From an uncultured delta proteobacterium (GTDB lineage Bacteria; Desulfobacterota; BSN033; UBA1163): 64,000 nucleotides of DNA. This document shows, in pieces, positions 1 through 64,000 of the stretch. Position 1 is the first letter of the stretch; each line of letters begins with the position of its first letter. The translations under genes and the position numbers were made by a program. The stretch covers positions 224,001 through 288,000 of the forward strand of contig CAVPSJ010000004.1 of NCBI GenBank assembly GCA_963708295.1. The letters run 5' to 3'. The notes beneath the pieces were generated by a model. It made no database searches, had not been told where the DNA came from, and worked only from the letters and a program-made list of their open reading frames with translations.

Positions 1-1142
1 TAGGCGGCTTTACAGCTTAAACAAAGAGTGTTTTCTCCCTTGGGGGCATGGGATGGATTGACCTTTGATGGGGCAAGGAGGTAGAAGGGAGCCTTTTCTG
101 GAATTCGATTCTCGTAGAGGCCCTGAAATTCTTTCTGGAGTTGATCCTCGAAAAACACCTCATTATTTGAAATGGAAAGCTCATCCAACTCCCCCTCGAT
201 TCCCAGATAGAGGATAAAATAAGAAAGTGTAGGCCTCATCCCTTTTAATTTTGATCGAAAGCCGCTTGGAAGACGGTCCTCCCCGATGAGGTCTGAAAAG
301 GTGTGATGGGCATCGACATTGGAAATGGCGATCTTCCCTGTGATCTCCCGGCCGTCCTTCAACCGGACCCCCGTGGCCCTCTTCTCTTGGATCATAATCT
401 GCTGAACCTCGTGACCGGTCAAGATCTGTCCACCCATTTTCTTAAGGGCTTCTCCCATTTTCAGGGGAAGTTGTTCCACCTTTCCTTCCACACAGGAGAC
501 CCCGTAATTAAAATAGGACATCTCAATTCCCGCCATCCCCACTGCAGAAACCTCTTCAGGCGGAAGCAGCGCGTAAGAACTTCGTATGGCAAGGAGGGTT
601 TTCAAAAAAGGATTGGAAATAAATTCGTTCAGAAGCTCCCCATAAGTCTTATCCTTATATTGTGAGAGAGAAGGATATTGAGCTTGAACGGAGGAAGGAT
701 TGAACCAATTGAGAGACGATGGAATGCTTGAAAATTCTTCAAAGATCTTTTTCAGGACGGCATAGATCTTTTCAATTCCCTTTCGCTCTCCTGGAAAGAG
801 GGACGATAGATTTTCAAGATGGGTCTCCAGTTTTGAGGATTGAATCACCTTCCGATCCGGAAAAAGATATTCCCTCGCCGGTTCGAGTGGGATGAAATGG
901 ATTTGGTCTAACAGGCTTAATTGTCTCAGAATTCTCCATATCCTCCCTCCTTCCTGGCATTCGCCCAAAGACTGAACGGAGAGATCGAAGGAAAATCCAT
1001 CTTTTTCAAAAGACGTGCAGCACCCGCCCACTTTCTGATTCTTCTCAATCATCAGCACCTTCAATCCTTTTTGGGCGAGAAGACAACCACAGGTGAGCCC
1101 TGCCATCCCTGCTCCGATGATGAGAACATCTGCATCTGGCAT
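1..1142 (-). CDS. NAD(P)/FAD-dependent oxidoreductase, phytoene desaturase / retinol saturase-like (3' end beyond window)
   Basis: Manual translation from ATG 1142: MPDADVLIIGAGMAGLTCGCLLAQKGLKVLMIEKNQKVGGCCTSFEKDGFSFD (Rossmann GxGxxG plus GG..F.FD motif); absent from ORF track because it runs off the edge. Confidence 0.85.
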   Translation of the reverse strand, partial: MPDADVLIIGAGMAGLTCGCLLAQKGLKVLMIEKNQKVGGCCTSFEKDGFSFDLSVQSLGECQEGGRIWRILRQLSLLDQIHFIPLEPAREYLFPDRKVIQSSKLETHLENLSSLFPGERKGIEKIYAVLKKIFEEFSSIPSSLNWFNPSSVQAQYPSLSQYKDKTYGELLNEFISNPFLKTLLAIRSSYALLPPEEVSAVGMAGIEMSYFNYGVSCVEGKVEQLPLKMGEALKKMGGQILTGHEVQQIMIQEKRATGVRLKDGREITGKIAISNVDAHHTFSDLIGEDRLPSGFRSKLKGMRPTLSYFILYLGIEGELDELSISNNEVFFEDQLQKEFQGLYENRIPEKAPFYLLAPSKVNPSHAPKGENTLCLSCKAA

Positions 1143-1255
1143 AATTTAAAAGTATAACACAGCGTTTCAGGCTTCGTCGAATCACCCCCTCTCTTGCAAA
1201 CCGTCTTGTAGCTGAAACAGGTTGATCGTTTTACAATTGACGTGCGAGATCTCAT

Positions 1256-2098
1256 ATGGCCAACCCTAGAAAGTTTGTCCCGGGAATTGTCCCTCCCGAA
1301 GTCCAATCCGACCCTGCCTGGTGGTTTGTCTTCCAGGAGAGCAAACTTCTCGTCTATCAGAAACCCGATTCCATCACTATCCCTTTTCTGATTAAGCCCG
1401 ACGAATTGAGTCTAATTTTCATCAGGCAGAATTATCTCGGTCATCTGGACAATGACCATTGCTATGCGGCCGAAGTGGCTGAAGGAACGATTCCGCCCGA
1501 GGGGATGACCTTTGAGGGGTTGCGCCAGGTGTACGGTCGTTTGGATGAAGACCTCTTCTGGATCGCGGCCCGTGCCGTTCAAATCATCGATTGGGACAGG
1601 ACCCACCGGTTTTGCGGCCGGTGTGGCGTCCCCTTAAAATCGAGAACCACTGAGCGGGCGAAAGAATGCCCTCAATGCGGTCTGCTTCACTTCCCCCGCC
1701 TGGCTCCGGCAATCATTGTTCTAGTCCAGAGAGGAAATCAATTGCTTCTGGCCCGTTCCCGTCACTTTATGCCGGGGATGTACAGCGTTCTCGCCGGATT
1801 TGTCGAGCCGGGTGAGTCACTGGAAGAGGCAGTGGTGAGAGAGGTAAAGGAAGAAGTAGGGATAGAGATCAAGGACATAAAATATTTCGGAAGCCAGCCC
1901 TGGCCCTTTCCCCATTCTCTCATGATTGGATTCACAGCGACTTACGCCGGCGGGGAAATTTCGCTCGACGACAAAGAGATCGAGGATGCGGGTTGGTACA
2001 TTGCTGAAAAGTTGCCGCGCCTCCCGGGAAAAATCAGCATCGCCCGAAAGCTGATCGACGGGTTCGTTGTGAAACAGGGAAGACTTCAAGAAGATTGA
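1256..2098 (+). CDS. nudC: NADH pyrophosphatase NudC
   Basis: Zn ribbon FCGRCG..CPQC, Nudix box GFVEPGESLEEAVVREVKEEVG, SQPWPFPHS signature. Confidence 0.95.
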   Translation: MANPRKFVPGIVPPEVQSDPAWWFVFQESKLLVYQKPDSITIPFLIKPDELSLIFIRQNYLGHLDNDHCYAAEVAEGTIPPEGMTFEGLRQVYGRLDEDLFWIAARAVQIIDWDRTHRFCGRCGVPLKSRTTERAKECPQCGLLHFPRLAPAIIVLVQRGNQLLLARSRHFMPGMYSVLAGFVEPGESLEEAVVREVKEEVGIEIKDIKYFGSQPWPFPHSLMIGFTATYAGGEISLDDKEIEDAGWYIAEKLPRLPGKISIARKLIDGFVVKQGRLQED

Positions 2099-2143
2099 TT
2101 TACAAATTTCTACTCGTCAGTCATCACGAACCTGACCAAGATG

Positions 2144-2254
2144 GTGCAACTTTTGTTGCACAGTCAACCTTCTTTACTAAAGGCTAATTTAATGATTTTA
2201 ATAGCTTTCCGGAAGACGGCTGAAATCATGTCAACTTCTGTTGCATCCTGTTGA
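2144..2254. promoter_or_regulatory. Two palindromic operator/enhancer sites (candidate bEBP UAS)
   Basis: GTGCAAC-tttt-GTTGCAC (2144-2161, perfect) and TGTCAAC-ttct-GTTGCA (2229-2245), ~100-190 bp upstream of a -24/-12 motif. Confidence 0.55.
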
Positions 2255-2335
2255 TCCCTTCTTTTCTCCTGCAACCGTTCAGGAAATCCTGCAATTACAA
2301 AAAGTTAGTCGAAAAAAAATTTAAGTTCGCTCACT

Positions 2336-2353
2336 CCGGTATGCCCTTTGCTT
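2336..2353 (+). promoter_or_regulatory. sigma-54 (-24/-12) promoter
   Basis: cGGtatgccctttGCt: GG(2338-39)-N10-GC(2350-51) with TTGCT; A-tract and UAS-like palindromes upstream. Confidence 0.55.
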
Positions 2354-2362
2354 AGTATTGCA

Positions 2363-2540
2363 GCCATGATCGAACTTACAGACAGCTCTCCCCCGCTAGG
2401 AGACTGTGCCGCAATGGAACGTCTGAGGGGAGAGGCAGCCGGGCTCCAAAGCTTTAGAATGCGGGTCCGACCACCCCTCCCCTTTTCCCAGAAGCCGTAT
2501 TTTCATATTACGACACAGTCTCTAGAGGGAGTGGGCGAGG
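2363..2540 (+). ncRNA. Candidate rod-shaped structured RNA / 5' leader
   Basis: Nested helices: CTCCC/GGGAG, CTA/TAG, GAGACTGTG(2400-08)/CACAGTCTC(2514-22), GAGGGGAG/CTCCCCTT, CGGGCTC/GGGTCCG. Confidence 0.45.
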
Positions 2541-2623
2541 CGAGGGAAAGATTCAAGTGCGAGAAAGAAAATCCGTGAACCTTTCTTGATGACGGATGGG
2601 ACCAAGGAGTACTGGAGCCTCTG

Positions 2624-2806
2624 ATGAAGTGTGATCGCTGTGGAAGCGCTATGATCCAGGAGAAATTTTATGGTCATCAGGAACATTTCTTCGGATGGAA
2701 GTGCATCTATTGCGGAGAGATCGTTGACCATTTAATCCTTGAAAATAGGCAATCCCCGAGCCGGATGGAGAAGCAAAGAGAAAAAGCAGAAGAACTGGAT
2801 ACGTGA
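2624..2806 (+). CDS. Small CxxC..CxxC zinc-ribbon protein
   Basis: MKCDRCGSAM..EKFYG..GWKCIYCGEIVD; SD-like AAGGAG/GGAG upstream; paralog at 52612-52782. Confidence 0.8.
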   Translation: MKCDRCGSAMIQEKFYGHQEHFFGWKCIYCGEIVDHLILENRQSPSRMEKQREKAEELDT

Positions 2807-2919
2807 TCTTGCAATTCCGTGAATTCATCTCAACGCAGCAATCGTACCCAACTGCTCTCGACAATGCTTAGGATGGGACGAAACGCTAATCGATCAAAAG
2901 CGGGGGCTTCAGATCTGAA

Positions 2920-3105
2920 ATGAACGACAATTTTGATCCGAAAAGGTATGGTATGGTTTTTTGTCTGGAATGTAATGGGAACGGAAAATTACTCACCGAC
3001 TCCGACGATATTCAGATTTGTCCGAAATGCGGCGGTTTTGGGTTTGTCAAAAAAGAAAATGAGCCGGAAAAGAAAAAAGATAGCAGCACCCTCCTTAATA
3101 AATGA
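2920..3105 (+). CDS. Small DnaJ-type CxxCxGxG zinc-finger protein
   Basis: CLECNGNG..CPKCGGFG. Confidence 0.7.
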   Translation: MNDNFDPKRYGMVFCLECNGNGKLLTDSDDIQICPKCGGFGFVKKENEPEKKKDSSTLLNK

Positions 3106-3514
3106 TAAGGAAACAGGCTTAGATGGTCAGCTTCACAGAATGCGATGATGCTCCCGTAAACCTCCTTTCTCAGGACTTCTTCAAATTTACCTGAACATCC
3201 AAGAACTTATGTGTGCCCATTTATTGGGCAAAACGGTGGAGATAGCCTCCTCCAAGAGGAAGCGTATCCAATTCCACAGCTTTTCCACATTGCCCTGTGG
3301 ATTCACAAGAAAAACCCTTTCAGAACAATTTTTTTCAGACTGAACCTCATCTCACTGAATTCTCCACCCGGGGATGCCAGATCCGTGGCAATGATGACAT
3401 TAGGATCTAATTCGACAGAGAAACCTTTTACATTGAAAGCCTTTTATGGTATATATTGCTGGACAATGAAATAAGGAAGAGAGCACAATTCCTTGTCGAG
3501 ATAGGAATTTGAGA

Positions 3515-4048
3515 ATGGAAACTCCGGGATTTACCATTCTTGTGGTTGATGACGAAGAATTATTACGAAGGTTTATCATGACTTTTTTGTCCCAGCTGGG
3601 ATATTCCTGTGTCGCAGCGCTGGATGGAGTTGATGCTCTGGATAAGATGAAGGAAAATAAAATCAATGCTGTGATCACAGATATAAAGATGCCCAAGATG
3701 GATGGAATTCTTCTTACCAAGGAGATCTCAACACGATACCCAGGGGTTCCTGTCATGGTGATGACGGCATTCGATGAAGAGTATTCCGCGGGCACGGCGA
3801 TTTCTCTGGGGGCCCGAGAATTTATAAAGAAGCCATTCTCTCCTGAGGAGTTTGCCATCAGATTGAGTAAGATGATCGGCGACTCAGAAATCATAAAGGG
3901 AGCGAAAAGTGGAAAGGATGCAGACAAAGACACTCAGCGATACATGAATGAGTCAGAAACCCAGAAAAAGATAAGGGATGAGACGAAAACAGACGAGGAT
4001 ATCGAAAAACTTGTGGATGACCTACTGAAACCCTCGAAGAAAAGTTAG
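3515..4048 (+). CDS. Single-domain response regulator with charged C-terminal tail
   Basis: REC motifs ILVVDDE, TDIKMPKMDG, MTA, FIKKPF. Confidence 0.9.
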   Translation: METPGFTILVVDDEELLRRFIMTFLSQLGYSCVAALDGVDALDKMKENKINAVITDIKMPKMDGILLTKEISTRYPGVPVMVMTAFDEEYSAGTAISLGAREFIKKPFSPEEFAIRLSKMIGDSEIIKGAKSGKDADKDTQRYMNESETQKKIRDETKTDEDIEKLVDDLLKPSKKS

Positions 4049-4278
4049 AAACTCCGGCCATCAAAGCCTCAATAACAAAGTAATACTTCTCACCTAAGGG
4101 CTGTGCTTCTTTAGCACCCCAGTTAACCGTTGACCTATCGAACTCTGGAGGCAAGCCTCTTTTCACAATCCAAAACGCTGCCTATCTGTGATTGAAAAAA
4201 GGAAAAGGCAGGGTTAGAGATGGCTCTGCTTTTCTATTTATGCCCGTTTGAACAGCCGTTCAATTGCGAATTTCCATT

Positions 4279-5577
4279 TTACGTATGACTATTCCCTTCG
4301 CTAAACGGTTTGAACCATAAAGAAATATTGGACCCACCGTTGGAGGCGCTATTAAGGATAGCTGAACGTATCTCCATTTTCTTCGGCTGCCCCAGGACTA
4401 CGTTCAAATCGCATCGGGGGTCGAGATGCTCTGTTCCAATAGTGGGAGGAATCATTCCGTGATAAAGACTCAAGGCCATCCCACAGGCCCTGCTGCCTCC
4501 CGAACCGTCGAATTCCCCGAGCATCGATTTGAGGCTGCCGACCGAAATCTCTTTTGCCCTTTGTCCAAAAACTTTTTTGATTGCAAGGGCCTCTCCTTCA
4601 TCCAGATCAGGAGTGGAGTTAGCGGCTGCTGAGATGTAATCGACTGTCTGGAGTTCATTGGCTGCTAAAGTCATGCTCTTTGCAATCGAATCTCCCTCGA
4701 TGTCATATCGAAGAAGTCCGCCCGTGCTCCCCGAAAGCCCGGCGCCAGCCATCTCGGCGTAAATTCTTGCGCCTCTCTTCTCTGCATGCTCCAATGTCTC
4801 CAGGACAAGGATCCCGCTTCCTTCGCCAAGGACAATACCGTTCCGATTCTGATCAAAAGGCCTCATCCCCTCGACACCTTTTCCTCTTCCCGGGGATAGC
4901 GCCCCGAGCATCGAATAGACATGATAGAGGGGCTCACTCAACTCGTCGCCACCCCCTGCAAAGATGACGTCTGCCCTTCCCTCTTTCAACAAATGATAGG
5001 CAAAAGTCATGGCCATTTCTGTGGAGGATTCTTTGTGGGAGAAGGTGATATTGACTCCCTTAATTCCGTACTCGATGGCACAGTGGCTCGTGATGGCGTT
5101 GGGCACGGCTGTCTGGAATAGCAGGGGGGCAGCCCCAAGAGGCCCATCTTTTAAAAGGGAACGAAAGAACTGGTCCACGGTATCCGAACTCCCGAGACCT
5201 GTTCCGATAGAAATCCCTATTCGGCCGGAGTCCTCTTCCTTTAGGTCGAGGCCTGAATCATCTATCGCTAGCCGAACGGACGAAACAACGACTTTGCCAA
5301 TCCGATCCATCCTTCTAAGATTGGCGGGTTTGATAAAAGCTTTGAAATCAATCTCAGGGAGTTGGGCGCCTAATCGAGAACGGTAGGAACTCACATCAAA
5401 CCTCTGGATCGGCTTGATTCCGGAGACGCCCCGAAGACAGTTCTCCCAAAACGTTTCCTTCCCGACGCCGATAGACGAAACGATACCCAAGCCGGTAATG
5501 ACAACACGATGATCGTTCGGCGAGTCCGGAGTTCGGAGCTCGGGGTTCGGAGTTTTTTCAAAAGTCTTATTGTCCAC
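4279..5577 (-). CDS. Non-catalytic beta-ketoacyl synthase homolog (KS-beta / chain-length-factor-like)
   Basis: FabF fold (RVVITGLG) but catalytic motifs replaced: TFSHKESS, ISAAANST, KSMLGEFDG; GTG start chosen from upstream AGGAAG. Confidence 0.85.
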   Translation of the reverse strand: MDNKTFEKTPNPELRTPDSPNDHRVVITGLGIVSSIGVGKETFWENCLRGVSGIKPIQRFDVSSYRSRLGAQLPEIDFKAFIKPANLRRMDRIGKVVVSSVRLAIDDSGLDLKEEDSGRIGISIGTGLGSSDTVDQFFRSLLKDGPLGAAPLLFQTAVPNAITSHCAIEYGIKGVNITFSHKESSTEMAMTFAYHLLKEGRADVIFAGGGDELSEPLYHVYSMLGALSPGRGKGVEGMRPFDQNRNGIVLGEGSGILVLETLEHAEKRGARIYAEMAGAGLSGSTGGLLRYDIEGDSIAKSMTLAANELQTVDYISAAANSTPDLDEGEALAIKKVFGQRAKEISVGSLKSMLGEFDGSGGSRACGMALSLYHGMIPPTIGTEHLDPRCDLNVVLGQPKKMEIRSAILNSASNGGSNISLWFKPFSEGNSHT

Positions 5578-5795
5578 TTCTATCTTCCTATTATTAAAGG
5601 GCCCGTAATTGAATAGACATCTGATGAGTCCCACCCCCGCCCTTTCCCTCCCCCTGAAGGGGAGGGAAATCGTTACGTTCCTCCCCCTTCAAGGGGAAGG
5701 TTAGGAAGGGGATGGGGATTTGCCGGAGTACTATAGTCATATCTTCCCAATTACGTCCTTAGTAAATGGTCACTCCGAACTCATTACTCCGAACT
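5515..5795. repeat. Nested inverted-repeat element (heptamer arrays > IR > REP hairpins)
   Basis: GAGTTCG arrays 5515-5554 vs ACTCCGA 5772-5795; CGTAATTG../..CAATTACG IR inside; CCCTCCCCCTGAAGGGGAGGG hairpins 5632-5718. Confidence 0.75.
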
Positions 5796-7004
5796 AAACT
5801 TCCCAAACACCAGGCACACATTGTTCCCGCCGAAGGCAAAAGAATTTGAGAGGGCAATTCGAACATCCTTTCTGATGGATTGATTGGGTGTATAATTCAG
5901 ATCGCAAAGGGGATCGGGAACTTCATAGTGAATCGTAGGGGGAATGATCCCCGTCTCCAGAGTCATCACGGTAGCTGCGGCCTCGATGCCCCCGGCAGAG
6001 CCGAGACAATGTCCCACCATCGATTTGATCCCGCTGATCGGGATGGCTTTCGCCCTTTCTGCGAAAACTCTTTTGACCCCCCGTGTCTCGGCAATGTCAT
6101 TGAAGGGCGTTGCCGTCCCGTGTGCGTTGATGGTATCGACCTCTTCCGAAGAAACTCCGGCATGGTTCAAAGCGATGCGGATCACCCTCTCCACGCCCTC
6201 TCCATTGGGCTCCGGCGCGGTGAGATGGTAGGCATCCGCACAGATTCCATATCCCAGAAATTCCGCATGAACCGGGACGCCCCTCTTGAGAGCGTGCTCC
6301 AGGTCCTCGATGATCAGGATGCCTGCTCCTTCACCGATGACCAAACCCTGTCTTCTCTTGTCGAAGGGTTTACAATTTTCAGGATCCATCAGCTTCAGAC
6401 TGCTGAATCCGCTATAAGAAACTTCACAAAGAGAATCACTTCCGCCCGTCACCATCACATCGGCCAGGCCCATTTGAATCATTTCGTAGGCGACACCGAT
6501 GGAGGCGGAACTCGAGGAACAGACGGTCGCGGTGGTGGTCCGGGGTCCCTTGAGTCCCGACTCAATGGCGATGTGGTCTGTTGTGGTAGCGAGGGAATAA
6601 GAAATCAGAAGCGAAGGAGAGGATTTCTTCGTCCCCTGATAATAGTCCCTGAAATATTTCTCTACAGAGAGAATGCCGCCGGAACCTGCTCCCAATACAA
6701 CCCCTATCCTTTCCTTGTCATGCGGATGCTGGTCAAGACGGGCGGATCTCCAGGCTTCTCTGAAGGCAATCAAGCCGAACTGGTCGCATCGGGAGAGGCG
6801 TCGAATCTCTTTTTTCGAAAAATGGGCCTCCGTGTCCAAATGGGAAACCTCTGCGGCGATCTTTGTCCGGTAGGCAGCGGGATCAAAGACCGTAATCTCC
6901 TTTGTCCCATCTTTTCCCTCAATCAGGGAGTTCCAGAACTCAGGGAGGCTGTTTCCCACTGCGCTGACGACGCCCAAGCCTGTGATCACAACCCTCTTCT
7001 TCAT
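5784..7004 (-). CDS. fabF: Beta-ketoacyl-ACP synthase II family (active KS)
   Basis: Intact Cys-His-His: TVCSSS, INAHGTAT, KSMVGHCLG; SNSFAFGGNN. Confidence 0.92.
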   Translation of the reverse strand: MKKRVVITGLGVVSAVGNSLPEFWNSLIEGKDGTKEITVFDPAAYRTKIAAEVSHLDTEAHFSKKEIRRLSRCDQFGLIAFREAWRSARLDQHPHDKERIGVVLGAGSGGILSVEKYFRDYYQGTKKSSPSLLISYSLATTTDHIAIESGLKGPRTTTATVCSSSSASIGVAYEMIQMGLADVMVTGGSDSLCEVSYSGFSSLKLMDPENCKPFDKRRQGLVIGEGAGILIIEDLEHALKRGVPVHAEFLGYGICADAYHLTAPEPNGEGVERVIRIALNHAGVSSEEVDTINAHGTATPFNDIAETRGVKRVFAERAKAIPISGIKSMVGHCLGSAGGIEAAATVMTLETGIIPPTIHYEVPDPLCDLNYTPNQSIRKDVRIALSNSFAFGGNNVCLVFGKFSSE

Positions 7005-7128
7005 TGAACCTCAGTAACTCAACTACGTGTCCATGCACGCTGAGACGTTTCGGCGCACAAGCGGGTCCGTTCTTCGTCCCCGGAAACCATAAAATTGTAT
7101 TCCCAAGTTTTCTAGAAAATAGCTTTTT

Positions 7129-7206
7129 GAAATCCCTCCCCACCTCCCTTTACAAAAGGGAGGAGTAACTTCCCCCTTTGTAAAAGGGGGATTGAGGGGG
7201 ATTTTC
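7129..7206. repeat. REP-like double palindrome
   Basis: CCTCCCTTTACAAAAGGGAGG and CCCCCTTTGTAAAAGGGGG inside AAATCCC../..GGGATTT ends. Confidence 0.75.
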
Positions 7207-7292
7207 ATCCTTCGTGAATGCCCAAACTGCAATGAAAGATTGCTCAGAAGATAAACCTTTCCAAAAACTTTCTCTCCGCTTTGGACGGTCCA

Positions 7293-8147
7293 TCACTTCG
7301 CATTACTTTTGAACGCCATTACCGTTTTGCTGACACCCGGGAAAAGAAGTTTTCTTCCGCTCAGGCTGAAAAGTACTTCTGCGAAACCTCCGAAAAGAAG
7401 AGAGGAGGTTCGCTTTCCCAGATTGCCCGGCAGCGTGTACCCTCCAATCGAGTGTTGACACTTTTCGAAACCAATTCTCTCCAAACATTGCTGAATCACC
7501 CTTGGCGAGAAATCGGAGAGATGGGCAGGTAGATCGTAAAGGCGATTCTTGATCCCAAAAAACTGGAGAAGGTTCTTGATCGGCGTGGTATGAGGATACC
7601 TCAACAGGAGGAGTCCTCCAGGCTTTAAAATTCGACAGCATTCTCTGAGAAATGCCATCGGATGAGAAAGGTGTTCGATGACATAGAACGCTGTGACCGC
7701 ATCGAAATCGTTATCCGGAAGACCTGCTCTTTCCAGCGGACCTGGAAAGATGGTCAGCCCCAAAACACCTCTTGCATAGTCCATCGCTTTTTGAGAAATC
7801 TCTACTCCCGCGGCCTCCCATCCTTTCTTCTTCATCTCGACCGGGAAAAAACCAAAGCCTGTTCCCACATCCAGGAGCCTTCCGTTTCTTCTATACTGAT
7901 GAACCAGATCGGCTGCCCGACGGAAGACAGGCTTCATCATTTTCTTCCATGATTCAATCGATGATTCTCCTTCCGGGAGATACTGCTGATAGAAATGATG
8001 AAGAGATTCCGCCGTGGGACGAGGATTGAGAAAGATGAATTGACAGGAGGGGCACCGGACCATCTGGAAAGATCCTTCAAGGTGAAGAGGGTTTCCTTTT
8101 GACCCCTTACAACTGGGGCAGTCGACTTCCTCCATTTCAAAATCCAT
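7293..8147 (-). CDS. Class I SAM methyltransferase with N-terminal CxxC..CxxC
   Basis: LLDVGTGFG, FDAVT..VIEH, LKPGG; CPSC..CPSC. Confidence 0.9.
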   Translation of the reverse strand: MDFEMEEVDCPSCKGSKGNPLHLEGSFQMVRCPSCQFIFLNPRPTAESLHHFYQQYLPEGESSIESWKKMMKPVFRRAADLVHQYRRNGRLLDVGTGFGFFPVEMKKKGWEAAGVEISQKAMDYARGVLGLTIFPGPLERAGLPDNDFDAVTAFYVIEHLSHPMAFLRECCRILKPGGLLLLRYPHTTPIKNLLQFFGIKNRLYDLPAHLSDFSPRVIQQCLERIGFEKCQHSIGGYTLPGNLGKRTSSLLFGGFAEVLFSLSGRKLLFPGVSKTVMAFKSNAK

Positions 8148-8180
8148 ATTCAACTCTTATACTGACCGCCAAAAGGAAGT

Positions 8181-8306
8181 TGTCATTGCGAGGAGCGAAG
8201 CGACGTGGCAATCCAATGAGATTGCTTCACGGAGTTTACCCCGAGCAAAATAATGAGATTCTTCGCTTCGCTCAGAATGACAAGAAGCGAAGGGTTCGCA
8301 ATGACA
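8181..8306. repeat. Nested REP/MITE-like palindromic element
   Basis: TGTCATTGCGA..TCGCAATGACA terminal IR; internal GCAATC/GATTGC and GAGATTCTTCGCTTCGCTCAGAATGAC unit. Confidence 0.8.
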
Positions 8307-8335
8307 TCCCATGCGCACCAACTTACTTAGGCCGT

Positions 8336-9055
8336 TCACTTTGGTAATCCCACTCCACCTCCTTTTATTAAAGGAGGATTAGGAATTGGCCTCACCGATT
8401 CGATCCACATCTCCACGGTCCGTGTGTAAAGTCTCCAATGCTTCAATCTCGATTGTTCTAGGAAGTCCCGACATTCCTTGAAGGTATAGGAAGATTGAAT
8501 CGATTCTATAAACCCTTTCCTCGCTTTAGGATGCTTTCCAAAAAAGGCTTTCCAGAGAAGATTGAAAATCCCAATGAACACAAAAGAGGCATCCCGATGA
8601 AAATCAACTATAACAAACGCTCCCCCTTCCTTCAAGGATCGGGCGACCTCGTTGAAGAAGTCCACAGGACGTTCTAAATGGTGGAGAGTGGTAATGCAGA
8701 GAACAAGGTCGAGAGAATGATCCTCAACGGGAAGAGAGTAGGCCGAGCCTACCTCAAACTCGATTTTGTCGGCCAATCCCTCTTCCTTCGCGTTTCTCCT
8801 GGCAATTTCGACCATCACCGGAGAGAGGTCAATCCCTTTAAATCGAATTTCTGGAAGGGCCTTTGATAAAAAAATGGGGAAGGTTCCCGGACCCGTTCCC
8901 ACATCAATGGCCCTTCCCTTCTCGATCCCCTTGGCCAACACTCGTTTGAGAACCCTCTGGCAAGGGAACCTCCCATATCGTTTGGCCATGCGGTTGTAAT
9001 ATTCCGCCAGCTCCTGATCCTCAATAATTTCAGGCTCTCTAACTCGCTCTTTCAT
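8336..9055 (-). CDS. Class I SAM-dependent methyltransferase (UbiE-like)
   Basis: AIDVGTGPG, GIDLSPVM, GSAYSLP, TTLHH. Confidence 0.9.
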   Translation of the reverse strand: MKERVREPEIIEDQELAEYYNRMAKRYGRFPCQRVLKRVLAKGIEKGRAIDVGTGPGTFPIFLSKALPEIRFKGIDLSPVMVEIARRNAKEEGLADKIEFEVGSAYSLPVEDHSLDLVLCITTLHHLERPVDFFNEVARSLKEGGAFVIVDFHRDASFVFIGIFNLLWKAFFGKHPKARKGFIESIQSSYTFKECRDFLEQSRLKHWRLYTRTVEMWIESVRPIPNPPLIKGGGVGLPK

Positions 9056-9156
9056 ACGTATTCCGGGGAAAATAGGTCGGGGTAATTCACTCTCCTGCCT
9101 GAGGTACACGTATCTTGGCAGTCGTGGAGCTCGGAGAATTCAATCTTTCTCAGCAC

Positions 9157-9597
9157 TCACGACGTTGAATTCGGTCCTTTCGCTAAAACAAGCGTTCCCT
9201 CGGCCACTGTTTCTTCTCGGACTCTGGCCAGAACCTTCACCTTGGCCAGGTTAGAAAATATGCGTAAGACTTCTGCCTCGATGATCAGTTGATCCCCGGG
9301 AATCACTCTTTTTTTCACTCGAAATTCTTCGACGCTCGCCAGGGCCGGTATCCCTTTCTCTCCCTTTTCAAAGGACGACCCAAAGGCCAGTCCTCCGGTC
9401 TGCGCCATTGCTTCCAGAATCAAAACCCCCGGGAGGACGGGTTTCTTCGCAAAATGGCCTGAGAAATACGGCTCATCCATGCTGACATTCTTCAGGGCAA
9501 TCGCCTTTTTTCCTTTTTCGATGTCAAGGATTCGATCGATCATCCGAAAAGGAAAGACGTGGGGCAAGCTTCTTAAGATTTCGTCAAAATCCATCAT
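9157..9597 (-). CDS. fabZ: 3-hydroxyacyl-ACP dehydratase
   Basis: LPHVFPFRMIDR, FSGHF..PVLPGVLILEAMAQ. Confidence 0.92.
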   Translation of the reverse strand: MMDFDEILRSLPHVFPFRMIDRILDIEKGKKAIALKNVSMDEPYFSGHFAKKPVLPGVLILEAMAQTGGLAFGSSFEKGEKGIPALASVEEFRVKKRVIPGDQLIIEAEVLRIFSNLAKVKVLARVREETVAEGTLVLAKGPNSTS

Positions 9598-9707
9598 TCC
9601 AATCCAACGGATCAGGAGTGAACGGGTACTACGGTGCCAATTCAGGGATAATCAACCCCGCCGATAGGCGGCGCTTTTAAAGCCTAAATTCTTAAACCCG
9701 AAAACGG

Positions 9708-9802
9708 GATCCCGAATCAAGTTCGGGATGACAGAGAAACCGGAACCGAACCGCTATGTCATGAACCTTGGACTGATGAAGATCAGGCTTGTTTCAGCAT
9801 CT
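9708..9802. repeat. REP-like palindromic pair
   Basis: ATCCCGAATCAAGTTCGGGAT hairpin plus TGTCATG..CTTGTTTCAGCATCT counterpart. Confidence 0.65.
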
Positions 9803-9857
9803 GGTTTGCCTTTTTTCTGCCTTCTGCAGACGCACCTTTCAACCCCGTCTCTGCCTA

Positions 9858-11292
9858 CTATATTTGCGGGGGAGAGTCGAGATTCGGTTGCTTCCAGGGC
9901 CTTTTCGTTGCATTCTCCCAAACATATCGGAGGATGAGCCGGTAAGCCATTCGTTTGAAGGGATTTGGGTTGAAGAAACCCCCCAGGAGGATCCTCGGCT
10001 GGGTATAATATTTTTTCAGATACGCCTGGTGAAGACGCTGAACCTCCCCTGCGGATAAGAATTGTGTATCCACCACAGGGTGCATGAAATCATATTTACC
10101 TAAATCCCTCTCTCGAATCCTCCCCAGTCGTTCTGCCTCTTCAAAGTATCTTGTTCCGGGAAGGGGAGTCGTCATGGTGAGTACCAAAAAGTCGCTCTGA
10201 GCCTTAACAAATCGGAAGACCTCCTGGATCGACTCCTGGGAGTCATTCCAGTCTCCGAACATGATGTTGGCCATCACCATGATCTTATTTTTTCTGAGAA
10301 TATCGATGGCCTTCTGGGCCATCTCTCTCGATTGTTGTTTTTCATACCGGCTGAGCACATCGGGCTGGATGCTCTCGATTCCCAACATCACTTCATAGAG
10401 CCCCAGGCGCCTCATTTCGGGGATGAGATCTTCATCCCTGATAATATCCTTGGTTCGGGATTGAAACCAGAAGTGGATGCGAAGACCTGACCTCCCCAAC
10501 TCATCAAGAAACTCCTCCACCCGTTTCCGGCTCCAGTTGAAGGTATTCTCGTTGAAAATAAAGAGGGTCTTGCCGTATTGATGGTTCAGAAAGGAAATCT
10601 CCTCCACGATTTTCTTCCCGCTCCGTCCCCTCCAGACCGCCTCCCAGAATCTGGACTCAGAACAGTAAGCGCATCGATCTCCACAGCCGCGGCTGGTCGA
10701 AAGACCAAACGCCCTTCTCCCCATTCCATGCCAGTAGTAGGCTTCTTTCTCCATATCGATGAGATGGTAGGCCGGGAGAGGAAGGGAGTCCAGATTGGGA
10801 ATGAGAGGATGTCTCTCCCTTAGAATGACTTTCCCGTTGTCCGAATAGGCGAGGCTCTTCACCCCTTTCCCTTTTCCGCCTCTGGAGAGGTCATGAAGGA
10901 ATTGAGAGAAGGCGATCTCTCCTTCGCCCAGGATAATATAGTCCAATTCCTTCAGCTCTCTGGAGGATGGTTTCCGCCATCAGGGTGAAGTGGCTTCCCC
11001 CTGCCACGATGATGGCGTTCGGCGAAAGTCTTCGGCTGAGAGTGATCGTCTGAATGGCCTCGGGCGAGAGACAGGTGGCCGAGCAGGTTATGCCAATGAC
11101 ATCGGCCTTGGCCGCTGAAATCGTATTTCCCAGATCTTTCCAAGGGGATGGAAGGACCGTGGCGTCAACGATCTGGACTTCGATGCCTTCTCTTTCCAGA
11201 TAGGCGCCCAATTGGAGAAGACCAAAAGAAGGGGTCCACATTCGAAGACCCGGAAAAAGTTTATGAGGCGGATCGATGAGAAGAACCTTCAT
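9858..11292 (-). CDS. B12-binding radical SAM protein (one frameshift near 10955)
   Basis: B12 domain MKVLLIDPP..GLLQLGAYL..IVAGGSHFT (ORF 10891-11391) continues as DYIILGEGE..SRGCGDRCAYC (ORF 9858-10946); removing one base restores LQELKELDYI. Confidence 0.88.
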
Positions 11293-11347
11293 CCGTTTAC
11301 GTTTTGAAATATGAATTTTGTGGCCGACAAAAACCTTGGCCGTCGAC

Positions 11348-11569
11348 AACTCGAGATCCGAATATCGGGAGAAGCGTCCGTCTCGGACCAATCCGAAACA
11401 AGGATATTAAACCCTAAACTCGAAACCCAAAACCCTAAACAAACTCCAATGTCGAAACCACAAAACTCAAACCCTATAATCTTTTGAGTTTTAGATTTTG
11501 GGTTTGTTTTAGGTTTAGAATTTAGTGTTTAGAGATTAATCCATTTCGGATTTCGTGCTTCGAATTTAA
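11348..11569. repeat. Nested inverted heptamer-array element; shares ends with 30677-30839
   Basis: 11356-11401 matches 30686-30731 at 45/46 nt; 11549-11569 identical to 30819-30839; inner AAACCCT / GTTTAGA arrays. Confidence 0.85.
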
Positions 11570-11626
11570 CGGTCTTCCCCTTCTTAAAAACGTTTCCCCC
11601 CATTGATTAGTTCTATCGGGACGAAA

Positions 11627-12049
11627 CTACACTTCCAAATACCTCTGCATCGCTTCAATTTTTTCGAGCACATCCGGAGGAACCTTGTAAAGTAGATTCC
11701 CCTTAAGATCGGTGAGGACATGCGTGGTGGAGCCCGTGGCCAGAACCTTCTCGTTTTCTTGATCAAGGACCCGATAGCGAAAGATCAATTTGGCCACCTC
11801 TGTTCTCTCCATGGTGGTCTGGATGATGAGGGATCTGCCGAAAGTGGCCGGAAGCTTGAACTGGCAGTTTAAATCCACTACCGGCGCCAGAAGATTCTTA
11901 TCCTTAAGCTGAAGCGGGCCCATCTGGTAGCGTTGGGTCAGGTCATTTCGACCCGCTTCAAACCAGCCCACATAGTGACCATGCCAAACGACCCCGTAAG
12001 CATCGACTTCATAAAATCGAACCTGAAGGGATGTCTCGTGGTATTTCAT
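11627..12049 (-). CDS. Acyl-CoA/ACP thioesterase (4HBT/YbgC hot-dog)
   Basis: VRFYEVDAYGVVWHGHYVGWFEAGR. Confidence 0.92.
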   Translation of the reverse strand: MKYHETSLQVRFYEVDAYGVVWHGHYVGWFEAGRNDLTQRYQMGPLQLKDKNLLAPVVDLNCQFKLPATFGRSLIIQTTMERTEVAKLIFRYRVLDQENEKVLATGSTTHVLTDLKGNLLYKVPPDVLEKIEAMQRYLEV

Positions 12050-12064
12050 CTCACATCCTCTCGT

Positions 12065-12973
12065 CTAGATGCGATCCCCTGCAGAAAACGCCTCTGCCTC
12101 ACGATCAATCCATCGCATCAATTTGGTAAGCGTGGTTTCATGTCCTACTTCGATGAATTGCGTATATCCTTCCTGAAGCAATTTCTCAACACATCGGATC
12201 CAGTACACGGGCCGGCCGATCTCCTGGGAGAGAAAATCTTTAATCTCCTCTCTTCTCAAAGGTTTGATCGTCCAATGATTGAGGATGGGAACCTTCAAGG
12301 GTTGAACCTTAATCTCTTGAAGGATCGTCATGATCTCTTCTCTTAAACAATAAAGTGAAGGGGAATGAAGAGCCGTATTGAAAGCAAGGCGGGTGGCAGA
12401 GACGGCCTTCCTGGAGAGGGCAAGGGAAATCGCCTTTTCCACCCCCCTCTCCTCCCCTGAAAGGACAAAATGCATCGAGCCGTTATAATTGGCAATGGAG
12501 AGTTGAAACCCGTTGAGGTCTTGACAGATCTTTTGGATTTCCTCCAACGGGAGACCGATGATGCTGGCCATGCCTCCTTTGTGAATCTCTCCTTCTCTCT
12601 TCAGGAGACGACCGATCGCTTCGGTGATGAAAAGACCTTCTTCAAAACCGATGGCCTCCGAGGCCGCTAGGGCTGAATAGATCCCCATACTATGTTCGGC
12701 AAAGATATCCGGATTCCATCCGGCGGCTCGAAGACGATAGAAGTGAACCATCGAAAGGAAGTAGGTCGACATCTGAAGCTTAAGACTAAAATCTTCCTCT
12801 TCTTCCTCGCCCCCGAATAAGAAGTTGAGGAGGTCGAATTTCGTCTGGTGGGAAGCCCTTGTTGATAATTCCTTAAAGTGCGGATCCTCCCTGAGGGGAT
12901 GATCCTTCAGCATCGGCTTTTCATGAAGTTGGCCGGGAAAGCAGAAGGCTGTCTTTCCTTTTGACGCCTTCAT
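12065..12973 (-). CDS. fabD: ACP S-malonyltransferase-like acyltransferase
   Basis: AFCFPGQ, AEHSMG (GHSxG variant), IANYNG, TALHSP, FIEVG. Confidence 0.85.
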   Translation of the reverse strand: MKASKGKTAFCFPGQLHEKPMLKDHPLREDPHFKELSTRASHQTKFDLLNFLFGGEEEEEDFSLKLQMSTYFLSMVHFYRLRAAGWNPDIFAEHSMGIYSALAASEAIGFEEGLFITEAIGRLLKREGEIHKGGMASIIGLPLEEIQKICQDLNGFQLSIANYNGSMHFVLSGEERGVEKAISLALSRKAVSATRLAFNTALHSPSLYCLREEIMTILQEIKVQPLKVPILNHWTIKPLRREEIKDFLSQEIGRPVYWIRCVEKLLQEGYTQFIEVGHETTLTKLMRWIDREAEAFSAGDRI

Positions 12974-13242
12974 GCGGTCCCCTGATTTTCTAAAACATAC
13001 TGGGCCATGGTTCTCACGGATTGAAAGACTTTTTTCCCCACCTCCGCATCGGGGATGACGACTCCAAACTCCTTCTCCAGGCCCAGAACGAGTTCGAGGG
13101 CATCGATCGAGTCCAATCCAAGGCCCTCGCCGAAGAGAGGGGCATCGTTCTCGATCATCTCCGGCGTCATGTCCACGAGTTTCAATCTCTGGATAATCAG
13201 TTGTTTGATTTTTTCGATCAGGTGATCATTCGGTTCAACCAT
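12970..13242 (-). CDS. Acyl carrier protein
   Basis: GLGLDSIDALEL phosphopantetheine motif. Confidence 0.95.
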   Translation of the reverse strand: MVEPNDHLIEKIKQLIIQRLKLVDMTPEMIENDAPLFGEGLGLDSIDALELVLGLEKEFGVVIPDAEVGKKVFQSVRTMAQYVLENQGTA

Positions 13243-13339
13243 TCTTCTCCTCTTCTGTTCAATGAGTACTTTGAAGTTCGTATTTCGGCTTTCGGAGCCT
13301 GAGAATCACTAGGCCAACTTGACTCCCTCGGAACTGTTT

Positions 13340-14251
13340 TCACTCGTTCCAGTAAGAATAAAAATTATACCATTGATCCGGATATTTTTCGATATACTCC
13401 TCAAATTTCTTGATCAGTTTTTCCATCCCTTCTTGAATCACTGTCTCCCGATCTTTCCTCGAAGAGGGATTAAAATAGATAGGGGGTTCAATGATTCCTC
13501 TATACTTTCGGTTGCTTTCCATCACCACAAAGACCGGCAGAACCGGTGCACCTGTGGCCATGGCGAGGATGGCGACACCGACGGGAAATGCGGTCTTTCT
13601 CCCAAAGAAATCGAAGATCATGGTCTTTTGAGACTCAATGCGGTCTCCTAACATCGCCACGATTTCATTTCGCCGAAGAGCCTTGACGGCATCCAAGATG
13701 GCCATGGGAGAGTCGTCCTTCGGATTGATATAGAGAATCTTTATTCCCCTTCTTCTTCTCATCTCCTCCCGAAAAGATCGGGTATCCAGATCTCTCTCGT
13801 CAAGGGTGAGGACATTGAGACTTCCTCCTCTGAAGGAAAAGAGCAATCCTCCGATTTCCCAATTTCCAAGATGGGGCGTGATACAGATGGCCCCTTTTCC
13901 GGCTTCAAGGGCTTCCATCATGTAACCCGCTCCCACCTCTTCTTCAACCCATTGGTTCTTATTGGATGGGAGGAGGCGATGCATGACCATATAATCCAAA
14001 AGGTACTGACCATAGTTTTGGAAAGTCTTTCTGGTTAAGACATCCACTTTCCCCTTTGACCACCTTCCTTTGTTCAATCCTTCAATATTCTTTCGGACAT
14101 GGGCTCTTGTCTTTCTCATCAGCAGGTAAAAGAGATCTCCAATGATCACGGTAAAGAATTTTTGGATCGACCGGGGGATGAGGGTTGAGCAAAACTGAAA
14201 GAAAAAGAGGTAAATGAACCGATTCAGAGATCGGGGGTGACGTTCTTCCAT
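13340..14251 (-). CDS. Lysophospholipid / LpxL-family acyltransferase
   Basis: ITPHLGNWEIG, MLGDR, FFGR, YPDQWYNF. Confidence 0.92.
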   Translation of the reverse strand: MEERHPRSLNRFIYLFFFQFCSTLIPRSIQKFFTVIIGDLFYLLMRKTRAHVRKNIEGLNKGRWSKGKVDVLTRKTFQNYGQYLLDYMVMHRLLPSNKNQWVEEEVGAGYMMEALEAGKGAICITPHLGNWEIGGLLFSFRGGSLNVLTLDERDLDTRSFREEMRRRRGIKILYINPKDDSPMAILDAVKALRRNEIVAMLGDRIESQKTMIFDFFGRKTAFPVGVAILAMATGAPVLPVFVVMESNRKYRGIIEPPIYFNPSSRKDRETVIQEGMEKLIKKFEEYIEKYPDQWYNFYSYWNE

Positions 14252-14252
14252 A

Positions 14253-15624
14253 TTAACCCCCGAAGTAGTCTCTCAGGAAGCCGAGAAGCGTCCGGAAACC
14301 CAAACGATGTTTCTTGACGTGATGCCAGATGTCGTGAATCCCTTTTTTCGACCGGGTATAATAGAGGAGGTGCGCCTTGAGCAGAAGCCACTCCATTCGA
14401 ATGAATGAAAGATGGTCGTGTTTAAACACCAAGTGCTGCATATCGAAAAAGGACCAGGGCGACCTCCATTTAAAAATCCGACCCTTCACCTGCTCGTAGA
14501 TGGCCGTGCCCGGGTAAGGGGTGAGGATGGCGAACTGGGCCACGTTCGTATCGAGCTTTTTTGCAAAACGGATGGTGTCATGAATCGTCTTGACGGTATC
14601 GTGGAGCCCTCCCAGGATATACGAGGCGTGGATCTCCAGACCATTCCGTTTCAGCATCTCTACCGTCTGAACGGTTTCCTCCACATGGAACCCCTTCCTC
14701 AACTCCTCGAGGGTTCTCGGGCTGGAGGATTCCACTCCGATAAAGACCGATTTCGCTCCCGCCCTGACCATTTCTTTAACCATTTCTTCGTTTCGAAGCA
14801 GGAGGTCGATCCTGGATAAGCACCACCACCAGAGGTCGAGTTTCTTTTCAACGATCCCATGGCAAATTTCAATCACCCTCCTCGAATTGAGGTTAAAGGT
14901 GTCATCCACAAAGGCCACGGCATTAAAATGATACCGGTGATGAATCTCTTCGATTTCTTTCAAGACAGAAGCCACGCTCCTCATCCTGATTCTTGTCCCC
15001 CAGAAGTGGGAAGAAGCGCAGAAGGCACATTGATAGGGGCATCCACGGCTCGTGATCAAAGGAGTGATGTCACGGTCTCCGATTCTTGGTCCTTTGATAA
15101 TCATCGATAGGGATCAGATGCCTGGCGGGGAGGGGAAGACTGTCGAGATCCTCAATGAAAGGCCGCGGAGGAGTTCGCACCAGTTGACCCTTGGATAAGA
15201 AACTGATCCCCTGGATGGAATCGAATGTGCGATCATCTTTTTGTAAAGCGCCCGCCAATTCTGAAAAGGTAACCTCTCCTTCTCCCCGGACAATGAAATC
15301 AACTCTTTTGGTCGAAAGGATTTCTTCATCCACATAGCCAGGATGGGGCCCGCCCATCACCACCGTGCACCCATTCGCCTTCGCTCTCTTTGCTAATCGA
15401 AGGGCTTGACGGTGACGGGTCGTATCTGTGGAGATGCCGACGATATCATATTTCTTAAAATCGATTTCCTCCTTCTTCCGTCGAACAGCCAGGTCCCTGA
15501 CCACAACTTGATGGCCTCCCTTCTCGGCATACGCAGCAACATAGAGAAGGCCGAGAGGTGGAAAGAGAACTCCTGTTGCTTTCAGGGTCCCCGTAGGCGC
15601 AGGATTGATTAAAAGGATGTTCAT
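14253..15624 (-). CDS. B12-binding radical SAM protein (one frameshift near 15085)
   Basis: MNILLINP..PPLGLLYVAA..VMGGPHP..GEGE (ORF 15070-15636) continues as ITSRGCPYQCAFC (ORF 14253-15104). Confidence 0.88.
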
Positions 15625-15630
15625 GAATTT

Positions 15631-15745
15631 AGTCAAAAGTCCCGTAGTCTTGTAGCCTTGTAGTTTTCTTGACCAGACGACTAAGTGACTGCCTAACTAT
15701 TCGACCTTTTCTTCGCTATGCTCTATGCGCCATGCACTATGCCAT
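15631..15745. repeat. Inverted 8-mer array (AGTC/GACT family) plus CTATGCG heptamers
   Basis: agtcccgt-agtcttgt-agccttgt / gaccagac-gactaagt-gactgcct; same family as arrays flanking 31767-32060. Confidence 0.75.
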
Positions 15746-16694
15746 TTATTGTTTGGCGGTAGCGTTCGCAGAGATCCCCCCAGCAGGCGACCACTTGATG
15801 GTCCACCAGAAGCTGGATCACCTCACACTGGTTTCCGCACTCGCTGCAATCAAACCCTTTGGTCGAACAGGACTTCCGGAGTAGATCAAACCCTCTAAAC
15901 TGGGTCTTGGAGATTTTGGCCTTCTTTACCAATTTTGCAGCCCCGATGGCGCCCATCACATCAAAATGTTCCGGAATGACCAGGGACACTTCCAATTCCC
16001 TTTCGAGGGCTCTTTGAATGCCCCGGTTCGCCGCGACGCCCCCCTGGAAAACGATGGGAGAAAGGATTTCTTTCCCCCGGCAGACATTATTCAAATAATT
16101 CTTCACCAGGGAGTCACAGAGGCCCGCCACAATATCCTCAACGGAGTGTCCAATCTGTTGCTTATGGATCATATCCGTCTCGGCAAAGACCGTGCATCGG
16201 CCTGCGATCCGGACCGGGTGATCGGCCTTGAGCGCAAGATCCCCGAACGCCTCGATGGAGATCCCGAGCCTGGCCGCTTGCTGATCCAAGAAAGATCCTG
16301 TGCCTGCGGCACAGACCGTGTTCATGGCAAAGTCGACGACGACGCCATTTCTCAGGACGATGACCTTGGAATCCTGGCCACCGATCTCGATGATGGTCTT
16401 CGCCTCGGGCAAAAAATCGATCACGGAGATGGCGTGGGCAGTAATCTCATTTTTGATAAGATCGGCGCCTACCAGATATGCAGCCAGATGCCTGGCACTG
16501 CCGGTCGTGGCCACTCCATTGATCGCAATGGTTTCCCCCAGCTGAGTCAGGATCTCCTTGATCCCTTGCTGGATGGCTTCAATAGGCCGGCCAATGTTCC
16601 GGATATAGGACTTGGCTAAGACTTGATCGCTTTCGCTCAACACCACCAGCTTGGTGGTGATGGAACCGACATCAATGCCTAAGTAATGACCCAT
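15723..16694 (-). CDS. Acyl-CoA dehydratase activase (BadF/BadG/BcrA/BcrD ATPase) with C-terminal Cys motif
   Basis: LGIDVGSITTK, IEIGGQDSK, MNTVCAAGTGSFLDQQA, RCTVFAE, FQGGVAAN; FDCSECGNQC..CWGDLC. Confidence 0.92.
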   Translation of the reverse strand: MGHYLGIDVGSITTKLVVLSESDQVLAKSYIRNIGRPIEAIQQGIKEILTQLGETIAINGVATTGSARHLAAYLVGADLIKNEITAHAISVIDFLPEAKTIIEIGGQDSKVIVLRNGVVVDFAMNTVCAAGTGSFLDQQAARLGISIEAFGDLALKADHPVRIAGRCTVFAETDMIHKQQIGHSVEDIVAGLCDSLVKNYLNNVCRGKEILSPIVFQGGVAANRGIQRALERELEVSLVIPEHFDVMGAIGAAKLVKKAKISKTQFRGFDLLRKSCSTKGFDCSECGNQCEVIQLLVDHQVVACWGDLCERYRQTINGIVHGA

Positions 16695-16729
16695 TCTTTA
16701 AATCTCACAAAGTAAAACAGGGAATAACG

Positions 16730-16786
16730 TCTCAGGTTCAGGCTAAGGCTGAGGTTAAGAAGTGCTAAACCTTAACCTCAACCTAA
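16730..16786. repeat. Inverted hexamer array
   Basis: caggtt-caggct-aaggct-gaggtt / aacctt-aacctc-aaccta. Confidence 0.75.
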
Positions 16787-17832
16787 GTATTTTCTGTTTT
16801 TCTCTGTTCCACCACGTCCCGAAAGGCTTCCAGCCGGGTGGTCAACCCTTCCCTTCCCGTATGTTCATCAAAGGAGAGGATGAGAAAGGGGATGGAAGAC
16901 CCTCCCCGGACTTTCAACCTCCTTTTGATGAATTCTTGTAGGAGAGCGTCAATCCCGCATTTAAACGAGGTGAGGAAGACCACCCCATCCACGCCACCGG
17001 ATAGAAAGTGGAAAAGGGATCCTACAATTTCTCTTCCCGAGGACCAGTAAATCTCTTTGGAAAGGCCAGAGACCTCTCGATCGATCTCCTTTTCAGAAAG
17101 GAGATCAGAGGTCATGATCTCCATCTCCAAACTTTTCGCCAGGGCGAGAAGGTCCTTGTTGATATCGATGTCGAAGAGATTGTACGGATGGCCGATGAAA
17201 GCGATGCGCAAGGAACCTCCAATTCCTTTTTCTCCTCTTTTTGCTGCTTCTCCCTCCCCTTCATCCCCTCCCACCCAGGGAGGGGAAATTTTGGATGGAG
17301 GCGGAGTGGGAACATTCATCTCAAAGAGTTGCCCTGTCGGAAGTCGGTTGATTCGATTCCCCCAGTCCTTTTGAAATTCGGAGAAAGACTCCTCGGCCTC
17401 TCGAAAGGCCCTCCTGCTTTCTTGTCTCGAGGCGCCCAGCTTTTCGGCGATGTTCACAAAAGACTGAAGCAGGGGAATGCCCCCTTTTCGAGGATCGACG
17501 GTCTCGTCGATAATGGAAACTTTTCCTTCCGTGGCAAGCCGCACAATGTCCGGAGCCGCACGAAACTTGGGACACATGATGTAAGTTCGATGAATACTGA
17601 CCAACCGAGGGATGAAAAGATGGTCTACTTTGTCCTTCAATTGAACGGCATGTGTGACCAGAAGTTTCATCGGAAGGCAACTGTCTTCGAAATAGATGAT
17701 CTTCTCCTTTTGTCCCACCCCGCTGGAAACCATCACCTTCCAACCTAGCCTTTCAAAGAAGGAGCGCCAGAGAGGAAAAAAACGGTAAAACATCAGCGCT
17801 CTGGGAATGCCTATGCGGCCCTTCTCTTCCAT
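16783..17832 (-). CDS. DUF2229 acyl-CoA dehydratase activase-related protein
   Basis: IGIPRAL, SCLPMK, FIPR..CPKF..PD, GHPYN, SFKCGID, DEHTGREGLTTRLEAF. Confidence 0.88.
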   Translation of the reverse strand: MEEKGRIGIPRALMFYRFFPLWRSFFERLGWKVMVSSGVGQKEKIIYFEDSCLPMKLLVTHAVQLKDKVDHLFIPRLVSIHRTYIMCPKFRAAPDIVRLATEGKVSIIDETVDPRKGGIPLLQSFVNIAEKLGASRQESRRAFREAEESFSEFQKDWGNRINRLPTGQLFEMNVPTPPPSKISPPWVGGDEGEGEAAKRGEKGIGGSLRIAFIGHPYNLFDIDINKDLLALAKSLEMEIMTSDLLSEKEIDREVSGLSKEIYWSSGREIVGSLFHFLSGGVDGVVFLTSFKCGIDALLQEFIKRRLKVRGGSSIPFLILSFDEHTGREGLTTRLEAFRDVVEQRKTENT

Positions 17833-18911
17833 TCCAACATCTCCACAAAGGCCTCAAGAAGTGTCTGGATGCGGCCTTCGATTTCCTGCTCATCTAAAAT
17901 GATCGTCAGGATGGGAATGTCCCGGTCCTTTCCCACCTTCGTCAAAATTCCAGAGGCGGTGGTCTCCGGCATGCAGGCGAAAGGCATGAGATGGACGATC
18001 CCATCGTATCCTTCTTCCGATCTCAAGATGGCCTCACCGATGGAGATATTACATTCTGCCCCCACGTCGTAACCCAGATAAGCCTTTGACGCTTCAAAGA
18101 AACGAATTCGTTCCGAAGCCCGATCCGCCTTATTCTTCCGAAGACTCCTCAGGATATGAGTGGAGAACCAGGAGGTCCGCGTCACTTCCACGCCCAATTC
18201 TCCCAGTTTCTGTTCCACTCCTCGATTGATATGGGGGTCCATCACGGTATAGAGTTCGCCCACAACGGCGACTTTAAACGGGCTGCGGGAAGGATCTCGT
18301 TCCATATCCTGAAGAAGGGTTTTTCCTTCTTGAGTGGCTCCTTGCAGGGCGCTCGTCGTTTTAGCCTCATCCACCCACGAGAGGGCCTTCTTCAATCGCT
18401 TCTGAGTCTCTCCTTTCTTGATCTCCATGGGTCTGACCTTCATGGCCAATTGTTCTAATGCCTCGCAGGCCATCATCTTCTTCCACCCTATCCAGAGCCC
18501 GTAAGGGAAGAGGAGAACATTCTTCGCACTCAACTCTTTTCTCAGCTCTTTCGTCTCCTCGTGATTCTTCCACATCGCCTTCCAGCCGAGTCGAGGCGGG
18601 ATGGTCAGCCATCGATAATGAAGACCCATATCTTCAAGGATCACTTTCTGAACAAGGTCATAGAGTCCCAGGCGGCAAGGAGGGCCGCTGCCGACCATCA
18701 CAATGGTATCCGCTCCCCTCTGAAGGGCTTCGATAAAATTCCCCAGGATGATTTTGAAAGGAAGACAGATAGACTCATTTGAGTGGAGGGCACCGAGGGT
18801 CAGGGTTTTTCGGCTGGTTTCAGGAGGAAGGATATAGGGAATACCGGCGGTCTCTGCGATGGCCTTGCAGAAGATGTGCATCGAGCCCAAACGGGGAAAG
18901 GTTACCTTCAT
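17811..18911 (-). CDS. 2-hydroxyacyl-CoA dehydratase / activase-partner (PlsR-like) protein
   Basis: MKVTFP, ESICLPFKIILGNFIEAL, GPCRLGLY, VVGELY, HLMPFACMPE, DEQ. Confidence 0.85.
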   Translation of the reverse strand: MKVTFPRLGSMHIFCKAIAETAGIPYILPPETSRKTLTLGALHSNESICLPFKIILGNFIEALQRGADTIVMVGSGPPCRLGLYDLVQKVILEDMGLHYRWLTIPPRLGWKAMWKNHEETKELRKELSAKNVLLFPYGLWIGWKKMMACEALEQLAMKVRPMEIKKGETQKRLKKALSWVDEAKTTSALQGATQEGKTLLQDMERDPSRSPFKVAVVGELYTVMDPHINRGVEQKLGELGVEVTRTSWFSTHILRSLRKNKADRASERIRFFEASKAYLGYDVGAECNISIGEAILRSEEGYDGIVHLMPFACMPETTASGILTKVGKDRDIPILTIILDEQEIEGRIQTLLEAFVEMLEWKRRAA

Positions 18912-20320
18912 CCATGTCTACCCACTACCTTTTTCCCTTTTGAAAAAAGCTGAGGGTTTTGGTTTTCGACTTTCTCCTTCCAGGCAGGTTCTGCGATCTC
19001 TCCATAAGCCTGGGAATACTCATCGAGGGACTGCGCAAAATCCGTAAAGAGCTGCTCTGCCCCTTCATGGGTAAAGTACTTCGCATGTTGAAGCGCAAAC
19101 TCCCTCCCCTGCTGAGGGTGGTCGATCAGAGGACAGGACCGAAATAAGTTCTCCGAGAAAGGCTGATGGGATCGCATTTCCCTGAAGAGAGGAGAATTGA
19201 GAGCCTCCATGAGAGACTTCTCTTTGATGTTGTCAGAGGCAAAATGGCAGAAGATACAGGGCTCCACATCTCCTCGGGCATTGACATGAAAGTATTTTCT
19301 CCCCGCAGCAATGCATCCCTGTGTGAGACAGCCATCATTCCAGAAGTCGACAAAGAGCATGGGTTTGGTGGCCCGAAAATAGGCGAGTCGCTCCCTCGCC
19401 CGGCTCCTCTGTTCAGGAGTGACCATGAGGGAGAGATCGGGGTTTCTTCCGATGGGGACGTAATGGAAGTTCCAGTGAAGAATGCATCCCTTCTCTACCA
19501 GAAAATCGACAAAGGCATCGCTCGTCAGGACATCATGATTTCGGGAAGTTTGCGTCGTGGAGACAGCGAAAAAGATCCCGGCTTTTCGGAGCCCGTCCAT
19601 CACCTTCACGATTCGATCGAACTGACCCTTGCCCCTCCTCCCGTCGGTTTCTTCTCTGAGCCCTTCGAGGCTGATCGCGGGAGCGACATTTCCCAGGGCT
19701 ACGAATCGATCGATCATCTTCTCGTCGATCAATGTGGCATTGGTATAGATTTGGAACATCATGTCATCATGCTTTTGGAAGAGGTCGAAAAGATCCTGCC
19801 TCAAGAAGGGTTCCCCACCCGTCATCATGACCAGATGGATGCCCATCTCTTTACACTCTCCCATTAACCGATCCAGCACCTCATAAGGAAGATCTTCTTG
19901 GGAATAGACCGCTGAATAACAACCATAGCAATTCAGATTGCACCGCATCGTCGGGCTGATCAACATGGCGTCCGGCGGATAGAATCCCCTCTCTGCCTCA
20001 AAGGCTTTTCTCCGGTTGGTGCCCACCAGAAGTTGATTGAGGATGAAGTTGGAGATGAGCCTTTTCCGATGATGGGGATGTGTCTCGCTGAGCACCCTTC
20101 GCGCAATCGCCAGACCAAGATGATTGCTCTGGAAGAGAGTGCGAATCCATCGAATCTTCTCCCGATAGGATTCCTTTTTAGGAATCTTCTCTGCAAGATA
20201 AGTGAGACGAATCAAATTTTCCGTGGAAGCGCTGGCCAGCAGAGAAAGAGCGTTCGTTGTAAACTTCTCTATGGAATACCGCTTAGCCCGTTGGTAAAAA
20301 TCCATCTTTTCCCTCACCAC
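18908..20320 (-). CDS. Radical SAM/SPASM-type protein
   Basis: ISPTMRCNLNCYGC, MTGGEP, YTN, GCIAAGRKYFHVNARGDVEPCIF, RSCPLID; start may be 20317 or 20305. Confidence 0.9.
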   Translation of the reverse strand: MVREKMDFYQRAKRYSIEKFTTNALSLLASASTENLIRLTYLAEKIPKKESYREKIRWIRTLFQSNHLGLAIARRVLSETHPHHRKRLISNFILNQLLVGTNRRKAFEAERGFYPPDAMLISPTMRCNLNCYGCYSAVYSQEDLPYEVLDRLMGECKEMGIHLVMMTGGEPFLRQDLFDLFQKHDDMMFQIYTNATLIDEKMIDRFVALGNVAPAISLEGLREETDGRRGKGQFDRIVKVMDGLRKAGIFFAVSTTQTSRNHDVLTSDAFVDFLVEKGCILHWNFHYVPIGRNPDLSLMVTPEQRSRARERLAYFRATKPMLFVDFWNDGCLTQGCIAAGRKYFHVNARGDVEPCIFCHFASDNIKEKSLMEALNSPLFREMRSHQPFSENLFRSCPLIDHPQQGREFALQHAKYFTHEGAEQLFTDFAQSLDEYSQAYGEIAEPAWKEKVENQNPQLFSKGKKVVGRHG

Positions 20321-20985
20321 AAAAGACTTCGAAGAAAGAGTTTACAAACCATCCAGGTATCGGTCACCGGCCTGAAATGGCTGGAAGAAGTTCCATCGAC
20401 TTTTTGCGTATTGATAGGAACAGATAACACACGGAATCCTTTTTTGCAAGCTTTAATCAGGAGTTCCAACTCTGTCTCGAATCGAGACGTGGTGAGGTCA
20501 ATCTTCTCCAATACCTCTCTCCGAATGAGCCGAAAACCGGACTGACTATCCGTAATATCCGAATGGCAAAGCCGTGCAACTGCCTTTACGCCCAAGCGAT
20601 TCCAGAAGCGACGGAGGAAGGTCATCTGCCCGAATTTTGCGGCCCGGGAGGCGATGAGGATATCGGGCTTGACATTTTGAAACACCTTAAGCAGGAAGGG
20701 AATGTCGGCAGGATCATGTTGACCGTCGGCATCCAGAGTGATGACCACCTGATAGTCCTTCCGGAGGATAGATTCAAACCCCGTCCGAAGGGCGGCCCCC
20801 TTTCCAAGGTTAAGGGGATGTTTCAAGAGTTGAACTCCATGTTCTGAAGCCACCCTCCCCGTCTCATCCGAGGACCCGTCATCGACGACAAGGGTATCGA
20901 CCCTGAGAGGTTCAACCTTATTCAGGACGGAACCAAGGGTCCATTGGGCATTATAAGCAGGAATGAGGACACAGATTTTATCCAA
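20314..20985 (-). CDS. Glycosyltransferase family 2 (DPM-synthase-like)
   Basis: IPAYN, VDDGSSD, NLGKGAA, LDADGQH, DSQSGFR. Confidence 0.93.
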   Translation of the reverse strand: MDKICVLIPAYNAQWTLGSVLNKVEPLRVDTLVVDDGSSDETGRVASEHGVQLLKHPLNLGKGAALRTGFESILRKDYQVVITLDADGQHDPADIPFLLKVFQNVKPDILIASRAAKFGQMTFLRRFWNRLGVKAVARLCHSDITDSQSGFRLIRREVLEKIDLTTSRFETELELLIKACKKGFRVLSVPINTQKVDGTSSSHFRPVTDTWMVCKLFLRSLLW

Positions 20986-21060
20986 GATGGGCCCCTACCG
21001 TCATTCCGGTTTCTTTATGCACGCTGCCTGTCTCAGCAGTGGAACAGACCTAAAAATATA

Positions 21061-21098
21061 AGTTTCAAATGTCAAATTTCAAATGTCAAATGAATGTC
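21061..21098. repeat. Heptamer tandem array
   Basis: tttcaaa-tgtcaaa-tttcaaa-tgtcaaa abutting ATP-grasp stop. Confidence 0.7.
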
Positions 21099-22260
21099 AT
21101 CTTTCCAGAAAACGTTTCATCTCCGGGTCATAGAGAAAAGTAAAAAAGGTTGCTACCGATCCAAAGAATGGAAGCGGATCATCTTTTGAAATGACGTCAT
21201 AGCAGGTGTTGGGGTCAAAGAAATCGAAGAAGGAGGGATGAAGATGAAAACGATCAGGGTTTTTGAAAAAATGAAGAAGATCGCCCAAAAGAAGCCACCG
21301 AAAGCGTTTTCCCGCCGCATAGTGAAGAACGGGCTCGAAACTTTCCCTCTTGGCCATCTTCAAAATCAGATACGGGAAATCGACCCCGGAGGCAATGGCC
21401 AGTTGCAAGGACCCCCAAAAACGAGGGTTGACCTCCATCAGTTTTGGAATCCCATCCCTGGGGTCGAGTTTGAATTCGGCCATGCCCACACCGACCCAAC
21501 TTAAAGACTTAAAGAGGGAAAGGCCCATTTCCATCAGCTGAGAATGTTCAACCCCTTCCCCAAGTGTACTGGGACCTCCCTGAACGGGATACATCCTCAA
21601 CTTCCTATGAACAAAGGCAGCCTTCACTTTTGAAGTCTCATCGTAAAGGGCAGAGAAACCGTAAATCCCCTCTCCATCCGGAATCCATTCCTGGACAATT
21701 GGAAAAGGAAATCGCTCGTGGACCCTTCGATAAGACGAAATAAGATCCTCCTTTTTTTTCACGTAGACAATACCGAGCGATCCTGAACTCACCCGGGGCT
21801 TGATGACTGCTGGGATAGGGATAGAATCGAGGGGGAGGCTGGGGGATGGAGGCATATAAAATGTTTTCGGCGCAGGAATCCCTGCTTTCTCCGCAAACTG
21901 CATCAGATTTCCTTTATCCCGAACAAATTCAATTTTCTTCAAATCAGGGCTGAGAAGGTAAGTATACTGGGATATCTCCGGGTGATGTTTCGCCAGTAGA
22001 AGCAGCGTCTCCTCCTCCATAGGAAAGACGCAATCGTAATGGTTCTTCTTAATCTCTGTGAGAAAAAATTCAATAAATTGATTTGGGGTTTGTCGCGGGG
22101 AAGGGTAGACGAGACGCCCGGCACAATACTTTGAGAAGAAGGAGGTATTGAGGCGTGTTCGCTCTCCTACGGTAACCTGGACTCCTTTCCGACCCAGAGA
22201 TCGAACGACGGCCAATGTTTTTCTGAAGTGCCCATCGGTGACCAGAACGCGCATTTTCAT
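21097..22260 (-). CDS. ATP-grasp (carboxylate-amine ligase-like) protein
   Basis: DKGNL, VIKP, IVQEWIP, AEFK, LMEVNPRFWGS. Confidence 0.9.
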   Translation of the reverse strand: MKMRVLVTDGHFRKTLAVVRSLGRKGVQVTVGERTRLNTSFFSKYCAGRLVYPSPRQTPNQFIEFFLTEIKKNHYDCVFPMEEETLLLLAKHHPEISQYTYLLSPDLKKIEFVRDKGNLMQFAEKAGIPAPKTFYMPPSPSLPLDSIPIPAVIKPRVSSGSLGIVYVKKKEDLISSYRRVHERFPFPIVQEWIPDGEGIYGFSALYDETSKVKAAFVHRKLRMYPVQGGPSTLGEGVEHSQLMEMGLSLFKSLSWVGVGMAEFKLDPRDGIPKLMEVNPRFWGSLQLAIASGVDFPYLILKMAKRESFEPVLHYAAGKRFRWLLLGDLLHFFKNPDRFHLHPSFFDFFDPNTCYDVISKDDPLPFFGSVATFFTFLYDPEMKRFLER

Positions 22261-22341
22261 ATTTCGGAATGCGGATTTCGGAATGCGGATTTAGAATCTT
22301 CGTTTTACATTCCGAATTCCGCATTCCGAAATCCGAAATTA
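22259..22341. repeat. Inverted heptamer array
   Basis: atttcgg-aatgcgg-atttcgg-aatgcgg / ccgaatt-ccgcatt-ccgaaat; fills radC / ATP-grasp spacer. Confidence 0.85.
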
Positions 22342-23028
22342 CATCAATCCTTCGTCAGCGAGACTCTGATAACGCTCTCCTGCCAGAATGATATGATCAT
22401 AAACCTTAATCCCCAGAAGCCGGCCTGCCTCTACTAATTGCTTGGTGATCCGGAGATCCTCTTCGCTGGGGCTCGGATTTCCACTCGGGTGATTGTGGAT
22501 CAAGATGATCCCTGAGGCAGGCTCCAGGATGGCTTCCCGAAAAACGTCTCTGGGGTGAACAATGCTCGCCTCGAGTGTCCCTTCGGAGACGGTCACGTCC
22601 CGAATGAGCCGATTCGCCCGGTTGAGAAGAAGGATCTTAAAAACCTCTTTCCTCAAATCCCTCATCAAGGGGAGATAGTGGTTTGCCACATCCGAAGATC
22701 GCTTAAAAACCCCTCCGGAATCATCTCTCTGGGATTGAGTCCTTCTCGTCAATTCAAAGGCGGCACAGAGTGTGGCCGCTTTGGCAGATCCGATACCCTT
22801 CACCTTCATCAGCTCCGAAGGCGAGCGCGAAAAGAGTTTGTGAAGGGATCCGTATTGATCCAGGAGTTCCCTTGCCAAATCAATGGCTGTTTTCTTTCTT
22901 GTCCCTTTTCCGAGTAAAATACCCAAGAGCTCTGCTTCGCTGAGGGGTTGGGGACCATGCTGAAGAAGCCTTTCTCTGGGTCTCTCCTTCTCGGGCCATC
23001 GCGTAATCTTATAAGAGGATTCGGCCAT
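22339..23028 (-). CDS. radC: RadC family JAB/MPN protein
   Basis: ERPRERLL, HhH KGIGSAKA, VHPRDVF, HNHPSG.PSPS.ED, DHII. Confidence 0.95.
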   Translation of the reverse strand: MAESSYKITRWPEKERPRERLLQHGPQPLSEAELLGILLGKGTRKKTAIDLARELLDQYGSLHKLFSRSPSELMKVKGIGSAKAATLCAAFELTRRTQSQRDDSGGVFKRSSDVANHYLPLMRDLRKEVFKILLLNRANRLIRDVTVSEGTLEASIVHPRDVFREAILEPASGIILIHNHPSGNPSPSEEDLRITKQLVEAGRLLGIKVYDHIILAGERYQSLADEGLM

Positions 23029-23079
23029 GTTTGATGAAGCTCTTCGTTTTTGCCATGGGAAGATTTCCGGACACGCAGT

Positions 23080-23168
23080 GGCGAGCCGGATGCGAGCAAA
23101 AGAAATACCTTTTTAAGGGTGTGCCCCTTCGCCCCGCTCCTCCCGCTTTGGCGGGACGGCACTCGCCG
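23080..23168. repeat. MITE-like IR containing TCCCGCTTTGGCGGGA palindrome
   Basis: GGCGAG../..CTCGCC ends; inner palindrome also at 25407 and 38822. Confidence 0.5.
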
Positions 23169-23169
23169 G

Positions 23170-23946
23170 TCAAGTGGAAGCTGAAGACCCGACCTTGTTC
23201 CCATCCCCTTCGGAAGGAGCCGGCCCGGACTTCTTCCCAAAGATTCTGGAAAGTAGGATGCTTAGCTCGTAGAGCGCCATGAGAGGAAGGGCCATGATCA
23301 CCTGAGAGATGAGGTCAGGAGATGGGGTGACGGCCGCAGCAACGACAAAAATCAGGAGAATGGCGTATTTCCTCTGCCGGGCCAACATCTTTGCATCAAT
23401 GATTCCAATCTTAGCGAGGAGGACTAAGACCACGGGAAATTCGAAAACCAGCCCGAAGGCCAGTAAAAACTTGATGCTGAAGGAGAGGTACTCCTTCATG
23501 CTCGGCATGGGTTTGATGACGTCGGTGGCATAACCTAAAAGAAATTTAAAACCGACTGGAATGGCAACAAAATATCCAAAGAGAACCCCCACGGCAAAAA
23601 AGAGCGAACCACCGAGGACAAAAGGAATCACGTATTTTTTCTCTTTTTGATATAGACCCGGGGCGACAAACGCCCAGATTTGATAGAGGAGGAAGGGAGA
23701 GGTCAGGATCACACTCGCGATGAAGGCCACCTTCATATAGGTAAAGAAGGCTTCTGCGACGCTGATGAATATTAAGGATCCTCCCTTGGGCATCACATTT
23801 AGGAGAGGTGCGGCGAGGATGTCGAAGATCGAATCGGCGAAGGCATAACAGAGACCGAAACCTACCCCGATCGCGATAAAGGAGAGGATGAGCCGCTTCC
23901 TCAGTTCCTGGAGGTGAGAGGTTAAGGGAAGTTTCTTCTCATCCAT
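23170..23946 (-). CDS. tatC: Twin-arginine translocase TatC
   Basis: [47 protein letters not shown]. Confidence 0.97.
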
Positions 23947-24340
23947 GGGAAGGAATACCCTCTTTTGCCCCTTCGGGTTCCTCCTTCTTTTTCTCTTCCA
24001 CCTTTTCCTCTTCAGTCTGGGTGGAAGCCTCTTCAAGGGGTGGCGTCTCTGCGGTAACGGAAGGTTCTGGCTGTGCGGAAGTCACTTCTGCAGCGGGTTC
24101 TAGAGGAGAAATCTGTTCTGCTAAATCGGCCAAGAGCGTTTCATCCGTGAGGGTATGTTTAACCTCTTCCAGGTCCTTCGTCTCAGCTTCAAAGCTTTCC
24201 TTTACCTCTTCGGTAGCTTTTTTGAACTCCCTCATCGCCCTCCCAAAAGCCTTCGCGAGCTCGGGAAGTTTATTCGGGCCGAAAACGATCAGGGCAATCG
24301 CCACAATGATCAACAGTTCAGGAAGTCCGATATTAAACAT
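23939..24340 (-). CDS. tatB: Twin-arginine translocase TatA/TatB subunit
   Basis: [26 protein letters not shown]; acidic tail; overlaps tatC; TatA vs TatB not certain. Confidence 0.85.
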
Positions 24341-24535
24341 AAATCCTCCTTCAAATTTATATCATAATCTCTCCTTCTATTGCAATGGTCCGCCTTTTCC
24401 CGGAATGTTCCTCAAAGGGTGTATCGCAACTCTATGAAATTAATTCTTTCGTAAACCTCGCCGGTGCAATATAATATTTCTCGGGACTCGTAAGGAATGC
24501 TTGTCGTTGCTGCTTATTGAGATAGCGGAAAATCA

Positions 24536-25342
24536 ATGCACGAATTCGGACTCATTATCAATTTGTCAGTCAGCTTGGTTCTGGCCCTTTTACTGGGCCT
24601 CCTCACCGAACGGTTCCGATTATCGCCGATCGTAGGATATCTGCTGGCGGGCATAGCTCTCGGCCTTCAAACCCCCGGGTTCATCGCCGACCCCAAAATG
24701 GCCCGTGAGTTTGCCGAGATAGGCGTCATTCTTTTGATGTTCGGCCTCGGGCTGCATTTCAATCTCCATAATCTTCTTTCAGTCAGAAAAATTGCGATAC
24801 CAGGAGCCTTTGGACAGATCCTGGTGGCCTCCTTATTGGGTACAGCCGTGACACTGTTATTTGGCTGGCCGACCGGAACCGGCCTCGTGATCGGCATCGC
24901 CATCTCCGTGGCCAGCACGGTTGTTCTCGTACGCATGCTGATGGACAACGATGTGCTCCAGACAAGCCAGGGACAGATCGCAGTCGGCTGGCTTATTGTC
25001 GAGGATATCTTCACTGTCTTTGTCTTGGTTGTTCTGCCCGGCATGAAGGGGATTCTGGGTCTCCACGCAGAAGGTGGGGGAAGTCCGCTCGTTGCTCTGG
25101 CGTTGGCAATCGCCAAATTCGCCGGATTGGGCCTTCTCGTCGTTGGCGTGGGGAGAAAAGCAATTCCGTGGCTTCTCAGCCACGTAGCCCGCACTCGGTC
25201 CCGGGAACTTTTCACGCTTAACAGGTCCATCGAAACGGGCGATCCCCCATCGGTGGATTTCGAGATTTATTTTTACAGAGGGTCGCTTGTCCGAATACGG
25301 AGGGAATTGAGTTTCGTTTTGCGGCATGATATAAGAAAATAA
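24536..25342 (+). pseudogene. Truncated CPA2 cation:proton antiporter (YbaL/KefC-like)
   Basis: SPIVGYLLAG, AEIGVILLMFGLGL, SVASTVV, GWLIVED; similarity ends after RSRELFTL (~25219). Confidence 0.8.
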
Positions 25343-25510
25343 CTCTATCCGCCTTTTCCCGTTCGAGACGGTGTCGTCATCTGATGAAAGAAAGATTTTG
25401 ACGGAATCCCGCTCTGGCGGGATTCGTCTTGCAACGGAAGTGGTTCTTCGTTCATGATGAGACAGCCCCTCGGACGGAGGATGAAGGAAGGGGGTAAGGA
25501 AAAACGGTTT

Positions 25511-26275
25511 ATGGCCATCATTCACACGAATGTACCCTATTCCATGCTGCTTCACCGCATCGATTTTGCGATTCAAAACCAAATCCATCCTGAAATCTAT
25601 TTCAGTGCAGAAGATTTGGACGCCTGCCGTGAGGAGGATCTTCAACGTTTATCCAAGGCCCTCCAGGAAAACCAATTGGAAGTCAGCATCCATGGGCCAT
25701 TCATGGATTTAAGCCCTGGGGGAGTGGACAGGAGGATCAAAGAGGTGACACTCGACCGGTTCTTAAAGACGATCAAACTGGCACATTTCTTCAACCCCAG
25801 GATGATCGTCTTTCATCCAGGGTATGAGAGATGGAAATTCGATGGAAATATCAAGCTTTGGCTTGAGAGCAGTCTTCAAACCTGGAGGCCCGTGGTCAAG
25901 GAGGCAGAAAAGAGGGGGTTGACCCTCGCCATCGAAAATGTTTTTGAGGAGAGTCCCGATCCCATTAAAAACCTCTTAGAAGAAATTCATTCACCCCGTT
26001 TTCGTTTCTGCTTTGACACAGGCCATCACAATGTTTTCAGCAAGACCACCCTCCCCGTTTGGATGGAAGCTTTGGGAGGGTTTCTGAGTGAGGTTCACCT
26101 CCACGATAATCACAAAGAGATGGATGAACATCTCCCTGCGGGAGAAGGGGAATTCGACTTTAGTCAATTCTTTACCCTCCTTTCGCAATTGAACCTGAAT
26201 CCTCTTTACACCCTCGAACCTCATGAAGAAGCCCATCTCTGGAGGGGGCTGAAAGCCGTCAGAAAATACATTTGA
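25511..26275 (+). CDS. Sugar phosphate isomerase/epimerase (AP endonuclease 2 TIM barrel)
   Basis: HGPFMDL, FHPG, AIEN, FCFDTGH, HLHDN..DEHLP.GEG, LEPH. Confidence 0.9.
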   Translation: MAIIHTNVPYSMLLHRIDFAIQNQIHPEIYFSAEDLDACREEDLQRLSKALQENQLEVSIHGPFMDLSPGGVDRRIKEVTLDRFLKTIKLAHFFNPRMIVFHPGYERWKFDGNIKLWLESSLQTWRPVVKEAEKRGLTLAIENVFEESPDPIKNLLEEIHSPRFRFCFDTGHHNVFSKTTLPVWMEALGGFLSEVHLHDNHKEMDEHLPAGEGEFDFSQFFTLLSQLNLNPLYTLEPHEEAHLWRGLKAVRKYI

Positions 26276-26285
26276 TTGCAGATGG

Positions 26286-26331
26286 CACCCTGCCCTCACC
26301 CCCTCGGGGAGAGGGCAGGGTGAGAGGGAAA
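26286..26331. repeat. REP-like GC-rich palindrome (similar copy at 27736-27780)
   Basis: CACCCTGCCCTC..GAGGGCAGGGTG. Confidence 0.65.
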
Positions 26332-26439
26332 TCAGAGGCATCCGGAAAAGAATGACGGCGTTTGTATGAGCATTGTGAACTTATCAGGGGTTTGAATTTT
26401 GAGGTTCTGGATTTCCTGTTGATGAAAAAGGAGGGGTCT

Positions 26440-27700
26440 ATGAAACGTCTGTTCATTTTACTATTTGTTCTTACCCTGCCGGTGGTTCTCATCGTAACGA
26501 ATACATCACCGGTTTCAGCACAACAAACGAAGTCAGCTTTCAAGGTTGAAGATCCGATGGGCGTCGTGAAGGTCAAGCCTGGCGAACCCGTTCACATCGC
26601 TTGCTGGTTCGTTGTCGCAGGTCCGGATGCCTCTTTGGGAACAGATACCAAGCGTGGTGTTGAAATCGCCATTGAAGACAAGGGCGGTAACGTTCTCGGG
26701 TTTCCCATCAAGCTTACCGTTCAAGACACAGGCTGTAACGCCGAAGGGGGTCAGGTGGCTGCAACCAAACTTGCTGCGGACCCGACGATTATAGCAGCGA
26801 TCGGCTCAAGCTGTTCAAGCGAAGCTCGGCCCGGTGTACCGATATTGTGGAGAGCCGGGATCGCTACGGTCTCACCGTCTCCACGTCACCCGATTTGACG
26901 GATCCGACGAAACGAGGCCCAGAGTATGACGGCTATTCTCCGTACCGCTCACAATGATAAAGTCCAAGGCGCAGTAGCGGCTGAGTTTGCTACGGAAACA
27001 ATTGAAAGTCAAGAGGGCAGCGACCATTCACGATGGAAGCATTTATGCTGAACAACTCCAGGCTGTTTTTGCTGAAACCTTCAAGAAACTAGGCGGAACC
27101 ATCACCTCTCAAGAAGCGGTTTCCCCCACCGATACGGATATGCGGCCCGTTCTCACCAAGATCGCCACAGGAAAGCCCGAATTCATCTATTATCCCGTCT
27201 TTATTGCAGCGGGTGGCCACCTCACGCGCCAGGTGAAAGAGGTGAAGGGACTGGAGAAGGTAGCCCTGATGGGGGCGGATGGAATATTCTCCCCGGATTT
27301 CTACAAGGCAGCCGGGGAGACTGCCGTCGGCATGTACCATTCCAGCCCTGACTTTTCCGCTTTTGGTGCAGGCTACAAAACCTTCTTGGAGAGACATCAA
27401 AAGAAATATGGCGAAAAACCCATTGCCCCTTTCCATGCTCATGCCTATGATGCAGCCATGATGATCTTTGCCGCTATTGAGACGGTGGCCAAGAAAGGAC
27501 CAGATGGAACCCTCTTCATTGGCCGAAGGGCTTTAAGGGATGCTCTTTACGCCACGAAAAACTTCAAGGGTTTGACCGGAAATCTTACCTGCGACAAATA
27601 TGGCGATTGCGCTGACCCAAAAATCGCAATCTATCGAACGAGTGCCGAAAATATCAAAAGCTTGGTGCTTCCAGACAAACCTTTTTGGAAGCCTTATTAA
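26440..27700 (+). CDS. livK: Branched-chain amino acid ABC substrate-binding protein (frameshifts ~26880-27000)
   Basis: Signal peptide, DTGCNAEGG, IGSSCSS (first ORF); IHDGSIY, HAYDA, GLTG (second ORF); RTAHND in between. Confidence 0.85.
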
Positions 27701-27833
27701 ATCTAGAAGCAACTCATCCCGATCCTCCTCCGGCCTCCTTACCCTTCCCTTCTCCCTCGGGGAGAGGGATAAGGTGGGGAAAAGGATGAGCACATTTTGA
27801 TGGGCTCGACGATCTTATGGGACGGAAATCCGT

Positions 27834-28894
27834 ATGTTGAAACGTCTGCGAGAGAGGACGACTCCCACCGATGCCGTCATGTGGTTCATCGGAGCAGCCA
27901 TCTTCATTTGTGTGATCTGGGGTTCCACGGCTACTTTATCCGAAGGAAAGTATTCCTCTTACCACTGGTTTGACTTTATCATTTTCGGCCTTGCTCAGGG
28001 AAGTATCTATGCCCTCATCGCCATGGGTTACACCATGGTTTACGGCATTCTCCGAATGATCAATTTCGCTCATAGCGAGGTCTTTATGAGCGGCCCTTAT
28101 ACGGCTTACTACGTCGCTGCGGCCTTTTACTCATCCGGCTTTCTTGATCGCCAGCCTGTTGTCAGTCTGATCATCATCTTCCTCGTCTCCATGGCGACAT
28201 CAACCTTCATCGCTATTCTCCTGGAGCGAATCGCTTATCGCCCCTTGCGAACGGCCCCCCGACTGGTTCCCCTCATCACGGCGATCGGAGCCTCCTTCTT
28301 TCTGCAATATACCTTTCGAGGACTTTACGGTTCCGGCTTCCAGGCTTATCCAGTGGTGAAGATCCTTGAAGGGGAATGGATGTTCGGAGAATTTCGGATT
28401 CTAAAGTTTCAAGCTGCGGTGATCATCGCGGCGGCGCTCTTGATGGCTGCTCTCTACTCCTTTATACAACGTACCCGTATCGGAAAAGCAATCCGATCTG
28501 TCTCGGAAGATAAGGAAACGTCTTCGCTGATGGGGATTAATGTTGACGAATGATCGTGACCACATTTGCCATCGGCGGAATGGCTGCGGGGGCTGCGGGT
28601 GTTTTATATGCGGTGATGTTCAAGCAGGTTCACTTTTTTATGGGTTTTGTTCCGGGGATCAAAGCTTTTACGGCGGCCGTATTGGGCGGCATCGGCAATA
28701 TTCCGGGAGCCATGTTGGGCGGGATTTTTCTCGGTCTCATCGAATCGGTGGGACCTACCCTGTTCCTGGATGGCCTTGGAATTGTCGCCCCTTACCAACT
28801 CAAAGACGCCATTGCTTTTATCCTGCTCGTTCTCGTGCTGATCTTTCGACCCACAGGCATTTTGGGGGAGCGTGTAGCTAACAAGAAAGCTTAA
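27834..28894 (+). CDS. livH: Branched-chain amino acid ABC permease LivH (frameshift ~28547)
   Basis: GSIYALIAMGYTMVYGILRMINFAH; IKAFTAAVLGGIGNIPGAMLGG; RPTGILG. Confidence 0.9.
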
Positions 28895-28896
28895 AC

Positions 28897-28976
28897 AAGT
28901 TCCGAGTGTTGAGTGCGGAGTTCGGAAAATTTCACCTTAGTCACTTTTAACCTTAGGTCACTTTCGTCACTTCACT
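28897..28976. repeat. Short-period arrays in livH-livM spacer
   Basis: agttccg-agtgttg-agtgcgg-agttcgg and tcacctta/gtcacttt repeats. Confidence 0.6.
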
Positions 28977-30673
28977 ATGAAGCACGCAATTAAAATCGCG
29001 CTGATCGGAGGTGTCGTAGAGGTCCTCCTCTCGCTGATCGGAATGATTGAGGCTTTTAGTCAACGCGATATTATCAGCCAAATCATCTCCATGGGCCATA
29101 CTCTGCTGCTTCTGGTCGTTCTGTTTACGGGCTATCTCGTAGCAAAACGGACACCGGGAGCTAAACGTTTGTGGGTACTGATAAACAGCCTGATATCGGG
29201 GTTGATTGTGGGAGGCGTCCTCGCCCTACTGGTGATGGTGGGGGGGGGAGTAAGTTTGCGGAAGGTCTTTATCAATGCTTCACCTCTTCTCTATAAATTA
29301 CTCACTTTTGATCAGGGGGTAAAGACGGGTATTCTTCTACTCGTCGGGGGGGGCGCCTTGAGTGGACTTCTCGCAGGCCTCCTCTCCCTCGCGCCAGGCT
29401 TCTCCGTCGGGTGTTGATCGTCTCACTTGGCAGCGTGGTTGGGGCGGGCGTGCTGCAGGACTTGCTGCGTCCCACCTTCGCCCTCTGGGGACCTCTTGCC
29501 GTCATGAACAAGTGGCTTTTCACCGCCAATGGACTTACATTCCATGGTGCCATAGGGCTATTCGTACTGATTGCGGCCTTGTCTGCCCTTTGGGCTAAAA
29601 AAGGGAATGCGATTCGATCTGACTTGAAACGTCTGCCTTCCACAAGGCAACGTGCGTTAAAGATAATGAGTCTCCTTCTTCTCATCATGGTCCTGCTCGT
29701 GCTACCACGACTTCTCGGTCTTTTCCTCAGTGAAGTGCTTACCATTGTGGGTCTTTACGTCCTTTTCGGATTAGGACTAAATATCGTGGTTGGATTTGCC
29801 GGCCTTTTGGATCTGGGTTATGTCGCTTTCTTCGCCATCGGTGCGTATACCACAGGCGTGCTGACCTCCCCGGAATTGGGCTTCTTCAATCTATCCTTTT
29901 GGGGAGCACTCCCTTTCGCGATCTTCATGGGAGTACTGTCGGGTGTCCTTTTGGGCATCCCTGTTCTGAAGATGCGGGGTGATTATCTTGCTATTGCAAC
30001 CCTTGGTTTCGGTGAAATCATCCGTATTCTTGTTCTCTCCGATTTTTTACGGCCGTGGTTGGGCGGGGCACAGGGTATCGGTAAAATTCCCAGAGCACAC
30101 GTCGGCAGCATAGAATTGGCGACGCCTCAGCAGGTCTACTATCTTATTCTCGCGGGTTGTCTGCTCGTTGGCTTTATCTCCTGGCGACTAAGAGACTCTC
30201 GACTGGGACGCGCCTGGATGGCCGTGCGGGAGGATGAAGACGTCGCCCAGGCGATGGGAATCAATCTGAGCTCCACAAAGTTACTCGCCTTCGCCACAGG
30301 AGCCGGTTTTTCTGCTTTGAGCGGAGCCATCTTCGCCAGCAAACTGGGCTCGGTCTACCCCCACAGTTTTAACGTGATGATTTCCATCAACATCCTCTGT
30401 TTAATCATCGTCGGAGGGATGGGAAGTATCCCGGGCGTGCTCGTGGGAGCAATTGCCCTGGTGGGACTGCCGGAGTTGTTGCGAGAGTTTGCCGAGTACC
30501 GCCTCCTGGTTTATGGCGCTGCTCTCGTGGCCATGATGCTTCTTCGGCCTGAGGGTCTTTGGCCGGAGGCTTTGCGCCGCCGCGAAGTGCACGAAGGAGA
30601 AAAGGCCGATACAGAATCCACGTCAGGCGCCAAACCTAACCCGGCGTTGCCGAAACTAAAGAGTGGGAGTTGA
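28977..30673 (+). CDS. livM: Branched-chain amino acid ABC permease LivM with N-terminal membrane extension (frameshift ~29390-29410)
   Basis: GLNIVVGFAGLLDLGYVAFFAIGAY, RGDYLAIATLGFGEIIR, GRAW.AVREDE, RPEGL. Confidence 0.88.
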
Positions 30674-30676
30674 AGA

Positions 30677-30839
30677 AAATCCGAAATCCGAATATCGGGC
30701 GAAGCGTCCGTCTCGGACCAATCCGAAACAAATCCGAATTTCAAAAATTCAGATTTATTGCACCTTTTTGAGTTCCGAACATTTCAAAATTGGTCATTTG
30801 GGATTGTTTCGAATTTCTGATTTCGTGCTTCGAATTTAA
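30677..30839. repeat. Inverted heptamer-array element (second copy of 11348-11569 family)
   Basis: aaatccg arrays / tttcgaa-tttcgtg-cttcgaa arrays with the same GAAGCGTCCGTCTCGGACC insert. Confidence 0.85.
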
Positions 30840-30913
30840 ATCGGTCAACGACAATAAGTTTGCTCCCATCTTGAGCACAATTTTATTCAGGAGAGACTAG
30901 ATAAAAAGAACTT

Positions 30914-31690
30914 ATGGCTATTCTATCCACAAAAAAAGTCACCAAACGCTTCGGCGGGTTGATCGCCGTAGGCGATTTGGACATCGAAATCAAAGAGCAC
31001 AGCATCCACAGTATCATCGGACCCAACGGCGCTGGCAAGACGACCTTTTTCAATTGCGTTACCGGCTTTTACCGGCCTGAATCCGGAGAGATTCTATTGA
31101 GCCACCACTCCCTCGTTGGCCTGTTGCCCGACCGAATCGTTCGTCTTGGAATTTCTCGCACCTATCAAAATATTCGCCTCTTTCCCAACCTCACCGCCAT
31201 GGAGAATATCCTCGCGGGCCTCCATAGCCACTTGAGAGCAGGGTTCTTTGGTATTTTGGTTGGATTCCCTGCTGTCCAACAAGAAGAAAGAGAAGCAGCG
31301 GAAGAAGCGCGGCGTCTCCTTAAGTTCGTCAACCTCGCTGGGAAGGGCGATTTCCTGGCAAAGAATCTTCCCTATGGCGACCAGCGACGGCTGGAAATTG
31401 CCCGGGCCTTGGCTGCTCGCCCCAAACTTCTGCTCCTCGACGAACCCACGGCAGGCATGAATCCAAGAGAGACGCAGGATATGATGGATTTCATCCGGCA
31501 CCTCCGTGATGAGCTGGGAATCACGATCCTTCTCATCGAACATCAGATGAAGGTCGTGATGGGTATCTCTGAATCCGTCACCGTATTGGATTATGGGGAA
31601 AAAATCGCAGAGGGCGCCCCGGCCGAAATTCAGAAAGACCCAAAGGTCATCGAGGCCTATTTGGGAAGATCGAGTCAAGTAGTCTTGTAG
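30914..31690 (+). CDS. livG: Branched-chain amino acid ABC ATPase LivG
   Basis: GPNGAGKTT, LPYGDQRRLEIARALA, LLLDEP, VIEAYLG. Confidence 0.95.
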   Translation: MAILSTKKVTKRFGGLIAVGDLDIEIKEHSIHSIIGPNGAGKTTFFNCVTGFYRPESGEILLSHHSLVGLLPDRIVRLGISRTYQNIRLFPNLTAMENILAGLHSHLRAGFFGILVGFPAVQQEEREAAEEARRLLKFVNLAGKGDFLAKNLPYGDQRRLEIARALAARPKLLLLDEPTAGMNPRETQDMMDFIRHLRDELGITILLIEHQMKVVMGISESVTVLDYGEKIAEGAPAEIQKDPKVIEAYLGRSSQVVL

Positions 31691-31756
31691 TCAAATAGTC
31701 ATGAAAAATCACAAGACTAAAATGTTGCCTGACTAGATTTTATGACTACTTGACCA
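31674..31756. repeat. AGTC/GACT 8-mer inverted array upstream of four-helix-bundle pseudogene
   Basis: agtcaagt-agtcttgt-agtcaaat-agtc / gactag..gactactt-gacc; contains livG stop. Confidence 0.7.
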
Positions 31757-31766
31757 AGAGCAAAAA

Positions 31767-32060
31767 ATGAAGATTGAGAAATTTGAAGATTTAGATTGCT
31801 GGAAGAAGGCAAGGTAATTGGCTAACTTGGTTTATGATCTTACGAATCAAAGGAGCTTTGTGAAGGATTTCCACCTACGGGATCAAATGCGGGATGCCGC
31901 AGGGTCGGTAATGCACACCATTGCGGAGGGGTTTGCGGCAGGTTCCGATGCGGAGTTCGTCCGATTCTTAAAAATCTCTCGACGTTCTGCAAGCGAGGTG
32001 CAATCACAGCTATATCTTGCGCTTGATCAATGGCCTTATCGCATACTTGCATCGAGATAA
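31767..32060 (+). pseudogene. Four-helix-bundle (23S rRNA IVS-protein family) pseudogene
   Basis: MKIEKFEDLDCWKKAR*LA..LRDQMRDAAGSVMHTIAEGF..EF.RFL.ISR.SASEV.SQLYLALD; in-frame TAA after KKAR and lost C-terminal helix. Confidence 0.88.
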
Positions 32061-32061
32061 A

Positions 32062-32205
32062 AAGTAGTCCAGTAGTCATATCGTCGCGTGGTCCTATAGC
32101 TTTATAGTCCCGTATTGGTTAATTTTGTTTTTTGGGTCTTTGACTATGTGACTATCTGACCATGTGACCACAGGACGACAAGACTATTCGACGACAAGAC
32201 CACTT
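32062..32205. repeat. AGTC/GACT 8-mer inverted array downstream of pseudogene
   Basis: gtagtcca-gtagtcat.. / gactatgt-gactatct-gaccatgt-gaccacag-gacgacaa-gactattc. Confidence 0.8.
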
Positions 32206-32209
32206 TTTT

Positions 32210-32923
32210 ATGTCACTTCTCGAAATCCAAAATGTGCATACCTACTACGGGCAGATCCATGCCCTCAAGGGCGTTTCCCTCACCGTTGATAGGGGAGAGA
32301 TCGTTACTCTGATCGGAGCCAATGGGGCAGGCAAGAGCACCTTGCTCAAGACCACGAGTGGTTTGTTGCGGCCGCGCCAGGGCTTTATCCGCCTCGACGG
32401 CGAAGAACTCACCCAATATCCTCCTCACGAGATTGTGACGAAAGGGGTGGTGCAGGTCCCGGAGGGGCGCCGGATCTTTGGTCGTCTTACGGTTACCGAA
32501 AATCTGGAGATGGGTGCCTTCGCAGTTTTCGATCAAAAGCTCATCAAGAAAAATCTGGAAAGGGTTTTTAACCTCTTCCCCAGATTGAAGGAACGCTACA
32601 GGCAAGTGGCGGGGACGCTCAGCGGTGGGGAGCAACAGATGCTTGCGACAGGTCGGGCCCTGATGGCGAATCCACGCGTTCTCCTCATGGATGAACCCTC
32701 CATGGGTTTGGCACCGGTGCTGGTGGATAGTATTTTTGAAACCATTCGACATCTCCACGCCGAAGGGACCACGATCCTTTTGGTGGAACAGAACGCCCGC
32801 ATGGCCCTCCAGATTGCCGGCCGAGGGTACGTGCTTCAATCGGGGACAGTGCTGTTCAGCGACACAGCTGAGAATTTGCGTCGGAACGAGATAGTGCGCG
32901 AAGCCTACCTCGGCGAAACATGA
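32210..32923 (+). CDS. livF: Branched-chain amino acid ABC ATPase LivF
   Basis: GANGAGKST, VPEGRRIF, LSGGEQQML, MDEPSMGLAP, LVEQNA. Confidence 0.95.
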   Translation: MSLLEIQNVHTYYGQIHALKGVSLTVDRGEIVTLIGANGAGKSTLLKTTSGLLRPRQGFIRLDGEELTQYPPHEIVTKGVVQVPEGRRIFGRLTVTENLEMGAFAVFDQKLIKKNLERVFNLFPRLKERYRQVAGTLSGGEQQMLATGRALMANPRVLLMDEPSMGLAPVLVDSIFETIRHLHAEGTTILLVEQNARMALQIAGRGYVLQSGTVLFSDTAENLRRNEIVREAYLGET

Positions 32924-33065
32924 CAAAAAAACAAGTTCCAGACGCCAGCGGTAAATTCAATGCCAAAATCAGGAAGGTCATCTTTTTTAACTCAGGCAAT
33001 TGCCCCCCATCCATCGGGGGAAGGGACGAAGATGAAATGATCACCTGTCTTAGGAGGCATCCAGG

Positions 33066-35477
33066 ATGAAGGATGAGTATAAAACCAAAAAGCAACTCAT
33101 CCGTGAGTTGGTGAAGGTGCGCCAGAGAATGGCTGAAATTGAAAAAACAGAACTTGAGCGAAAGCCGTGGGAGGAAGAAATCAAGGGCGCCCTCTCCTTG
33201 TTAAACGCCACGCTGGAATCAACCGCTGACGGGATTCTTGTGGTTGACCGGGGGGGAAAGATCGTGAGCTTCAACCGAAAGTTTGCCCAGATGTGGCGCA
33301 TTCCCGAAGCCGTCACCACTTCTCGGGATGACAACCAAGCGCTGGCTTTTGTTTTAGGCCAGTTGAGAGACCCAGAAGGTTTCCTTGCCAGGGTACGAGA
33401 ATTATATAACCAGCCGGCGACTGAGAGCTTTGATATCCTTGAATTCAAAGACGGTAGGACCTTCGAGCGTTATTCCCAACCCCAGTCGATAGGCGAACAA
33501 GTGGTTGGAAGGGTGTGGAGCTTTCGCGATGTCACCGAGCACAAGCGGGCAGAGGAGGCTCTTCGGGAAAGCGAAAAACGCTATCGGACACTCGCCGAGG
33601 CTGCACCCGACATGATTTTTATCGTGGATGGTGACGGAGGTGTCAATTATGTAAATAGTTTTGCCGCAAAACAATTCAGAAATAGCCCTGAAGCGATCAT
33701 CGGAAAGCATACAAAAGACCTTTTCCCATCCGATATATCCGGTCGACAGAGTCAAAATCTGCAAAAGGTCTTTGAAACCGGGAAGCCTGTTTATGCTGAA
33801 AATAAGACAACCCTATTAGATCGTGACGTATGGCTGAGTACCTGGTTGGCCCCCCTCTTCAATGAGGCAGGTGACGTGTACTCTGTTCTTGGCATCTCAC
33901 GGGACATCACCGAGCGCAAGCAGGCCGAGGAGGCCCTCATAAAATCTCAAAAGAAATACATCGACCTCTATGAAAACGCGAATGATATGATTTTCACCTT
34001 GGACCTTCTGGGTAATTTTACATCGATTAATCGGGCCGCTTACGCTTCTTTTGGCTATCGTTTGGAAGAACTCTTGGGAAAGAACCTCCATGATGTGGTC
34101 GCCCCTGAGAGTTTCAATTATGCCATGGCAATACTCCAGCGGGCCGTGGCTGAGAAATCGGATCTCATGGAAATTCAGCCATGGGAGTTTGAAGGGTTTA
34201 AGAAGGATGGCACCAAAGTTCTGTTGGAGGTTCGAGCCCGGCTGATCTTGCAAGACGGAAACATCACGGGAATCCAGGCAATCGCCCGTGACATCACGGA
34301 GCGGAAGCAAGCCGAAGAGGAGAAAGCATTTCTCCAAGAGCAACTCCGCCAATCTCAGAAGATGGAAGCGATTGGTCGCCTGGCAGGCGGCATTGCTCAC
34401 GATTTCAATAACCTCCTCACGATTATCAAAGGCTATAGCACCCTCTCCATCTTGGAGCTCAAAGAGGGGGATCCGTTGAAGGGAAACATCCAAGAGATCC
34501 AGAAAGCAACGGATCGGGCAGCAAATTTGACGCGTCAACTTTTGGCCTTCAGCCGTCGCCAGGCGATGGAAATGAAGGTATTAGACCTGAACGCGATATT
34601 AAGAGATATGGACAAGATGCTTCGTCGGGTGATCGGTGAGGACATCGCACTGATCACCCATTTCGCAGAGGATCTGGGAAGGACGAAGACGGATCCGGGT
34701 CAGATGGAGCAGGTCATCATGAACCTAGTGGTCAATGCCAGAGATGCAATGCCCGATGGAGGAAAACTCACGATTGAGACCGCGAATGTTGAGCTGGATG
34801 AGACTTATGTTCGGGCGCACATCGCTGTCAAGCCCGGTCGCTATCTGATGTTTTCAGTCAGTGATACAGGAGTGGGGATAACTCGGGAGGTTCAGGAGCG
34901 TCTCTTTGAGCCCTTTTTTACAACCAAGGAAACCGGGAAAGGAACGGGTTTGGGTTTATCGACCGTCTATGGGATTGTAAAACAGAGTGGAGGGAATATA
35001 TGGGTTTATAGTGAGCCGGGGAGAGGAACGACCCTTAAGATTTATCTCCCTCGAGTCGATGAATCGATCGAGGTCTTCAAAGAGAAATTAGCAGAAGCTC
35101 TTCCTGCCAGGGGTGAGACCATTCTTGTTGTTGAGGATGAGGAAGAGGTTCGGAAATTAGCAGCGCGAATTTTACAGATCCACGGATATAAGGTTCTGGA
35201 GGCACCTCAAGGGGGGGATGCCTTACTCATCTGCGAGCGGCATAAGAACCCGATTCATCTGATGTTGACCGATGTCGTGATGCCCGGGATGAGCGGTCAT
35301 CAATTGGCCAAACGTTTGAAACCCCTCCAACCGGAAATGAAGGTCCTCTATATGTCAGGTTATACGGATAACGCGATTGTCCAGCATGGTGTTCTGGGGG
35401 AAGGAGTAAATTACATCCAGAAGCCTTTTACCGTGGATGCACTGGCAAGAAAAGTAAGGGAAGTGCTGGACCAATGA
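33066..35477 (+). CDS. Hybrid sensor histidine kinase (3 PAS, HisKA, HATPase, REC)
   Basis: RDITERK PAS ends, [44 protein letters not shown]. Confidence 0.95.
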
Positions 35478-35536
35478 ATGGTGACAAAAATCCGTATCTC
35501 CTTACCCCTATTTTTCTCTACCCTGGATTCCACTCG

Positions 35537-36850
35537 TTACAACTTGTAACCCGCAATCCGCTTTCTCAGAAGCCCGTAGATCAAACCCCCCAAGATCATG
35601 CTTGGCAAAGAGGAGCCCAGGGGCCATGGAAAGGCTGCTTTGGTTTGCAGCACCTTTTCCATTAACATCGGTGAAAAGCCCAAATAAACAGCAAATCCAA
35701 TCGCCCAGGCGATGATCGCCATAGGATTGATCCCTTTCGCAAACCAGTATTTCCCCTCCTTCTTATAAAGATCTTCCAAATCGATCTCTCCTCTCCTTAA
35801 GAGAAAGTAATCAACGAGAACGATCCCGAAGAGAGGACAGAACATGGCCCCAATAAAGAGAAGAAAATGCTCATAATCGAGTATGGCAGGGAAAATAATT
35901 GCAACAATGATCCCCAGGATTCCGCCGATCCAGATTCCTGCTCGTTCTCCCAGTTTAGGGAAAATATTCAGTCCCGAGATTGCTGTGGAATAAATATCCA
36001 AGAAGGTGGTGGTGAAGGTAGAGAAGAGAACGATGATCAGAGCAGGAATGGCCCATCCAAATTTCAGCATGAGATTCATCACCACTCCTGAAGGGTCAGG
36101 AGACTGGGTGGCAAGGGCGGCCGTCAGTCCGATGAGGTACATCCACGAAGAGACAACAAAATAACCGACCCAGGTTCCCCAAAAACTTCTTTTCGAATCC
36201 GTGGCAAAGCGCGAATAATCCGAGACCAGAGGAAGCCAGGAGATGGGCATGGCGATCACAAGATCCATTCCTACCATGAAAGGGAAATCTCCCTTTCTCG
36301 GAATTTGAGAGAGCGTCCCCCATCCGTACTCTTGAAAGACGATGTAGGTCATGACCACACACAATATCATCAGGACGAAAACAGAGACTCGTTGGAGCCA
36401 CTTCCAGAACCGGTGACCCACTACCGCCCACAACGTCGTGATCACCCCTGCAAGGATGATCCAAAGGTTGAGGTTCGAAAACCCGTAGAACTTGGAGATG
36501 GCATCGGCTGCCTGGCCACAAACGATCAGCATGACCGCGGTCCAGCCGATGAGCTGGATCACATTGAGGGCAGCGGCAAAGTAAGAGCCTCTGATCCCGA
36601 AAGAAGGCCGGACGCTCACCATTGTCGGAATGCCCCATCGGCTCCCCATCAAGCCGCCCAAAGCAAAGGGGGTGTTCCCAATCAGGTGGCCGAGAAGAAT
36701 AGCCCAAAGGCCCAGCCCTAAGCCCAGAGGGACCACCAAACTCCCCGCCCAAATCTCTGCTAAAGAGATCGCTGCTCCTGCCCACAGTAGAAAGAAATCC
36801 CAACCGCCTAAATTCCTCTCTTCTTTTGGAATCGGTTCAATTCCAGGCAT
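35537..36850 (-). CDS. cytX: Putative hydroxymethylpyrimidine transporter CytX (NCS1 family)
   Basis: LWAGAAISLAE, RPSFG.RGS, QLIGWT, MPISWLPLVSDYSR, STFTTTFLD; in thi operon. Confidence 0.88.
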   Translation of the reverse strand: MPGIEPIPKEERNLGGWDFFLLWAGAAISLAEIWAGSLVVPLGLGLGLWAILLGHLIGNTPFALGGLMGSRWGIPTMVSVRPSFGIRGSYFAAALNVIQLIGWTAVMLIVCGQAADAISKFYGFSNLNLWIILAGVITTLWAVVGHRFWKWLQRVSVFVLMILCVVMTYIVFQEYGWGTLSQIPRKGDFPFMVGMDLVIAMPISWLPLVSDYSRFATDSKRSFWGTWVGYFVVSSWMYLIGLTAALATQSPDPSGVVMNLMLKFGWAIPALIIVLFSTFTTTFLDIYSTAISGLNIFPKLGERAGIWIGGILGIIVAIIFPAILDYEHFLLFIGAMFCPLFGIVLVDYFLLRRGEIDLEDLYKKEGKYWFAKGINPMAIIAWAIGFAVYLGFSPMLMEKVLQTKAAFPWPLGSSLPSMILGGLIYGLLRKRIAGYKL

Positions 36851-36882
36851 CGGTCGCCCCCTTTGTAACAGTAAGCAAAAAG

Positions 36883-36911
36883 GTAATGAGTGATCGGTAA
36901 TCAGTCATCAG
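36883..36911. repeat. Downstream arm of heptamer inverted repeat
   Basis: Complementary to 37333-37361 at 24/29 positions. Confidence 0.8.
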
Positions 36912-37308
36912 TTGTTGAAAAACGCTTATCACAAAAAATGTCCGCTTTATTGATCATCGAATTGATCATCCTACCGATTTCGGAAAGGGAACTGTTTAGT
37001 TTTTGGGTTTGTTCTAGGCTCAAATATCTACAATCTTCTGCCGTTTCGATCCAATGTTGTGTTTCTTGCTGCTCACCATCAGCATCAGTAAGTTTGCTTA
37101 CAAAATGTTTCTTATACCGTCTCTTAGCCCATGCCTCGGCAATCTGTGCTCCAACAGAACGCGATGATCGTCTCACCTGGTCAGTCAAGGAATACATTTC
37201 TTCCTTAGGAAAAGACTTTGTCAGTTCAAAAATTGACTTTGCTAACTTTCGAGCGTTCTTATAAACAACCAGGTCCCTGAAGCTCTCAGCATGTCCCAAT
37301 TTACTCAT
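36901..37308 (-). CDS. Four-helix-bundle protein (23S rRNA IVS-protein family)
   Basis: FRDLVVY, FPKEEMYSLTDQVRRSSRSV.AQIAEAW.KRRY, DADGE..ET..W. Confidence 0.93.
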   Translation of the reverse strand: MSKLGHAESFRDLVVYKNARKLAKSIFELTKSFPKEEMYSLTDQVRRSSRSVGAQIAEAWAKRRYKKHFVSKLTDADGEQQETQHWIETAEDCRYLSLEQTQKLNSSLSEIGRMINSMINKADIFCDKRFSTTDD

Positions 37309-37332
37309 CGATCTCCCCTTTTCTTAATATCT

Positions 37333-37361
37333 CTGATCACTGGCTACTGATCACTGATTAC
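37333..37361. repeat. Upstream arm of heptamer inverted repeat
   Basis: Sense ATCAGTA-ATCAGTG-ATCAGTA-GCCAGTG; contains thiD stop. Confidence 0.8.
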
Positions 37362-38695
37362 TGATCTCTGCCTACTGCCTTCAATATTTTCTGAACGACT
37401 TCCGTGGGATTCCTCCCCAACACTCGGATCATCGGTTCTTTACCCACATCCCCTTGATCGTAGATAAAATCAGGAACGCGCCTCATCTTTCTCAAGACGT
37501 CTCCCACCCCCCACGCTAGGGAGGAGCCTTCCTGCTTTTTCAACTTTTTTGGTTCGAGCCTCCGGTCAAAATGGCCAACCAGAAAACCTTTTCTCCCCAA
37601 CTGCTCAACCGTTTCTCTTGAATATCGGATATTCATTGCCGAACAATATTCGGGATCAAATTTCATGACGGTCAGAATGAGGTTGGCCACATGCCGGGAC
37701 GCCCCAAATTCAGGATCGCTATAAGTGGTGACCGAATCCTTGAATCGGACAATTCTTCCAGGAAAAGCCGCCACGTCTTCCAGTCCTTCTGCAAAAGGAA
37801 GAGCATACCCTAAGTTTGAAGAAACCTCCGGAATGAGACGCCCGATCTCCTCCCCCTTCAATACTTCCACTGCTCTCCTTATCTCCTGGATCACTTGATA
37901 CCGCTCCATCTCCCTCAGGACATAAGCAGAGGGATTGGTCGGTCCATGCCCTTTCCCGAGGTTGAGACCGGACCGAATCGCCATGGTGATAAAGTTCTTT
38001 GCCTTTCTCACCGCTTCATCGACAGGTTCCCCTCTTGCCAGGAGCGTTGCGATCGCAGACGCAAAGGTGCACCCCGTTCCGTGGGTATTTTTTGATTCAA
38101 TCCTCGGTCCCTCTATCTCGCTAAAACGTTCCCCGTCGTAAAGGAGGTCAACCGCCATCCCCTTCAGATGGCCTCCTTTGATGACCACATATTTCGTTCC
38201 CATTCTGTAGATTTGCTGAGCGGCTTTCTTCATTCCCTTCAAGGAGTTTACCTTGAACCCTGCCAGGGCCGAGGCCTCCATCAGATTCGGCGTCACCACC
38301 CATGCCATGGGAATCAATTTCTTAATGAGTATCTCTTGGGCATCCTTGTGAAGAAGCGAAGCCCCGCTCTTTGAGATCATGACCGGGTCTACGACCACCT
38401 TCTTGACCTTATACTGCTTGATCTTTCGGGATACGACCTCAATAATCTCTCGATTTGCCAGCATGCCTGTCTTGACGGCATCGACGCCGATGTCCGAGAG
38501 GACCGCATCAATCTGCTCCTCAACAAACCGCGGAGGAACTTCGTGAATGCCTTGAACCCCTACCGTATTTTGTGCCGTAAGGGCCGTAATAGCGCTCATT
38601 CCGAAACCACCCAGCAAGGTGATTACTTTTAGATCCGCCTGAATTCCTGCCCCCCCGCCCGAATCCGACCCGGCGATCGTCAATACTCGCTTCAT
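37358..38695 (-). CDS. thiD: Bifunctional HMP/HMP-P kinase - thiamine-phosphate synthase (ThiD-ThiN fusion)
   Basis: LTIAGSDSGGGAGIQADLK, THGTGCTFAS; C-terminal ThiN-like IPEVSSN..FGASRHVA..MNIRY..GDVGKEPMIR. Confidence 0.93.
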   Translation of the reverse strand: MKRVLTIAGSDSGGGAGIQADLKVITLLGGFGMSAITALTAQNTVGVQGIHEVPPRFVEEQIDAVLSDIGVDAVKTGMLANREIIEVVSRKIKQYKVKKVVVDPVMISKSGASLLHKDAQEILIKKLIPMAWVVTPNLMEASALAGFKVNSLKGMKKAAQQIYRMGTKYVVIKGGHLKGMAVDLLYDGERFSEIEGPRIESKNTHGTGCTFASAIATLLARGEPVDEAVRKAKNFITMAIRSGLNLGKGHGPTNPSAYVLREMERYQVIQEIRRAVEVLKGEEIGRLIPEVSSNLGYALPFAEGLEDVAAFPGRIVRFKDSVTTYSDPEFGASRHVANLILTVMKFDPEYCSAMNIRYSRETVEQLGRKGFLVGHFDRRLEPKKLKKQEGSSLAWGVGDVLRKMRRVPDFIYDQGDVGKEPMIRVLGRNPTEVVQKILKAVGRDQ

Positions 38696-38725
38696 CTCTC
38701 TTTCCTCCCGATGAAAAAGCAAAAT

Positions 38726-38761
38726 AAAAAAGCCGTAATTCCCATGGAGGTATTACGGCTT
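38726..38761 (-). terminator. Intrinsic terminator, riboswitch expression platform
   Basis: AAGCCGTAAT-loop-ATTACGGCTT + T-run on minus strand between aptamer and thiD. Confidence 0.85.
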
Positions 38762-38772
38762 CGTTTCCATTT

Positions 38773-38872
38773 TCCGCTTCCCTTCGCTGGAATTACCCTG
38801 ACAGGTTCGGAGGGTCTCCCTATCCCGCCAGAGCGGGACAAGGACTCTCAGCCCAATGAGCTCCCCTAGCTA
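38773..38872 (-). ncRNA. TPP riboswitch
   Basis: Minus strand CTAGGGGAGC..GCTGAGAG..GACCCTCCGAACCTG..GGGTAATTCCAGCGAAGGGAAG, upstream of thiD. Confidence 0.93.
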
Positions 38873-38884
38873 TATTCTAAAACA

Positions 38885-38913
38885 ATTTTACTCGACAGCG
38901 GGGAGTATGTCAA
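38885..38913 (-). promoter_or_regulatory. sigma-70 promoter of thi operon
   Basis: TTGACA-N17-TAAAAT just upstream of the riboswitch. Confidence 0.8.
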
Positions 38914-39145
38914 TCGGGAAAATTCAGAAAAATTCAGCTTCAAAGTTGAAGCATCGCCGTTCATTGGTTTTGGGTCGCCTGCCTGCGCCATGCCGAGAGA
39001 TCTCCCAATGATAGAGGATAACCAGAACCCATTGAATCATCCTACGTCATGGTCTACGCCGCCCCTAGAATATTCCAATGATTTTAGTTAATTATCTATA
39101 TAGCACTTGGCCACGCGTAAGTTTGTGAAAAATTGCATAAAATTC

Positions 39146-39174
39146 TTGACTTCTTTAGACGTTTGCTTTATGTT
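39146..39174 (+). promoter_or_regulatory. Candidate sigma-70 promoter of hppA
   Basis: TTGACT-N17-TATGTT. Confidence 0.5.
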
Positions 39175-39290
39175 TTACGATGATTTTCCAGACCCTCCAA
39201 AGAAGCGGGGGACTTTGTTGGCGGAAAGTTTGAATTATTCGATTACAGGACGCGGCTTAACCAAATACAAACTTTATAGGAGAGGGCACT

Positions 39291-41807
39291 ATGAGACTGA
39301 AGAATGTTGGGTCGAAGTTGATGTTGTTGCTGGTGGTTGCATACCTGTTCATCCCGCTGGCAGCACTCGCAAGTGAGGCGGATCTTGCGATCCCTGATTT
39401 GCACAAGGGTGCTCCATATACTTTACTGGGTGGGATAAAACCGTGGAATCTGCTCTTTTATGGCGCGTGCATCATCGCCGGCACGTTAGGGATTAGCTTG
39501 TTTCTGCGTCACCAAGTCAAGAAGCTGAGAGCCCATGAATCGATGCTCAAGGTGGCTGAAACCATCTTTCAGACCTGTCGTACCTATCTGATTCAGCAGG
39601 GGAAATTTCTTGCTATGCTGTTTATTTTCATTGCAATTTGTATGGCCTTCTACTTCCTCGCCTTGAAGGGTGAAGGGGTCCCTACGCTGCTCCTGGTCCT
39701 GCTCTTTTCAGTGGTGGGCATGGGCGGCTCTTACGCTGTGGCCTGGTACGGCATTCGGATCAACACCTATGCCAACGCCCGGACCGCTTTTGCCTCGCTC
39801 GCCGGGAAGCCATGGGACGTGGTGAATATTCCCTTACGCTCCGGTATGAGCGTAGGGCTCTTCCTCATCTCTCTTGAATTGGTCATGATGGTCATCATTC
39901 TGCTCTTCGTCCCCCGCAATATTGTCGGATACTGCTTCCTGGGGTTCGCCATTGGTGAGTCCCTGGGCGCATCGGCACTCCGGATCGCCGGCGGCATCTT
40001 TACCAAGATCGCCGACATCGGCTCCGACCTCATGAAGATCGTTTTCAAGGTGAAGGAGGACGATCCCCGTAACCCGGGCGTGATTGCCGACTGTACCGGT
40101 GACAACGCGGGCGACAGCGTGGGTCCGACGGCAGATGGTTTCGAAACATACGGCGTGACCGGCGTTGCGCTAATCGCTTTTATCACGCTTGCCGTTGTGA
40201 GTCCCAACATGGAGGTCAAAGAAGCCATCCAGGGCAAACTGATCGTCTGGATTTTCGCCATGCGCTTCCTCATGGACTTCTTCTCAGGTGTTTCGTACTT
40301 CGTGAACCAGGCCATTTCCTCGGCCAAATACAGGGACAAGAAGGAGTTCGATTTCGAAGAGCCTCTGATGAGACTGATCTGGATCGCGGCCGCCCTCTGC
40401 ATCAGCACCTCGTTTGTGGGGAGCTACTTGCTCATCAGTGACCTGCAGGTGATCAAAAACGGCATGCTCACCCCGATGCCCCATGTCTGGTGGCAGCTTG
40501 CGATGATCATTAGCTGCGGTACGCTGGCGGCAGTTCTGATCCCCGAGTTCACGAAGATATTTACCAGCTCCAAATCGAAACACGTGCAAGAGATTGTAAC
40601 TGCGTCGCGCGAGGGGGGGGCATCCTTGACCATACTCTCCGGTATCGTTGCCGGCAACTTCAGCGCCTACTACATGGGCATACTGATTGCCTTCCTCCTG
40701 GGGATCGCGTACTTCGTCAGCCTTTTCATACCGCCTGAAGTCATCAACTATCCATCGATTTTTGCCTTTGGTCTGGTTGCCTACGGATTCCTCTGCATGG
40801 GCCCGGTCAACATCGCGGTGGACAGCTACGGTCCTGTAACGGACAACGCCCAGTCCATCTTCGAGCTTGCGCAGACCGAAAACATCCCGGGCATCAAGCA
40901 GGAGATCAAGAGGGATTTCGGATTCGATCCCGACTTCGAAATGGGTAAATTTTACCTCGAGTCGAACGATGGGGCCGGAAACACCTTCAAGGCGACCGCG
41001 AAACCCGTGCTCATCGGCACCGCGGTGTGCGGTGCCACGACGATGATCTTCTCGATCATCCTGCTGCTCCAGAGCAAGAACATGCTCCATGTGCAGCTGA
41101 CCGACGCGCCGATCATTCTCGGCCTCATCTGCGGCGGCGCGGTGATCTTCTGGTTTGCCGGGGCCTCCATGCAGGCAGTGACCACCGGTGCATACCGGGC
41201 GGTCGAATTCATCAAAAAGAACATGAACCTGGACAAGACGGAAGCCGATATTGAGGATTCCAAGACCGTGGTCAAAATCTGCACCCAGTACGCGCAGAAG
41301 GGTATGTGGAACATCTTTATCGCGATCCTGCTCATGACGCTCGCTTTCGCGTTGCTCAACCCCAACTTCTTTGTCGCCTATCTGATTTCCATCGCCTGCT
41401 TCGGCCTCTTCGAGGCCATCTACATGGCAAACGCCGGCGGCGCCTGGGACAACGCGAAGAAGATCGTCGAAGTCGACCTGAAGGAGAAGGGCTCGGCGCT
41501 TCATGCCGCAACGGTCATCGGCGATACGGTGGGCGATCCCTTCAAGGATACCTCCTCCGTGTCTATGAACCCCATCATTAAGTTTTCGACTCTCTTCGGC
41601 CTGCTTGCGACCGAAATCGCAATCGAGATGACCGTACACGCAAAGGAAACCGGTTCCACCAACTGGGCTCCCTATATCGCTCTTCCGGTGTTCATTGTCG
41701 GACTCATCTTCGTATGGCGTTCATTCTACACGATGCGAATACCTTTGGAGGAAGCCGCCGAGAAACTCCCAAACAGGGAGACAAAGATCGCGCACGTCCA
41801 CAAGTAG
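39291..41807 (+). CDS. hppA: Membrane-bound H+/Na+-translocating pyrophosphatase
   Basis: GGIFTKIADIGSDL, EDDPRNPGVIADCTGDNAGD, DSYGPVTDNA, GNTFKATAK, GGAWDNAKK, GDTVGDPFKDT. Confidence 0.97.
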   Translation: MRLKNVGSKLMLLLVVAYLFIPLAALASEADLAIPDLHKGAPYTLLGGIKPWNLLFYGACIIAGTLGISLFLRHQVKKLRAHESMLKVAETIFQTCRTYLIQQGKFLAMLFIFIAICMAFYFLALKGEGVPTLLLVLLFSVVGMGGSYAVAWYGIRINTYANARTAFASLAGKPWDVVNIPLRSGMSVGLFLISLELVMMVIILLFVPRNIVGYCFLGFAIGESLGASALRIAGGIFTKIADIGSDLMKIVFKVKEDDPRNPGVIADCTGDNAGDSVGPTADGFETYGVTGVALIAFITLAVVSPNMEVKEAIQGKLIVWIFAMRFLMDFFSGVSYFVNQAISSAKYRDKKEFDFEEPLMRLIWIAAALCISTSFVGSYLLISDLQVIKNGMLTPMPHVWWQLAMIISCGTLAAVLIPEFTKIFTSSKSKHVQEIVTASREGGASLTILSGIVAGNFSAYYMGILIAFLLGIAYFVSLFIPPEVINYPSIFAFGLVAYGFLCMGPVNIAVDSYGPVTDNAQSIFELAQTENIPGIKQEIKRDFGFDPDFEMGKFYLESNDGAGNTFKATAKPVLIGTAVCGATTMIFSIILLLQSKNMLHVQLTDAPIILGLICGGAVIFWFAGASMQAVTTGAYRAVEFIKKNMNLDKTEADIEDSKTVVKICTQYAQKGMWNIFIAILLMTLAFALLNPNFFVAYLISIACFGLFEAIYMANAGGAWDNAKKIVEVDLKEKGSALHAATVIGDTVGDPFKDTSSVSMNPIIKFSTLFGLLATEIAIEMTVHAKETGSTNWAPYIALPVFIVGLIFVWRSFYTMRIPLEEAAEKLPNRETKIAHVHK

Positions 41808-41848
41808 AAAAGCGGAGCCGCCTGCTCCTGCGGGTATAGAGAATAACC

Positions 41849-41889
41849 AAGTGCCCTCCCCTCATGAGAGGGGAGGGCACTTTTTATTT
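41849..41889 (+). terminator. Intrinsic terminator after hppA
   Basis: AAGTGCCCTCCCCTC-atga-GAGGGGAGGGCACTT + T-run. Confidence 0.85.
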
Positions 41890-41986
41890 GATGCGGGACG
41901 TTCGGCTTGAGTTTGCCGTTGGGGCGGGTAAAAGAGGGTTCGTTACGGTAGAAAATCAAAGAATCCGGCGGACCGAAGAGAAAGGT

Positions 41987-42700
41987 CTACTCTTTAGGAT
42001 GCTTGGTTTCATAGATGCGTCGCTTGATCTGACCAATCTCCTTGGTGACAGGAATCTCTTTTGGACAGACCTCCGTACACTTCCACAGGGTTTGACACCC
42101 CCACGCCCCGTCCTTGTGATCTAAGTGAGCCATCCTGTCCTCCGAACCCTCATCCCTTGAATCGAAGAGGTACCGAAAAGATCGAACGAGAGCAGCAGGG
42201 CCCGCGTAGCTTGCAGTCTCCGGATTCTGATTGACAGGACAGGCTGCCGTACAGCAGGCGCAGAGAATGCAGCGGATGGCCTTCTCAAGAAGCTGTTGCT
42301 GTTCCGGTGACTGTCTTTTTTCCTGATCAGGAGGGGGTGTCTTTACGATCAGATAAGGCTTGATTGAATTGTACTTTTCAAAAAAAGGATCGAGGTCCAC
42401 AATCAAATCTTTGATCACCTTAAACACCGGAAGAGGCTCAATCAGAACTTCCTCCTTAAAGTCTCTGGCCAACTTTTGGCAGGGCAAGGAGCAGATGCCA
42501 TTGATCCTCATCCCATCTGATCCGCAGATGCCGTGACCACAGGACCATCGGTACGAGAGGGTTGGATCCTGTTCCCATCGGATCCGGTTGAGGCAATCGA
42601 GAAGCCGATCCATGGGATCCGCCTCAACTTCGTAGGTTCTATAGTAAGGCTTCTCATCCTTGCTCGGATCAAAACGGAATATTTTCAGTTTAACCAGCAC
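41987..42700 (-). CDS. sdhB: Succinate dehydrogenase/fumarate reductase iron-sulfur subunit
   Basis: SCGHGICGSDG..C, CILCACCTAACP, GCQTLWKCTEVCPK. Confidence 0.95.
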   Translation of the reverse strand: MLVKLKIFRFDPSKDEKPYYRTYEVEADPMDRLLDCLNRIRWEQDPTLSYRWSCGHGICGSDGMRINGICSLPCQKLARDFKEEVLIEPLPVFKVIKDLIVDLDPFFEKYNSIKPYLIVKTPPPDQEKRQSPEQQQLLEKAIRCILCACCTAACPVNQNPETASYAGPAALVRSFRYLFDSRDEGSEDRMAHLDHKDGAWGCQTLWKCTEVCPKEIPVTKEIGQIKRRIYETKHPKE

Positions 42701-42715
42701 AATCAACCTTTCGTC

Positions 42716-42787
42716 CTGCCGTGCTGCGGTGCTGCAGTGAAACAATGACTTGCAGGAGCACGGCAACACTGCTCTAACGGCAGCACT
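42716..42787. repeat. Inverted 8-mer array in sdhA-sdhB spacer
   Basis: gtgctgcg-gtgctgca-gtg / gcacggca-acactgct..gcact. Confidence 0.6.
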
Positions 42788-42788
42788 C

Positions 42789-44515
42789 TCAATAAACCCT
42801 CGCTTCGGGTTGGAATCGGGTGATCTTCACGGGTTTATACCTCACTTCCGGCTCCTTCGGGGCCTGGAAGACAAGGGTGTGCTTTAAGAAATATCGATCC
42901 GCCCGCGAAGGAAAATCTTCCCGGTAATGAGCCCCCCGGCTCTCCCGACGATGGAGAGCGCTCATAAGAATCACCTCCGAGAGATCAAGCTGATGCCCGA
43001 GCTCGATCGCTTCCATCAGTTCATAATTGAAGGCCTTTCCTTTGTTCACGACCCCAATTTCTTTGTAGCGCTCTTTCAGGTTTCGAATCTCTTCAATCCC
43101 TTTGCCTAGACCCTCCTCATGACGAAAGACCGATCCATAATCCATCATCAATGACTGCATTTTCTTTCTGAGCGGGTCGACTTTCTCTCGCATCGGATGG
43201 GTTAACAATCGGGTGATCCTTTCTTCTGACAATCTCACGGCCTCCGCCGAGGCGGATGCATAGCCCGAGTCCCTTGATTTTCTCTTTCATGGTTAACCCG
43301 CTTCTCCGGCCGAAGACGAGTAGATCGAGGAGTGAATTGCAGCCGAGTCGGGTCGCTCCGTGGACCGATACGCATGCACATTCTCCTGCTGCGTATAATC
43401 CGGGCACTACGGAACCTTTCTCATTCGCCAGGACCCTTCCATCGACGTCCGTAGGAATGCCTCCCATCATATAATGACAGGTGGGTGCCACCGGAACGGG
43501 ATCGTAGACCGGATCGATTCCCGTGTAGATTCTGACAAACGAGGCAATCTCCCAGAGTTTCTCCTGGATCTTCTCCTCTCCCAGATGAGTGAGGTCGAGA
43601 TGGACATAATCTTTTCCGCCGATCCCTCTCCCGTCTCGAATCTCCGTGAGAATGGCTCTGGAGACGACATCTCTCGCCGCCAGGTCCTTTACGGTAGGGG
43701 CATATCGCTCCATGAAACGCTCGCCCAATCGGTTGCGCAAAACCCCGCCTTCGCCTCTGGCTGCTTCGCTCACCAAAATCCCCATCGGGTAAAGCCCTGT
43801 GGGATGGAACTGGACGAATTCCATGTCTTCGAGAGGAAGTCCCAGGTTGGTAGACTAGAGTGAAGGCCTCTCCGGTGGTCGCATTGCCGTTGGAGGTGGT
43901 CTTGTAGACTTTTCCGCAGCCCCCGGTGGCCAAAAGAACGGCTTTGGCCTGGAGAAGATGGAGTTCTCCCGTGGCAAGGTCATAGATCACAACACCGACA
44001 CATCTTTTTCGATCCATCACCAGCGAGAGGAGGTAGTGTTCAGAATAAAATCTTGTCTGGTGCCGAAGGCATTGGTCGAAGAGGGTATCGAGGACAACCC
44101 TTCCGGTATGGTCCGCAGCATAGCAGGCCCTCTTCACAGGCTTCTTTCCGTAATCCCGGGTATGGCCACCGAAGTTTCGCTGGGCGATCTTTCCCTCGGC
44201 TGTGCGACTGAAAGGAACTCCCATGTGCTCCAGCTCATAGATGACCCGCGGCGAATCCTTGACCAGGATCTCGACGGCATCCTGATCCCCCAAATAGTCG
44301 CCTCCTTTGATCGTATCGTAGAAATGCCATTCCCAATGATCCTCCTCCTCATTGCCCAGTGGAGCAGTAATTCCGCCCTGGGCTGCTCCGGAATGAGATC
44401 GCGTGGGGAAAACTTTGCTGACGATCGCCACATTGGCCTGGCCGACGCACTCGACCGCTGCCCGAAGTCCTGCCAAACCGGCTCCCACAATGACGATATC
44501 GTGTTGGAAGATCAT
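42789..44515 (-). CDS. sdhA: Succinate dehydrogenase/fumarate reductase flavoprotein (frameshifts ~43840 and ~43240)
   Basis: [42 protein letters not shown] across three ORFs. Confidence 0.92.
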
Positions 44516-45696
44516 TTCGATCGCTCTTCAACGGGGATGTAGGGGCACGCCGCCGGACCGCAATAAGTCCCCACATAGTCTGCATCCGGCCGATAGAGTT
44601 CCGGTTTGGGTTGGGCCTCAGCAAACTTCTCTTCGATGACATGGGCTGCCCAGCCGGAGATCCGGGATACGGCAAAAACAGGAGTGAAGAGGTCCGTCGG
44701 AATCCCCATCAGATGATAGACCGAAGCGCTGTAGAAATCGACATTGGGATAAATCTCCTTCCCTTTTAACTTCCTGAACTCTTCCTGGGTGGATGTCTCA
44801 ATCGCCTTCGTCAACTCAAACCACTTCCGATCTCCCGTACGGTCCGCCAGCCTGCTGCAAATTCCCCTCAAAATCGAAGCCCTTGGGTCTTCGGTGTGGT
44901 AAACCGCATGCCCCATCCCCATGATCTTTCCTCCTTTTTGGAGCTTTTCAGAAACCCAGGACTTCACACGATTGACCTCTCCAATCTCCACGAGCATTCT
45001 CATCACCTCACTATTCGCTCCGCCATGAATTTCTCCGGAAAGGGCTCCGAGGGCGGCCACGATCGAAGCATACAGGTGGGCATGCGTCGAGGCTACCTCC
45101 CTCCCGGCGAACGTGGAGGCGTTGAAGGAATGTTCGGCGTGGAGGATCAAACAGATATCAAAATCCCGCGCCGTCTCTCGATCGGGAGGAGATCCAGATA
45201 GCATGTATAAGAAGCTCCCTGCATGGGTGAGTTCACGATGGGGGCGAACCGGTTCCTTCCCCTTTCGAATACGATCCCATGCGGCCACGATGTTAGGCAG
45301 TTTGGCAATGAGGCGCGTTGCCTTCTTTAAATTGGCTTTCCTCGATTCGTCATGCAATTCGGGGTCGTGAGCCGCCAGGATGGGAACAGAGGCTTCCAGG
45401 ATATCCATGGGATGCGCAGACTTTGGCATCATTTTCATAAACCCATAAACCGCATCGGGCACCCCTCTCTCTGAAATGAGCTCTGACTGAAAACTCTTCA
45501 ACTCCTCTGCTTTAGGCAGGGAGTCATACAGCAAGAGAAAAGAAACTTCTTCAAAGGTGGAATGGACGGCGAGGTCACAGATATTGAGACCCCGATAAAT
45601 CAGATTCCCTTTCTCCCCATCGACATCCGAGATCCGGGTATCTGCCACCTTCACTCCCCGAAGTCCGATATTTTTAGTTTCCACTGCCTCCTTCAT
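44512..45696 (-). CDS. gltA: Citrate synthase (or 2-methylcitrate synthase)
   Basis: [36 protein letters not shown]. Confidence 0.93.
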
Positions 45697-45723
45697 CCTT
45701 TGATTCCTCCTTCATCACCCCTC

Positions 45724-45908
45724 TAACAGTTGTTGAAAAAGTGATTATTTCTCAGGCTGCTCAAAAATGCCCAAATGCAAGGCCCCCGAGATCCTGAGAG
45801 TGGCGTCGCGACGAATAAGGAGAGCGACTTATTGCCGGATAATTTCGCGAAGCGCGAGACAGATGCCTGCCTGCCGGTAGGCAGGGACATTTTTCAGGAG
45901 CCTGCTAA
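45724..45908. mobile_element. Non-autonomous MITE-like element
   Basis: IR CAGGCTGCTCAAAAATG / CATTTTTCAGGAGCCTG (15/17), extra TAACAGTTGTTGAAAAAG end, inner CCTGCCTGCCGGTAGGCAGG palindrome; no transposase. Confidence 0.6.
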
Positions 45909-46243
45909 TGAATCTACACCTCCTGTATAAAAACATCAATGGTACAAATCTATTATAAAATGCCAGAGGAGGGAATGAGAAATGAATAAGGTTGATTCCT
46001 TATTTTCATATGAAAAAAACCGTATTTTGGATGAAATCGGGTAATTTTACCCAAGAACATTTCAAATTTCCTCCTTACGTTTCCTCCTTTCCCCTTGGAA
46101 AGCTCCTGAAGCTGGCTCGCGATTCTCTCCCCTACTGAGGAGTTTTCCCGGATAGGGCCACCGGCCCATTTTTCAACCACTGGATTTCTTGATAATTCAC
46201 CCTTTTTTCCATACAATGTTTTTAAGGAGAGGGAGGGGAAAAG

Positions 46244-47662
46244 ATGGCTGCTTCAAATACGAAGTACCGAATAGAAAAAGATTCGATGGGCCCGGTCAAT
46301 GTTCCCAAAGACGCCTATTATGGTGCGCAGACGCAGAGGGCGGTTGAAAATTTCGCCATCAGCGGTTGGCGGTTTCAGAGGGAAATGATCTATGCCCTAG
46401 GTCTTATCAAATACGGGGCGGCAAAGGTGAATTCGGAATTGGGCTTTTTAAAAGAACGGATGGCCAGGGCAATCCAGAAGGCGTCGGATGAGGTGATGGG
46501 AGGAAAATGGGATGCTGATTTTGTTGTGGATATTTTTCAGACCGGTTCCGGCACATCGACCAACATGAATGCCAATGAGTTGATCGCCAATCGAGCGAAT
46601 GAGATCCTGGGAGGCCGGAAAGGAATCTACCAACCGATTCATCCTAATGACCACGTCAATCTCGGGCAATCCAGTAACGACGTTTTTCCTTCCTCCATCC
46701 ATATTGCCGCGGTGATCCTCTTAAGGGAGAGACTACTGCCAGCCTTGGAAGGGCTTCGAAAGGCCCTTAAGAAAAAGGAAAAGCAGTTCTATCCTATCCT
46801 TAAGATTGGGAGAACCCATCTCCAAGATGCAACCCCCATCCGGCTGGGACAAGAATTTGGGGGATACGCGCAGCAGGTCGCATCGGGCGTCCGTCGAATT
46901 CGAAACACGTTTGAATCTCTTTCCCAACTTCCTCTCGGAGGGACGGCTGTAGGCACGGGAATAAACACCCACCCTCTTTTTGCCAAGAAGGTGATCTCCA
47001 TCATCAGAAGGAAGACGGGTCATCCCTTTCGGGAGGCGGTTGACCATTTTGAGGCTCAGAGTGCCAAAGACGCCTTGATCGAAATGGGGGGGGCGTTGAA
47101 AACCCTCTCTGTCTGTCTGACTAAAATCGCCAACGACATTCGATGGCTGGGCTCGGGTCCCCGTTGCGGAATTGGTGAAATTCATCTCCCCGACACTCAA
47201 CCCGGTTCATCGATCATGCCTGGAAAAGTCAACCCAGTGATTCCCGAATCCCTTATTCAGGTATGCGCTCAAGTGATTGGAAACGACGCAGCGATCACCA
47301 TAGGGGGGTTGAGCGGCAACTTTGAGCTCAATGTCATGATGCCTCTGATCGCCCACAATTCACTCCAGTCCATTCGCCTCCTCGCCAGTGCAATCGAGAA
47401 TTTCTCGAAACGATGCATCGGGGGGATCGAGGCTGACCGTGAACGGTGCGAAGAGATGATCGAAAGAAGCCTTTCCCTTGCCACCGCCCTCACACCGAAA
47501 ATCGGTTACGATGAAGCAGCCCGAATTGCCAAGAAGGCATATGCCCAGAGGAAGACGATCCGCCAGGTCGTTGAGGAGGAAGGAATCCTTTCAAAGGATG
47601 AATTGGACCGCTGGCTCGACCCTCGATCGATGATCGCCCCGGCGAGATTAAAGAGAAAATAG
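46244..47662 (+). CDS. fumC: Class II fumarate hydratase
   Basis: YGAQTQRA, QTGSGTSTNMNANE, GRTHLQDATP, GSSIMPGKVNP. Confidence 0.96.
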   Translation: MAASNTKYRIEKDSMGPVNVPKDAYYGAQTQRAVENFAISGWRFQREMIYALGLIKYGAAKVNSELGFLKERMARAIQKASDEVMGGKWDADFVVDIFQTGSGTSTNMNANELIANRANEILGGRKGIYQPIHPNDHVNLGQSSNDVFPSSIHIAAVILLRERLLPALEGLRKALKKKEKQFYPILKIGRTHLQDATPIRLGQEFGGYAQQVASGVRRIRNTFESLSQLPLGGTAVGTGINTHPLFAKKVISIIRRKTGHPFREAVDHFEAQSAKDALIEMGGALKTLSVCLTKIANDIRWLGSGPRCGIGEIHLPDTQPGSSIMPGKVNPVIPESLIQVCAQVIGNDAAITIGGLSGNFELNVMMPLIAHNSLQSIRLLASAIENFSKRCIGGIEADRERCEEMIERSLSLATALTPKIGYDEAARIAKKAYAQRKTIRQVVEEEGILSKDELDRWLDPRSMIAPARLKRK

Positions 47663-47687
47663 TCCTATCCCCTTTGTGGACACGACC

Positions 47688-47716
47688 TTGACACTCTTTG
47701 CCTCAGTGCTTATTTT
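47688..47716 (+). promoter_or_regulatory. Candidate sigma-70 promoter
   Basis: TTGACA-N17-TATTTT. Confidence 0.45.
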
Positions 47717-47752
47717 TGCATAGGGGAAGCAAAAGAAAGGAGGGCGATATAG

Positions 47753-48574
47753 ATGTATTTCATTACAGTCTCCGAAATGCTCGGAACAAAAGGGGTTCAG
47801 GTTGCCCAAGGGGTGGCCAAGGGTTTAAATTATGCTTATTTCGGCGAAGCGGAGCTCCTCCATTTTGCGGAAGAGATGGGATTTCTAAAGGATGTCAGCA
47901 AATTAGACGAAAAGGGACCACCTCTTCTTGAAAAGTTCTTCAGCGAAAAACCAAAAATCTATCTCGACCGGCTGCAATCCGTTATCTTTGAAGTCGCAAA
48001 GAAAGGGAATGCACTTTTCTTCGGGAGGGGAAGTCAACTTCTTCTCAACTCCTTCGATTGTGCTTTTCATGTGCTGGTCACAGGATCTGTGGAAAAAAGA
48101 ATTCAACGAATCTTAGAAGAAAAGAAGGTGGACAGAGAAATCGCCGAAAAAATGATTCGTCGGTCAGACCAGGACAAGCGGGGGTTTCTTAGATTTGCAT
48201 TTGAAGAAGACTGGCTCAATCCCAATCTCTACGATCTGGTTCTGAATACGGATAAATTGACCATCGATTCGGCGGTCAAAATGGTCATAGACGCGGCTAA
48301 ATCAGATGCTATCAAAGCCTGTGGGATTGATTCGATGAAATTGCTTGAAAGACTTTCCCTTCAACGTAAAGTGGAAGCCACTGCACTCGAAGCAGGCATG
48401 GAGAGTCAACATACTTTCTATGAAGTAGAAGACGGTGAGACGGTGCGAATCTATGGGATTGTTTATTCCCTCCAGGAAAAAGAGGCTTTGGAGAAGATGA
48501 TGAAGGGAATAAAAGGGGTAAAGAAAGTGATCAATAATTTGACCCTTTTTTCGGGGGCGATGGGGGCGGCCTAG
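47753..48574 (+). CDS. Cytidylate-kinase-like protein with C-terminal BON domain
   Basis: ITVS..G..G, GRGS, D..R..F, YDLVLNT; C-terminal V.IYG..IKGVKKVINNL. Confidence 0.85.
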   Translation: MYFITVSEMLGTKGVQVAQGVAKGLNYAYFGEAELLHFAEEMGFLKDVSKLDEKGPPLLEKFFSEKPKIYLDRLQSVIFEVAKKGNALFFGRGSQLLLNSFDCAFHVLVTGSVEKRIQRILEEKKVDREIAEKMIRRSDQDKRGFLRFAFEEDWLNPNLYDLVLNTDKLTIDSAVKMVIDAAKSDAIKACGIDSMKLLERLSLQRKVEATALEAGMESQHTFYEVEDGETVRIYGIVYSLQEKEALEKMMKGIKGVKKVINNLTLFSGAMGAA

Positions 48575-48590
48575 GTTGGGCCCTGATGCG

Positions 48591-49358
48591 TTATTTTCTT
48601 TTTAGATAAACCAAAAGAAGGATTCCTCCGATGATCATAAAGGCCGAGAGGGTTTGTCCCATGGTGAAGGGGCCGAGGATGAACCCGAGCTGAGGGTCCG
48701 GTTCCCTGAATAATTCTACGAAGAAACGGAAGAGACCATAAAGCGAAAGAAACAGCGCTAAGAGCCCGCCGTCGGGAAGTTTTTTGTCTTTGAGAAACCA
48801 GAGGATCAAAAAGAGAACTCCTCCTTCCAGACCACTTTCATAAAGCTGAGAGGGGTGCCGCGGAAGAGGGCCTCCCTTTGGGAAAACCATCCCCCAGGGA
48901 ATCTGGGTCACTCGGCCATAGAGCTCCCCATTGATGAAATTACCAATTCTCCCTAAACCCAGTCCGATAGGGGCAGTGACAATGAAGAGGTCGGCGATCT
49001 TCCAGAAAGACTTTCTGTTCCTCAAGGAAAAAAGAATCCCGACAATGAGGACGCCGATCAACCCGCCATGGAACGACATGCCGCCGTGCCAGATGGCAAA
49101 GATCTCAAGGGGATCCCTGAGATACATTTTAAGATCGTAGAAAAGGACATATCCCAAACGGGCCCCGATGATTAATCCGACAATGAGGTAGAAATAGAGG
49201 TTCTCGACGTCCAGCTTGGAGACGCCAAAATCTTTTCTCTTCATCTGATACCGGACGAGGAGATAGGAGGCAAAGAACCCAAAGACATACATCAGCCCGT
49301 ACCAGCTAACTCGAACGGGACCGAGTTCAACTAAGATCGGATCAATATTGACGGTCAT
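48591..49358 (-). CDS. lgt: Prolipoprotein diacylglyceryl transferase
   Basis: WYGLMY, GARLGYV, GGMSFHGG, GRIGNFINGELYGR, RHPSQLYE. Confidence 0.97.
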   Translation of the reverse strand: MTVNIDPILVELGPVRVSWYGLMYVFGFFASYLLVRYQMKRKDFGVSKLDVENLYFYLIVGLIIGARLGYVLFYDLKMYLRDPLEIFAIWHGGMSFHGGLIGVLIVGILFSLRNRKSFWKIADLFIVTAPIGLGLGRIGNFINGELYGRVTQIPWGMVFPKGGPLPRHPSQLYESGLEGGVLFLILWFLKDKKLPDGGLLALFLSLYGLFRFFVELFREPDPQLGFILGPFTMGQTLSAFMIIGGILLLVYLKRK

Positions 49359-49489
49359 GTTTTTCTCCTGATATTTCAATTTTATTGGAGAACGGGCAAA
49401 TATTCAAGCACTTTCCGGGTCACTCATCATGTGACTTGACATAAGATTGGCGTTCAGTTATTAATTTTTGTAGAATTCAAGCAATTCTT

Positions 49490-50995
49490 ATGGAAGAACC
49501 CTCCAAAAAACAACAGATTCTGCTGGATCTGAAGAAATTCATTCTGGCGAAGACCTCCATCGTCTATATCCAATCCGACGAAGAAGACCGGGTAGAGGGC
49601 CTGCTCAAAGAGCTGAGCGCAACCTTTCAGCCTAAGCCCAAACTTTTCATCTGGAATCCTTTCCATGGACTGACCGGAGAGAACGAAAAGATCGAGAATT
49701 CAAAGAACGTTCTTGAGGCCTTGGATAAAGTGATCCAGAGTCCGGAGCAAGCGTTTTATCTTTTTGAGGGACTTCACCCCTTTTTAAATACAGACCTTTC
49801 CCTTCCGAGGAAGTTAAAAGATCTCCACCGCTCCCTCCGAAATCGATATACGACGCTTTTTATCCTGGCTCCTGTTCTGGTCGTCCCCGAAGAGCTTAAG
49901 CGAGACATGGTGGTCTATGAACTTCCAATGCCGGATGCCGTTGAGGTGGAACGAACCCTGATGGGCACCATCTCTGCGGGCCCCCAGGCTGCCAAGTTAA
50001 CGGAATCCCTGACCCCGGAGCTGAAGGATCGGATGGTGAAGGCCGCTCTCGGCCTTTCTCTCGACCAAGTGGCCCGGGCTTTTCGGAGCGCCCTGATTGG
50101 AAGGACGTCCGTTGATGCCTCTTTGATCGACGCAGTAATCGAAGAAAAAGCCCAGCTCATTAAGAAATCGGGGATTCTCAATCTCGTGACCCATCGGCCC
50201 GCTCTGGAGGACATTGGCGGGCTGGAGAACCTCAAGGATTGGCTGAAGAAAAGATCCAAAGTCTTGAGTAGTGACGGAAAGTCCTTCGGTCTCCAACTCC
50301 CCAAGGGGGTGCTGATCACGGGCCTTTCAGGATGCGGAAAAAGCCTTTGCGCCAAGGCATTCGCCTCTTTCTGGCAAGTGCCTCTGCTCCACCTGGACAT
50401 GGGCAGGCTCTATGACGGAACGATCGGAGTGCCGGAAAAGGCCCTGCAGGTTTCTCTTCAAACGGCGGAATCCGTAGCTCCCTGTGTTCTCTGGATCGAT
50501 GAGATCGAGGCAGGGATCAGCATCCAAAGTCAAAAAGCCGGAGGGGGATCTCAATCCCGGGTCTTCGCTTCGTTTCTCACCTGGATGCAGGAGAAGAGCG
50601 TTTTCGTCTTTATCGCTGCCACCGCCAATGTGATTGAGCTCCTTCCACCGGAGGTGTTGAGAAAAGGTCGTTTTGATCAAATCTTTTTCGTCACGCTGCC
50701 AAACGCTCAAGAAAGAAAATCCATACTGACCATCCATCTGAAAAAAAACAGCACAGATTCATCCCAAATCAATCTAGAGATGTTAGTCAAGGTGACCGAG
50801 GGGTTCAACGGTGCAGAGATTGAGCAGGCGGTCAACGGAGCGATGATCGAAGCCTTTAACTCAGGCCGATCCATGAATGAGCATGATCTGGTGATCTCGG
50901 CGGGAAATATCGTACCTCTGTCCACAACCATGAGGGAAGAGATGGGGCGAATGGAGCGTTGGGCCTATAATCGGGCTATTCCAGCCTCTAAATAG
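49490..50995 (+). CDS. Ycf46-like AAA+ ATPase
   Basis: EEDR N-domain, IGGLENLKDWL, GLSGCGKS, LWIDEIE, FLTWMQEK, PPEVLRKGRFD, GAEIEQ. Confidence 0.88.
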   Translation: MEEPSKKQQILLDLKKFILAKTSIVYIQSDEEDRVEGLLKELSATFQPKPKLFIWNPFHGLTGENEKIENSKNVLEALDKVIQSPEQAFYLFEGLHPFLNTDLSLPRKLKDLHRSLRNRYTTLFILAPVLVVPEELKRDMVVYELPMPDAVEVERTLMGTISAGPQAAKLTESLTPELKDRMVKAALGLSLDQVARAFRSALIGRTSVDASLIDAVIEEKAQLIKKSGILNLVTHRPALEDIGGLENLKDWLKKRSKVLSSDGKSFGLQLPKGVLITGLSGCGKSLCAKAFASFWQVPLLHLDMGRLYDGTIGVPEKALQVSLQTAESVAPCVLWIDEIEAGISIQSQKAGGGSQSRVFASFLTWMQEKSVFVFIAATANVIELLPPEVLRKGRFDQIFFVTLPNAQERKSILTIHLKKNSTDSSQINLEMLVKVTEGFNGAEIEQAVNGAMIEAFNSGRSMNEHDLVISAGNIVPLSTTMREEMGRMERWAYNRAIPASK

Positions 50996-51162
50996 AAAAT
51001 TCCAAGTTCCAAGCACCAAAACTTAAATAATCATCAAATCCCAATGACCGAAATTCTAATCTTCCCGGCTTTAACCCCTTCCTTCTGATATCGCAACATG
51101 ACTGACCGAATAGGCACACACAATAGGTGGGTGGAGCTCAATTTGGAAATTGGGATTTGGCC
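50996..51162. repeat. Degenerate inverted heptamer array
   Basis: aattcca-agttcca-agcacca..aatccca / tttgga-aattggg-atttgg. Confidence 0.6.
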
Positions 51163-51170
51163 TCTTAACG

Positions 51171-51482
51171 TCAGTAATCCTCCTTATCCTCGTCGTCGTA
51201 ATCCTCTTCTTCAAAATCGTCTTCGTCCGAATCCTCTTCCTCCTCCCCTTCCTCTTCCTCTTTCTTCTTTCGCTTTATCTTGAAGCTGATCTTCTCTAAG
51301 CTCTCATCTCCGAGATCGTCGATCACTTCGTTAAAAAACATGGCCAAGGAAATGATATACTCCTCGGGTAAATCCCGGAACCATTCGATGACCCTCTCCG
51401 CTAATTCCATCTTCTCGCTACTCGGAGAATTCTCTATAAGATCGATCGCCTTTCGATAATGTTTATTGAACGCCTTGATCAT
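51171..51482 (-). CDS. Hypothetical protein with long acidic tail
   Basis: 103 aa ORF, AGGAGG SD, tail EEEEGEEEEDSDEDDFEEEDYDDEDKEDY. Confidence 0.75.
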   Translation of the reverse strand: MIKAFNKHYRKAIDLIENSPSSEKMELAERVIEWFRDLPEEYIISLAMFFNEVIDDLGDESLEKISFKIKRKKKEEEEGEEEEDSDEDDFEEEDYDDEDKEDY

Positions 51483-51619
51483 GGAACGATCCTCGCCTCC
51501 TGTTCAATTTTGGTCCTCTCTTCGGTATTCTACCTCATTATACTTTTCTTCCCTCTCGGGGACAATAAAAAAATTTGGGGGCGGATGATAGACGGTGACA
51601 AAAAGCTGGCGAGTATTTC

Positions 51620-51684
51620 ACCCCGTTAGAAATCATGCCCGATCAGTTTCGAATCTCAACGAAGACCGAAATTTCTAACGGGGT
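51620..51684. repeat. Short MITE-like element with perfect 14-bp terminal IR
   Basis: ACCCCGTTAGAAAT ... ATTTCTAACGGGGT. Confidence 0.75.
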
Positions 51685-52521
51685 TCACTGGAATCTTGTG
51701 ATCTTTACTCCGATGAAAGGCATTTTGGAAAGATATTCCCTTAGCCTCACTTTCTTCACCACTCCTCCTTTCCCCTTCGTACCGCTCGCATGAATGAGAA
51801 AGATATCGCGGTTCCTCTCATTTCTCCCGGCTTCTACGACCCTGACGATCCCTATATGCCCGATGATCTCACCCACTTCCCTCTTCCTGGGTTCTTTCGC
51901 AAAAAAAATGAGGTCTCCGCTTTCTAAGCCTCTCATCCCTTTCGTCAGTGCGTCCGCTGAGAGAACCTCCACGGACGCCTTCCCTCTGGCCCCCTCTATT
52001 TTCATCGTTTTCCCCACTTCAGAGGTTATTTCTCGACCCCACTTTCCGCTCTCGATCATGTCTTCCCCGTATTCAAAACGGTCATCATAGTTGATGACAC
52101 GACCCTCCTTAAGAATCCCTTTTGAATGGAAGCGTCTTTCCAGGGCGACTTGAATGGCCTCTTCAGGGGTGCCGCTCAGGGCAAGCTCCACGGCCCTGAA
52201 GGTCAAATACATGCAATCCACCCTCTCATCTGACACAATGGCCGCCCGGGAGACATATTCTCCCAGCGGGTCCCTATCATAAGGAACTCCTATGAATTGC
52301 TCCGCCCAGAAGGCAATTTTTTCGCCCATGGGTTTACCCCTTAAAAGATTCTGAAATTTTTGAATTTCCTCAGCAGTAAGGCCAAAACAAGGCTGAAGCG
52401 ACAGATGGAGTATCAACAGGACTAAGAAGGTGGTTTGCAGGATCACGTGCAGAGGATGAGGGCAAGGGTCCGGGTTCCCCCGGAATTCAATTGCGTTTCT
52501 TATGCGAAGCGAAGTCTTCAA
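51685..52521 (-). CDS. DUF1460-like (NlpC/P60 superfamily) exported amidase; start uncertain
   Basis: AEQFIGVPY, RVDCMY, SGDLIFF, GHIGIV, LIHASG; hydrophobic signal segment. Confidence 0.7.
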   Translation of the reverse strand: MKTSLRIRNAIEFRGNPDPCPHPLHVILQTTFLVLLILHLSLQPCFGLTAEEIQKFQNLLRGKPMGEKIAFWAEQFIGVPYDRDPLGEYVSRAAIVSDERVDCMYLTFRAVELALSGTPEEAIQVALERRFHSKGILKEGRVINYDDRFEYGEDMIESGKWGREITSEVGKTMKIEGARGKASVEVLSADALTKGMRGLESGDLIFFAKEPRKREVGEIIGHIGIVRVVEAGRNERNRDIFLIHASGTKGKGGVVKKVRLREYLSKMPFIGVKITRFQ

Positions 52522-52611
52522 TGCCTTCTACAATAAGGAGCAGACCCGTCGTGGTTCCCTAAAGCATAGAACAAATTTATCAGACTTCTTTGGATTCTGC
52601 AATCATCCATC

Positions 52612-52782
52612 TCACTTTCTTCTTCTCTCTCTGCTCTCCCCACCCGACTCTGCATCCCGATTCTTCAGGATCACCTGATCGATAATCTCTCCGCAAATGA
52701 TACATCTCCAGCCCACAAAGTACTCATGAGGCCCGTAGAATCTCTCGCAGACCATCATACTCCCGCAGCGGTGACATTTCAT
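52612..52782 (-). CDS. Small zinc-ribbon protein, paralog of 2624-2806 (below ORF-track cutoff)
   Basis: MKCHRCGSMMVCERFYGPHEYFVGWRCIICGEIIDQVILKNRDAESGGESRERRRK*; AGGAG SD. Confidence 0.85.
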   Translation of the reverse strand: MKCHRCGSMMVCERFYGPHEYFVGWRCIICGEIIDQVILKNRDAESGGESRERRRK

Positions 52783-53055
52783 AAGAGACTCCTAGAAATT
52801 GATTTTCCCTCTTACCAAAATCTGCAATTTGTAATATCTCATGACCTTTTTGTCAACCCTTCAAAGGGATCAAATTTTTTTGAGCTTTTTTTCTTCGACG
52901 ATCTTTCCAACCCTCGCCGGCGGCCTTTCCGGGTAACAGGGAATGTTCGGCCGAATTCAAGCCTCGAAGGGAATACCGTGAAGCCAGACCTGAGCATTAG
53001 AATTTTTTAATCCAATTTTAATCCTTTTTTAATTTTTTTATCCTATACTGATTCT

Positions 53056-53137
53056 AACCAGTACATCTTTCGCCCCCCGTTTGATGTACTGGAAGGGATC
53101 AGTTTACGGCCCTCCTCTAACTGATCCCTTTTTTTTT
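53056..53137 (+). ncRNA. Candidate two-hairpin sRNA with C-rich loops
   Basis: -10 TATACT 53044-49; 10-bp stem CCAGTACATC/GATGTACTGG; 12-bp stem AAGGGATCAGTT/AACTGATCCCTT + T-run. Confidence 0.55.
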
Positions 53138-53195
53138 CTGCCGACGAGGGAGATGACGCCTGCGGGTCCATTTGAGCCAATCGCGGAGCCAGCCA

Positions 53196-53711
53196 ATGAA
53201 CAGAAAAAGATGGGTCGCCTCGATCGTGGCGTTAAGCCTTTTGGTATCCACCTCGGCCGCGTCGGCGATGGGTGACGACAAGTATAGTCGCCCATCCCTT
53301 AAGGGATTAAGCAAACTCGTCGTCGTGGTGCAAATTGAAAACCCGGTTTCGGACGATTTTAAGCGGGCGGGCCTTACGGAAGAGCGAATTCGAACAGGGA
53401 TTGAGCTTAGGCTTCGGGAAGCAAAAATAGATGTCGTATACAGAGAAGACTTGCCCTCGGATACTCCCATTCTCCATGTGGAGGTGAACGGTTCAAAAAG
53501 AGACGGCAAGACGTTTTCATTTCTCATTGAAGTTGAATTGTGGCAGAAGAGCATTTTGAAACGAGACCCCAAGATCGAAGTGATGGCGGCAACGTGGTCT
53601 ACGGGAGTTTTCGGTTTAGGGTCGGCCTCAAGTATTGCAGACGATATTATGGGATGGATCAACGGAACGATGGACACCTTTGTTAAGGCGTTCTTATCGG
53701 TGAACTCTTAA
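53196..53711 (+). CDS. Hypothetical exported protein
   Basis: Signal peptide MNRKRWVASIVALSLLVSTSAASA; protein-like composition. Confidence 0.75.
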   Translation: MNRKRWVASIVALSLLVSTSAASAMGDDKYSRPSLKGLSKLVVVVQIENPVSDDFKRAGLTEERIRTGIELRLREAKIDVVYREDLPSDTPILHVEVNGSKRDGKTFSFLIEVELWQKSILKRDPKIEVMAATWSTGVFGLGSASSIADDIMGWINGTMDTFVKAFLSVNS

Positions 53712-53898
53712 GCAAAATTTCTTTGAAAACAATCATCCTTTCATTCTCTCCCCTCGAGGGGTGTTTCATCTTTGCGCGAAGCAGGGCGATTGATGCAGGG
53801 GCAGTGACCGACGCAAATGAATCGAAAATCCTTAAGGAATACATCAATCCCAGGGCAATTACCGATCAAAGACTTGGCAGATGACCGCCTTCTCAGAT

Positions 53899-53990
53899 AA
53901 AAAAGGCCCTGTATATCTTCTCTTGGGGTGGGGTTTTGTTGGTGGGATATAAAAGATATACAGGGCCACAAATAGGTTTAACGTTAACGC
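53899..53990 (-). ncRNA. Candidate sRNA: 15-bp stem, C-rich loop, T-tail
   Basis: Minus strand GGCCCTGTATATCTT-loop(CCCACC..CCCCACCCC)-AAGATATACAGGGCC-TTTTTT; TTGACA at 54019-54014. Confidence 0.4.
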
Positions 53991-54196
53991 AATAAAACAT
54001 AATCCGAAGAATTTGTCAAGAATTTTCTTTTTGTGAAAATCGGAACTCTCCAAACACGAGATATTTCCATTTTATATTCAGCGAGTTATCGTAAGATCCA
54101 AGGTCCACTCATCCGCAGATAACAAGGTGGGTGTATGGAAAAAATATATAGGCGGCTTCCCCAAAGGGTTTTGTTGGGAGAAATGGATCGCCTCAC

Positions 54197-54331
54197 CGAA
54201 GAAATCTCTTTCAGCCATTCGTCGATCTTCACTTCCTCCATTTTCATCCCCCTCGGCCAGAGCCGGTCGATATAAATCCTCTTGCCGTCATCGGATGAGG
54301 CTCGATCATATATTCTCTTGATTTTGATCGT
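54197..54331 (-). pseudogene. DUF488/YeaO family N-terminal remnant
   Basis: [33 protein letters not shown], then similarity stops; ACG at expected start. Confidence 0.75.
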
Positions 54332-54407
54332 CGCGCATTCCTTTCGCGGTTGCGAGAAGTATTTCAACCCCGAAAGAGTGATCCCACCCCAATGCAAAAT
54401 GCTGCTC

Positions 54408-54932
54408 TCAACTTTGCAGCAATAACTTTTTCAGTTCGGCCAACACGGCTCCATAATCCGGCTCGTTCGTTACCTCCTTGACCAGTTCCTTATATTGAAG
54501 GACTCCTTTCCGATCCACCAGGAAGATTGCTCTGGCGAGCAAACGTAACTCTTTGATCAGAACTCCATAGGAGGTTCCAAAGGAGGCATCACGATGGTCT
54601 GACCATGTCTGAAGTCTATCCACGCCGGCGGCCCCGCACCAGCGTTTCTGTGCAAATGGCAAATCCATGCTCAGGGTTAAAATCACCACATTCGGACCCA
54701 AACGGCTGGCCTCTTCATTGAACTTTCTTGTCTGGGTATCGCAGACGGGTGTATCAAGAGATACCACGGAGGAAATAACGCACGCTTTACCGAGATGGGA
54801 TGAGAATTTGACCGGCGAGAGATTATTGTCGATAGCAACAAAATCCGGCGCCGCTCGGCCGACCTTGACCTCGTTGCCAACCAAAGTCAGCGGATTTCCT
54901 TTAAAGGTGATAAGTCCTTTCTGTTCAGCCAT
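54408..54932 (-). CDS. tpx: Thiol peroxidase
   Basis: [42 protein letters not shown]. Confidence 0.95.
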
Positions 54933-55460
54933 GGAAGTCTCCTTTCTTGATTAAACTCTGCGCTCGATGGGATATCCGGCATCGTGGATCTTATCTTCCA
55001 GTAAACACAGCCGGCATCTTTCACTTCCTGATTCCGATGATGATACTTCAAGAATACCGCATTGGAGGGCGACGTGAATGGGGTGGTTTACGTATTTTGG
55101 TGAGAGAAAGACTGTATTTCCCCGAAAGGGCGCTCATCCGGTCAATCTTTCTGATAGAATAAAAGAGAACCGCCTTTCACCTCAAATCAAGCTTATCAAG
55201 CAAAACCTTCTTGGAGGCGATAAGGAAAGAATATTAGGTTGATGATGCTGGAAAAGATTTGGGTCGGTCTTTCTGTGCAGGGGAATAATTCCCTTTCCGT
55301 TGAATCGAATATGTGATAGATAAAGGAGTACGTCAAACACCAACAGATCAACGACCCAATGATTCACCGTGCTTTGATATAAACAGGCAAGCTTAACATC
55401 GCATCGGAAAGGAGAAAACCTGCAATCCCCACCCAGGAGATAGCCGGAGGCGGAGCAAGG

Positions 55461-56437
55461 ATGAAAAAGATTTGTATTGAGGAACATTGGCATAACCCCG
55501 AGATAGAGGAGATGCGCAATCAATGGAGGGAAAGGACAAAAGTTCCCCTGTCGAACGACCCCAAGGCGACTCCCCAGGTGCTCCCCCGCATAGGAGATTT
55601 TGAAAAATTTCGTCTCCCTCTGATGGATGAGTACGGCATCACCCTGCAAGTGCTTGCAAGCAATTCTCCGGGGATCCAGGCAGCCGAGGATGCGGCGACC
55701 GCGGTGGGCGCGGCAAAAAGGTTCAATGATGCTCAGGCGGAAATCATTCGCAGGTATGCCGGTCGCTTTGCGGGGTGGGCCTCGCTGCCGACGCAAGACC
55801 CCAAGGCTGCGGCCGATGAACTCGAAAGGACGGTCACCCAACTGGGATTCAAAGGAGCCATGATCCATGGGCACACTCATTGGGAGTATCTCGATGAGAA
55901 GAAGTTCTGGGTGATTTGGGAGCGCGCTGAAGCCCTTGCGGTCCCAATCTACCTCCACGTCGCCGAGCCCGCTCTCGAGGGAAGAAAAATCTATGAAGGG
56001 CATTCTGAGCTGATGGGACCTGCCTGGAGCTGGGTCGTCGAGACTGCCACTCACGCCTTGCGAATCGTCGGAGGAGGAGTCTTCGACGCTTTCCCCAAGG
56101 CCAGCCTCGTTCTTGGGCATCTGGGAGAAACACTTCCTTTCCTCCTTGGCCGTTTGGACGAAGGGTATGCGATGTCCTTTAAGCCAAGAAAGCTGAACAA
56201 GAAAGCTTTCTGAATATGTTAAAGAAAATATTTATGTCACGACCAGCGGCCGATATGAGCCGGAAGCTTTGATCTGTACTGTTAACGCGATCGGGATCGA
56301 TCGTGTTCTCTTTGCAGCCGATTACCCCTATGCTGGGATGAAGGGAGGCAGTGGAAGATGTTGAAAGGACACCTATCAGCGACTCGGACAAGGAAAAAAT
56401 CTATCACCTCAACGTGGAGCGCTTGTTGCGATTATGA
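55461..56437 (+). CDS. Amidohydrolase_2 family, aromatic-acid decarboxylase-like (frameshifts ~56200-56350)
   Basis: ICIEEH, LPTQDP..AADELER, PIYLH, LGHLGE.LP; downstream frames give YVTTSG, RVLFAADYP, KEKIYHLN. Confidence 0.85.
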
Positions 56438-56786
56438 GTCACCGGTGACTCCATTCACCTTCCCGTCGGAATGGCGGTATCGTGTAGGATGACGAGTTTG
56501 AATACGAGAATTGTTATTATTGGCTTGCTAACGAGGCCCGAGGCCCTGTCCGGGCTTCCCTCCATCCCAAGAGTAAAGCTTCTTCCTAAGCTCACCGACG
56601 CATGGTTTGACAGAGTACCCCTATCTTTTTTCTTCTTGACATGCAATTCTCTTTCCGTTAGGTTCAACTCGTCCCAAAGCGAATTCTTAGTGCGCCACGC
56701 GAAGCTGGAACGGGTACGGAGAAGCGACCGGATACAAACAGATGATGATGAGAGTATGAACAGAATCACGTAAACGGAGGAAAGAG

Positions 56787-57840
56787 ATGAAGCGTACGAA
56801 GAGTAAAAGGTTATCGGCAAAGGTAGGATGGATCCTGATTGTTTTGATCGCACTTGCCCTGACAACATCCTGGGTGTGGGCTCAACCTTCAACAAAAGGT
56901 GAACCGGTCAAATCTTACAAGCTTACGTGGATTTCAGCTTTTCCCAAGACGCATTCGGTCACCGTAGGTTTTCAGAAGGGGTTCGTCGAAAAGGTGACTG
57001 AACTCTCCCAAGGCAGGTTGGTTTTCGACCATAAGGGGGGTCCCGAAACCATTCCTTTTCCCGATACGGGCAAGGCGATACAGAACAAAGTAGTCGATAT
57101 GGGTTTCAGCGCGGTCGGTAATTATGAACAAATGGCGCCCGGAGTTGGAGGGGCAATTCTAAGAGAGATCTCCTTTGAAGAAGAACGCAAACCCGGCGGG
57201 GCGTATGACTATCTGGTTGAGTCTCTGCATTCCGGGCGGCCTCCGTTATCTCGGAAGGGGCCTTCCCTGTAACGATCTATCCTTCTTTTCAATCTTCTCG
57301 AACAAGAAGATTGAAAAGATCGAAGATTTCAAAGGGTATCGAATGGGAACCACAACTTCGACGAGCCTGGCCGTCACCGCATGGGGGGCGACAGCCATTA
57401 ACCTGAGCGGACCATCGGATTACTATACGTCTATGGAACGCGGCACGACGGATGGTGTCTGCAGCACAACCGCAGAGCAGATTGTCGCATCAGGAACCTA
57501 CCAGGTCATCAAATTCGCGCCCCAGCCAGGGTTCTTTGATGGTTCTCTATCGGTCTTAATGAATTTGAAAGTTTGGAACAGCCTTCCCTCGGACCTGCAG
57601 CAGATCATCATTCAGGCCATGGCCCGATATGAAAAGTACAGTGCGGATCTTCACCAAAGCGTGATCGAAAAAGCCTACAAGAAAATGAGCGATAGCGGAG
57701 TGCAGGTCTACACGTTCTCGCCTGAGATGGGAAAGTGGCTCCGGGACAAGGCCTATGACGCCACCTGGGCGGATCAACTCAAGAGATTTCCCAATCAGGC
57801 CCCGAGATTGAGGGCCTTGCTGTCACCCGCTCGAAAATAG
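56787..57840 (+). CDS. dctP: TRAP substrate-binding protein DctP (frameshift ~57230)
   Basis: Signal peptide, GGPETIP, KIEKIEDFKG.R, YTSMERGT.DG, MNLKVWNSLPSDLQ. Confidence 0.85.
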
Positions 57841-57893
57841 GCATTTCCACGGACTCTCAGCTTTAATCGTTGGGAGGGCGGAAGAGGAAAGTT

Positions 57894-58430
57894 GTGAAAC
57901 TCATTGTAGGGTTTGACCGCGTATTTCATCGGCTCAATATGGTCCTGTTCTATTCTGCCGCGGTGCTTCTCGGGGCACTGGTTTTTATGGTGGGAGCCGA
58001 CATCGTTCTCCGTGGCCTGTTCAACAGCCCTCTCGGATGGGTAAAAGAAATCAGCGAGTATATCATTCTTTCTTTGCCCTTCCTGCTTGCTTCATGGATC
58101 CTGGAAACGGAAGGCCATATCAAGATGGACCTCCTGATCGATCAGCTCAGCCCGAGGGCACAAAGCGGGGTCAATGCGATCACCTATACGATCGGCGCCA
58201 TCGTCGTCTTGGTTCTCTGTTCATTCAGTCTGAGGGTCACTCTGGAGTTCTATCGGACCCAATACTTCACGGCAACCTTATTGAGACTCCCAAAATTCAT
58301 ATTCACGGCTATCATTTTCCTGGGCTTCTCGATGCTTTTCATTCAACTGATAAGAAAGATTATCGGTTTTGTCGACCGCTGGAAAAAGCTTGGGAAACAG
58401 AAAACGAATACGCGAAGCGCGGGAGATTAG
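57894..58430 (+). CDS. dctQ: TRAP small permease DctQ
   Basis: 4 TM, DIVLR.LFN.PLGW..EI, HIKMDLL. Confidence 0.88.
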   Translation: MKLIVGFDRVFHRLNMVLFYSAAVLLGALVFMVGADIVLRGLFNSPLGWVKEISEYIILSLPFLLASWILETEGHIKMDLLIDQLSPRAQSGVNAITYTIGAIVVLVLCSFSLRVTLEFYRTQYFTATLLRLPKFIFTAIIFLGFSMLFIQLIRKIIGFVDRWKKLGKQKTNTRSAGD

Positions 58431-58444
58431 AGGAAAAAAGAAGC

Positions 58445-59752
58445 ATGGATTGGCAAATCGCACTCGCATTCATCATCGGCAGTTTGGTTGTGCTCATGCT
58501 GACAGGCATGCCGATTGCCCTCTGCTTCCTTTTCATCAATGTCGCCGGAGCCATTGTCCTTTTCGGGTGGCCCGGCGGCCTTGACCAGACGATCGTGAGC
58601 ATCTATAGCTCTCTCGCGACTTTTACGATCGCGCCGATTCCATTGTTTATCGTCATGGGTGAGCTGATGTTTCATTCCGGTCTCGGGGGAAACGTCGTCG
58701 CCACCGTGGATCAATGGCTTGGCCGCCTACCGGGCAGGCAGAGCTTGCTGGCCGTCGGAGCAGGCGTGCTCCTGGCAACCCTGACGGGCGCCAGTGTTGC
58801 CAGCGTCTCAATCCTTTCCTCCACACTTTTGCCGGAAATGGAGAAACAGGGCTACCATAAATCGATGATCTTCGGCCCGATTCTGAGTGCCGGCAGTCTG
58901 GCTGTCCTCATTCCCCCCAGTATCACGGCTGTCCTCCTGGCTTCCATCAGTGAGTTGTCCGTGGGCAGGATTTTGCTGGCCATCATCGGCCCCGGGTTGT
59001 TGCTGGCTTTGCTTTATGCCGTTTACATCGTGACCCGGTGTGCCATTAATCCTTCTCTTGCCCCGGCTCAGGCGCCACCCCAAATCCCTCTGGGACAGAA
59101 GCTTTCAAATTTGGCAAGTAATGTTTTTCCCGTCGCCATCATTATCTTCTCCGTCATCGGATTGATGCTGCTGGGCATTGCCACACCGGAGGAATCAGCC
59201 GCCTGCGGCGCGATTGCGACCCTCGCTGTGGCTGCCGCCAAGAGACGCCTGAACTTACTCGTGATCCGAAAAACCATCTTCGGCACGCTCAGAATCACGG
59301 GCATCATCTTTCTGATTATGGCGGGAGCAAAGGGGTTCAGCCAGGTGCTCGCCTTCACCGGCGCCACAGAAGCCATGGCCGAGGGGGTTTTGAAGCTACC
59401 GGTGCATCCCCTGGTCATCATGGCCATCATGCAGGCGGTCATGATCTTTCTGGGCTGTTTCATGGATACGATGGCAATTATTCTCATCACCATGCCTACG
59501 TTCATTCCTGCGATCGTGGCGTTGGGATTCGACCCCATCTGGTTTGGAGCCATTGCCGTGGTCAATTTGGAGTTAGGAATGATCACGCCGCCTTTCGGGA
59601 TCGTCTTGTACGCGATGAAGGCAGTCGCCCCGGATCATTACACGATGAGCGACATTATCAAATCTGTTCTGCCTTTCATGGTCCTGCAATTCGTGGCCAT
59701 AGGATTGTGCATTCTCTTCCCGCCTATTGTCCTATGGATACCGGGGAAATAA
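58445..59752 (+). CDS. dctM: TRAP large permease DctM
   Basis: IPLFIVMGEL, GSLAVLIPPS, ATPEESAA, LGCFMD, GMITPPFG. Confidence 0.95.
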   Translation: MDWQIALAFIIGSLVVLMLTGMPIALCFLFINVAGAIVLFGWPGGLDQTIVSIYSSLATFTIAPIPLFIVMGELMFHSGLGGNVVATVDQWLGRLPGRQSLLAVGAGVLLATLTGASVASVSILSSTLLPEMEKQGYHKSMIFGPILSAGSLAVLIPPSITAVLLASISELSVGRILLAIIGPGLLLALLYAVYIVTRCAINPSLAPAQAPPQIPLGQKLSNLASNVFPVAIIIFSVIGLMLLGIATPEESAACGAIATLAVAAAKRRLNLLVIRKTIFGTLRITGIIFLIMAGAKGFSQVLAFTGATEAMAEGVLKLPVHPLVIMAIMQAVMIFLGCFMDTMAIILITMPTFIPAIVALGFDPIWFGAIAVVNLELGMITPPFGIVLYAMKAVAPDHYTMSDIIKSVLPFMVLQFVAIGLCILFPPIVLWIPGK

Positions 59753-59896
59753 CGTCGGACCAGAAAAACACGGTCTGGAAGCGTTGCGACCCGTTGTGGT
59801 CATCCTAGACCCGGGTCAGCATCTCGTTTTATCCTCGGGTTAAGCCGTTCAAGCGGGTTCAGGATGAAACGTCGGAGGATTTCGAAAGACTTCTGG

Positions 59897-61596
59897 TTAA
59901 GGTTTGATTCTATATTTCTCTATAGGGACGGGTTCGGTGGAAAGCACCATCTTTCCTTCCTTCCGTTTAATGATGATCCATTTAAGCCAACTTGCGGTCG
60001 TCACGATCTGGATAATCCTCTCGGAAGTGTGATCCTCTGCTTTCTGTTCTCATCAAAGCCGCCCGGAAGCGTCATCTCGGCACACAATGCCATGCTCTTT
60101 GCCTCATGGCACTTCCCCAAACCGTGGCCGTCTTTTGCATGCAGTTCAGACAACCGCTGTTGTACCTCTTCAATCTTGGATATGGCTTCCTCCAGCCGGT
60201 CTTTGCTCCTCCGGAGATTATATTTCACCTTGCATACAACGTCTTGAATTAAGTAGATGGCATCGTCAGGAGAAAGTCCTTTGTCGCGCTCCATAGGCGC
60301 GAATATTCCCTCCTTAAATCGTTGTATTTCTTCATAATCGATTTTGGGCGAAGCTGCCTCCGCCGCAAAACGCGCTGCGGGTGGTCCTCCTCTGAGGGAG
60401 GTGAATAAAGTATTCATCACTCCCGAGCCTCTCAATCTCCCGGGAGGCGCGGGGACTGCCCCTGCCCAGGCTGAGCCTTGGTAGCAGATATCCCCGATGG
60501 CCCACAAGCCGCCAAGGCTGGTTTTCATCTCATGGTCTACTTTTACAGGCGAGAGTTCAGCATTGAGAGCCGCTGTCACCTCCACTCTTGGAGAAGGAGA
60601 CGGCCCGTACTTAAGTTGTTTAGACGCCTGGAGTTGCCAAAAATCAAGGACTTTCGGCATCCCCCACCGACCGGCGAAGAAGGGTGGCGGCTTTGTAGGA
60701 TCCCACTGGGTCTTTGACGGGTCCAGATAGATTGGCCCCCTGCCTTCCTTCACTTCTTTTTCCATACCTAAAATGACAGAGATCGGAGTGTCAGGTTCTT
60801 GTCTGGTCACATATCGCTCGGATAGATTCTCACCCAATGCATTGAACAGAAAAGAGTAGGCTCCACTCGGCGTTGGAAAGTCAATATCCTTTCTATCCAC
60901 GTCGAAAAAATTGCCAAACTCTGCATTCCTCATCTCGGCCCCTGCTCGATAGGCCGCTGCAATGCCGTCTCCGCAGCCGGAAGCCCACAACCTCTTCACA
61001 CGGTAATTGCATCCCCCGTTCGCCAAGATCGTTGCTTTGGCCTTGAAGATGTAGAACCGACCATCGATCACATTAAACCCAACTGCCCCCACGACCCGAT
61101 CGCCTTGTTTCAGGAGTTCGACCACCTGCACTTTATTCAGTATCCTTGCTCCCAGTTCTCGCGCCCTGGTTCGCAATGGAAACAGCATGTCTCGGTCAAC
61201 CCCGGTCCCAGACCATAAGCCGGCCGGATGTCTAACGGTTTGGAGCTTTCCCTCTGCATCCTGAGGAAGCTTGACTCCCCACTCCATCAGCTGCTTAATT
61301 GCCCCGAACGATTCGCGGGCATAGGAATATAACAGTTCCTGGTCGTTGAGATAACACCCTATATTTCTTACGTGATATTCGGCAAACCGATCTACATCGT
61401 CATCCGGCAGCATGACCCAAAGTCCTCCTCCTACTTTTGGCGCTTTTCCTGACCACCCGATGGTCTGCTTGTCCACCAAAAGAACATCTACCGAATACTC
61501 TTTCGCCTTGATGGCTGCCACAAGGCCAGCCAAACCACCTCCGATGATAAGCAGGTCTGTCGAGACAACCTCCCCTAAATTCTCGATATTAGCCAT
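59897..61596 (-). CDS. FAD-binding flavoprotein, AprA/SdhA superfamily (frameshifts ~60065 and ~59990)
   Basis: GGGLAG, KATILANGG, GDG.AAAYRAGA..N.EF, AIGD; RTESRGSHFREDYP..WLKWI in shifted frames. Confidence 0.85.
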
Positions 61597-61632
61597 TTGA
61601 TGATCCCCTCTTCTGAAGAATCCTTGAGCACA

Positions 61633-61858
61633 TTAGTAAGGGGCGGGGATGCGCCTGGGCCCGGTAGGGTTTCACTTCGATACACTGAACGGGACAGGCC
61701 ATTTCACACGCATAGCACCAAACACAATCTTCCGGATAGGCAGGGATGGGCTTTTCTTCTCGGGGATCCCAGCGAAACACGTCAACAAAACAAGCGTCCA
61801 CACATCTCTGACAGCTTGTACACACGTCATGATCAATTTCGATCTTCACACTGTTCAT
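61633..61858 (-). CDS. 2x[4Fe-4S] ferredoxin (AprB-like; frameshift near C-terminus)
   Basis: CTSCQRCVDAC and CVWCYACEMACP; AGGAGGAG SD. Confidence 0.88.
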
Positions 61859-62034
61859 CCGCACTCCTCCTCTCTCCATACCGTTACTCTCGGACGAAGT
61901 CCTGGCGCTCATTCATTGCACTTAACCCAGAATGGGAAGAAGTTTCAAGCGTTTTTGAGCTCCATAACGAAGTGCTGGATGAATCATCGGATCGAGTCCG
62001 TCTTGTTAAGGTTTTACAAGGCGCACATTTTTTA

Positions 62035-62097
62035 TTGACAAGAGATTCCTGTTTCTGATATTCTTGCATTACGATACTTATTCTCATAATATGATAA
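62035..62097. promoter_or_regulatory. Divergent promoter region with candidate IclR operator
   Basis: TTGACA 62035-40 with TG-a-TATTCT; imperfect palindrome TTCTCATAATATGATAA 62081-97. Confidence 0.5.
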
Positions 62098-62101
62098 TTG
62101 A

Positions 62102-62905
62102 ATGGAAAAGCAAAAGCTGAATTCAAATGCGGTGGAAAAGGCGCTTCGCATCCTGATGGCCTTCTGTCCGCGAAATTCAGAAATGGGAACGGTTGATCTC
62201 AGCCGAAAAACAGGTTTTCATATCGCCACGGTCAACCGAATCCTCCAGATCCTCGCCCGGAACCGGTTTCTTTCTCAAAATCCTTTAACAAGAAAGTTCA
62301 ACCTGGGGCCATCGGTGTTTGACCTTGGAGAAGCGGCGATTGAATCTCTCAGCGACAACCTTCTGCATAAGGTCCTGCCTTACCTTAACGAGCTTTGTGA
62401 AAGAGTGAGAGAAACCGTTGTATTAGAATTGATTTCAGGCCCGAGCAGTATCGTCGCCTACGTCGCCCAGGGAAAGCAGACCCTGGGGATCCGGGCCAAT
62501 ATCGGCGGTCGATTGCCAACGCATGCCGCCGCAGGCGCGAAGGCGATCATCGCTTTCTCCTCACAAGAGATGAGAGAGGGCTTCCTGAGTAAAAGCCTGC
62601 GTCGCTTCACGGACAACACGATTACCGATCCCGCGGAACTGAGACGGCACCTCGAAAAGATAAGAAAGCAGGGAATCTCGTTCTGTGAGGAAGAGATTGA
62701 TATTGGAGTGAATGCCATTGGTGTGCCTATATTCAACCACAAGAACAAGCCTGAGGCAGCCATTGTTGTGGTAGGCCCTTCCACGAGGGTCAAATGCAAT
62801 GTCAAATCACCGATGGTGGCTGAATTACGAAAGACGGCGTCCATGATTGCTGGACAACTGTTTCACCAACAATCCACGGACAAAAAAGCAATCCTGGACC
62901 TGTAA
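62102..62905 (+). CDS. IclR family transcriptional regulator
   Basis: NAVEKALRIL HTH, ETV, P.HA.A.AKA, FT.NTI, EE...G...I.VPIF. Confidence 0.95.
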   Translation: MEKQKLNSNAVEKALRILMAFCPRNSEMGTVDLSRKTGFHIATVNRILQILARNRFLSQNPLTRKFNLGPSVFDLGEAAIESLSDNLLHKVLPYLNELCERVRETVVLELISGPSSIVAYVAQGKQTLGIRANIGGRLPTHAAAGAKAIIAFSSQEMREGFLSKSLRRFTDNTITDPAELRRHLEKIRKQGISFCEEEIDIGVNAIGVPIFNHKNKPEAAIVVVGPSTRVKCNVKSPMVAELRKTASMIAGQLFHQQSTDKKAILDL

Positions 62906-62948
62906 ACTCCTGAGGAAGGTTTCTTTTCGAAAAAGGAGATGCCCTGGA

Positions 62949-64000
62949 ATGACGACCAGCCAATGTATGACCACAAAGGATCTGCTTCTACGATCCGTCA
63001 GAAGATATCCTCAGAAAACCGCGGTGATCGACGGAACCTACAAGTATTCCTATTCTGAACTCAATCATGAATGTAACAGGCTTGCAAACAGTTTGTCAGA
63101 ACGGAATATCAAGAAAGGCGATCGAGTCGCCCTGTTGACAAAAAACCGTAAAGAATTCGTTATTTCTTATTTCGCTTTGTCTAAAATCGGGGCAGTCTTG
63201 GTTCCTCTCAATCATCGATGCGTGGCAAGAGAATTGGAGTACATGCTTTCTGATTGTGATGCGAAGGCCCTGATTTTCGAAGCGGAGTTCAGAGAGACCG
63301 TTGCACGACTCAAGAATCCTTTACCCGGACTCCAGACATACATTTCCGTGGGGAAACACGGGTTACCCTTTGGAGAAGAATTCGATGAGGTCCTATCGTC
63401 GGCAATGCCGGCAGAACCCGACGTTGAATGTCTTGAAGACGAAGAATGCACGATCCTTTACACCAGCGGGACAACGGGAAAGCCCAAGGGTGCAGTCATC
63501 ACGCATCGCGCCCGGGTGTGGGCCACTGTGAACGTGATGTCTGACGGATCCGTCGAGACAGAGGGCATCGCTCTGGAGGGAGGCCCTCTCTTCCACACGG
63601 GGACGACGAATATTTCCCTTCTGCCCCATCTCGCAGCGGGAGCAACCATCGTTGTTATTCCCCAGCTCGATCCGATCAGTATCGCAGAGGCGATCCAGAA
63701 AGAAAAAGTGACTCATCTCTGCACCGTTCCAACCATTCTTCATACGATGCTGGAAAAGGGAATTTTCGATCGATACGATCTTTCTTCACTGCGAAACGTC
63801 TATTACGGGGCATCTACCATTCCCCTGAAGGACTTGGAGAAAATCCTGTCGAAATTGCCGACGGTGAAATTTTTCCAGGGCTACGGCCAAACAGAGTCAA
63901 CCCAACTGACCGTACTGAGGCCTGAATATACTCGGAGCAAATTCGGGTGTACCGGAAGAGCTCATATGCTGGTCGATTTGAGGGTGGTCGATGAAAAAGA
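62949..64000 (+). CDS. Acyl-CoA synthetase / AMP-binding enzyme (3' end beyond window)
   Basis: Manual translation: KKGDRVA, GAVLVPLN, ILYTSGTTGKPKG, PLFH, QGYGQTES. Confidence 0.92.
   Translation, partial: MTTSQCMTTKDLLLRSVRRYPQKTAVIDGTYKYSYSELNHECNRLANSLSERNIKKGDRVALLTKNRKEFVISYFALSKIGAVLVPLNHRCVARELEYMLSDCDAKALIFEAEFRETVARLKNPLPGLQTYISVGKHGLPFGEEFDEVLSSAMPAEPDVECLEDEECTILYTSGTTGKPKGAVITHRARVWATVNVMSDGSVETEGIALEGGPLFHTGTTNISLLPHLAAGATIVVIPQLDPISIAEAIQKEKVTHLCTVPTILHTMLEKGIFDRYDLSSLRNVYYGASTIPLKDLEKILSKLPTVKFFQGYGQTESTQLTVLRPEYTRSKFGCTGRAHMLVDLRVVDEK

Follow-up and report, generated by a model that had tools for sequence, protein, structure and literature searches.

A mobile cassette with cognate inverted heptamer arrays at the thiDN–cytX junction of an uncultured delta proteobacterium, best read as an element of the 23S rRNA intervening sequence type

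Intervening sequences that carry an ORF within 23S rRNA genes were, as papers citing the work relate, reportedly described by Ralph and McClelland in 1993, and a mobile-element origin was proposed for 23S rRNA intervening sequences (IVSs) long ago. In the IVSs of Leptospira and Coxiella burnetii (helix 45 in the latter) an ORF is looped out by inverted repeats of ~28–30 bp. The protein family is akin to Avd, the nucleic-acid-binding pentamer of diversity-generating retroelements (DGRs). Tandem heptamer arrays are also known from bacteria, among them the STRR sequences.

According to the accessible text of PMC4990558, the C. burnetii IVS forms a 28-bp stem that is excised by RNase III, two to three tandem GACAGAT heptamers precede its ORF on the 5' side, and the 5' RNase III cut coincides with the start of the first heptamer. 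For arrays elsewhere, the available part of PMC4679880 describes TAACTGA direct repeats in Beggiatoaceae, cyanobacteria and Bacteroidetes, which bring stops in three frames and for the spread of which 'no mechanism' was evident; that of PMC2700814 describes paired octa- and heptanucleotide arrays in Geobacter metallireducens, ascribed to unidentified regulators; and that of 10.1101/2022.06.06.494920 reports that heptamer repeats occur close to start codons in Nostoc PCC 7120. A partner protein for the arrays is named in none of these available parts. PMC4679880 contains no mention of '23S', 'four-helix' or 'intervening'; PMC2700814 contains none of 'four-helix' or '23S', its single 'intervening' refers to intervening genes, and a search of 12 of its 19 supplementary files gave no mention of the family. 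Within the literature covered, outside of which most subscription journals fall, we found no work other than that on the Coxiella IVS tying the PF05635/TIGR02436 family to flanking heptamer arrays. Here we describe a gene of this family that lies between two protein genes and is flanked by such arrays.

Layout of the thiDN–cytX locus

The window, that is, the whole 64-kb stretch of DNA that was analysed, carries the following features around the cassette:

38885..38913, minus strand: promoter-like site TTGACA-17-TAAAAT upstream of the operon (called by consensus match only, at 11 of 12 positions)
38762..38877, minus strand: TPP riboswitch RF00059 (58.8 bits against a gathering threshold of 54.3; full length, 1–105)
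37358..38722, minus strand: thiDN, HMP-P kinase fused to ThiN (PF08543 and PF10120; NF006346 at 555 bits, cut-off 528)
37365..37379, minus strand: outer 5' arm, two GCAGWAG-type units (from sequence reading and RNA fold)
37333..37364, minus strand: inner 5' arm, ~4.5 tandem CAGTRAT heptamers
37313..37318, minus strand: Shine-Dalgarno (SD) sequence GGGGAG, 4 nt ahead of the cassette ATG
36901..37308, minus strand: cassette gene, an ORF of 135 aa (PF05635/TIGR02436 match)
36882..36911, minus strand: inner 3' arm, CTGATGA CTGATTA CCGATCA CTCATTA CC, the inverse of the 5' units
36866..36881, minus strand: outer 3' arm, TTTTTGCTTACTGTTA, a remnant of a GCAGTAG-type array that pairs with 37365–37379 in the fold
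35537..36850, minus strand: cytX, putative HMP transporter (TIGR02358 at 371 bits, cut-off 310)

The TPP riboswitch leads a thiDN–cassette–cytX transcription unit. No promoter-like or terminator-like site was found on the minus strand between thiDN and cytX, nor was there a promoter-like site between thiDN and the cassette gene. The cassette gene has no promoter but an SD of its own; it is placed in the spacer that runs from the thiDN stop to the cytX SD, and would be transcribed by read-through from the operon; the SD and start of cytX follow ~15 nt past the 3' arm. An earlier note on this DNA had claimed that the arms contain the stop codons of the upstream gene and of the cassette gene itself, and this proved correct: the 5' array holds the final codons of thiDN together with its stop TAA (37358–37360), and the 3' array encodes the last residues of the cassette protein, TTDD, and the stop TGA (36901–36903). 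Likewise, the arms enclose an SD and an ORF alone, as had been stated; between them we found GGGGAG and the 135-aa ORF, and no transposase gene.

The repeat search returned the arms as two 29-nt segments (36883–36911 and 37333–37361) that are 83% complementary and 421 nt apart, and manual pairing along the sense (minus) strand gave 24 Watson-Crick pairs, one G-U pair and four mismatches over the 29 positions, which confirms the previously noted pairing of 24 out of 29 plus one G-U. Read on the sense strand, the 5' arm is GCAGTAG GCAGAGA TCAGTAA TCAGTGA TCAGTAG CCAGTGA TCAG. The pattern CAGTRATCAGTRATCAG, which spans two and a half units, has six matches with up to two mismatches in the 64-kb window, all of them within the two arms; 0.04 matches are expected by chance and none of 100 shuffles reached six. 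In the predicted RNA fold the stem extends outward, GGCAGUAGGCAGAGA pairing with UUUUUGCUUACUGUU, to a total of ~47 nt (~37333–37379 with 36866–36911). The long stem is present in both the minimum free energy (MFE) and the centroid structures, with an MFE of −141.1 kcal/mol (z −3.2) that none of 100 shuffles matched in stability.

The locus thus shares traits with both of the described systems. Like a 23S rRNA IVS, the cassette contains an ORF of the same protein family looped out by terminal inverted repeats; unlike one, it lies in an mRNA operon between protein genes, thiDN and cytX, rather than at the tip of a 23S rRNA helix, its ORF is intact and preceded by an SD, its arms give the neighbouring gene its stop codon, and RNase III cutting is putative. 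None of the 13 family matches in the genome is located inside its own 23S gene (C8:287926–290970). As in the bacterial heptamer arrays, two to six 7-nt units follow one another head to tail where genes end or begin, supply stops in three frames and have a patchy spread across phyla; the 5' units carry TGA or TAA, and therefore a gene that reads into the element is stopped in any of the three frames by three units. The TAACTGA unit is a rotation of ATRACTG, the unit of the 3' arm at thiDN–cytX. The difference is that arrays of the thiDN–cytX type are inverted pairs around a specific gene subfamily.

The cassette protein matches PF05635 over profile positions 1–106 of 106 (E 7.7e-34; 116.5 bits, cut-off 33.8) and TIGR02436 over positions 1–108 of 109 (E 6e-32; 110.1 bits, cut-off 24). 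Its solved sequence relatives, 2RLD (E 5.9e-11) and 2GSC (E 1.5e-07), comprise five chains each, and as a member of the 23S rRNA IVS protein family the protein is probably a four-helix bundle that forms a pentamer like these relatives. The kinship of the family with DGR Avd stated in the earlier note is real at the level of a homologous four-helix-bundle fold family (bAvd, PF22296, E 8.8e-15), although the match to the Avd model itself (DivGenRetAVD, NF033474) reaches 50.1 bits against a cut-off of 80 and the neighbours are thiDN and cytX, with no adjacent reverse transcriptase gene. The ORF is intact and under apparent purifying selection.

Alleles of the junction and mobility of the cassette

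In order to follow the cassette among relatives, the genome that holds the window (4.9 Mb in 20 contigs, 91% complete) was compared with others of its class. The cassette gene, at 91–95% amino acid identity, was found in 5 of 68 class genomes (completeness 64–100%, absence meaning that the gene was not found), which belong to three genera and all carry it at thiDN–cytX. Nucleotide identity to four relatives is 87–91% for the gene, 73–80% for thiDN and 77–79% for cytX, and the proportion of identical codons at conserved residues is 70–79%, 45–53% and 46–57%, respectively. The gene is less diverged at synonymous sites than its flanks; therefore, the cassette is younger than the split of the flanking genes and has arrived laterally at the same junction.

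Other alleles of the junction were also recovered. A near-identical strain, represented by a contig from a DNA run (X1), lacks the gene: in this contig 136 other letters link 36865 with 37354 and take the place of 36866–37353, and the two flanks agree closely, with 2 and 13 differences. Among congeners, G003 and G008 have at the junction a family gene of 53% identity with GCAGTAG arrays, that of G008 appearing broken; G001 has a third subfamily with TTGCAGA arrays; and G007 has a GCAGTAG hairpin without a gene. There is no element at the junction in G011, nor in G013, which is from another family and in which the thiDN stop overlaps the cytX start. The comparison with empty sites that had been suggested earlier is therefore available, in the form of the gene-less X1 allele and of congeners with empty or differently filled junctions. 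The GCAGWAG-type unit of the outer 5' arm is the unit of the same-junction elements in G003, G007 and G008. Since the outermost units of both arms in the window are of the GCAGTAG type, the CAGTRAT cassette is nested in the remains of an older element.

The cassette is mobile: it spreads laterally, lands again at the same junction and is nested in an older array of related units. The earlier proposal of a transposase-less mobile cassette at an operon junction is upheld by the patchy occurrence (5 of 68), the low synonymous divergence, the ~30 gene contexts described below and the lack of a transposase. Neither a target-site duplication nor another signature of transposition was seen at the junction alleles or when filled and empty sites at a second locus, C17:148941, were compared, and the combination of inverted repeats, target duplication and cognate transposase that marks a transposon or MITE was not found. 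Insertion may use resident arrays or hairpin loops as landing pads, and might proceed through host recombination or replication rather than through a transposase encoded by the element. Phages were considered as a vehicle and rejected, 50,697 phage records giving a single weak match.

These observations bear on a different reading of the arms, in which they act in DNA, as hairpins, cruciforms or recombination homology, and the mRNA stem is a by-product; the arrays would then be the ends or landing pads of a module moved by the host, and the protein a DNA-binding helper. The re-acquisition of the cassette at one junction and the nesting, with older GCAGTAG units outside and CAGTRAT units inside, are in its favour, although the loci compared showed neither a recombinase nor a target duplication nor a conserved terminal motif. 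We regard a DNA-level role of the arms as a serious rival, if a rather unlikely one, and return to it below; the RNA and DNA readings are not exclusive.

Inverted arrays, gene-less hairpins and the pairing of subfamily and unit

Inverted arrays were also sought around other genes of the family, each locus being scored by the best inverted repeat without gaps between its two 200-nt flanks (matches +1, mismatches −2). The genome has 13 PF05635 matches, equal to 12 loci, with arm scores of 19, 17, 18, 27, 15, 17, 10, 13, 15, 24, 17 and 14. In 400 random spans of the same size the mean score was 8.0, the 99th percentile 11 and the maximum 13, so that ten of the 12 loci exceed every control, one equals the maximum and one (score 10) falls among the controls. 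Each arm is a tandem array of a short unit, 6–9 nt in period, and the unit varies between loci (AGGTTR, GGAGACR, GGACTGA, GTGTCC, CAGTRAT and others). Twenty related genomes contain 28 family loci, 18 of which score at least 13 (14 of them above 13) and ten below 13.

A wider sample was obtained with the cassette protein as the query. This returned 472 relatives, with one genome per species, and the best 80 of them, at 63–95% amino acid identity, were analysed; as a single protein was used for the search, the sample represents one subfamily only. The best 80 of the 472 come from metagenome-assembled genomes and isolates of Chloroflexota, Bacteroidota, Verrucomicrobiota, Planctomycetota, Lentisphaerae, 'Deltaproteobacteria', Thermodesulfovibrionales, Gemmatimonadota, Chlorobiota, Hyphomicrobiales and others. 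Arm scores of at least 13 (median 18) were obtained for 61 of these 80 and scores below 13 for 19, compared with 1 of 144 controls at shifted positions. The survey of homologs for flanking inverted arrays that the earlier note had proposed thus came out in favour of such arrays, both in the genome itself (10 of 12 loci above all controls) and among the closest homologs (61 of 80), and inverted arms of short tandem repeats are the rule for the family, with exceptions.

It could be argued that repeat hairpins are generic intergenic terminators or stabilisers and that family genes merely tend towards intergenic space. Short arrays are indeed abundant in the genome: Tandem Repeats Finder (TRF) reported 949 of them (period 5–10, at least 2.8 copies), 440 with period 7. 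There are 84 inverted array pairs within 1.5 kb, 51 of which enclose no gene and have loops of less than 100 nt; in a few pairs an ordinary gene, for instance tpiA or rnhB, lies between the arrays. Most pairs that are 397–710 nt apart owe this spacing to family genes, however, and mere coincidence is made highly improbable by the ten family loci that exceed all 400 random controls, by the CAGTNAT-unit arms at 61 of the best 80 cross-phylum homologs against 1 of 144 controls, and by the occurrence of the heptamer-arm design inside rRNA genes as well.

Nearly throughout the best 80 of the 472 homologs the unit is CAGTNAT or CGGTNAT, and 62 of the 80 have at least two CRGTNAH units on each side in the expected orientation. 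The N position of the 5' unit is a purine in 281 of 338 units at the 80 loci. We considered whether a purine occupies the variable position in both arms, giving periodic purine–purine mismatches, and rejected this, as 70% of the 3' units (242 of 347) have a pyrimidine there; these pyrimidines are mostly complementary to the 5' units. The surroundings are not conserved: the spacer between array and ATG varies among the best 80 homologs, and the genes upstream represent ~30 Pfam architectures among 74 frames, with five frames without a family. By a crude frame analysis, long co-directional frames are present on both sides at 51 of the 80 loci, and where the downstream gene is close, its SD lies ~10–20 nt past the 3' array.

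Within the class, clusters of proteins with at least 55% identity tend to have a unit in common (GTCAGRA in 4 of 4, GGRTTCRAGG in 3 of 3, a CGTG-type unit in 8 of 9), although the pairing is not absolute, since one pair of proteins at 55% identity has different units. Across phyla a given protein subfamily keeps its repeat unit, while spacers and neighbouring genes are not kept. The unit drifts between subfamilies and is fixed within one, and the adjacent non-coding sequence is lost, which speaks for a reader specific to the unit sequence and carried along with the cassette. As the protein is the only thing so carried, it is the candidate reader. We therefore infer from this joint travel, which is indirect support, that the cassette protein binds its cognate repeats; the protein, probably as a pentamer, would bind the tandem heptamers sequence-specifically, and such binding, if it occurs, would explain why the sequence of the unit is conserved beyond what complementarity of the arms demands.

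Arrays of the cassette unit also occur without the gene. An exact 15-mer in common with the thiDN–cytX cassette arm is present at five other sites of the genome (nine of ten shuffled arms gave none and one gave a single site); the census was redone with 15-mers because with 12-mers the shuffled controls were equally high. For 6 of the 11 unit families of the genome no other site has a common 15-mer. All six congeners examined lack the gene-less CAGTRAT hairpin that the genome has at C17:148941, and in them the two genes overlap as ATGA; in the genome ~115 nt replace ~12 nt without duplication and, along with the hairpin, bring in a stop and an SD that are both new. Judging from such sequence comparisons, gene-less hairpins of the CAGTRAT unit are recent insertions. 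Two other hairpin sites are hot spots, with four different array families at one spot among congeners. Both the precise gain of a gene-less hairpin and these intergenic hot spots are points for a DNA-level role of the arms.

The five class genomes in which the gene was found have 19–37 matches each to the CAGTRAT array pattern, compared with a median of 0 in the 63 others, the counts in carriers including the cassette's own arms and related genomes not being independent. At least one array match is present in 26 of the 63 genomes in which the gene was not found, one of which (G028, 81% complete) has 217. Such arrays are thus plentiful where the gene was not found, and therefore the repeats are not strictly dependent on the protein in cis, in whose absence they persist or spread.

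The protein might instead be a post-transcriptional or transcriptional regulator that binds tandem heptamers genome-wide near gene ends and starts, in which case its own arrays would be autoregulatory and its mobility secondary. This would accommodate the gene-less CAGTRAT arrays at other junctions of the genome, five of them with a common exact 15-mer, and the excess of arrays in all five carriers; moreover, array-binding partners, as yet unidentified, are proposed in the accessible parts of the reports on Geobacter (PMC2700814), Nostoc (10.1101/2022.06.06.494920) and Beggiatoaceae (PMC4679880). On the other hand, many genomes have arrays where the gene was not found, G028 above all, the array count takes in the cassette's own arms and comes from related genomes, and six of the 11 unit families have no second site with a common 15-mer. 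In addition, in-frame stops occur in 2 of the 12 gene copies in the genome and a GIY-YIG gene has inserted into one, which suits dispensable selfish cargo better than it does a global regulator. We hold a regulator with its regulon to be unlikely.

Proposed RNA processing and relation to known elements

Six plasmid-borne homologs were examined. One of them, in Azospirillum lipoferum 4B, is embedded in a 23S rRNA gene (the whole locus scores 2135 bits with RF02541); its arms, CAGAGGA CGGATGA CAGAGGA CGGAGGA, are complementary at 27 of 30 positions and abut rRNA sequence. The likeness to 23S rRNA IVSs claimed in the earlier note is therefore genuine, the rRNA-borne copies having heptamer-array arms likewise. 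Since the arms in both Azospirillum and Coxiella are tandem heptamers, the classical ORF-bearing IVS shares the design of the thiDN–cytX cassette.

By analogy with the rRNA-borne members, the arms would pair in RNA as an interrupted stem of ~30–47 bp that loops out the SD and the ORF, and RNase III, the gene for which (rnc) is present in the genome, might cut this stem and part the thiDN, cassette and cytX messages. We infer such processing of the thiDN–cassette–cytX mRNA from the rRNA precedent. Selection for a stem in sense RNA would favour G-U over A-C mismatches in the arms. On the sense strand, 84 G-U and 78 A-C mismatches were counted at 73 loci (p 0.69), and 19 and 21, respectively, at 26 loci; there is no G-U excess and thus no RNA signature. 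The arms of one cassette are also kept alike: the match between the two arms of a pair has a median of 18, compared with 12 for the match to arms of other cassettes with the same unit, and is the higher in 60 of 75 loci, as gene conversion or repair of a DNA hairpin would give. The mismatch counts fit upkeep of the arms at the DNA level as well as, or better than, selection on sense RNA. Against the DNA-level reading, the accessible text of PMC4990558 reports experimental RNA processing at the heptamers of rRNA-borne members, and the placement between stop and SD, the stop codons in the units and the SDs borne by the elements are adaptations to transcription and translation.

Taken as a whole, the evidence is best explained by a mobile cassette of the IVS type with inverted heptamer arms specific to the protein subfamily, an explanation that we consider reasonably probable; the element is best read in this way, with processing of the RNA and binding of the repeats as well-motivated suppositions. 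No sequencing run containing half or more of the sampled words was found; two RNA-library runs contain 5% of them, and the RNA-library contigs are from relatives, at 85–90% identity. One such contig (X20, record 29) spans thiDN, the array and the start of the gene in a relative, which is not in itself proof of co-transcription.

The cassette also resembles several other element classes. With the Avd of DGRs it has in common the homologous four-helix-bundle fold family, and it differs in its score (50.1 against the cut-off of 80) and in having no neighbouring reverse transcriptase gene. With REP/BIME sequences and miniature inverted-repeat elements the arrays have in common that they are short, multi-copy intergenic hairpins, often within operons and present or absent according to strain; they differ in that the arms consist of tandem 6–8-nt units of many unrelated sequence families, a subset having a gene in the loop, and in that the loci read showed no RAYT or other transposase and no target duplication. 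With integron gene cassettes the similarity is that of a promoterless ORF expressed by read-through, in a mobile unit with a structured imperfect inverted repeat as the part that matters for recombination. Here, however, the repeats are on both sides, there is no integrase or attI nearby, the cargo is always of the same protein family, and insertion is into ordinary operons and rRNA helices.

A broader view, which we advance tentatively and hold to be somewhat doubtful, is that the IVS proteins are sequence-specific partners of tandem-heptamer arrays and that the two together form an unrecognised class of transposase-less mobile elements, of which the rRNA IVSs are a special case. If true, this class inserts into hairpin loops and stop-to-SD spacers, diversifies its protein/unit specificities and sheds gene-less hairpins by the hundred, and the arrays it covers would include the STRR-like, the TAACTGA-like and the Geobacter paired arrays. 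Such a class would account for the origin of ORF-bearing rRNA IVSs and the purpose of their conserved ORF, for the nature of the heptamer arrays of cyanobacteria, Beggiatoaceae, Geobacter and others and the way in which these cross phyla, and for the role of the very widespread TIGR02436 family outside DGRs. The pairing of subfamily and unit predicts that each protein binds its own heptamer array, which would make the family a natural set of orthogonal protein/repeat pairs. For annotation, the element would explain small 'four helix bundle' genes wedged in operons, cas loci and rRNA genes, and it gives warning that flanking arrays rewrite the ends of neighbouring genes.

The other plasmid-borne copies vary in their arms. 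Those of Nostoc punctiforme PCC 73102 (plasmid pNPUN02) are of the GCAGGGG type and match at 23 of 26 positions, those of Nostoc edaphicum match at 42 of 47, and the Leptolyngbya copy has weaker arms (26 of 33); the arrays of the copy on a plasmid of Oscillatoria nigro-viridis are purine-rich and direct rather than inverted. Family genes sit wedged into cas operons according to the accessible text of PMC3936711, and the copy of Anabaena sp. 90 lies between cas6 and cas4, with GGTGACA arms that match at 30 of 32 positions.

Gene-less hairpins

Two hairpins built of CAGTRAT, the heptamer unit of the arms around the thiDN-cytX cassette gene, are present without a gene elsewhere in the source genome (loci L151 and L152, at C4:606711 and C12:258921, respectively). 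Comparison with the orthologous intergenic spots of congeners revealed four hairpin unit families across the genus (CAGTRAT, CCAAATY, TGGAATA and CAAATGA), which vary by species; the two spots are hot spots for hairpin replacement. The same unit has undergone massive multiplication without its presumed partner protein in G028, a genome from another genus of the same taxonomic family: 217 matches to three tandem CAGTRAT units were counted in this 4.3-Mb, 81%-complete genome, in which a close homologue of the CAGTRAT cassette gene was not found.

The window itself contains three inverted short-tandem-array hairpins that lack a gene and belong to unit families other than CAGTRAT.

Gene-less inverted-array hairpins in the window
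11408-11533, unit TAAACCC
16740-16784, units AGGCTA/AACCTC
22265-22337, unit CGGAATG

Disrupted and apparently fused family genes

A second PF05635-family cassette of the window (31672-32203, plus strand) is located between two ABC-transporter ATPase genes. Its ORF starts at 31768 and meets a premature TAA at 31815-31817, the PF05635 match (E 4e-20) lying 3' of this stop. TAGTCNNR arrays flank the gene, and each side forms a hairpin arrangement of its own.

Elsewhere in the source genome, an ORF that encodes a GIY-YIG nuclease domain (PF01541, E 1.2e-13) is inserted in the family gene of locus L013 (C15:199362-199969; L013:1593-1916) and divides it into two pieces, one matching the profile over positions 1-48 and the other over 47-106; inverted GTGCTGCA arrays still bracket the split gene together with the insert. 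This locus is one of four family loci found inside 10 kb, beside an exosortase-like gene. At L012 (C13:219464-219739) the family domain lies within a 314-aa open frame, also present in the related genome G012; the gene located 5' of the CAAAGKT array appears to read through the array into the family domain, with no stop in between.

Variant cassette layouts

The usual plan of one inverted arm on each side of the gene is replaced at L078, L112, L139, L067 and the loci of the related genomes G003 and G008 by a full hairpin (array, loop, inverse array) 5' of the gene and a further array or hairpin 3' of it. An exception to the inverted-arm architecture is L145, on a plasmid of Oscillatoria nigro-viridis PCC 7112, where long purine-rich GGGAGAGTG-type arrays flank the family gene in direct rather than inverted orientation.
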